Virus genome (UHGV): UHGV-1704341 | From: a virus | DNA length: 12,853 nucleotides | Strand: one strand, 5' to 3' | In this document: in pieces, positions 1 through 12,853 of the stretch | Position numbering within the stretch: position 1 is the first letter of the stretch | Layout: every line of letters begins with the position of its first letter | Made by a program: the position numbers and the translations under genes | Notes under the pieces: model-generated | Database searches by the model: none | What the model was told of the DNA's origin: nothing | The model's input: only the letters and a program-made list of their open reading frames with translations

Positions 1-423
1 TCCCGCCAAAGCAGTGGCTGTTGTGGTGGGGTTGTCACTCAGGCGTATGGTCAACCTGACAATCCGGTGTCCTCAACGGGGAAAGAGTAACCCCGCCATA
101 CTTACCGCCGCGCCATTTCGCGGATTACCACAACGCTGAGAGCACTTAGCCAGTTCGGCGCCACACTTTGTCTCGGCTCCATAAATGCTCTTATCGTTGC
201 ACCCTGGTCTCTTCCCAGGCGTCAAACCGAATCGCCACGCTGGTTAGGCGTCTTATCAGCATCATCATTGACTTGCACATTCCGGCTACCTGGTTTGTTT
301 GCCCGAGCAAGGAGTGGATTGTCCCCTTTAACGTCTCCAGACCGCTAACGACGCATGTGCCATACGCCGTGTTACAACCAAACTTTGTTTGAATCTTGCC
401 TGTTGCATGTTTCTTTTGGATAC

Positions 424-451
424 ATTATGTATCCCAAAGGTACATTGTCAA
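424..451 (-). promoter_or_regulatory. Putative leftward early promoter (PL-like) overlapping short palindromes
   Basis: On the minus strand: TTGACA (plus 446-451), 16-bp spacer, CATAAT (plus 424-429). Short palindromes tacattatgta (421-431) and tacattgta (441-449) overlap the hexamers. Position just beyond the repressor terminator matches lambdoid PL/OL layout. Confidence 0.4.
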
Positions 452-453
452 GT

Positions 454-478
454 ATAAAAAAACCTGCCGAAGCAGGTT
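454..478 (-). terminator. Intrinsic terminator downstream of the repressor gene
   Basis: Inverted repeat aacctgc/gcaggtt (461-467 and 472-478) with a 4-nt loop that reads UUCG on the minus strand, followed on the minus strand by a run of 7 U (plus 454-460 is A-rich). Lies immediately 3' of the repressor stop at 491. Confidence 0.6.
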
Positions 479-490
479 CATAAATATTGA

Positions 491-1165
491 TTAGGTCTTT
501 ATTTTGTATCTTCTTGGTTTTCCCGAGAAAATCACTGTACCAATTATAGAGCAATTACCGTTGATCTTAATGTAAGGTTCAGGCCAGTTTGGGTTTAATG
601 CTTTGAGGTAACGCTGTGTTCCATCTTCTATCAACCGCTTGAAGGTGGTTTCGCCTGTATCGTGCATCAATGCAATAACGTCGTCACCGTGGCAGGCAGG
701 GACTTCAGGATCAACAAAAATCATGTCTCCTGGGCGGTACTCATCAATCATTGAATCACCAATCACCCGCAAGATATAAGTCATTTCACCACAGGGTACA
801 GGGCAGGGATAAGTTTCTGCTGTGCTCAAATCAACCTCAGAATAACCAACTTCTTTCCATGCTCCGGCCTGTACCCATGATATGACAGGGACTAACGTTA
901 TTTGTTTGTTAGTGATTGAAACATCAGGTTTTTTTGTGATGTTCGTTGTCTGGTGTTCTTGATCAAGCCATCCGACAGGCAGGTCGAAACATTTTTCGAT
1001 GTGCCGTGCCATGCTGTCACCGATATTTTTAGTTGCACCATCTCCCATAAACCTGCTGGTCTGGGTCGGCTCGCGATCAATCATGGTGGCAAAGGAAGAA
1101 TTCCCGCCAACACCATCTCTCAGTTTTCTGGCGTTAGACCGCCGGATGTCATGGACGGATGTCAT
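491..1165 (-). CDS. CI-type phage repressor (N-terminal DNA-binding region plus C-terminal S24 LexA-like peptidase domain)
   Basis: 224-aa ORF. C-terminal half carries the S24 autocleavage signature (VIGDSM, then an ...IFV.P... block) typical of CI/LexA/UmuD. N-terminal part ends ...LPVGWLD as in phage repressor HTH domains. Divergent to the Cro-like gene across an operator region. The start codon lies inside a 13-bp tandem duplication (see findings). Confidence 0.88.
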   Translation of the reverse strand: MTSVHDIRRSNARKLRDGVGGNSSFATMIDREPTQTSRFMGDGATKNIGDSMARHIEKCFDLPVGWLDQEHQTTNITKKPDVSITNKQITLVPVISWVQAGAWKEVGYSEVDLSTAETYPCPVPCGEMTYILRVIGDSMIDEYRPGDMIFVDPEVPACHGDDVIALMHDTGETTFKRLIEDGTQRYLKALNPNWPEPYIKINGNCSIIGTVIFSGKPRRYKIKT

Positions 1166-1168
1166 GGA
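1143..1168. repeat. Perfect 13-bp tandem duplication (cggatgtcatgga x2) spanning the repressor start codon
   Basis: Units at 1143-1155 and 1156-1168 are identical. Removing one copy puts the upstream ATG (minus strand, plus 1178-1176) in frame with the repressor body, giving MKTVHDIRRSNARKL... Confidence 0.85.
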
Positions 1169-1184
1169 CTGTTTTCATAATGAA

Positions 1185-1266
1185 ATTAAAACCCTTGTAC
1201 CGTTAAGGTACAAGTATCTTGAAGGTTCATTTTAATCATGTAATATGTACATCGGAGGTACATATT
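1185..1266. promoter_or_regulatory. Right operator/promoter region (putative PRM leftward, PR rightward, two palindromic operators)
   Basis: Palindrome cttgtacc-gttaa-ggtacaag (1194-1214) and palindrome aatatgtac-atcggag-gtacatatt (1242-1266); the second overlaps the Cro RBS. Putative PR: TTGAAG (1219-1224), 16 bp, TAATAT (1241-1246). Putative PRM on minus: TTGTAC (plus 1208-1213), 17 bp, TTTAAT (plus 1185-1190), placing the start site on the A of the ATG at 1178 (leaderless, lambda-PRM-like). Confidence 0.5.
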
Positions 1267-1268
1267 GT

Positions 1269-1382
1269 ATGAAAGCGTATTGGGACTCTTTAACCAAAGA
1301 ACAGCAGGGCGAGTTGGCCGGAAAAGTTGGCTCAACACCAGGCTACTTACGGCTGGTTTTCAATGGTTATAAACTGACTTAA
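1269..1382 (+). CDS. Short Cro-like HTH protein (37 aa)
   Basis: ATG at 1269 preceded by GGAGG (1254-1258). Product MKAYWDSLTKEQQGELAGKVGSTPGYLRLVFNGYKLT has an HTH-like core. First gene of the rightward operon, divergent from the repressor. Below the 60-aa cutoff of the ORF track. Confidence 0.5.
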   Translation: MKAYWDSLTKEQQGELAGKVGSTPGYLRLVFNGYKLT

Positions 1383-1439
1383 GACCGGATATCTATCCGA
1401 AAGATTAACAGAACACCTTCAATTTTTAACCACAGAACG

Positions 1440-1721
1440 ATGAGGCTAACCGTGGGTAAGCATCACTGGAAAGTAGAAAAACAGCCTGAGTGGTACGTGA
1501 AAGCTGTCAGAAAAACTATCGCGGCATTGCCGGGGGGTTACGCTGAAGCTGCTGACTGGCTGGATGTAACAGAGAACGCATTATTTAACCGCCTTCGTGC
1601 CGATGGCGATCAGATTTTCCCGCTGGGATGGGCAATGGTTTTACAGCGTGCTGCTGGCACTCACCACATTGCCGGATGCAGTCGCACAGTCTGCTGGTGG
1701 GGTGTTTGTATCGCTTCCTGA
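1440..1721 (+). CDS. CII-like early regulator, N-terminal segment (frame 0); probably one gene with 1597-2010
   Basis: 93-aa ORF with an HTH-like stretch (TIAALPGGYAEAADWLDVTENALFNRL...) whose layout resembles lambda CII. The last ~20 residues ([20 protein letters not shown]) look non-protein-like, suggesting a frame change before 1721. Confidence 0.45.
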   Translation: MRLTVGKHHWKVEKQPEWYVKAVRKTIAALPGGYAEAADWLDVTENALFNRLRADGDQIFPLGWAMVLQRAAGTHHIAGCSRTVCWWGVCIAS

Positions 1722-2010
1722 AATTGAGGAAGTAGAGAACGCCGATATCAACCAACGCCTGCTGGAGGTCATTGAACAGATCGGCAGTTATTCAAAACAG
1801 ATTCGTTCAGCAATTGAAGACGGGGTGGTGGAACCACACGAGCAGGCAGCAATTAACGACGAACTGTACCTGTCAATTTCGAAGCTGCAGGAGCATGCAG
1901 CACTGGTCTACAAAATCTTTTGCATTTCAGAAAGTAATGACGCCCGCGAGTGTGCAGCTCCGGGCGTCGTGGCGTCGATTGCTTCTGGTTGTGGAGAAAC
2001 TAACGCATGA
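1597..2010 (+). CDS. C-terminal segment of the CII-like gene (frame 1), helical tail
   Basis: Frame 1 is open from 1570 and has no convincing RBS or start (GTG 1597, ATG 1603). Translation is helix-like ([35 protein letters not shown]...). Its stop overlaps the next start (ATGA at 2007-2010). Confidence 0.4.
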
Positions 2011-2345
2011 ACAGTTTAACAACACCCTACCGTCGCTCGCAACTGATTGCGCTTCCTGTACCGGGTGGAAAAGCGAAGGTGGAGTATTGCTATGCAGTGA
2101 ATGTACCAGGTGACAGGGAAATTGTAACCCACAGCTTTGCAGAGTGGGCTGTGGGTGATTTCAACCGGCAGAAGGAGACAGTCCTTTGCGACAAATTAAC
2201 CGCTGGTTCAAAGATCACTACGGAGTACCCGTCAGAGTCATTCGTTGGGAGCCGGAAACACAACGGGTTATCTACCTCCGCGAAGGCTATGAGCATGAAT
2301 GCTTCAGTCCGCTCGAACAGTTTCGTCGTAAATTCAGGGAAATAG
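2007..2345 (+). CDS. Hypothetical early protein with probable frame break (C-terminal part likely continues in frame 2 to 2365)
   Basis: ATG 2007 overlaps the upstream stop. The N-terminal ~60 aa look protein-like; the frame-0 tail is Ser-rich and low-complexity. Frame 2 from ~2186 to 2365 encodes a protein-like sequence ([56 protein letters not shown]) whose stop overlaps the O start. Confidence 0.4.
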
Positions 2346-2354
2346 AGGTCGGTC

Positions 2355-3305
2355 ATGAGCACTAAATTAACCGGCTATGTATGGGATGGTTGCGCAGCGT
2401 CAGGCATGAAATTATCCAGTGTGGCAATTATGGCCCGCCTGGCTGATTTCAGTAATGACGAAGGTGTGTGCTGGCCATCAATTGAAACCATTGCCCGCCA
2501 GATTGGCGCAGGGGTGAGTACTGTAAGAACGGCTATCGCACGGCTGGAAGCAGAAGGCTGGTTAACGCGTAAGGCGCGTCGCCAGGGTAACCGCAATGCG
2601 TCGAACGTCTATCAGCTTAACGTTGCAAAGCTTCAGGCTGCGGCACTTTCTCAACTGTCAGATTCTGACCCGTCAAAATCTGACGCATCAAAATCTGACC
2701 CGTCAAAATTTGATGCGTCGAAATCTGGCAAAAAAGCGGGTTTTCACCCGTCAGAATCTGGCGGGGATCCGTCAGTAAAATCAAAACATGATCCGTCAGA
2801 TAAAAAACCTTCTCGTCCGGACGCTTCGCAACCGGACACGCAGAAGGCTGAACAGGATTTTTTAACTCGCCATCCTGATGATCCTGATGCGGTTGTATTC
2901 AGCCCTAAAAAGCGCCAGTGGGGAACGCAGGATGATTTGACCTGCGCACAGTGGCTCTGGAAAAAAATCATCGCCCTGTACGAGCAGGCCGCCGAATGTG
3001 ACGGCGAGGTGGTACGTCCGAAAGAACCGAACTGGACAGCTTGGGCAAATGAAATTCGCCTGATGTGTGTACAGGACGGTCGTACCCACAAACAAATCTG
3101 CGAGATGTACAACCGTGTCAGCCGCGACCCGTTCTGGTGCCGTAACGTGCTCAGCCCGTCGAAGCTGCGGGAAAAATGGGATGAACTTTCCCTGCGCTTA
3201 TCGCCGTCCGTCAGCACGTACACAGAAAAACGCGAAGACCCGTACTTCAAAGCCAGTTACGACAATGTGGACTACAGCCAGATCCCGGCAGGATTCAGGG
3301 GGTGA
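2355..3305 (+). CDS. Replication initiator, lambda O-like (C-terminal domain similar to lambda O; distinct N-terminal domain)
   Basis: 316-aa ORF. The C-terminal stretch WGTQDDLTCAQW...NWTAWANEIRLM...DGRTH...FWCRNVLSPSKLREKW parallels the lambda O C-terminal domain as I recall it. A pentapeptide-repeat linker (SDPSK/SDASK) is encoded by the iterons. Confidence 0.85.
   Translation: MSTKLTGYVWDGCAASGMKLSSVAIMARLADFSNDEGVCWPSIETIARQIGAGVSTVRTAIARLEAEGWLTRKARRQGNRNASNVYQLNVAKLQAAALSQLSDSDPSKSDASKSDPSKFDASKSGKKAGFHPSESGGDPSVKSKHDPSDKKPSRPDASQPDTQKAEQDFLTRHPDDPDAVVFSPKKRQWGTQDDLTCAQWLWKKIIALYEQAAECDGEVVRPKEPNWTAWANEIRLMCVQDGRTHKQICEMYNRVSRDPFWCRNVLSPSKLREKWDELSLRLSPSVSTYTEKREDPYFKASYDNVDYSQIPAGFRG
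2665..2810. repeat. ori-like iteron array inside the O gene, followed by an A-rich tract
   Basis: Four 15-bp repeats (tctgacccgtcaaaa / tctgacgcatcaaaa / tctgacccgtcaaaa / tttgatgcgtcgaaa, 2665-2724) with internal dyad symmetry, three further ccgtcag repeats (2748-2799), then an A-rich stretch (2800-2807). Same arrangement as lambda ori within O. Confidence 0.6.
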
Positions 3306-3307
3306 TA

Positions 3308-3790
3308 ATGAGCCTTTTGAATGACGTTCAGAAATTCATTGAAGCCCATCCGGGGTGTACTTCCGGAGACATTGCGGATGCTTTTGCAGGTTACTCACGG
3401 CAGCGCGTTCTGCAGTCAGCAAGCAAGTTACGTCAGAGTGGGCGTGTGGCTCACCGTTGTGAAGGGGATACACGCAGACATTTCCCGCGCCAGGCTGAGA
3501 TATTGCAGGAGCCGGAACCAGTTTGTGAAACCAGACCTGTGCGCAATTTCTATGTCGGCACTAACGACCCCCGGGTGATTTTGTGCCTGACCCGCCAGGC
3601 TGAAGAACTGGAGTCCAGGGGCTTATTCCGTCGAGCTGCAACGGTGTGGATGGAGGCATTCCGTGAAAGCCACTCCCAGCCAGAACGAAACAATTTTCTG
3701 GCGCATCGTGAGCGGTGCTTACGGAAAAGCAGCAAGCGCGCTGCATCGGGTGAAGAGTGGTATCTGTCAGGGAATTACGTGGGGGCTTAA
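3308..3790 (+). CDS. Hypothetical protein in the position of a helicase loader (possible winged-helix N-terminus)
   Basis: ATG 3308 follows a G-rich SD-like stretch (aggggg) and sits 3 nt after the O stop. 160-aa product shows no recognisable similarity to lambda P or DnaC-type loaders. Stop overlaps the next start (TAATG at 3788-3792). Confidence 0.55.
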   Translation: MSLLNDVQKFIEAHPGCTSGDIADAFAGYSRQRVLQSASKLRQSGRVAHRCEGDTRRHFPRQAEILQEPEPVCETRPVRNFYVGTNDPRVILCLTRQAEELESRGLFRRAATVWMEAFRESHSQPERNNFLAHRERCLRKSSKRAASGEEWYLSGNYVGA

Positions 3791-4443
3791 TGAGTAATAA
3801 ATATTGCCAGGCGCTGGTGGAACTGCGGAACAAACCAGCCCATGAACTGAAGGACGTGGGCGATCAGTGGCGCACGCCGGACAACATTTTCTGGGGAATT
3901 AACACCCTGTTTGGCCCGTTTGTTCTGGATCTGTTCACTGACGGTGATAACGCCAAATGTGCTGCGTATTACACGGCGGAAGACAACGCGCTGGCGCATG
4001 ACTGGTCAGAACGTCTTGCGGAGCTTAAAGGTGCTGCCTTTGGTAATCCCCCATACAGCCGCGCCAGTCAGCATGAGGGGCAATACATCACCGGCATGCG
4101 TTACATCATGAAGCATGCCAGTGCCATGCGTGATAAGGGCGGGCGCTATGTTTTCCTGATCAAAGCTGCCACCAGCGAAGTTTGGTGGCCGGAAGATGCA
4201 GACCATATTGCTTTTATTCGCGGGCGTATTGGTTTTGAACTGCCTGCCTGGTTTATCCCGAAGGATGAGAAGCAGGTGCCGACAGGAGCGTTCTTCGCTG
4301 GTGCTATTGCTGTTTTCGACAAGACCTGGAAGGGACCGGCAATCAGCTACATCGGGCGCGATGAACTTGAGGCATGTGGTGAGGCCTTTCTGGCGCAGGT
4401 TCGCCAGCAGGCGGAAAAACTGGTCAGGGAGATGGCGGCATGA
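3790..4443 (+). CDS. Phage-type N6-adenine DNA methyltransferase (Dam family)
   Basis: Contains ...W.TP...F... near the N-terminus, NAKC..YYT, and the catalytic motif FGNPPYS, which are typical of phage Dam-like methyltransferases. Translationally coupled on both sides. Confidence 0.75.
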   Translation: MSNKYCQALVELRNKPAHELKDVGDQWRTPDNIFWGINTLFGPFVLDLFTDGDNAKCAAYYTAEDNALAHDWSERLAELKGAAFGNPPYSRASQHEGQYITGMRYIMKHASAMRDKGGRYVFLIKAATSEVWWPEDADHIAFIRGRIGFELPAWFIPKDEKQVPTGAFFAGAIAVFDKTWKGPAISYIGRDELEACGEAFLAQVRQQAEKLVREMAA

Positions 4444-4766
4444 CGACGTTAACTCAATGCCAGCAGCAGGTGCTGGATATGCTGATTTCTTACCAGAAAG
4501 AACGTGGCTTCCCGCCAACCAATCAGGAGGTGGCAACCATGCTGGGATACCGTTCAGTGAATGCAGCGGTGGAGCATCTTCGCGCACTGGAGAAAAAAGG
4601 CGTCATCACGATAAAGCGTGGCGTGGCCCGGGGGATCACGCTTCATACCGCAGTGAAGGACGACGACAGCGAAGCGGTCGGTATCATCCGCGCACTGCTT
4701 GCCGGTGAGGAGAACGCTAGGTTGCGTGCAGCCCACTGGTTACATGAGAGGGGCCTGAAAGTATGA
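4440..4766 (+). CDS. LexA N-terminal DNA-binding-domain-like protein lacking the S24 peptidase domain
   Basis: Residues 1-70 align with the E. coli LexA DNA-binding domain as I recall it (LT.RQQ.V.D.I....G.PPT..E.A..LG.RS.NAA.EHL.AL..KGVI.I..G..RGI.L), including the recognition-helix core NAA.EHL. The product is only 108 aa and its C-terminal tail is unrelated to the LexA catalytic domain. Confidence 0.65.
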   Translation: MTTLTQCQQQVLDMLISYQKERGFPPTNQEVATMLGYRSVNAAVEHLRALEKKGVITIKRGVARGITLHTAVKDDDSEAVGIIRALLAGEENARLRAAHWLHERGLKV

Positions 4767-5152
4767 AGTTGATCCTTCCTTTCCCGCCCAGTGTGAACAC
4801 GTACTGGCGACACCCCAACAAAGGGGCATTTGCTGGTAAGAGCCTGATAAGCGAGGCGGGGCGAAAATTTCAGAGCGCGGCGTGCGCAGCAATAGTTGAG
4901 CAGTTACGTCGTCTGCCGAAACCAACGTCGGCACCTGCTTCAGTGGAGATCGTGTTGTTTCCTCCGGATAACCGGATCCGCGATCTGGACAACTATAACA
5001 AGGCTCTGTTTGACGCCCTGACCCACGCGGGTGTGTGGGAAGACGACAGACAGGTGAAAAGAATGCTGGTGGAGTGGGGACCGGTTATCCCGAAAGGGAA
5101 GGTCGAGATCACTATCAGTAAGTATGAGAAACCGGCGGGTGCAGCCGCCTGA
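4763..5152 (+). CDS. rusA: RusA-family Holliday junction resolvase
   Basis: 129-aa product with the RusA-like N-terminus (LPFPPSVNTYWRH) and the conserved acidic block (RDLDNYNKALFDALT...W.DD.QV). Typical nin-region gene. Confidence 0.85.
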   Translation: MKLILPFPPSVNTYWRHPNKGAFAGKSLISEAGRKFQSAACAAIVEQLRRLPKPTSAPASVEIVLFPPDNRIRDLDNYNKALFDALTHAGVWEDDRQVKRMLVEWGPVIPKGKVEITISKYEKPAGAAA

Positions 5153-5171
5153 TTAAGAGGAGAAACGAAGT

Positions 5172-5981
5172 ATGAATAATCTGATGGTCATTGATGGTAT
5201 TGAAGTTCGTCGTGATGCTTATGGGCGTTACAGCCTGAACGATCTGCATCGCGCAGCAGTAGCATCTGGTGCAAATGCCAGAACCAAGGAGCCAGGAAAG
5301 TTTCTTTCCAGCCAACAAACTGTTGAGCTTATTCATGAATTGACCAACACCCAGAATTTGGGTGTTGACCCGGTGAGTGTGATTCATGGGGGAAATGAAC
5401 GGGGAACGTATGTCTGCAAGGAACTGGTGTATGCCTATGCAATGTGGATCAGCCCGTCATTCCATCTGAAGGTGATCCGTACTTTCGACATGGTAACCAG
5501 CGCACCGGAAAAATTATCCGGACAGGCTGCTGACAAGATGCAGGCTGGTGTGATTCTGCTGGACTTTATGCGCCGGGAATTAAACCTGTCTAACTCTTCA
5601 GTGCTTGGTGCCTGTCAGAAACTCCAGGAGGCTGTTGGCTTACCGAATCTGGCACCGCGCTATGCCATTGATGCTCCTGCTGATGCACACGATGGCTCAA
5701 GTCGCCCGACACTGTCACTGAGTGCACTGCTGAAACAGTATGGTATACGCCTGACGGCTAATCAGGCATATCACCAGATGGTGAAACTGGGGATCGTCGA
5801 GCAGCGCGAACGATACAGCCGTACCGCGATTAACAACATCAAAAAATTCTGGTCGCTGACAGCGAAAGGTTGCATGTTCGGCAAGAACATCACCAGTCCC
5901 GCAAATCCGCGCGAGACGCAGCCGCATTTCTTCGAATCCCGATTCCCTGAGCTGTTAAAGCTGCTCGATACCGTTCATTGA
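5172..5981 (+). CDS. KilA-N domain protein (Roi/antirepressor-like)
   Basis: N-terminus MNNLMVIDGIEVRRDAYGRYSLNDLHRAAV...FLSSQQTVELIHEL matches the KilA-N pattern. RBS aagaggag upstream. 269 aa. Confidence 0.65.
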   Translation: MNNLMVIDGIEVRRDAYGRYSLNDLHRAAVASGANARTKEPGKFLSSQQTVELIHELTNTQNLGVDPVSVIHGGNERGTYVCKELVYAYAMWISPSFHLKVIRTFDMVTSAPEKLSGQAADKMQAGVILLDFMRRELNLSNSSVLGACQKLQEAVGLPNLAPRYAIDAPADAHDGSSRPTLSLSALLKQYGIRLTANQAYHQMVKLGIVEQRERYSRTAINNIKKFWSLTAKGCMFGKNITSPANPRETQPHFFESRFPELLKLLDTVH

Positions 5982-5982
5982 G

Positions 5983-6978
5983 GTGAACGTGAGAGCACTA
6001 CTGACCCCTGAAATTGCCCCGCGTATGGGGATCGTATTGTTCAGACCAGGTTCAGAGCTGATGCCCCTGTTTATGCAGGGGCGTGTCCTGCTGGAGCCTG
6101 AGCCGGAACGTTATTCATCTTTCGCCAGTGGTGCCGTTCCGGCGGCATCACAACCGCTGGCGGATGATCCTGCCGTTCGGGCCGTGTTCCGCAATGAGGC
6201 AGTGATCCGTCGTGCTGGTGGCGTGGAATGTCTTGAAAGCTGGTTACTTCGTGAAAAAGGCTGCCAGTGGCCTCATTCCGACTGGCACAGCGAGAACATG
6301 ACCACAATGCGACACGCGCCGGGCGCAATCCGTCTGTGCTGGCACTGCGATAACCAGCTGCGCGATCAGTTCACGGAACGGCTGGAATCAATGGCAACGG
6401 ATAACTGTGCCCGCTGGGTGTTGTCTGTTGTGCGTCGGGATCTCGGTTTTGATGACAGTCACGTTGTGACAATGCCGGAACTGTGCTGGTGGCTGGTTCG
6501 TAATGATCTGGCGGATGTCTTACCGGAAAGCGCAGCCCGTAAGGCACTGAGATTACCGAAGCCTGTTGTGCCATCTGTCACCCGGGAAAGTGACCTTGTG
6601 CCTTCGGTTCCTGCCACCAGCATCATCCAGGATAAAGCGAAAAAGGTGCTGGCGCTGAAAGTGGATCCGGAGTCGCCGGAGTCTTTTATGTTACGCCCCA
6701 AACGTCGCCGCTGGGTTAACGAAAAGTACACGCGCTGGGTTAAGACACAGCCGTGTGCATGTTGTGGAAAGTCTGCTGATGATCCCCACCACCTGATAGG
6801 CCACGGTCAGGGGGGAATGGGTACAAAAGCGCATGACCTCTTTGTGTTGCCTTTGTGCAGAAAGCATCACGACGAGCTGCATGCGGATACCGTGGCATTT
6901 GAAGAGAAGTATGGCTCCCAGTTGGAGCTGATATTTCGTTTTATCGATCGTGCGCTGGCAATAGGCGTACTGGCGTAA
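5983..6978 (+). CDS. DUF968-like (YdfU-like) nin-region protein with C-terminal Cys/His-rich motif
   Basis: 331-aa ORF with a GTG start directly after the upstream stop. C-terminus CACCG...HHLIGHG...LCRKHHDELH resembles the DUF968/YdfU family found upstream of Q in lambdoid prophages. The exact start is uncertain. Confidence 0.55.
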   Translation: MNVRALLTPEIAPRMGIVLFRPGSELMPLFMQGRVLLEPEPERYSSFASGAVPAASQPLADDPAVRAVFRNEAVIRRAGGVECLESWLLREKGCQWPHSDWHSENMTTMRHAPGAIRLCWHCDNQLRDQFTERLESMATDNCARWVLSVVRRDLGFDDSHVVTMPELCWWLVRNDLADVLPESAARKALRLPKPVVPSVTRESDLVPSVPATSIIQDKAKKVLALKVDPESPESFMLRPKRRRWVNEKYTRWVKTQPCACCGKSADDPHHLIGHGQGGMGTKAHDLFVLPLCRKHHDELHADTVAFEEKYGSQLELIFRFIDRALAIGVLA

Positions 6979-6991
6979 GTGGAGAACGAGC

Positions 6992-12853: not shown

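Follow-up and report, generated by a model that had tools for sequence, protein, structure and literature searches.

A conserved pseudoknotted RNA directly behind the early-left promoter of lambdoid prophages, with a possible put-like role in antitermination

To our knowledge, no RNA other than put is established as able to reprogram bacterial RNA polymerase on its own. Other phage RNAs are comparable in setting or in complexity: P4 CI and P1/P7 c4 are tRNA-like immunity RNAs processed by RNase P, and GOLLD and ROOL, which are large and complex phage-borne RNAs of unknown function, often adjoin tRNA genes. The put RNA is about 70 nt long and forms two stems (consensus GAACGGCGCG..CCAUGCGUCGG..GGCGGG.UCAGG..CGGCAAU). 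In its cryo-EM structure, a CAUG bulge forms an interface to the polymerase, and the A9-G35 pair beside it serves as the platform for the beta' zinc-binding domain (PMC9378689). Many lambdoid phages lack N, and the question of how transcription of their early operons gets past terminators has been raised for phage LLS; a put-like RNA has been suggested for N-less lambdoid phages with yfdP/yfdQ early-left operons (PMC12315714).

The DNA analyzed here (the window, 12,853 nucleotides of virus genome UHGV-1704341) covers the immunity and early region of an e14/SfV/cdtI/Ayreon-type lambdoid prophage. Its cI-like repressor gene, ymfK (491-1165, minus strand), is followed by its intrinsic terminator (452..479, minus strand), which was identified in a terminator scan and is annotated as a terminator in phage Ayreon. 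Next comes the PL-like early-left promoter that a first-pass annotation of the sequence had proposed. This promoter is real: TTGACA-16-CATAAT, with the -35 element at 451-446 and the -10 element at 429-424 on the minus strand, has 11 of 12 matches in a promoter scan, and operator palindromes flank and overlap it (inverted repeat 407-425/427-445). Transcription probably starts at about 417, leaving a short 5' leader (373..417, minus strand, by direct reading) ahead of the RNA described below. Relative to SfV-type phages there is a mosaic junction at ~394, where their match to the window starts and from which it runs rightwards. Among E. coli relatives, strain FDAARGOS_497 (locus L002) is the best; it is 100% identical over window positions 128-389 and was used for reading the leader past the window's left end (L002 coordinate = window coordinate + 4998, so that L002 5449-5422 is window 451-424). 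There, ~590 nt without annotated features separate PL from the first annotated gene, yfdP.

The first-pass annotation had found no clear coding frame in this leader, and we agree. The small open reading frames on both strands have no matches in Pfam or PHROG, indels among homologues have lengths that are not multiples of three and break the frames, and no reading frame with coding support was found between PL and the terminator. The accompanying statement that no minus-strand frame of any length is contained there is not literally true, as there is a 50-aa frame with a TTG start (73-225) and others of 26-39 aa.

Instead of a protein, window positions 129-372 (minus strand) almost certainly encode a conserved, pseudoknotted, non-coding RNA that consists of a 175-nt core and a ~20-bp closing hairpin, H8. 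We are equally confident that it is the first part of the early-left operon to be transcribed from the repressor-controlled PL, and there is very little doubt that a tRNA-like module and then a strong intrinsic terminator lie between it and the first gene of that operon (yfdP in relatives). The core (198..372, minus strand, ~175 nt) was delimited by alignments, covariation and a covariance-model match (142.5 bits, E 3e-48), which is the only copy that the model finds in the window. In an alignment of 43 sequences, 97.2% of the cells in core helices are standard pairs, compared with 28-45% when the 3' partners are slid by 1-3 columns. Two-sided (compensatory) changes occur in 12 of the 31 core pairs (100 cells), a result matched by none of 500 shuffles, and extension of the alignment by 22 genome loci left the covariation picture unchanged. 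Single-sequence minimum free energy z-scores are unremarkable (-0.5 and -1.5), so the case for structure rests on covariation. Conserved G.U pairs in the core (e.g., 49:110 in 43 of 43 sequences) show that the minus strand is the functional one.

Helix H1 (365-369 with 349-353, minus strand, as are all elements that follow) is closed by a G-C pair in 22 sequences and by an A-U pair in 21. Its loop GCACAU (360-355) may pair with AUGUGC (275-280, read from 280 to 275) in a possible pseudoknot, PK1. Both sequences are invariant, so PK1 is without covariation support; both of the patterns used for collection required them, and they are retained also in four relatives found by BLAST alone. Supported by covariation are helix P3b/P4 (337-345 with 285-293), which encloses a variable arm P5 (294-336), helix H5 (248-251 with 237-240, loop CUAACCA at 241-247) and helix H7 (215-219 with 203-207, loop GAAGAGA at 208-214). 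Bases 242-245 of the H5 loop pair with 225-228 to form pseudoknot PK2, in which a C-G pair in 38 sequences is replaced by A-U in five, the window being among the latter. The core thus contains at least one supported pseudoknot.

This RNA fold is new. The window gave no match to Rfam 15 at the gathering threshold, nor did the core at E values up to 5-10; this is weak evidence of novelty because Rfam has no put model (HK022 scores no match). The searchable literature yielded no description, and an earlier report may exist in certain older phage papers that lie outside that search. The RNA is unannotated in the phage records inspected, including mEp460.

The closing hairpin H8 spans 129..201 (5' strand UGCAACGAUAAGAGCAUUUAU at 201-181, 3' strand CUAAGUGCUCUCAGCGUUGUG at 149-129, minus strand), is visible in the DNA as the inverted repeat 131-148/182-199, and carries a variable apical insert (150-180). 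Across 97 distinct tails, the H8 duplex has a mean RNAduplex energy of -24.6 kcal/mol compared with -16.0 kcal/mol for shuffled strands. Compensatory variants are many, for example GAGAGCGCACUU/GAGUGCGCUC and AAGGGUGUUUG/GAACAUCCUU. H8 is a candidate RNase III site.

Hairpins of the H8 type (..ACAAC..AAAGCGC.. insert ..GUGCGCUUUC..GUUGUGG) recur around the core in L020, L009, L039, L094 and other loci. They are placed upstream of the core, in tandem downstream, and past terminators, like punctuation between RNA modules. In locus L053 (384-430; also in L091), the apical insert of H8 weakly matches the hammerhead type I model (28.7 bits against a gathering threshold of 34, E 0.004), with the conserved CUGAAGAG...GAAAC letters present. 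Inserts of this type may hold a self-cleaving processing site.

Past H8, after the ...GUUGUGG sequence, 28 of 126 loci have a genuine tRNA-Arg(UCU), and the others a tRNA-sized module with an acceptor-like closing helix. In the window this is domain III (20..134, minus strand), which is cloverleaf-like in its minimum free energy fold: the closing helix GUUGUGGU (134-127) pairs with ACCACAAC (27-20), corresponding to the inverted repeat 20-27/127-134, and encloses three hairpins. The first of these, at 108-123 in the position of a D-arm, has a 5-bp stem and the 6-nt loop AAAUGG. In other classes of downstream sequence the same slot holds GCGCA-GGCUGA-UGCGC or belongs to a genuine tRNA-Arg. The likeness of domain III to a cloverleaf is confined to the predicted fold, and neither ARAGORN nor the Rfam tRNA model identified a tRNA in the window. 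The domain III slot and terminator of two relatives resemble STnc100 (RF02076) over the full model, but the scores of 39.5 bits (SfV) and 45.8 bits (L107) are below the gathering threshold of 47; a search of the window's own class gave no match. The likeness to STnc100 is limited to the module past H8, and that family covers the downstream module rather than the core.

The first bases of the 5' stem of an intrinsic terminator, GGCGG (window 7-3), lie at the left end of the window (1..7, minus strand), and the remainder, beyond the window's end, was read in L002. In the window's family the terminator has the form GGCGGUACCAG-loop-CUGGUACCGCU-CUUUUUACA, with a stem of -21.2 kcal/mol. A strong intrinsic terminator follows the tRNA-like module in nearly all non-P1 classes of downstream sequence. 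Claims about terminators rest on direct reading and folding, since our own terminator counter was uninformative (89 loci versus 81 on the control strand). By eye, the terminator hairpin UUGGCGGUACCAGUUU resembles the 3' part of DicF; the Rfam DicF match in SfV is at chance level (15.7 bits, E 2.1). Past the terminator U-tract, direct reading of L002 4955-4850 (minus strand) shows ACAAAACAGAGAAGAGC pairing with GUUCUUCUCUGUUUUGU ~60 nt downstream. This further long leader hairpin, which precedes the ribosome-binding site of yfdP, is also conserved among phages of the SfV type (module B).

A BLAST search with only the leader as query identified window ~128-385 as a recurring module, with 79-83% identity in two other settings. 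In epsilon15/phiV10-like podoviruses the module lies directly 5' of tRNA-Arg, and in P1, P7, D6 and SJ46 it lies between trnI and ban. Its orientation follows the local sense of transcription in all three phage contexts. A two-block pattern retrieved at least 120 IMG/VR contigs with 105 distinct cores (42 clusters at 92% identity). Applied to species-representative genomes, the pattern matched 23, and the covariance model confirmed all but one, a Vicinamibacterales metagenome-assembled genome (MAG); the confirmed hosts are 20 Enterobacteriaceae, one Erwinia and one Bacillota MAG contig. By BLAST, the RNA is present in 1834 of 5426 complete E. coli genomes (34%), with 554 of the places on plasmids. 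In 50 sampled RefSeq records there are no annotated features under the RNA match, adjacent tRNA-Arg excepted.

A tRNA on the same strand directly adjoins the RNA in 46 of 126 loci: either a tRNA-Ile(CAU) whose end is 23 nt ahead of the TGGCACATG motif, or a tRNA-Arg(UCU) directly after H8. Outside P1, nearly all loci have an operator-bearing promoter 35-120 nt ahead of the RNA, which comes just past the terminator of a repressor gene. At least five operator types, representing several immunity types, are joined to it. In P1 the RNA is in mid-operon, without an obvious terminator after it.

Several individual loci have unusual features. Locus L021 contains two tandem core copies (4802-4960 and 3995-4155, minus strand) with an opposite-strand reading frame between them, and in the second copy the otherwise invariant GGUAGCCGG block is altered (GGAAGCUGG). 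The MAG contigs labelled Vicinamibacterales and Bacillota are L269, which the model did not confirm, and L270. The latter (1.7 kb) is probably mis-binned enterobacterial phage DNA, because it is the top model match overall and has an HK022-type PL. In a phiV10-like locus (L003 2880-2925), the RNA/tRNA-Arg cassette of epsilon15-like phages is situated between the terminase and portal genes, preceded by TTGACA..TACCTT, which the palindrome TTACCTTTCAGGTAA overlaps. This suggests that the cassette is a repressor-controlled moron.

How the RNA compares with put was considered in terms of position, neighbours and structure. The first-pass annotation had proposed comparing the leader with nut and put elements, which proved useful; the likeness to put is in slot and in the base of stem I. 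Like put, the RNA lies directly after PL in lambdoid phages without N, past the early promoter and before terminators. One identical PL/operator module of the HK022 type (AAATGTACTTTTGGTACTTTACAT..AACTATTGGTACAT) leads into put in HK022 and L189 and into this RNA in L270 and L039, with the junction just past the promoter. The repressor genes upstream of put and of this RNA are homologous. Genuine put RNAs, too, have a tRNA-like module of this kind behind them in several loci: L144 has GAATGCGCAGGCTGATGCGC, 20 identical bases in common with class b, and a closing helix that covaries, and the module of L246 has a canonical T-arm. A single copy on the PL side has a precedent in the HK639 record, where one putL-like RNA and no putR is annotated.

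The structural likeness amounts to ~15 bases at the foot of stem I of put. There, A9, C10-G14, C26-G29 and C30-G34 of put are identical, G.U wobble included, to the A-CGGCG-(loop)-CAUG-CGUCG of H1 and its surroundings. We estimate the chance of such a shared motif, corrected for the many possible split motifs, at about 0.01. A search of IMG/VR with the split pattern ACGGCG-N-CATGCGTCG was noisy, and the class with 11-nt spacing was genuine put. The covariance model of the core gave no match on HK022 and HK639 (put) or on SfV. Unlike the two-stem put, this RNA is about 250 nt long, has at least seven helices and a different overall fold, and has neither a counterpart of put stem II nor the conserved G partner (G35) for A9. 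In size it is 2-3 times as large as put. The stem-I loop pairs elsewhere in both, with the 5' tail in put and here possibly with the downstream AUGUGC. A further difference from put is that this RNA occurs in P1-like and epsilon15-like phages as well.

Because a strong terminator stands ahead of the early-left genes and the intervening leader encodes no protein, termination must be suppressed by some means. The exchange on the PL module, the tRNA-like module after put and the shared stem-I base suggest that the RNA itself acts like put. Our preferred reading, which we hold tentatively and at somewhat less than even confidence, is that it is a put-like, cis-acting processive antiterminator, comparable in function to the HK022/HK639 put RNAs and perhaps distantly related to them. 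Once folded, the nascent RNA would attach to the polymerase that is transcribing it by way of a put-like module made up of the CGGCG/CGUCG stem with its G.U wobble, the adjacent CAUG and the preceding A. The polymerase would then need no N protein to pass the terminator ~300 nt downstream and enter the early-left genes. H8 (by RNase III) and the tRNA-like module (by RNase P) may be processing sites that free the RNA from the remaining transcript.

Possible as well, and put forward with more reserve, is the broader proposal of a second, much larger class of polymerase-modifying antiterminator RNAs, distantly related to put via the docking stem, in lambdoid, P1-like and epsilon15-like phages across the Enterobacteriaceae and unannotated in about a third of complete E. 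coli genomes. If true, this would explain early-left operon expression in N-less lambdoid phages. An RNA that occupies the slot of put, but resembles it in structure at the polymerase-contact stem alone, would open that question to direct test and reveal the essential features of put. Whatever the mechanism, this is a complex, pseudoknotted and highly covarying RNA that occurs in three unrelated phage lineages and is missing from Rfam.

Some observations count against a put-like function. Sharing a slot with put in mosaic phages is not proof of the same function. The RNA is in mid-operon in P1 and often adjoins real tRNA genes, and CRISPRi at the P1 genes flanking it caused no plaque defect (PMC10695390). 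The layout of SfV (L129 1100-2200, minus strand) is PL, orf33, an H8 remnant, domain III and the same terminator, with no core. It looks like a precise deletion of the core, as the 5' flank ...GACAGGCA is joined to the H8 start CAUAACAG. The gene orf33, inserted upstream, encodes a protein of 98 aa (PHROG 3195, unknown function) that is not Arg-rich. Because SfV is viable and keeps the terminator without the core, the core is either dispensable or accessory in SfV, or replaced by orf33.

The SfV and P1 data are also consistent with an accessory role of another kind, in which this is a stable, processed phage RNA. RNase III would cut it out at H8, and RNase P or tRNA processing at the neighbouring tRNA or tRNA-like module, after which it would act in trans on some protein or RNA of host or phage, with tRNA biology and counter-defence as examples. 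We consider this the main rival of the put-like reading, and less likely. It would suit the adjoining same-strand tRNAs, the occurrence in three unrelated phage types (mid-operon in P1 included), the RNA's own downstream terminator, the recurrence of H8-type hairpins between RNA modules, and a size and pseudoknots beyond what put needs. A target or partner is not evident, however, and a trans-acting role leaves transcription from PL past a strong terminator, the exchange with put on an identical PL module and the shared stem-I motif without explanation. The adjacency of tRNAs does not separate this reading from the put-like one, because tRNA-like modules also follow genuine put. GOLLD and ROOL offer a parallel as phage-borne RNAs, but this RNA is much smaller, is confined to enterobacteria and matches neither in sequence or model. 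The RNA could also be a component of an immunity circuit of the P4 CI or P1 c4 type that acts through termination, with the tRNA- or STnc100-like module as the immunity RNA and the core as its target or antagonist, a reading that we regard as improbable. PMC3475682 cites Roberts et al. (2007, J Gen Virol 88:3187) for ncRNA-mediated superinfection immunity in SfV, which is reported to be termination-based, and SfV has PL, domain III and the terminator in common with the window's family. Like P4 CI and c4, domain III is a cloverleaf-like module from an early leader beside terminators. Moreover, nine nucleotides of the core (GGCGUAUGG, 368-360, H1 strand and loop) are perfectly complementary to CCAUACGCC (50-42) in the third hairpin of domain III. 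This complementarity was seen in the window's class but not in class b, and with about 0.1 expected it is near chance; no antisense target pairs proved to be conserved, there is no Rfam C4 match at E values up to 5-10, and SfV itself lacks the core. The Pas sRNAs, also considered, are unrelated and located in the late region.

Two further explanations were considered. The first-pass annotation had seen in this leader a weak nutL-like motif, GTGCTCTCA (145 to 137 on the minus strand) followed 13 bases on by the hairpin ccgcg-aaatgg-cgcgg (123 to 108), and these positions are correct. A Nus-factor site, either a lambda-type nutL read by N or an rrn-like boxA recruiting NusB/NusE, is nevertheless very improbable. 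The motif shares with lambda nut the position in the PL leader and a UGCUCU hexamer, common to leader and boxA, that is followed by a small hairpin. Closer boxA matches occur in the same strand of some members (CGCUCUUUUUGA in L019), and the exact rrn boxA UGCUCUUUAACAA lies just past the core in L080, with a near match in L027. Within two mismatches of the lambda boxA CGCTCTTA, though, the window has 76 occurrences compared with 89 +/- 9 in shuffles, so the resemblance of GTGCTCTCA is no better than chance. Set against the boxA forms CGCUCUUA and UGCUCUUUAACAA, TGCTCTCA has two mismatches, and its strand, part of the 3' strand of H8, is base-paired; the pairing is kept by compensatory changes where boxA-like letters are lost (variants GAGCGCCGUUUCC and ACAUCCUUACC). 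The hairpin at 108-123 belongs to the cloverleaf-like module, and its AAAUGG loop, 13 nt from the boxA-like sequence, is not a GNRA-like pentaloop. The annotation had already remarked on the lack of a nutR-like partner, and indeed no copy of the RNA is found on the PR side. Its suggestion to look further left for an N-like, Arg-rich gene led, in relatives, to yfdP (PHROG 204, unknown function), yfdQ (DUF2303) and other genes, none of them N-like. With no N-like gene to the left and boxA letters that are not conserved, the N-type nut reading is largely refuted. Least credible of all is a DNA-level element (e.g., a single-strand initiation signal) or a small protein gene. The hairpins could form in single-stranded DNA of the same strand, and both strands contain reading frames of 26-74 aa, but the orientation follows local transcription and adjacent tRNA genes in three phage contexts, and the frame-breaking indels and the lack of Pfam or PHROG matches speak against a gene.

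In L080 and L027, a small hairpin and then a boxA take the place of H8 just 3' of H7. The boxA is the exact rrn sequence in L080 and the near match UAGCUCUUUAAUAA in L027, which provides a link to Nus-factor sites.

On the other side of the repressor gene, the cro-like gene ymfT (window 1269-1382) has a 61-bp internal deletion (junction 1373/1374) relative to FDAARGOS_497 and phage Ayreon. The deletion shifts the frame and truncates Cro to 37 aa, and thus this prophage is probably defective for the lytic switch.

Follow-up and report, generated by a model that had tools for sequence, protein, structure and literature searches.

Leaderless mRNAs are known for a group of mobile-element repressors that includes lambda cI, e14 ymfK and racR. 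The classic example is the lambda cI mRNA made from PRM, a weak promoter whose transcription start is the A of the start codon. The 5'-terminal AUG of leaderless mRNAs is the signal recognised by 70S ribosomes (PMC4965119), and lambda cI is translated by ribosomes that recognise such an AUG (PMC4965119; PMC10491246). A much closer relative of the locus reported here is ymfK (cohE) of the K-12 prophage e14, which encodes an SOS-sensitive cI-type repressor. Transcription starts of E. coli K-12 were mapped by differential RNA-seq (dRNA-seq) by Romero et al. 2014 (PMC4681348), where e14 ymfK is among the five leaderless mRNAs listed and where, according to Table S3, its transcription begins at the first base of the gene, the A of its ATG (0-nt leader). 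The leaderless nature of this mRNA is already published for the orthologue.

The present locus belongs to a stretch of viral DNA of 12,853 nt (UHGV virus genome UHGV-1704341; the whole stretch is called the window below), which spans immunity, early-right, lysis and terminase functions of a lambdoid prophage of the e14/SfV type. It shares with K-12 e14 ymfK the gene family, the divergent cI-cro layout and a LexA-family protein of 224 aa; across cI-cro the two DNAs are about 95% identical, and both promoter hexamers (-35 and -10) are the same. It differs from e14 ymfK by 13 additional bases, which occupy +24 to +36 in its mRNA, by a 5'-terminal AUG that no longer heads the repressor ORF, and by a truncated cro. 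The single-copy form carried by the relatives belongs to the leaderless repressor group, whereas the two-copy allele of the window lacks the feature of that group, a 5'-terminal AUG heading the coding ORF; compared with lambda cI, its start is displaced to +14. As detailed below, this duplication is probably a non-adaptive lesion, private to the window, in the 5'-terminal part of a naturally leaderless repressor mRNA.

The repressor, its putative operators and its PRM-like promoter

Homology searches with the 971 bases around the duplication revealed matches to ymfK (a LexA-family protein) and ymfT in 1,325 of the 5,426 complete E. coli genomes, as well as to the cI-cro region of SfV, SfIV, cdtI, Ayreon, 2H10 and Stx2c phages at 95-98% identity. 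These phages have the same cI, operators and cro as the window, at 95-96% identity, but their immunity regions are single-copy at the duplication site and retain an intact cro of 66 aa. Among the cI-type, LexA-like repressors, the gene falls into the ymfK/cohE group, of which it is an ordinary representative. Its product matched Pfam Peptidase_S24 over residues 93-212 (92.8 bits, cut-off 23.3), and its C-terminal domain is homologous to that of lambda cI (E = 2e-9), with TFKRL aligned over the lambda TFKKL that contains the catalytic Lys; the translation also has a GDSM serine motif and an Ala-Gly (QAGAW). Its N-terminal domain differs from that of lambda cI, and the operators differ as well. 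No Pfam HTH family matched residues 1-90 at E <= 0.01, and the presumed DNA binding is taken solely from the annotation of orthologues. In a clustering at 90% identity, the wild-type 224-aa repressor (L005:3489-4163) was grouped with proteins of which the representative (486 aa) and most members are cardiolipin synthase, which looks like a database clustering artefact.

The cI gene, 675 nt long in all annotated relatives, and cro are divergent and separated by 103 nt in the window versus 90 nt in the relatives. The perfect palindrome at the promoter (Table 1) falls within the region annotated in SfV as 'putative operator region', and a second operator-like site was seen towards cro, giving two palindromic sites in the window compared with the three operators of lambda. 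Intact Cro gave weak matches to YdaS_toxin (27.9 bits, below the family cut-off of 30) and HTH_3, neither of which was recovered in a Pfam search of the truncated Cro.

The initial annotation had proposed a TTGTAC -35 and a TTTAAT -10 placed for transcription to start on the A of the ATG at 1178, and both elements were found where it had put them. There are 6 nt between the -10 and A 1178, so that the hexamer occupies -12 to -7 relative to this A, a geometry that would put +1 at A 1178 in the window. Both hexamers are invariant across the five sequences aligned; between the window and K-12 they are identical, and the sole difference from the -10 to the ATG is one base at -3. The PRM-like site was unlisted in a consensus promoter scan, its TTGTAC agreeing with TTGACA at 3 of 6 positions and scoring under the scan threshold. 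The accompanying claim of a leaderless PRM transcript stands for K-12 e14 ymfK, where it was established by dRNA-seq (PMC4681348), and we infer the same for the copy in the window.

Table 1. Features of the immunity region and the nine indels relative to the ECONIH1 prophage (window coordinates)
Feature	Position	Strand	Details
cI-type repressor ORF (ymfK/cohE family)	491-1165	-	224 aa; ATG 1165-1163 recreated by the duplication
Copy 2 of the 13-nt unit, as transcribed	1143-1155	-	repressor mRNA +24 to +36, A 1178 being +1; + strand reads CGGATGTCATGGA
Copy 1 of the 13-nt unit, as transcribed	1156-1168	-	+11 to +23; holds ATG 1165, the new in-frame start
Short ORF from the ancestral start (1178-1176)	1149-1178	-	9 codons, MKTVHDIRP; TGA 1151-1149
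PRM-like promoter	1185-1213	-	-35 TTGTAC 1213-1208; 17-nt spacer; -10 TTTAAT 1190-1185
Putative operator	1194-1214		perfect 8-5-8 palindrome CTTGTACC-GTTAA-GGTACAAG; overlaps PRM -35
Second operator-like site	1246-1262		TGTACATCGGAGGTACA; over cro promoter and leader; from repeat search
cro/ymfT	1269-1382	+	37 codons; private 61-bp deletion, junction 1373/1374; 66 aa in relatives
Indel, +13	1143		tandem duplication; cI start
Indel, -61	1374 (junction 1373/1374)		cro reduced from 66 to 37 codons; no microhomology; ~200 nt from the duplication
Indel, +1 (C)	1672		ymfL, frameshift
Indel, +9	2872 (2872-2889)		perfect tandem duplication, ATCCTGATG; replication/HTH_36 gene, in frame
Indel, -33	8177 (junction 8176/8177)		terminator-like site, the sole one from Q to holin; T-tract lost
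Indel, -16	9111 (junction 9110/9111)		Rz-type lysis gene, frameshift
Indel, -56	10388 (junction 10387/10388)		HNH endonuclease gene, frameshift
Indel, -25	10714 (junction 10713/10714)		small terminase gene (terS), frameshift
Indel, +16	11908 (11908-11939)		perfect tandem duplication, GGCCGTGCTACGACAA; large terminase gene (terL), frameshift

The duplicated unit and the reading frames behind it

The tandem duplication of 13 bp described initially was recovered by two methods, namely Tandem Repeats Finder (1143-1169, period 13, 2.1 copies, 100% matches, unit CGGATGTCATGGA) and a separate repeat search, which returned two perfect copies filling 1143-1168. A perfect 13-nt tandem repeat is expected only about 2e-4 times per 12.8 kb (4^-13 per position), indicating that its presence in the window is not due to chance.

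The consequences read from the sequence at the outset were likewise borne out. The ATG at 1178 now opens nine codons only, and the full-length repressor begins at the ATG at 1165, from which a minus-strand ORF of 224 codons reads MTSVHDIRRSNARKL... This is the only full-length repressor ORF, and its start at +14 lies inside the 9-codon ORF. Its product opens with MTSVHDIRR in place of the ancestral MKTVHDIRR, the protein being altered at residues 2 and 3 only (K2T and T3S); the remainder equals the ECONIH1 protein, with 0 substitutions relative to ECONIH1 within 491-1165. With one copy, the ATG at 1178 had been expected to open a continuous repressor ORF, and the five aligned relatives do show 224 codons from the equivalent ATG.

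All five of these relatives (E. coli FDAARGOS_497, K-12 e14, phage SfV, phage Ayreon and ECONIH1) have one copy, the extra 13 nt being missing from each. In a megablast search with a 53-mer across the two-copy junction, designed so that only the two-copy sequence can seed, none of the 5,426 complete E. coli genomes was hit, while the corresponding one-copy 53-mer had 1,435 matching sites, spread over 1,321 of the genomes. A further 26 phage genomes matched the junction query only as far as the end of copy 1, and the 27-nt two-copy junction had no exact match in viral_contigs, genome_contigs (genome-representative) or metagenome_contigs. One copy is the ancestral, universal allele, which settles in the affirmative the question whether the single-copy form is the common one. 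Related intact phages with two copies, the finding named at the outset as contrary to the proposal, were sought among the same records and none was found. A natural polymorphism of a sub-lineage was also considered and rejected, given that every one of the nine indels of the window is missing from seven close relatives, whose identity to it is 99.7-100% once the indels are disregarded.

Translation from the two-copy allele would be expected to be weaker, which is a plausible and reasonable reading in light of work on lambda cI and other leaderless mRNAs, and repressor synthesis should drop strongly if the allele is expressed. With the PRM-like promoter and the 5'-terminal ATG untouched, ribosomes recognising the 5'-terminal AUG would run into a frame broken after 9 codons and yield a 9-residue peptide. 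The K2T/T3S repressor could come only from internal initiation, which is inefficient without an SD, or from ribosomes that re-initiate once past the short ORF, and its output should fall sharply. None of the motifs GGAG, GAGG, AGGA and AAGG occurs in the 19 nt upstream of 1165 (TTCATTATGAAAACAGTCC, minus strand). Re-initiation would favour the out-of-frame AUG at 1152, since the ATG at 1152-1150 overlaps the stop of the short ORF (ATGA; AUGA in the mRNA). The first 79 nt of the mRNA folded no better than shuffled sequence (z = -0.06), and RNA structure was discarded as a reason for the duplication because folding of the leader is no better than that of shuffled sequence, be the extra copy present or not.

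The two-copy transcript superficially resembles the 5'-uAUG mRNAs of E. coli (e.g. ptrB), whose upstream AUG binds 70S ribosomes and can either increase or decrease expression further downstream (Beck, Fleming and Janssen 2016; PMC4965119). Both have a 5'-terminal AUG, a short ORF and a main start downstream. In the 5'-uAUG mRNAs, however, an SD serves the main start, whereas the window has none and its main start falls within the short ORF.

These features bear on the unlikely possibility that the duplication is real in a living lysogen, in which initiation at the +14 AUG still supplies sufficient repressor for a hypomorphic allele to hold immunity. Such a lysogen could initiate without an SD on a short, unstructured, A-rich leader, or ribosomes entering at the 5' AUG could terminate at the UGA, 14 nt beyond the new start, and begin again close by. 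Consistent with this, the ORF is kept with only K2T and T3S changed, and the shuffled-like folding of the first 79 nt implies that the new AUG is not sequestered. The lack of a Shine-Dalgarno within 20 nt upstream of 1165 argues against this possibility, as does the position of the out-of-frame AUG at 1152, which is closer to the short-ORF stop than 1165.

Nine private indels and the state of the prophage

The initial annotation had taken the duplication for a single discrete change in a switch that works, a view that is not supported. Aligned with the intact prophage of ECONIH1, which is of a kind common in E. coli, the window (12.8 kb) carries 1 internal substitution and 9 indels (Table 1) and matches base for base elsewhere except at its noisy ends. 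The duplication is one of these nine private indels, and cro has lost 61 bp about 200 nt away from it; it reads for this reason as damage or sequence corruption and not as a tuned allele.

Several of the other indels disrupt genes. With the additional C, ymfL, which in relatives encodes a Phage_CP76-family protein of 185 aa, falls into two ORFs (1452-1721 and 1597-2010), and the product of the large terminase gene is reduced to 274 aa versus 577. The HTH_36 replication-type protein gains 3 residues (316 aa in the window vs 313). Within the same replication gene (2355-3305), a 15-nt unit, TCTGACCCGTCAAAA, is present in 4 1/3 copies at positions 2664-2727; these repeats are iteron-like, as in the lambdoid origin within the O gene, and are shared with relatives and outside the private indels. 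A GC-rich hairpin, GAGGCCGCC-TAC-GGGCGGCC, has lost its T-tract to the 33-bp deletion, which sets in exactly where the stem ends. In the relative this is the sole terminator-like site on the + strand between the antiterminator gene Q and the holin gene, and in the window no such site was found on the + strand from Q to holin; if the deletion is real, late-gene transcription would no longer be Q-dependent. The genes for Q, holin and endolysin are intact.

The context of the eight events of at least 9 nt was inspected for signs of slippage. Replication slippage needs short direct repeats at the borders of an event. Microhomology amounted to 1, 0 and 1 nt at the 13-, 9- and 16-nt duplications (array lengths) and to 0, 0, 0, 1 and 0 nt at the five deletions, and the short direct repeats expected of slippage, usually at least 3 nt, are missing at the borders of duplications and deletions alike. 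The duplication does not fit an origin by slippage for this reason. The only internal substitution is an A-to-G change at position 10705, 9 nt upstream of the 25-bp deletion. All seven natural relatives have A there, which, together with the distance of 9 nt to a deletion breakpoint, makes ordinary divergence an unlikely explanation for this substitution.

The remaining changes were as private as the duplication. None of the other eight indel junctions was present in the complete E. coli genomes or phage records searched, five indel-bearing protein products were not found among about 15 billion proteins, the 316-aa HTH_36 product with its 3 extra residues was not found in protein collections, and four products were not found in a 153-billion-gene index. 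As a positive control, the single-copy repressor was recovered on at least 1,000 contigs and the untouched KilA-N protein in 2,022 blocks. Over the same 2.5 kb, moreover, FDAARGOS_497 differs from ECONIH1 by 3 substitutions and 0 indels and K-12 by 299 and 5, compared with 0 and 4 for the window, so natural relatives show the opposite, substitution-heavy spectrum to the indel-only one of the window.

The ends of the window are noisy: base 2 is unlike that of any relative, and the 18 final bases (12836-12853) are a G-rich, degraded form of the relative's sequence, GGCGGGGGGGGGGGGCAAGGTAC vs GGCGGTTGGCAGAGCCATGTTGTAC. This pattern resembles low-quality two-colour Illumina read tails at a contig end, suggesting that the window is a whole contig.

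Origin and meaning of the duplication

Spontaneous change in E. coli consists mainly of substitutions and of 1-nt indels in homopolymer runs, and larger slippage events form between short direct repeats. Nine medium-sized, repeat-independent indels with one substitution, at about 0.7 per kb, are not what natural decay produces, nor do they match the typical errors of short- or long-read sequencing. The same density across a genome would leave no viable cell, and the events must therefore be confined to this region or not be biological. To our knowledge, no E. coli process gives perfect 9-16-nt tandem duplications together with 16-61-nt deletions at such a density in one region. As judged from these sequence patterns, the set of nine indels most likely arose when the sequence record was produced or altered, and the physical reality of the duplication is doubtful. 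It is less likely that a physically real but dead or dying prophage is represented.

Two observations count against this assessment. The contig-end-like last 18 bases argue that real sequencing data underlie the record, and the preservation of a full-length repressor ORF by the duplication is exactly what selection for repressor in a living lysogen would demand. The living lysogen considered above gains from both the resemblance of the window ends to a real short-read contig and the intact Q, holin and endolysin genes, given that a real lysogen without repressor would be expected to die. Given these same lytic genes, on the other hand, a living lysogen would be expected to suffer from weak repressor synthesis and from the lost terminator T-tract; it would have to tolerate this loss at the only terminator-like site from Q to holin, and nine indels with one substitution are an abnormal spectrum for mutation in vivo.

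Alternatively, all nine indels may be real and due to one localised, microhomology-independent process (e.g. end-joining after repeated breakage of the prophage), with the duplication as a by-product. The clustering of nine indels with 0-1 nt of microhomology and one substitution within 10.8 kb fits such a process, as does the location of that substitution 9 nt from a deletion breakpoint at a position where the seven natural relatives share another base. We nevertheless regard this process as improbable, because none of the nine indels was found in the other public sequences searched and no mechanism is known to us that would produce such an indel density in E. coli. Its combination with a surviving lysogen, which would draw its repressor from the SD-less AUG at +14 behind the 9-codon ORF, is considered very unlikely.

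Least credible is an adaptive allele, selected for lower repressor translation and shifting the induction threshold of the prophage, for which only the preserved ORF and the untouched promoter and operators speak. None of the 1,435 E. coli copies or 26 phages carries the allele, and in the window cro is destroyed and ymfL, Rz, HNH, terS and terL are frameshifted, so that there is no lytic programme left to tune. The adaptive reading is effectively refuted by this context, and a selected 'tuning' allele retains a minimal chance at most. Whether the indels are a product of the record or of a dying prophage, the duplication is not an evolved tuning of repressor translation.

For the interpretation of this prophage, features of the window that rest on the indels, including the truncated cro, the T-tract-less terminator and the frameshifted lysis and terminase genes, should be read as biology only with read support. 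If the two-copy allele is real, it would provide a natural test of the dependence of a leaderless mRNA on a start codon at its very 5' end, and of whether a 5'-terminal short ORF can feed ribosomes to an SD-less start 13 nt downstream.

What the first reader, a model, noticed from the sequence alone, without database searches (positions are those of the whole stretch)
1440..2365. Two early genes between cro and O each appear to change reading frame midway
For the CII-like gene, frame 0 (1440-1721) carries the HTH-like region but ends in a non-protein-like tail, and frame 1 (open from 1570, ending 2010) carries a helical C-terminal region with no start signal of its own. For the next gene, frame 0 from ATG 2007 has a plausible N-terminus but a low-complexity tail, and frame 2 from ~2186 to 2365 encodes a convincing C-terminus whose stop overlaps the O start. 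Either both genes carry frameshifts or they are unusual overlapping gene pairs.
Basis: inference. Interest (0 to 1): 0.4.

Follow-up and report, generated by a model that had tools for sequence, protein, structure and literature searches.

The report
One broken gene, one overlapping pair
In this prophage control region, the first "frame change" is a one-base insertion breaking a CII-like regulator gene, and the second is a conserved pair of overlapping genes: the cell-division inhibitor gene ymfM with a small DUF4222 gene nested out of frame inside it.

Summary
The two cases have different causes.

(1) ymfL, the CII-like gene at 1452-2010, carries one extra C at 1672. Removing it restores a 185-aa protein identical to E. 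coli YmfL. None of 633 complete E. coli genomes carrying this segment has the extra base. It is one of nine indels private to this sequence, against at most two substitutions in 12.8 kb. It is therefore a pseudogene lesion or a sequence artefact, not an evolved feature.

(2) The stretch 2007-2365 has no indel relative to any relative. ymfM (2007-2345) and a DUF4222 gene (2186-2365, TTG start with its own AAGGAG) overlap by 160 nt.
- In 44 of 44 enterobacterial loci the ymfM frame stays open across DUF4222.
- Synonymous shuffling keeps it open in only 3-14% of trials per locus.
- Codons that would create stops in that frame are strictly avoided.
- The ymfM stop lies 9 nt before the next gene's ATG in 41 of 44 loci, whatever gene follows.
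- The overlapped tail's amino-acid sequence is unconstrained and predicted disordered.

Both genes appear real. K-12 annotates only ymfM and PGAP annotates only DUF4222. The published filamentation clones carried both.

The parts
1269..1382 (+). cro-like gene (ymfT), truncated. A 61-bp deletion after 1373 removes the 3' half and shifts the frame (37 aa instead of 66).
   Evidence: Alignment to E. coli FDAARGOS_497, ECONIH1 and phage SfIV. The intact 66-aa relative hits YdaS_toxin/HTH_3, while the window product hits nothing.
1452..1671 (+). ymfL (CII-like, Phage_CP76) 5' part, in frame 0. The PGAP start is GTG 1452, and an ATG lies at 1440. It holds 73 native codons. After the extra base the frame runs to a stop at 1719-1721.
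1672..1672 (+). Extra C (ATTGCCGGATG against ATTGCGGATG), a 1-bp tandem duplication that causes the frame change in ymfL.
   Evidence: It is absent from all 633 complete E. coli genomes with this segment, from JGI metagenomes and from IMG/VR.
1673..2010 (+). ymfL 3' part, in frame 1, ending at TGA 2008-2010, which overlaps the ymfM start as ATGA.
   Evidence: Pfam Phage_CP76 positions 61-141. The repaired ORF is 185/185 identical to WP_024946496.1.
2007..2345 (+). ymfM (112 aa), 96% identical to K-12 'cell division inhibitor YmfM'. Codons 1-60 form a conserved N-terminal module. Codons 61-112 form an S/T/A/G-rich tail read in the +1 frame of the DUF4222 gene. A GGAG lies at 1993-1996, and the start is coupled to the ymfL stop.
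2172..2177 (+). AAGGAG Shine-Dalgarno sequence, 8 nt upstream of the DUF4222 start codon and internal to ymfM.
   Evidence: Sequence. SD-like purine runs lie at the same place in the 43 other loci.
2186..2365 (+). DUF4222 gene (59 aa, TTG start), nested out of frame in ymfM (overlap 2186-2345, 160 nt). It overlaps the O start by 11 nt.
   Evidence: Pfam PF13973, 66 bits. The start position is conserved, and it is ATG in 37 of 42 unique sequences. pN/pS is 0.22. AlphaFold2 pLDDT is 83.
2343..2357 (+). Junction: ymfM stop TAG (2343-2345) embedded in the SD-like TAGAGG, then 9 nt, then the O-gene ATG (2355-2357) in the same frame as ymfM.
   Evidence: The same geometry is seen in 41 of 44 loci, whatever family the downstream gene belongs to.
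2355..3305 (+). O-like replication initiator (HTH_36/DnaD_N) with 15-nt iteron-like repeats at 2643-2765 and a private 9-bp tandem duplication at 2872.

Best explanation
Gene 1 (ymfL).
- It is an ordinary CII-like regulator gene (Pfam Phage_CP76, NCBIfam YmfL).
- It is broken here by a single duplicated C at 1672. As it stands it can only make an 89-aa truncated product (73 native residues plus 16 out-of-frame residues).
- Ribosomes would stop about 285 nt before the ymfM start, which in intact relatives overlaps the ymfL stop as ATGA.
- The lesion is private to this sequence. It is either a real pseudogenising mutation or a sequence artefact.

Gene 2.
- It is a conserved out-of-frame overlapping pair, and no frameshifting is involved.
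- ymfM starts at ATG 2007, encodes a conserved module of about 60 aa, and then reads through the first 52-53 codons of the DUF4222 gene in its +1 frame. It stops at TAG 2343, 9 nt before the O-gene ATG.
- DUF4222 is translated independently from its own AAGGAG and TTG 2186 (ATG in most other lineages). It folds into a small beta-barrel.

Shown. Both frames are maintained by selection. Selection on the overlapped ymfM tail acts on keeping the frame open and on where it stops, not on its amino-acid sequence.

Inferred. What matters is that ribosomes translate across the DUF4222 gene in the +1 frame and terminate at the ribosome-binding site of the next gene. This would give translational coupling ymfL -> ymfM -> replication gene, with DUF4222 expressed from an internal start. 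Alternatively or additionally, the tail serves as a sequence-tolerant disordered linker.
For: ymfL.
- The closest relatives (99.8% identity) and phage SfIV have one 558-nt ORF.
- Phage_CP76 spans both window frames, as do NF041471 and phrog_101.
- Removing one C gives a protein 185/185 identical to YmfL.
- The extra C is absent from 633 of 633 E. coli genomes with this segment, from JGI metagenomes and from IMG/VR.
- In 74 of 76 IMG/VR loci where it could be scored, the frame that ends at the ATGA is open for at least 184 codons.

Overlap.
- There is no indel against relatives.
- Both ORFs are intact in K-12 and in 79 of 80 IMG/VR loci.
- In the window plus 43 loci from about 15 genera, the +1 frame is open from at least 171 nt upstream (bounded by the contig end in two short loci) to +157..163. 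The +2 frame closes by +26 in all but three.
- Under synonymous randomisation P(open) is 0.03-0.14 per locus. The summed log10 P over 23 representatives below 85% nucleotide identity is -27.
- Val/Leu codons followed by an A-initial codon end in A or G in 0 of 69 cases. When followed by C or T they do so in 23 of 55 cases (Fisher p = 3e-10). Arg after NT[AG] is never AGR (0 of 36 against 47 of 183).
- At column 56 the rare codons ATA, TTA, CTA and GTA account for 41 of 42 sequences and form the +1-frame stop.
- That stop lies 9 nt before the downstream ATG in 41 of 44 loci. The downstream genes have at least 7 different N-termini and different Pfam families.
- The ymfM-type start is ATGA-coupled with a GGAG in nearly all loci.
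- pN/pS is 0.32 for the N-module and 0.22 for the overlap read in the DUF frame. Synonymous divergence is not reduced in the overlap (pS 0.63 against 0.37).
- The tail is predicted unstructured, and DUF4222 is predicted with pLDDT 83.
- 340 YmfM-family clusters were found, and the top 120 are all 108-114 aa apart from one 184-aa fusion.
- Distant DUF4222 genes whose upstream gene ends at the DUF start (Serratia phage BZS1, Citrobacter phage phiNP, Elizabethkingia phage EKP1) do carry +1-frame stops.
Against: - There are no reads, so the extra C cannot be classed as a mutation or an error.
- No expression data (ribosome profiling or proteomics) were found for either frame of the overlap.
- The loci are phylogenetically related, so the joint probabilities overstate independence. 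The codon-context contrast within the same sequences does not depend on independence.
- Two of five distant non-overlapping DUF4222 genes (Providencia, Yersinia phage YeP3) also lack +1-frame stops within the domain.
- RNA folding around the O start is not unusually stable (z = +1.4). Coupling by unmasking a structure is therefore not supported, and termination-reinitiation is only inferred.
- In SfV-type phages the +1 frame has no stop and continues into an Ash/Rha domain. This fits a linker role at least as well as coupling.
Confidence: 0.82

Rival explanations
1. Both genes are frameshifted, by mutation or sequencing error. The true second gene would be a single protein of about 118 aa made of the YmfM N-module fused to DUF4222.
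For: Rare fused proteins of this kind exist in public data (P0027, P0056, P0063, P0067; 1-14 member sequences each).
Against: - There is no indel in 2007-2365 against any relative.
- 79 of 80 IMG/VR loci, K-12 and 43 genome loci share the two-frame layout.
- The DUF frame has a stop 0-2 codons upstream of its start in several lineages.
- DUF4222 proteins are stand-alone, 59-70 aa, with a conserved start.
Confidence: 0.02
2. Only DUF4222 and the first ~60 codons of ymfM matter. On this view the ymfM tail is a meaningless read-through that stays open by chance or by composition.
For: - The tail's amino-acid sequence is unconstrained and predicted disordered.
- In Providencia the homologous upstream gene ends 11 nt into DUF4222.
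- Shorter versions of 76-78 aa exist (P0062, P0068), and phrog_20047 is a 63-aa N-module family.
Against: - The frame is open in 44 of 44 loci despite 1.6-2.6 expected stops each.
- Codon choice that avoids stops is frame-specific.
- Rare codons are used to place the stop at one fixed site.
- The +2 frame is full of stops.
- Family lengths are uniform at 108-114 aa.
Confidence: 0.06
3. The tail is kept because it is a functional, sequence-tolerant disordered segment of the protein (linker or C-terminal extension), not because of ribosome delivery to the next gene.
For: - In SfV, ST64B, cdtI and PhiR40_1 the same +1 segment joins a YmfM-like N-module to Ash/Rha domains in one ORF of 278-383 aa.
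- In Stx phages it forms the N-terminal ~60 aa of annotated Ash/Ant proteins.
- It is predicted disordered.
Against: - The stop tracks the downstream ATG at exactly 9 nt even when the DUF length varies (157, 160 or 163), and it sits inside the SD. A mere tail does not need that.
- phrog_3960 proteins start after the segment, so the long ORFs in SfV-type phages may partly reflect annotation choices.
Confidence: 0.35
4. Programmed ribosomal frameshifting, or transcriptional slippage, joins the two frames in one or both genes.
For: The frame geometry would allow it: +1 for ymfL and -1 for ymfM->DUF4222.
Against: - ymfL relatives are single-frame, and the site GCCGGA is not a known slippery motif.
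- No conserved X XXY YYZ heptamer was seen by eye near the DUF start.
- DUF4222 has its own conserved SD and start codon.
Confidence: 0.02
5. The extra C in ymfL, together with the eight other private indels, is an artefact of sequencing, assembly or sequence handling and not a mutation present in a cell.
For: - There are nine indels against at most two substitutions over 12.8 kb relative to the closest genome.
- All four insertions are perfect tandem duplications.
- The five deletions have 0-1 nt of microhomology.
- The window ends in a poly-G run unrelated to the relatives.
- No public sequence searched carries either junction.
Against: Typical read or assembly errors are not 16-61-bp deletions or 9-16-bp tandem duplications. 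A decaying prophage could accumulate such lesions.
Confidence: 0.5

Closest known systems
E. coli K-12 e14 prophage ymfL-ymfM (YmfM = SfiC, SOS-inducible cell-division inhibitor; bioRxiv 10.1101/2020.11.19.390815)
   Same: The gene order cI-cro-ymfL-ymfM-replication gene is the same. YmfM is 96% identical, and both overlapping ORFs are intact in K-12.
   Different: - K-12 ymfL is intact.
- K-12 RefSeq annotates ymfM only, and the nested DUF4222 ORF is not annotated.
- The paper does not mention the overlap.
Lambda Rz/Rz1 (a gene wholly embedded in the +1 frame of another). From general knowledge, not tested here.
   Same: It is an out-of-frame nested gene with its own start inside a lambdoid phage gene, and both products are made.
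   Different: Here the nesting is partial: DUF4222 runs 20 nt past the ymfM stop. The outer gene's overlapped part shows no amino-acid constraint. The function is unrelated to lysis.
Pfam PF13973 (DUF4222) / phrog_1343
   Same: Full-length domain match. It is a stand-alone small protein placed just upstream of the replication gene.
   Different: No function is known. The predicted fold is a generic SH3/Tudor/KOW-like small barrel with no significant structural match.
Phage CII-type regulators: Pfam PF06892 (Phage_CP76), NCBIfam NF041471 (YmfL), phrog_101
   Same: The repaired window ORF is identical to YmfL and matches these models.
   Different: As it stands the window gene is split by a +1 insertion. 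A different ymfL frameshift (G6->G7) occurs in phage vB_EcoS-569R4.
Translational coupling by termination-reinitiation at closely spaced stop and start codons (e.g. trp operon junctions, RNA phage genes). From general knowledge.
   Same: ATGA at the ymfL/ymfM junction. The ymfM stop lies within the SD, 9 nt before the next ATG.
   Different: The upstream ORF reaches the junction only by reading across another gene out of frame. Coupling itself was not tested.

Membership tests
Phage_CP76 / YmfL (CII-like regulator) | One ORF of about 185 aa matching the family profile over most of its length | tested here: not met
   In the window only the frame-1 part matches (profile 61-141, 35 bits), and the frame-0 part alone gives no hit. 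The intact relative matches 5-141 (55 bits). Met only after deleting C1672.
Phage_CP76 / YmfL (CII-like regulator) | Position between cro and the replication genes on the rightward early operon | tested here: met
   Gene order in the window and in annotated relatives.
DUF4222 (PF13973) | Score above the Pfam gathering threshold over the whole domain | tested here: met
   66 bits against a cut-off of 27, domain positions 4-52 of 53.
DUF4222 (PF13973) | Independent start codon with a ribosome-binding site | tested here: met
   TTG 2186 with AAGGAG 8 nt upstream. The start column is ATG in 37 of 42 sequences, TTG in 3 and GTG in 2. Translation itself was not measured.
YmfM family (phrog_1170; no Pfam model) | Full-length match with the conserved N-terminal module (M1, Q12, P17, G20, Y29, V49) | tested here: met
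   phrog_1170 positions 1-112 of 112, E = 3.6e-68. Alignments A3 and A4.
YmfM family (phrog_1170; no Pfam model) | Cell-division inhibition (SfiC phenotype) | not testable with these tools
   Reported for K-12 ymfM clones that also carried the DUF4222 ORF.
Functional overlapping gene pair (overprinting) | Both reading frames show evidence of selection in the overlap | tested here: met
   The DUF frame has pN/pS 0.22. The ymfM frame shows stop avoidance and a fixed stop position. There is no amino-acid constraint on the ymfM frame in the overlap.
Functional overlapping gene pair (overprinting) | Both products detected | not testable with these tools
   No expression data were found.
Programmed ribosomal frameshift | Two-frame layout conserved in relatives, with a slippery site and no independent start for the second frame | tested here: not met
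   ymfL relatives are single-frame. DUF4222 has its own conserved start and SD, and stops lie immediately upstream in its frame in some loci.
Translational coupling (termination-reinitiation) | Stop of the upstream ORF within a few nt of the downstream start, conserved | tested here: met
   ATGA at ymfL/ymfM. The ymfM stop lies 9 nt before the next ATG in 41 of 44 loci.
Translational coupling (termination-reinitiation) | Downstream translation depends on upstream translation | not testable with these tools
   Needs reporter fusions. RNA folding gave no sign of a masking structure.

The most novel reading that the evidence does not exclude
The +1 frame across DUF4222 may be kept open as a translated 'bridge'. 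Its peptide sequence would be irrelevant. Its role would be to carry ribosomes from the ymfL/ymfM start across the nested DUF4222 gene to the ribosome-binding site of whichever replication or regulator gene follows. In SfV- and Stx-type phages it would carry them directly into that gene.

A corollary concerns the SfiC filamentation phenotype assigned to the 112-aa YmfM. It may be due wholly or partly to the unannotated DUF4222 protein, because every published inhibitory clone contained that ORF.
Probability: 0.2. Interest if true: 0.7.

Novelty: new member of a known kind. Interest (0 to 1): 0.5.

Why it matters
- The ymfL frameshift is of local interest only. It marks this copy as defective or the sequence as unreliable.
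- The overlap matters more because ymfM is the long-sought sfiC gene of E. coli K-12.
- A strongly conserved, well-folding protein gene (DUF4222) sits inside it. That gene is missing from the K-12 annotation, and NCBI's pipeline annotates it at the expense of ymfM in other genomes.
- Every published filamentation clone carried both ORFs, so the gene-phenotype assignment is not resolved at the protein level.
- The pair is also a clean natural example of selection on an open reading frame and its stop position without selection on the encoded sequence. This makes translational coupling across a nested gene directly testable with a few synonymous mutations.

Tried and rejected
- Exact look-up of the 93-aa truncated product in the public gene index found nothing.
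- Exact-pattern scans for the extra-C site and for the 61-bp deletion junction in IMG/VR and JGI metagenomes found nothing. The source could not be identified.
- The IMG/VR scan with the DUF4222 alignment returned only near-identical loci (95-97%). It was useful as a population check but not for divergence.
- RNA folding of the O-start region gave no unusual stability.
- The Rfam scan of the whole window gave no hit.
- The Foldseek search of the DUF4222 model against the PDB gave only generic small-barrel matches with E > 0.05.
- The YmfM structure prediction has low confidence (pLDDT 48). It was used only to note the lack of predicted structure in the tail.
- The literature search found no paper combining ymfM with ribosome profiling. 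The five papers that mention DUF4222 do so once each, and I did not read them.
- The 2004 e14 analysis (Mehta et al.) is not held in the library.
- Programmed frameshifting was considered and rejected for both genes (see rival explanations).
Full report
CONTEXT

The window is the immunity and early-right region of an e14/SfIV-like lambdoid prophage of E. coli. The gene order is as follows.
- cI/ymfK, on the minus strand, 491-1165.
- cro/ymfT, from 1269.
- ymfL, CII-like.
- ymfM.
- An O-like replication gene, 2355-3305.
- PerC, Dam, RusA, KilA-N, Q, lysis genes and terminase.

This order follows. The closest complete genomes match the finding's region at 99.8% identity and the whole window at 99.3-99.4%.

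OBSERVATION

GENE 1: ymfL

An alignment with E. coli FDAARGOS_497 and phage SfIV shows a single extra C in the window at 1672 (ATTGCCGGATG against ATTGCGGATG). There is no other indel in the gene.
- Relatives carry one 558-nt ORF annotated as YmfL, or as a DNA-binding regulator in SfIV.
- Pfam Phage_CP76 covers profile positions 5-141 in the intact protein. In the window it covers only 61-141, in frame 1, and the frame-0 product gives no hit.
- NCBIfam NF041471 (YmfL) and phrog_101 (CII-like activator) agree.
- Deleting the C gives a protein 185/185 identical to WP_024946496.1.

The extra C is in none of the 633 complete E. coli genomes that carry this segment; the best match is 71 of 72 bases. 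It is also absent from JGI metagenomes and IMG/VR. The 93-aa product is not in the public gene index.

As it stands the gene yields 73 native residues plus 16 out-of-frame residues. Translation ends about 285 nt before the ymfM start, which normally overlaps the ymfL stop as ATGA.

THE FRAMESHIFT IS NOT ALONE

Against the best relative (ECONIH1) the 12.8-kb window has at most two substitutions away from its ends but nine indels.

| Position | Change | Location |
|---|---|---|
| 1143 | +13 bp | cI start |
| after 1373 | -61 bp | cro |
| 1672 | +1 bp | ymfL |
| 2872 | +9 bp | O gene |
| 8176 | -33 bp | not assigned |
| 9110 | -16 bp | lysis gene region |
| 10387 | -56 bp | HNH endonuclease gene |
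| 10713 | -25 bp | small terminase gene |
| 11908 | +16 bp | large terminase gene |

All insertions are perfect tandem duplications. The deletions have 0-1 nt of microhomology. The last 18 bases of the window are a poly-G-rich stretch unrelated to the relatives.

This ratio of indels to substitutions and the blunt deletions are not what ordinary divergence gives. I cannot decide between an unusually decayed prophage and an artefact without reads. Either way the ymfL frame change is a lesion, not a design.

A different ymfL frameshift (a G6 to G7 run) occurs in phage vB_EcoS-569R4.

GENE 2: ymfM AND DUF4222

There is no indel here relative to any relative.

The 112-aa ORF is 96% identical to K-12 YmfM, annotated as 'cell division inhibitor YmfM'. 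The 59-aa ORF is a complete DUF4222 domain.

Annotations choose one or the other.
- K-12 RefSeq and the SfIV record annotate ymfM.
- PGAP genomes annotate DUF4222 and leave 175 nt upstream unannotated.

Both ORFs are intact in K-12 and in 79 of 80 IMG/VR loci.

DUF4222 IS A GENUINE GENE

- Stand-alone homologues of 59-70 aa occur across Enterobacterales at 55-98% identity, with the start at the same column.
- The start codon is ATG in 37 of 42 unique sequences, TTG in the E. coli type and GTG in two.
- An SD-like run precedes it; in the window this is AAGGAG, 8 nt upstream.
- pN/pS is 0.22.
- AlphaFold2 gives pLDDT 83 and a small beta-barrel. Only generic SH3/Tudor/KOW-like neighbours were found.

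ymfM IS ALSO GENUINE

- Its first 56-60 codons form a family with several divergent subtypes that still align (M1, Q12, P17, G20, Y29, V49).
- pN/pS of this part is 0.32.
- Its start is coupled to the stop of the CII-like gene (GGAG...ATGA) in nearly all loci.
- A profile search finds 340 clusters. The top 120 are all 108-114 aa, apart from one 184-aa fusion carrying an extra Pfam domain. None has a precomputed Pfam domain apart from that fusion.

THE OVERLAP IS MAINTAINED BY SELECTION

I examined the window plus 43 loci from one-genome-per-species contigs of about 15 genera.

Frame openness.
- The ymfM (+1) frame is open from at least 171 nt upstream of the DUF4222 start to +157..163 in every locus. 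In two short loci the upstream bound is the contig end.
- The +2 frame closes by +26 in all but three loci.

Randomisation.
- Randomising synonymous codons of each DUF4222 gene leaves the +1 frame open in only 3-14% of trials, with 1.6-2.6 stops expected per locus.
- Over 23 representatives below 85% nucleotide identity, the summed log10 P is -27. This is an upper bound on significance, because the lineages are related.

Codon context, which does not depend on independence.
- Val and four-fold Leu codons followed by an A-initial codon end in A or G in 0 of 69 cases. The same codons followed by C or T do so in 23 of 55 cases (p = 3e-10).
- Arg after NT[A/G] is never AGR, 0 of 36 against 47 of 183 elsewhere.

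Stop placement.
- At alignment column 56 the rare codons ATA, TTA, CTA and GTA are used in 41 of 42 sequences and create the +1-frame stop.

WHAT IS SELECTED

It is not the tail's sequence.
- Synonymous sites of the DUF frame, which are second positions of the ymfM frame, are the most variable positions (pS 0.63 against 0.37 in the non-overlapping ymfM part).
- Read in the ymfM frame, the overlap gives pN 0.27 and pS 0.17.
- The tail is predicted unstructured.

What is conserved is that the frame stays open and where it ends.
- The stop (TAG or TAA) lies 9 nt before the ATG of the next gene in 41 of 44 loci; the other three have 6, 6 and 18 nt.
- It is in the same frame as that ATG and embedded in the SD-like TAGAGG or TAAAGGA.
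- This holds even when the DUF length differs, and whichever gene follows. The downstream genes include HTH_36 O-like genes, Phg_2220_C-type genes and several unknowns.

OTHER ARCHITECTURES WITH THE SAME OPEN FRAME

- In SfV-type phages (SfV and PhiR40_1 examined here; ST64B and cdtI match equally) there is no stop. The +1 frame runs from a YmfM-like N-module through DUF4222 into Ash/Rha domains, giving ORFs of 278-383 aa.
- In Stx phages a +1 ORF starts 17 nt before the DUF4222 ATG and continues into Ash/Ant.

CONTROLS WITHOUT THE LONG OVERLAP

In distant DUF4222 genes the upstream gene ends at the DUF start.
- Serratia phage BZS1, Citrobacter phage phiNP and Elizabethkingia phage EKP1 carry two to four +1-frame stops inside the DUF4222 gene.
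- Providencia and Yersinia phage YeP3 do not.

The Providencia locus suggests an ancestral chain of three sequentially coupled genes, from which the long overlap arose by loss of the upstream stop.

MECHANISM

Shown: two independently initiated, out-of-frame overlapping genes, with both frames under selection.

Inferred, at about 0.4: the +1 segment is kept so that ribosomes translating ymfM cross the nested gene and terminate at the next gene's ribosome-binding site, giving coupling ymfL -> ymfM -> O.

The main alternative, at about 0.35, is a sequence-tolerant disordered linker or tail. The SfV-type fusions favour this reading.

RNA folding gives no sign of a masking hairpin at the O start.

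LITERATURE

ymfM was identified as sfiC by expressing the ymfM ORF from pBAD24. The earlier library clone spanned ymfL(142-185), ymfM and ymfN(1-92).
- The library clone contained the whole DUF4222 ORF.
- The pBAD24 clone contained all of it but its last six codons, as read from the K-12 coordinates.
- The paper does not discuss domains, homologues, start codons or the overlap.
- I found no paper that describes the overlap.

VERDICT

The finding is half ordinary: a private 1-bp insertion in ymfL, in a sequence with a suspicious excess of private indels. The other half is a real and apparently undescribed conserved overlapping gene pair in a classical K-12 prophage locus.

Noticed in passing
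window 1269-1382 (deletion after 1373): The cro-like gene ymfT lacks 61 bp that are present in all close relatives. It is truncated to 37 aa, and the deletion has no flanking microhomology.
   Followed up: partly
window 1143-1155: A 13-bp perfect tandem duplication (CGGATGTCATGGA) sits at the 5' end of the cI/ymfK gene. The original ATG (1178) now runs into a stop after 9 codons. The duplicated copy supplies a new in-frame ATG at 1165, giving a 224-aa repressor that begins MTSVHD instead of MKTVHD.
   Followed up: partly
whole window: 1143, 1373, 1672, 2872, 8176, 9110, 10387, 10713, 11908: There are nine private indels against at most two substitutions relative to the closest E. coli genome. 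All insertions are tandem duplications (1, 9, 13 and 16 bp). The deletions (16-61 bp) have blunt ends, and seven of the nine indels shift a reading frame. This is unexplained: it could be an unusual mutational history or a sequence artefact.
   Followed up: partly
window 12836-12853: The last 18 bases (a G-rich run followed by CAAGGTAC) do not match the relatives, which continue in the terminase large-subunit gene. This looks like a contig-end artefact.
   Followed up: no
window 2643-2765: Five to six 15-nt direct repeats (TCAAAATCTGACCCG-like, spacing 15) lie inside the O-like gene and encode an SKSDP repeat. They resemble iterons of a lambda-type origin located within the initiator gene.
   Followed up: no
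L047 (E. coli K-12 MG1655, NC_000913.3) 3502-3681: The DUF4222 ORF is intact in e14 of K-12 but not annotated there. PGAP-annotated genomes (L001, L003) annotate DUF4222 and drop ymfM.
   Followed up: yes
L130 (phage SfV) 1352-2188; L134 (PhiR40_1) 1352-2503; L132 and L133 (Stx phages) from 1484: The frame overlapping DUF4222 has no stop in these phages. It continues into Ash, Rha or Ant-type regulator domains, so annotated 'regulators' of 277-383 aa contain a ~52-aa segment overprinted on DUF4222.
   Followed up: partly
L129 (phage vB_EcoS-569R4) about 430-440, equivalent to window ~1513-1519: Another ymfL copy is split by a different frameshift, an extra G in a run of six G, and is annotated as two 'YmfL' CDS.
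   Followed up: partly
window 2343-2357: The O-gene ATG is in the same reading frame as ymfM, separated only by the TAG and three codons. Read-through of that stop would give a YmfM-O fusion.
   Followed up: no
proteins P0027, P0056, P0063, P0067: Rare public variants fuse the YmfM N-module in frame to DUF4222 through small indels. P0067 stands for 14 sequences.
   Followed up: no

Follow-up and report, generated by a model that had tools for sequence, protein, structure and literature searches.

We analyzed a 12,853-nucleotide stretch of DNA from the virus genome UHGV-1704341 (here called the window) and found that its replication region fits better with a complete O-only lambdoid module of the CPS-53/SfII/SfIV/mEp460 type than with a divergent helicase loader next to O or an incomplete module, the two readings offered in a preliminary description of this DNA. 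The type of module, the phages that carry it and the annotation of yfdN are already known. What comes as a new lead is a DnaT-like tail at the C terminus of the O-like initiator, which suggests, from sequence comparison, how O could borrow the helicase loader of the host.

Features of the replication region, with positions in the window
Feature	Position	Strand	Description
O-like replication initiator gene	2355..3305	+	316 aa; phrog_391 'replication initiation O-like', E 1e-131
N-terminal winged helix (HTH_36), presumed iteron-binding domain	2421..2564	+	Pfam PF13730, residues 23-70
Iteron array, presumed origin	2657..2805	.	15-nt period, core GAYSCRTCRRWA; within the part of the O gene that encodes the linker
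9-nt tandem duplication, in frame, ATCCTGATG x2	2872..2889	+	adds DPD to the O protein
lambda-O-like C-terminal domain	2883..3194	+	residues 177-280; sequence match to lambda O
DnaT-like terminal peptide DNVDYSQIPAGFRG	3261..3302	+	match to the E. coli DnaT C terminus
yfdN, PerC-family protein	3308..3790	+	160 aa from ATG 3308; Pfam PerC

The open reading frames of the O-like initiator and of the next protein are present as previously described. The DNA of the initiator gene matches the replication genes of SfIV, SfII and SKA5 at 95 to 96% identity. This gene is the full-length counterpart of yfdO, which is truncated in CPS-53 of K-12, where the gene order is yfdO-yfdN-yfdM. RefSeq names the protein 'helix-turn-helix domain-containing protein'. 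Its N terminus scored 46.5 bits against PF13730 (cutoff, 25), and Pfam returned no match to Phage_rep_O (PF04492) in the window's O, while lambda O itself scores 123 bits. The C-terminal domain had been called lambda-O-like, and this was confirmed, in the sense that it is 40% identical to lambda O residues 179 to 270 over 104 residues (E = 4e-24). Searching PDB sequences with a profile from an alignment of this domain gave no match, and its single-sequence AF2 model (pLDDT, 47.6) was too poor for use in a fold search. The 9-nt duplication is missing in the ECONIH1 prophage, which is otherwise identical and whose O has 313 aa.

The preliminary description had also placed iterons and an A-rich tract inside the O gene. 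TRF detected an array with a 15-nt period at 2664 to 2727 (score, 86; a period of 30 scored 100), and a repeat search widened it to about the limits given in the table. The core occurs five times, always within 2667 to 2777, compared to 0.06 copies expected, and none of 200 shuffles reached this count. The motif is partly palindromic (GTCAGAnTCTGAC). The iterons are thus well supported and lie within the initiator's own gene, as in lambda-type O. The A-rich tract was recovered only in part: runs of six to seven A residues are present at 2730 to 2735, 2802 to 2807 and 2961 to 2967, but there is no extended AT-rich stretch, the minimum GC content in 40-nt segments being 0.40. Since the DnaA box TTWTNCACA is absent from the whole window, DnaA-dependent loading was rejected.

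We found no homologue of P, DnaC or DnaB upstream of Q in the window, and the genes between yfdN and Q could be assigned to Dam, a LexA-DBD protein, RusA, KilA-N and DUF968/HNH. Similarly, tblastn searches with lambda P, DnaC, DnaT and DnaB against 80 related 12-kb loci gave no matches. Neither the window nor these loci have the cognate P-type or DnaC/DnaB-type gene found downstream of a lambda-type O. This is in agreement with the earlier observation that no recognizable loader gene precedes Q. A loader might have been located outside the window, but none was found elsewhere in the complete related genomes of SfIV and LLS.

The absence of a loader gene had been taken as a possible sign of an incomplete module, which is not supported, since O-only modules are a recognized class: according to Zheng et al. 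2025 (PMC12315714), they account for 34 of 314 lambdoid phages and are described as 'not yet understood'. The window, SfIV and LLS all conform to the definition of the class given in that study. SfIV forms plaques and lysogenizes (PMC3851460), and its O+YfdN pair is 95% identical to that of the window. The pair is also present in SfII, mEp460, the PhiR phages and SKA5, as well as in about half of the complete E. coli genomes (2,732 of 5,426). LLS plates on K-12, and residues 1 to 100 of its O are 86% identical to the window's O. In LLS, a methylase gene directly follows the initiator gene, and the 42.9-kb genome harbors no YfdN-family open reading frame and no homologue of P, DnaC or DnaB. KpF5 and 716R3 share both the N-terminal domain and the lambda-like C-terminal domain of the window's O and likewise have a methylase gene next; KpF5 carries neither YfdN nor a loader. 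Among initiators of the Phg_2220_C type, the next gene encodes a methylase in 70 of 79 cases and YfdN in 8. An 'initiator-solo' class is said to have been described by Weigel and Seitz in 2006.

The O-like protein ends in SQIPAGFRG and E. coli DnaT in SQIPPGFRG, eight of the nine residues being identical. The ending IP(P/R)GFRG, found in 98 of 105 DnaT orthologues, was thus recognized in O in the form IPAGFRG. In the O of HannyBb, the tail matches DnaT residues 160 to 179 at 14 of 20 positions (E = 3.8e-7). [quoted passage not shown] There is no Pfam DnaT (PF17948) match in O, and the similarity is confined to the C-terminal part, the N-terminal oligomerization domain and the acidic PriB-binding linker of DnaT not being found in O. 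O is not assigned to the DnaT family.

The tail recurs on four or more unrelated types of C-terminal domain (lambda-like, Phg_2220_C, type-B and genuine DnaT-type), and across divergent initiators its residues are preserved through synonymous codon changes. Among 181 distinct initiator C-terminal halves, which come from query-biased samples of related prophages and represent few independent evolutionary events, 141 carry the tail and 40 do not; downstream of the former, we found neither a loader nor YfdN in 53, YfdN in 79, DnaC in 9 and a P or DnaB-like gene in none, while 31 of the latter are accompanied by their own DnaB-like gene together with a divergent DnaC-like gene and 1 by P. The nine DnaC proteins are 47 to 49% identical to E. 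coli DnaC along its entire length, and their position behind a tail-bearing O parallels the host gene order dnaT-dnaC. The type-B domain was found in both situations: in PhiR40_1 it has the tail and no loader, and in Stx2_KH16-043 as well as in 75 of 75 IMG/VR loci it has no tail and is accompanied by DnaC-like and DnaB-like genes. All three O types located upstream of YfdN carry the tail. We also considered that the tail and YfdN could be a binding pair that travels together, and dropped this idea because a methylase gene, not YfdN, follows 70 of the 79 tail-bearing Phg_2220_C initiators.

The GFRG part of the tail is encoded where the ribosome-binding region of yfdN or another following gene lies, and this overlap may account for some conservation at the nucleotide level. 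A mere nucleotide-level linker or Shine-Dalgarno sequence is insufficient as an explanation, given the synonymous changes and the motif of L100, which lies away from the gene end. For the last 25 residues of DnaT itself, no partner is defined in three reports (PMC4132743, PMC5778457 and PMC13377028), and the most recent model favors the N-terminal domain of DnaT for DnaB/DnaC recruitment. The natural DnaT-DnaC fusion P0282 was rejected as a stand-in for the prediction of a complex, the tail being absent from it. The peptide is common to host DnaT and many initiators of enterobacterial phages and mobile elements.

We propose that the window harbors a complete O-only module that would use the host loader through the DnaT-like tail of O, a reading that we consider about equally likely to be right or wrong. 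O would bind the iterons and open the origin, and host DnaB would be delivered by host DnaC, not by a P-like protein of the phage. The tail would represent the physical link and dock where the tail of DnaT docks, its most parsimonious partner being DnaC, alone or with DnaB, and PriA an alternative. O would then be an origin-specific analogue of DnaT, and YfdN, expressed from the early-right operon, would be an accessory that the module can do without. More tentatively, the pattern (V/I)-x-x-x-D-x-x-I-P-x-G-F-R-G might be a portable motif for docking on the host machinery that loads the helicase (DnaC-DnaB or else PriA).

The module could also be O-only and reliant on the host without the tail being the link, which we regard as rather unlikely. 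The helicase would then be loaded by another route, and the tail would serve, for example, oligomerization, ssDNA binding or turnover. One such route would be a direct contact of the C-terminal domain of O with DnaB/DnaC, as in the initiators of iteron plasmids; another would depend on transcription/R-loops or on recombination (RecBCD-Chi, RecA D-loops and PriA-PriB-DnaT). In line with the latter, PMC12315714 describes the O-only class as Chi-rich and devoid of a Rec module and reports that RecBCD enhances the growth of LLS, and the window has 9 Chi sites compared to 0.53 expected. Residues 154 to 179 of DnaT help the protein to bind ssDNA cooperatively in vitro (PMC4132743), and the Erwinia-type initiators paired with YfdN-like genes have neither the tail nor a loader. 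However, the tail never occurs alongside P or a phage DnaB. Four or more domain backgrounds carry it whenever there is no loader or the loader is a DnaC of the E. coli type, and selection at the amino acid level acts on it in phages whose genomes supply no partner. These observations argue for the tail as the link.

The product of yfdN would offer a different solution if it were a divergent loader, or an adaptor linking O to host DnaB, that functionally replaced lambda P. Indeed, the gene takes the position of P, beginning within 2 to 4 nt of the O stop codon, at GTG 3302 (RefSeq, 162 aa) or, more likely, at the ATG given in the table. The order of an initiator followed by a YfdN-like gene is held down to 25 to 42% identity in Salmonella, Erwinia, Entomohabitans and one more host, and YfdN comes next in 72 of 78 loci with the lambda-like C-terminal domain of the window, which belong to a close lineage (98 to 100% identity). 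Nevertheless, we consider a YfdN loader quite improbable. In the 162-aa numbering, YfdN consists of a winged helix (residues 1 to 62), a disordered linker (63 to 89) and a PerC domain of three helices (90 to 148). PerC (PF06069) is its sole Pfam match (residues 98 to 149; 34.5 bits for a cutoff of 22.6), its name in RefSeq is 'PerC family transcriptional regulator', and it has been termed the K-12 PerC homologue in a study in which a yfdN deletion strain of K-12 was the background for Pch assays (PMC5931665). We found no reported function of yfdN in the literature. YfdN shows no similarity to lambda P and has no relative by sequence among solved structures; profile search and fold comparison likewise gave no similarity to the loader families (lambda P PF06992, DnaC/IstB PF01695, DnaD-like and DciA). 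The preliminary description was therefore right that the 160-aa protein resembles neither P nor DnaC nor a helicase, but its suggestion of a divergent loader or adaptor is not supported, the protein belonging to the PerC family and being missing in viable phages with closely related initiators. LLS and KpF5 are such phages; in the Phg_2220_C-type initiators a methylase gene mostly takes the place of yfdN, which is cleanly deleted in some loci, and distant YfdN-like genes are located in P4-like islands, apart from any initiator. YfdN is thus most likely an optional accessory from the early-right operon, a DNA-binding regulator and not the loader. Because 72 of 78 loci keep it, a lineage-specific role in replication is possible where the C-terminal domain is lambda-like.

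A decayed module in an element unable to replicate autonomously is very improbable. About 10 indels set the window's copy apart from a near-identical prophage, and the prophage as a whole may be defective since these indels frameshift cro, ymfL, a spanin gene, an HNH gene and terL and delete the beginning of terS. However, O and yfdN are intact with the in-frame 9-nt duplication as their sole change, plaque-forming phages run on the same module, and O-only modules are a recurrent class (PMC12315714).

If true, the docking motif would account for DnaB loading in O-only lambdoid phages, which have no loader themselves, and it would provide the long-missing contact for the hand-over from the DnaT preprimosome to DnaB/DnaC. 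The host dnaT-dnaC operon would then descend by domestication from an O(tail)-dnaC module of phages. Two questions are concerned, namely, how roughly one in ten lambdoid phages (the above count from PMC12315714) replicates with O alone, and how DnaT recruits DnaB/DnaC in replication restart, the mechanism of which is unknown according to a 2017 review and a 2026 structure paper. A conserved C-terminal peptide of 7 to 14 residues would represent one cheap experimental handle on both.

Compared to the lambda O/P/ori-lambda system, the window is similar in that the iterons are inside the initiator gene, the C-terminal domains are homologous, the module follows a cII-like gene in the early-right operon, and the next gene begins a few bases at most from the O stop codon. 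It differs in the N-terminal DNA-binding domain (HTH_36 instead of Phage_rep_O), in the absence of P and of a pronounced AT-rich segment, and in the extreme C terminus, which is IPAGFRG in the window's O and NTDWIxGV in the P-dependent O of lambda and Klebsiella phage 5 LV-2017. The plasmid initiators pSC101 RepA, R6K pi and RK2 TrfA also act on iterons while the host provides helicase and loader; unlike the window, their origins usually use DnaA boxes too.

Among the closest systems are the O-only modules of PMC12315714, which likewise have only an O homologue and no helicase or loader and share with the window a Chi-rich, Rec-less genome context; the accessible part of that study makes no mention of a DnaT-like tail. 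In SfIV, SfII and mEp460, the window's O gene, its YfdN gene or both are present with about 95% identity. LLS shares the N-terminal domain and the tail, but its C-terminal domain is of the Phg_2220_C type and it has no yfdN, whereas the window combines a lambda-like domain with yfdN. YfdN in turn resembles the PerC/Pch activators of EPEC and EHEC in its C-terminal helices, above the curated cutoff, but unlike these activators of LEE1/ler transcription it also carries a winged helix at its N terminus and ends in a conserved LxGxxVG.

E. coli DnaT has SQIP-GFRG at its very C terminus, as O does, preceded by a helical domain that is weakly matched in register, and its operon order is mirrored by some tail-bearing initiators followed by DnaC. 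Unlike O, DnaT is without a domain for sequence-specific DNA binding, and PriA and PriB bring it to forks; O, in turn, lacks the N-terminal domain and acidic linker of DnaT. Finally, DopC and DopE are domesticated lambda O/P genes (Brezellec et al. 2017, PMC5509034). DopC differs from the window's O in being chromosomal, without iterons and with a P-derived partner. Nevertheless, it joins an O-derived HTH_36 protein to the C-terminal motif of DnaT, and O-like and DnaT modules are therefore interchangeable.

The window stems from a lambdoid prophage of E. coli (CPS-53/SfII/SfIV/mEp460 type), of which it spans the early-right, lysis, and terminase regions, and the 160-aa protein is the product of yfdN. 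The replication module is common and annotated. Positions 2355-3790 were matched in 2732 of the 5426 complete E. coli genomes, the corresponding genes are 95 to 96% identical in phages SfIV, SfII, SKA5, PhiR49_1, and others, and the K-12 remnant of the module is yfdO-yfdN-yfdM of CPS-53. Its O-only class was already flagged in 2025, by Zheng et al. (PMC12315714). Just upstream of O, two ORFs overlap in different frames, and the nin-like region encodes a LexA DNA-binding domain alone, without the peptidase domain, which is kept in SfIV, mEp460, and a distant Salmonella locus.

Positions of genes, iterons, Chi sites, and differences from ECONIH1 in the window
Feature	Position (nt)	Strand	Remark
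LexA-family cI-like repressor	491-1165	-	first in gene order
cro/ymfT, cII-like ymfL, ymfM-like ORF			in this order between repressor gene and O-like gene
ymfL (split)	1440-1721, 1597-2010		two ORFs
ymfM-like ORF (phrog_1170)	2007-2345		112 aa; annotated in SfIV
DUF4222 ORF	2186-2365		59 aa; annotated by RefSeq in ECONIH1
O-like gene	2355-3305	+
Iteron array	2664-2727		15-nt period; reaches ~2657-2805
yfdN	3308-3790		160 aa
Dam, LexA-DBD protein, RusA, KilA-N, DUF968/HNH			in this order after yfdN, before Q
LexA-DBD protein	4440-4766		108 aa
Q	6992-7744		then lysis genes, terminase
Chi sites (GCTGGTGG)	1693, 3813, 4169(-), 5065, 6214, 6485, 6614(-), 8286, 8790
Indels/duplications relative to ECONIH1	1143-1168, ~1374, ~1672, 2872-2889, 8176/8177, ~9110, 10388, ~10705, 11908-11940

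E. coli ECONIH1 carries a near-identical prophage, from which the window differs by 0 to 1 substitutions but by about 10 length changes (indels or short tandem duplications, 1 to 55 nt). Through these, cro/ymfT, ymfL, terL, and genes for a spanin and an HNH protein are frameshifted, terS loses its start, and the repressor gene is changed at its 5' end, with 13 nt duplicated at the start. O and yfdN are intact, the sole change being an in-frame 9-nt duplication. Such an indel-only spectrum is unusual and points to a defective prophage copy or a sequence/indel artefact; the analysis of the module is unaffected either way.

As proposed in the preliminary description, an iteron array lies inside the O gene, with five occurrences of the core motif against 0.06 expected, and O carries a lambda-O-like C-terminal domain (residues 177 to 280 against lambda O 179 to 270, 40% identity, E 4e-24). 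At its N terminus, O has a winged helix of the HTH_36 type in place of the Phage_rep_O domain of lambda. The reported A-rich tract consists of a few runs of A6-A7; a strongly AT-rich unwinding element is absent, and no DnaA box was found anywhere in the window. From cI to Q, there is no gene similar to P, DnaC, or DnaB, and 80 related loci of 12 kb likewise yielded none. The lack of a loader is thus as first described, and the phenomenon is real and recurrent. It had been noted before and is left unexplained (PMC12315714).

The module is nevertheless not incomplete, contrary to one of the readings first considered: the same gene pair is present at 95.6% identity in SfIV, whose 54-gene genome lacks a helicase or loader (none among its unannotated proteins by Pfam scan) and which is UV-induced, forms plaques, propagates lytically, and lysogenises (PMC3851460).

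The other reading offered was that YfdN is a divergent loader or adaptor. Its position speaks for this, in that YfdN-like genes of no more than 25 to 42% identity still lie just a few bases downstream of an initiator gene (Salmonella, Erwinia, Entomohabitans, and one further host). However, the 42.9-kb genome of phage LLS, a lake-water isolate that plates on K-12, has neither a YfdN-family ORF nor a P, DnaC, or DnaB homologue, although its O is 86% identical to that of the window over residues 1 to 100, with similar iteron-encoded repeats; a methylase gene comes directly next. Similarly, Klebsiella phage KpF5 and phage 716R3 combine the same N-terminal and lambda-like C-terminal domains with a following methylase gene, and among 79 Phg_2220_C-type initiators from IMG/VR the next gene is a methylase in 70 and YfdN in 8. 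Even within the window's own lineage, YfdN is present in 72 of 78 loci and deleted or frameshifted in 6, and the most distant YfdN-like proteins (24 to 28% identity) are encoded in P4-like integrative islands with no initiator adjacent. This contrary evidence outweighs the positional support, making a loader or adaptor role of YfdN very unlikely.

YfdN matched the Pfam family PerC (34.5 bits, cutoff 22.6, residues 98 to 149) and phrog_1324, 'transcriptional activator' (E 1e-76), and RefSeq names it 'PerC family transcriptional regulator'. Its AlphaFold model (pLDDT 76.8) comprises a winged helix (1 to 62), a disordered linker (63 to 89), and three helices (90 to 148). We found no similarity to lambda P, no match by sequence to solved structures, and none to defence families. 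Since homologues begin with MSL, translation likely starts at ATG 3308. The family is small (158 representatives at 50% identity among 1.8 billion proteins), and its hosts are Enterobacterales throughout, among members with organism names. The island genes (6001-6480 in L095 to L098, Salmonella and Logan contigs; one product named 'ANR family') are flanked by a KilA-N/pRha antirepressor-like gene and an AlpA-type HTH_17 gene and precede an ORF of >1100 aa without Pfam match. Overall, YfdN behaves as an optional cassette, placed where the replication genes give way to the nin region, the slot in which lambda carries ren.

The initiators upstream of YfdN are of three types, differing in their N- and C-terminal domains and having their last 12 to 27 residues in common. 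Across loci, a winged helix is followed by an iteron-encoded linker, a C-terminal domain (lambda-like, Phg_2220_C, 'type B', or genuine DnaT-type), and a tail V/Y-D-x-x-I-P-x-G-F-R-G. This tail resembles the C terminus of E. coli DnaT: the window O ends in SQIPAGFRG and DnaT in SQIPPGFRG, and in a BLAST control with host proteins, DnaT 160-179 and the O tail of phage HannyBb were identical at 14 of 20 residues (E 3.8e-7). DnaT orthologues (71 to 99% identity, n=105) end in IP(P/R)GFRG in 98 cases and IPxGFRGAK in 7. A profile of lambda-like C-terminal domains matched DnaT 92-179 in register, if weakly (E 1.4e-3, probability 17%). This likeness is probably why such O-like genes have been automatically annotated as 'primosomal protein (I)'. 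The tail residues are kept through synonymous codon changes, and one lineage has three further residues after them, which argues for selection as a peptide and not as junction sequence alone.

A 276-aa phage protein (L404, IMG/VR UViG_2597490225_000006, ORF ending ~2716) carries an unmistakable DnaT C-terminal domain and tail (…FISPDWKPDPDF…QWQQKLARS…EIPPGFRG) on an N-terminal domain that differs from those of the other initiators and that we take, by eye alone, to be YdaU/DUF1376-like. By this combination, the DnaT C-terminal domain is itself one interchangeable phage-initiator module. A DnaT C-terminal motif was seen earlier in the O-derived DopC protein (Brezellec et al. 2017, PMC5509034). 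This link between tail and DnaT was not found in the searchable literature, the coverage of which is incomplete, so that its absence there does not establish novelty.

After removal of duplicates, the pool of all loci retrieved comprised 181 distinct C-terminal halves of initiators, a query-biased and phylogenetically clumped sample. Downstream of the 141 with the tail we found YfdN (79), an E. coli-type DnaC (9; 47 to 49% full-length identity to E. coli DnaC), or nothing (53), and P or DnaB-like proteins in no case. Downstream of the 40 without it were DnaB-like plus divergent DnaC-like proteins (31), a divergent DnaC-like protein alone (1), P (1), YfdN (1), or nothing (6). The pattern recurs within single domain kinds. 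Type-B domains have the tail and no loader in PhiR40_1, and no tail with DnaC-like and DnaB-like genes in Stx2_KH16-043 and 75/75 IMG/VR loci. Lambda-like domains have the tail and no loader in the window, KpF5, and HannyBb, and another common tail (NTDWIxGV) with P in lambda and Klebsiella phage 5 LV-2017. The terminal peptide of these two P-dependent proteins (L003 and L347), D/T-N-T-D-W-I-x-G-V, fits the idea that the extreme C terminus of O may specify the loader used. The tail rule does not hold for the Erwinia-type initiators (L091, L092, and L099, from Erwinia and relatives): a C-terminal extension of about 70 residues replaces the tail, and the flanking 6 kb on each side contain no loader. 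Their partners are the most divergent of the YfdN-like proteins (25 to 26% identity).

We hypothesize that O would bind its own iterons, open the origin, and itself recruit host DnaC-DnaB through its DnaT-like tail. The most parsimonious partner is DnaC(-DnaB), given that tail and E. coli-type DnaC occur together in operons of phages and host alike, and that selection maintains the tail even where a phage encodes no partner for it. [quoted passage not shown] The role of DnaT 154-179 is left undefined, and the mechanism of DnaB/DnaC recruitment is termed 'unknown' (PMC4132743; PMC5778457; PMC13377028). The DnaT-type terminal peptide and its co-occurrence pattern offer a specific, cheap test for two open questions.

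With 9 Chi sites against 0.53 expected, 7 of them on the + strand, the prophage belongs to the Chi-rich, Rec-module-less LLS class, as defined by Zheng et al. (PMC12315714). Recombination-dependent, PriA/DnaT-mediated reloading by the host therefore probably matters for such phages anyway, whatever the loading mechanism.

In L355, L365, L369, L373, L375, and 12 further IMG/VR loci, an E. coli-type DnaC gene immediately follows a tail-bearing initiator. This order, O(tail)-dnaC, mirrors dnaT-dnaC of the host and suggests that the host operon descended from a phage module of this type.

Follow-up and report, generated by a model that had tools for sequence, protein, structure and literature searches.

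SOS induction drives prophage induction, Shiga-toxin release and stress mutagenesis in Escherichia coli. LexA contacts its operator DNA through residues S39, N41, A42, E44 and E45 (PMC3091678). Stand-alone LexA domains occur widely among phages, and one of them, gp6 of the Bacillus thuringiensis tectivirus GIL01, is a truncated LexA homologue whose palindromic site, GaCACAnnTGTGaC, overlaps the −35 element of the phage late promoter. In the Gifsy prophages, a LexA-controlled module of dinI plus an antirepressor triggers induction (PMC3121763).

Here, we analyse the gene of a LexA domain-only protein in a 12,853-nucleotide stretch of phage DNA (UHGV-1704341), referred to as the window. The original prediction, made from the DNA letters and their open reading frames, had proposed that the product could act as an uncleavable repressor, a dominant-negative competitor of LexA or a regulator of phage genes. 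What is at stake differs between these options: an uncleavable LexA-like repressor, if supplied just as the host LexA is destroyed, would be a widespread modulator of the SOS response and of competition between co-resident prophages, whereas a protein with its own operator would make two independent examples, GIL01 gp6 being the first, of captured LexA domains re-tooled by phages.

Results

A LexA winged helix without a protease domain

The 108-residue product is a phage protein of the transcription factor type, composed of a LexA winged helix, a short linker and a two-helix tail (Table 1). Residues 1–65 match the Pfam profile LexA_DNA_bind (PF01726) over all of its 65 positions (E=2.9e-19; 69 bits against a gathering cut-off of 23.7), and a phmmer search of the PDB aligns residues 2–70 with residues 2–70 of the E. 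coli LexA N-terminal domain (1LEA, E=6.5e-16). This bears out the earlier assignment of the first ~70 residues to a LexA winged helix. PHROG 362 ('transcriptional repressor') matches the full length of the protein, residues 1–108 pairing with profile positions 1–106 of 106 (E=1.6e-59).

The S24 peptidase profile of Pfam (PF00717), which does match the cI repressor of the same window, has no match in the 108-residue protein, whose chain ends at residue 108; the predicted absence of a peptidase/dimerisation domain is therefore correct. In keeping with this, the NCBIfam equivalog for LexA (TIGR00498) scores 70.5 bits, below its cut-off of 110.95, and is covered at positions 1–91 of 203 only. A LexA repressor proper would reach the equivalog score and possess an S24/dimerisation domain with a Ser/Lys dyad as well as a conserved Ala-Gly site, and this protein has none of the three. 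Lacking the autocleavage domain, it cannot cleave itself.

An AlphaFold2 model of the protein (pLDDT 82, although with a pTM of only 0.56) reproduces the LexA topology of three helices and a two-stranded wing, with helices at residues 6–22, 28–35 and 40–52 and strands at 56–58 and 66–68. Foldseek superimposes the model on chain B of 3JSO, LexA in a LexA–DNA complex, with an rmsd of 1.0 Å over 68 columns at 50% identity, and the TM score against 1LEA is 0.88. Beyond a low-confidence linker (residues 71–75), the model places two confident helices at residues 75–87 and 93–103, with a pLDDT of about 87.

Table 1. Features of the LexA-domain gene, its product and its operon (window coordinates).
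Feature	Position	Strand	Remarks
cI-type repressor (YmfK-like) with S24 peptidase domain; RecA-cleavable switch of the phage	491..1165	−	
Dam N6-adenine methyltransferase, upstream neighbour	3790..4443	+	Neighbour variable across the family
Ribosome-binding site AGGGAG	4426..4431	+	8 nt 5′ of the ATG; read from the sequence
ATGA overlap of the LexA-domain gene start and the Dam methyltransferase gene stop	4440..4443	+	
LexA-N-terminal-domain protein gene, 108 aa	4440..4766	+	ATG start; = RefSeq WP_000210154.1, 'LexA family transcriptional regulator'
LexA-type winged helix-turn-helix domain, residues 1–69	4440..4646	+	Pfam PF01726, 1LEA alignment, model, Foldseek match to 3JSO
Recognition helix VNAAVEHLRALEK, residues 40–52, with S39 just before	4557..4595	+	LexA counterpart PNAAEEHLKALAR
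Two-helix C-terminal tail, residues 75–103; putative oligomerisation element	4662..4748	+	Model, conservation, dN/dS
ATGA overlap of the LexA-domain gene stop and the RusA start	4763..4766	+	
RusA Holliday-junction resolvase, downstream neighbour	4763..5152	+	
DUF968/HNH-like protein (YdfU family), most constant downstream companion	5983..6978	+	
Q-type antiterminator, end of the early-right operon	6992..7744	+	

A widespread family with a conserved tail

An identical or near-identical gene is present in 2233 of 5426 complete E. coli genomes (about 40%), nearly always intact, and these copies are annotated as 'LexA family transcriptional regulator'. We also found it in 51 phage records, among them converting phages for Stx2a, Stx2c and Stx2k, and in SfV (as orf42, 'unknown'), SfII, SfIV, mEp460, mEp390, the cdtI phage and phage 1720a-02. 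Public annotation thus already covers the gene and its domain call, and phage regulators made of a LexA domain only are a known kind of protein; literature searches for functional or experimental studies of the enterobacterial family, or for expression or binding data, returned none. For comparative analyses, we surveyed 152 family loci, which are phylogenetically redundant and yield 121 distinct proteins that form seven clusters at 62% identity. A scan of genome contigs returned mostly true lexA genes, and the viral scan P0191 found nothing.

The stable length of the protein and its conserved tail rule out that the gene is a truncated fragment of a full-length LexA-like repressor, one of the two outcomes that would have overturned the original prediction. 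Close relatives from E. coli, Citrobacter, Salmonella and Hafnia have 104–108 residues, and an exhaustive profile-free scan recovered relatives at 40–53% identity that have about 105–135 residues, align from end to end and keep the tail, which is itself conserved. One protein of this more distant set is called at 165 residues. The tail retains apolar residues at L86, L87, A93, A97, W100 and L101; among the 121 distinct sequences, position 86 is Leu in 96 and Met in 23, position 97 is Ala in 119, position 101 is Leu in 114, and position 100 is Trp in 87 and Phe in 24. Among 69 alleles from the largest clade, the domain has a dN/dS of 0.21 and the tail one of 0.20, from which it follows that both parts are maintained by selection. 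While the architecture given in the original prediction stands, this conserved tail under purifying selection had escaped it, as had the existing annotation and the abundance of the family.

Because the tail is modelled as a two-helix hairpin with a conserved apolar face, we read it as a self-association element, which probably stands in for the absent C-terminal domain of LexA in oligomerisation. Within the tail, HMMER continues the LexA alignment through the stretch LLAGEE (residues 86–91), opposite the VAAGEP of the LexA cleavage region, with low posteriors; A88–G89 thereby falls on A84–G85 of LexA. The alignment hints that the gene may descend from a captured lexA by truncation. As a cleavage site, the stretch is not functional, since the Ala-Gly pair is not conserved: in the 121 sequences, position 88 is Ser in 67 and Ala in 27, position 89 is Gly in 83 and Asp in 23, and other clades read MIDDQP or MIAEEP here.

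Two further readings of the protein we regard as very improbable. The stretch LLAGEE could serve as a pseudo-substrate that sits, in trans, in the active site of host LexA or cI and slows their cleavage; the reach of the HMMER alignment to the LexA Ala-Gly pair, and of the TIGR00498 match to profile position 91, would be expected from such a decoy. However, the same Ala-Gly pair drifts within the family, the stretch is predicted to be helical rather than strand-loop as in LexA, and the alignment is poorly determined at exactly this point, which makes the idea very hard to sustain. Even less credible is that the gene is a functionless, decaying remnant of a captured lexA. An identity of about 50% to gammaproteobacterial LexA does suggest capture from a host, but decay is at odds with the low dN/dS of both halves, the constant length in 121 sequences, the intact copies in more than two thousand genomes, and a good ribosome-binding site combined with start/stop overlaps with the neighbouring genes.

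Position in the early operon

The window spans an SfV/e14-like lambdoid temperate phage from its immunity region to its terminase. The Escherichia phages vB_EcoM-689R6 and SKA5 are 95–96% identical to it over 66–74% of its length, and SfV is 94.6% identical over 56%. The genes follow the order cI (on the opposite strand), cro, ymfL, replication protein, PerC-like protein, Dam, LexA-domain gene, RusA, KilA-N protein, DUF968 and Q, after which come lysis genes, an HNH endonuclease and the terminase. The LexA-domain gene thus sits in the rightward early operon, with the cI/cro switch and replication genes on its 5′ side and RusA, DUF968 and Q on its 3′ side. Given that the phage's own RecA-cleavable cI is the switch, the gene should, by analogy with lambda, be silent in the lysogen and on after induction or infection. 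A PADLOC search of the window for defence systems gave only a weak, irrelevant match.

Across the surveyed loci, the gene immediately upstream varies and encodes Dam, a cytosine methylase or a replication protein. On the downstream side, 126 of 152 loci have RusA no more than 1.5 kb away, its start falling within 10 bp of the stop of the LexA-domain gene or overlapping it in 112 of 152; 144 of 152 have DUF968 within 4 kb, and Q is the next gene after DUF968 in every locus inspected. The order RusA, DUF968, Q holds across phages that differ in immunity, replication and Q type. In 24 loci with room for it, RusA does not adjoin the gene, and one clade is without an adjacent RusA altogether. As the order is kept across such different phages while this clade dispenses with an adjacent RusA, the arrangement resembles a conserved 'nin-region' module more than an obligate pair.

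Such constancy, together with the usual stop/start overlaps, is what one would expect if the protein were not a transcription factor but assisted the recombination and replication module by binding DNA, for instance to target or restrain the RusA and DUF968 HNH-like nucleases. Nevertheless, we think this unlikely: RusA is missing beside the gene in the 24 loci just mentioned, a conserved gene order is usual in lambdoid 'nin' regions and need not imply physical partnership, and residues for sequence-specific LexA contacts are conserved. The ydfU–quuQ region of the Qin prophage in K-12, which we take to be a DUF968–Q module without a LexA-domain gene, also counts against an accessory role.

Recognition residues and candidate operators

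The recognition helix of the window protein reads SVNAAVEHLRAL where LexA has SPNAAEEHLKAL. Three positions are invariant in all 121 distinct sequences (S39, N41 and K53), and others nearly so: A42 in 116, H46 in 120 and the wing residues R64/G65/I66 in 120 of 121. E45 is retained by 83 of 121, the window protein included, and is replaced by Ala or Leu in about 30%. By contrast, no family member keeps E44, which is always Ala, Val, Phe or Thr, and Val in the window protein. As a pattern of residues, this fits LexA-like recognition of half-sites in the clade of the window, with possible drift elsewhere.

Do the loci contain sites for such a protein? In agreement with the original prediction, which had seen no CTGT-N8-ACAG box in the intergenic regions, we counted zero exact boxes in the whole window. 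There are nine one-mismatch boxes against 4.75 expected, which is not significant, and all of them lie inside open reading frames. The gene of the window therefore does not stand behind an SOS box of its own, as LexA-style autoregulation would have it. The inverted repeats of the window correspond to immunity operators (407–445 and 1194–1272), origin iterons (2657–2719) and a CRP-type site, leaving no candidate operator. A palindrome of the gp6 type occurs six times with two mismatches, against 7.4 expected; the one intergenic match, at 7902–7915, overlaps the perfect CRP-type site.

The picture changes when the whole family is considered. In 1.5 Mb of family loci, we found 91 exact CTGT-N8-ACAG boxes against 23 expected, with a sharp peak 500–750 bp upstream of the gene. 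They belong to one sister clade (32 of 35 loci) and locus L017, and have the canonical form TACTGT-N8-ACAGTA. Among CTGT/ACAG half-site spacings, 8 alone is enriched and accounts for 41 distinct sites, compared with about 2 at other spacings; the other spacings and orientations gave no clear signal in the family loci. L015 and L017 show a terminator hairpin, then a −35/−10 promoter and then the canonical box, and the remaining loci of the box clade have a canonical box at the same upstream position. In at least part of the clade (L044 and L023), the box is followed first by a dinI homologue (Pfam DinI, E=1.1e-23), next by a small PHROG 1813 protein and the LexA-domain gene, and then by RusA (in some loci), DUF968 and Q. 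The PHROG 1813 protein is only a candidate for an antirepressor. Judging from these promoter sequences, the gene is itself SOS-regulated in part of the family, and the boxes directly upstream in sister clades tie the family to the SOS circuit. Family members in which E45 is replaced, including E45→L, still occur behind perfect LexA boxes, so host LexA alone can account for the boxes, which are no proof of binding by the phage protein.

The main competing explanation is that the protein is a phage-specific regulator in the manner of GIL01 gp6, with its own operator in the phage or another element, repressing or activating a phage promoter while leaving the SOS regulon untouched. There is a precedent, as gp6 is 44% identical to the LexA domain of its host and yet binds its own palindrome and switches on the late promoter. 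Within the family, the recognition helix is variable at positions 44 and 45, and the label of PHROG 362 is that of a transcriptional repressor. On the other hand, S39, N41 and A42 vary no more than they do in LexA itself, the gp6 motif occurs at chance level, half-site spacings other than 8 are not clearly enriched, and the window offers no candidate operator, although this last point is weak evidence. A regulator of this type is a real possibility, but we lean against it.

Discussion

The reading we prefer, at somewhat less than an even chance, is that the protein is a RecA-insensitive surrogate of LexA, which re-represses LexA-controlled promoters during lytic growth. The product would be made after induction or infection, once activated RecA has destroyed the host LexA. 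It would self-associate through its tail, aided by the domain–domain contacts that LexA makes on DNA, and would occupy CTGT-type SOS operators through the LexA recognition residues S39, N41, A42 and E45. RecA would be unable to inactivate it, and host SOS genes and the LexA-gated modules of co-resident prophages would then be re-repressed. In the sister clades with LexA boxes, the gene's own promoter would be a further target, giving rise to negative feedback.

What is known of LexA itself makes this plausible. LexA(1–87) joined to a foreign zipper or to other dimerising helices is a working repressor. Even the isolated N-terminal domain reportedly still represses uvrA, as Bertrand-Burggraf is said to have found in 1987, and the cleaved LexA fragment is said to be removed by ClpXP, a finding attributed to Neher in 2003. 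Repression by simple occupancy also speaks to the dominant-negative role that had been suggested for the protein. This role fits poorly because LexA represses by occupying its operator: a competitor sitting on the same box would repress as well, and the phage protein has no C-terminal domain with which to poison LexA dimers.

Several observations weigh against a surrogate of LexA. The window has no SOS box, neither an exact one nor a convincing near-match. With E44 lost and E45 variable, the specificity of the protein may have drifted from that of LexA. Furthermore, the only phage protein of the LexA domain-only kind that has been characterised, GIL01 gp6, recognises another site and acts as an activator of transcription. 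The model of the chain with its putative dimerisation tail, moreover, has a pTM of only 0.56.

It is tempting to go further and to propose that lambdoid prophages in about 40% of E. coli genomes, Stx2 phages included, make a RecA-proof LexA surrogate after induction, which shuts the host SOS regulon and locks the LexA-gated antirepressor modules of rivals. Taken as a whole, we consider this rather doubtful. If true, the protein would be an anti-SOS and anti-competitor factor that could shape the hierarchy among prophages, the output of Shiga-toxin phages and SOS mutagenesis under antibiotics. The gene is in any case abundant and medically adjacent through the Stx phages and the SOS response, even if a specialist will not be surprised by it.

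Finally, we would like to set the protein beside the systems it most resembles. With the N-terminal domain of E. coli LexA (1LEA, 3JSO), it shares the fold, about 50% of its residues and, among these, S39, N41, A42, E45, H46 and the wing R64-G65-I66. It differs from LexA in lacking the S24 domain, the catalytic Ser/Lys and a conserved Ala-Gly pair, and in the family-wide exchange of E44 for another residue. In its overall plan, it resembles the engineered LexA(1–87)–zipper fusions, which likewise combine the LexA domain with a short helical element and no protease.

The comparison with GIL01 gp6 is instructive in both directions. Both are phage-encoded LexA DNA-binding domains without a protease, but the window protein has an additional 40-residue tail, its sequence shows no close kinship to gp6 beyond the domain, and no Bacillus phage is among the listed phage relatives. 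The window phage also has a Q antiterminator for its late genes, so a late activator of the gp6 type is not obviously needed.

For the 35-locus sister clade, the closest counterpart is the Gifsy module, with which it shares a LexA-box promoter, a dinI homologue (in at least part of the clade) and a small protein (PMC3121763). L015 and L017 further show the terminator that stands ahead of the box in Gifsy, and the immunity repressor of L015 is short and lacks S24. The clade of the window is different: it has neither box nor dinI, and its cI is cleavable. The LexA-domain gene is an additional member of the operon that the accessible part of the Gifsy description does not mention (PMC3121763). 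DinI and an uncleavable LexA domain would both dampen the SOS signal.

The same domain-only architecture, in 65–150 residues, recurs in the stand-alone LexA_DNA_bind proteins of other phages (PHROG 362 and entries in BFVD, for example from Mycobacterium phage Wildcat and the Tectiviridae), from which the enterobacterial lambdoid subfamily is marked off by its conserved tail and its RusA/DUF968/Q neighbourhood. The subfamily is distinctive in a combination of traits: a helical tail, LexA-like recognition residues in a lambdoid setting, a fixed place before RusA, DUF968 and Q, and, in one clade, an operon with a LexA box and dinI.

SOS boxes in repressor genes and in operons leading into Q

In the cI-type (S24) repressor genes of some lambdoid phages, a canonical SOS box (CTGT-N8-ACAG) lies within the coding sequence, always in the same place, near codon 75 where the repressor is ~231 aa long. 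The box, aCTGT-N8-ACAGt, is encoded by the peptide T-V-x-x-N-S and is retained in eight diverged alleles (see table) despite differing middle bases; this conservation suggests that LexA binds within the repressor gene of these phages. The window's own cI does not carry the intragenic box.

SOS boxes also stand at the head of, and control, operons that run into the antiterminator gene Q in one phage clade, as seen at L015, L017, L044 and 30 other loci of our 152-locus survey of the LexA-domain gene family. Here, the SOS-box promoter, which is preceded by a terminator in L015 and L017, is followed, at least at some of these loci, by a dinI homologue; next come the gene for a small protein of PHROG 1813, which is a candidate antirepressor, and the LexA-domain gene, then RusA at certain loci, DUF968 and finally Q. 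Additional AT-rich SOS boxes (CTGTAAAAATAAACAG, CTGTTTTTATATACAG, CTGTAAATTTAAACAG) were observed 3' of Q, within or near the lysis region, one of them directly preceding an N6_N4 methyltransferase gene in L017; these boxes may control LexA-regulated morons.

Features and their positions in the window or the surveyed loci (clusters, family groups at 62% identity)
Feature	Sequence or locus	Position	Remark
SOS box in cI-type gene	L002	3105	
	L009	1838	
	L153	2123	
	L074	1432	
	L080	1501	
	L066	1205	
	L049	1533	
	L111	1220	
LexA-box operon region	L015	5500-6000	
	L017	5490-6000	
	L044	4250-4900	
AT-rich SOS box past Q	L015	10166	
	L017	8741	
	cluster 2 and 3 loci	+2400 to +5000	from LexA-domain gene
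Repeated inverted units, GTCAAAATCTGAC type	window	2657-2719	within replication-protein gene
TGTAC/GTACA palindromes	window	407-445, 1194-1214, 1236-1272	either side of cI gene
Terminator-like hairpin	window	7842-7861	between Q gene and CRP-type site
CRP-type site TGTGAtcttcaTCACA	window	7892-7907	perfect consensus match; overlaps 7902-7915
67-aa ORF	window	7937-8140	between Q and holin; function unannotated

Unusual LexA-domain proteins

Among relatives found in sequence scans, P0133 (222 aa) and P0134 (141 aa) have a tandem pair of LexA DNA-binding domains and are possibly single-chain ‘dimers’. Rare ORFs fuse Dam to the LexA domain (P0023, P0092, P0098 and P0120; PF05869 and PF01726; 168-185 aa). 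Each is represented by 1-7 member sequences. These fusions probably arise when a frameshift at the ATGA junction lets one reading frame run on into the next.

Other putative regulatory elements in the window

The palindromes beside cI probably represent OL and OR, the operators for this type of immunity. The inverted units, which are presumably iterons of the origin, fall where the replication protein has a repetitive SDPSK/SDASK stretch. Beyond Q, the single perfect CRP-type consensus in the window, against 0.03 expected, lies ~30 bp upstream of the 67-aa ORF, a possible cAMP-CRP-controlled moron.
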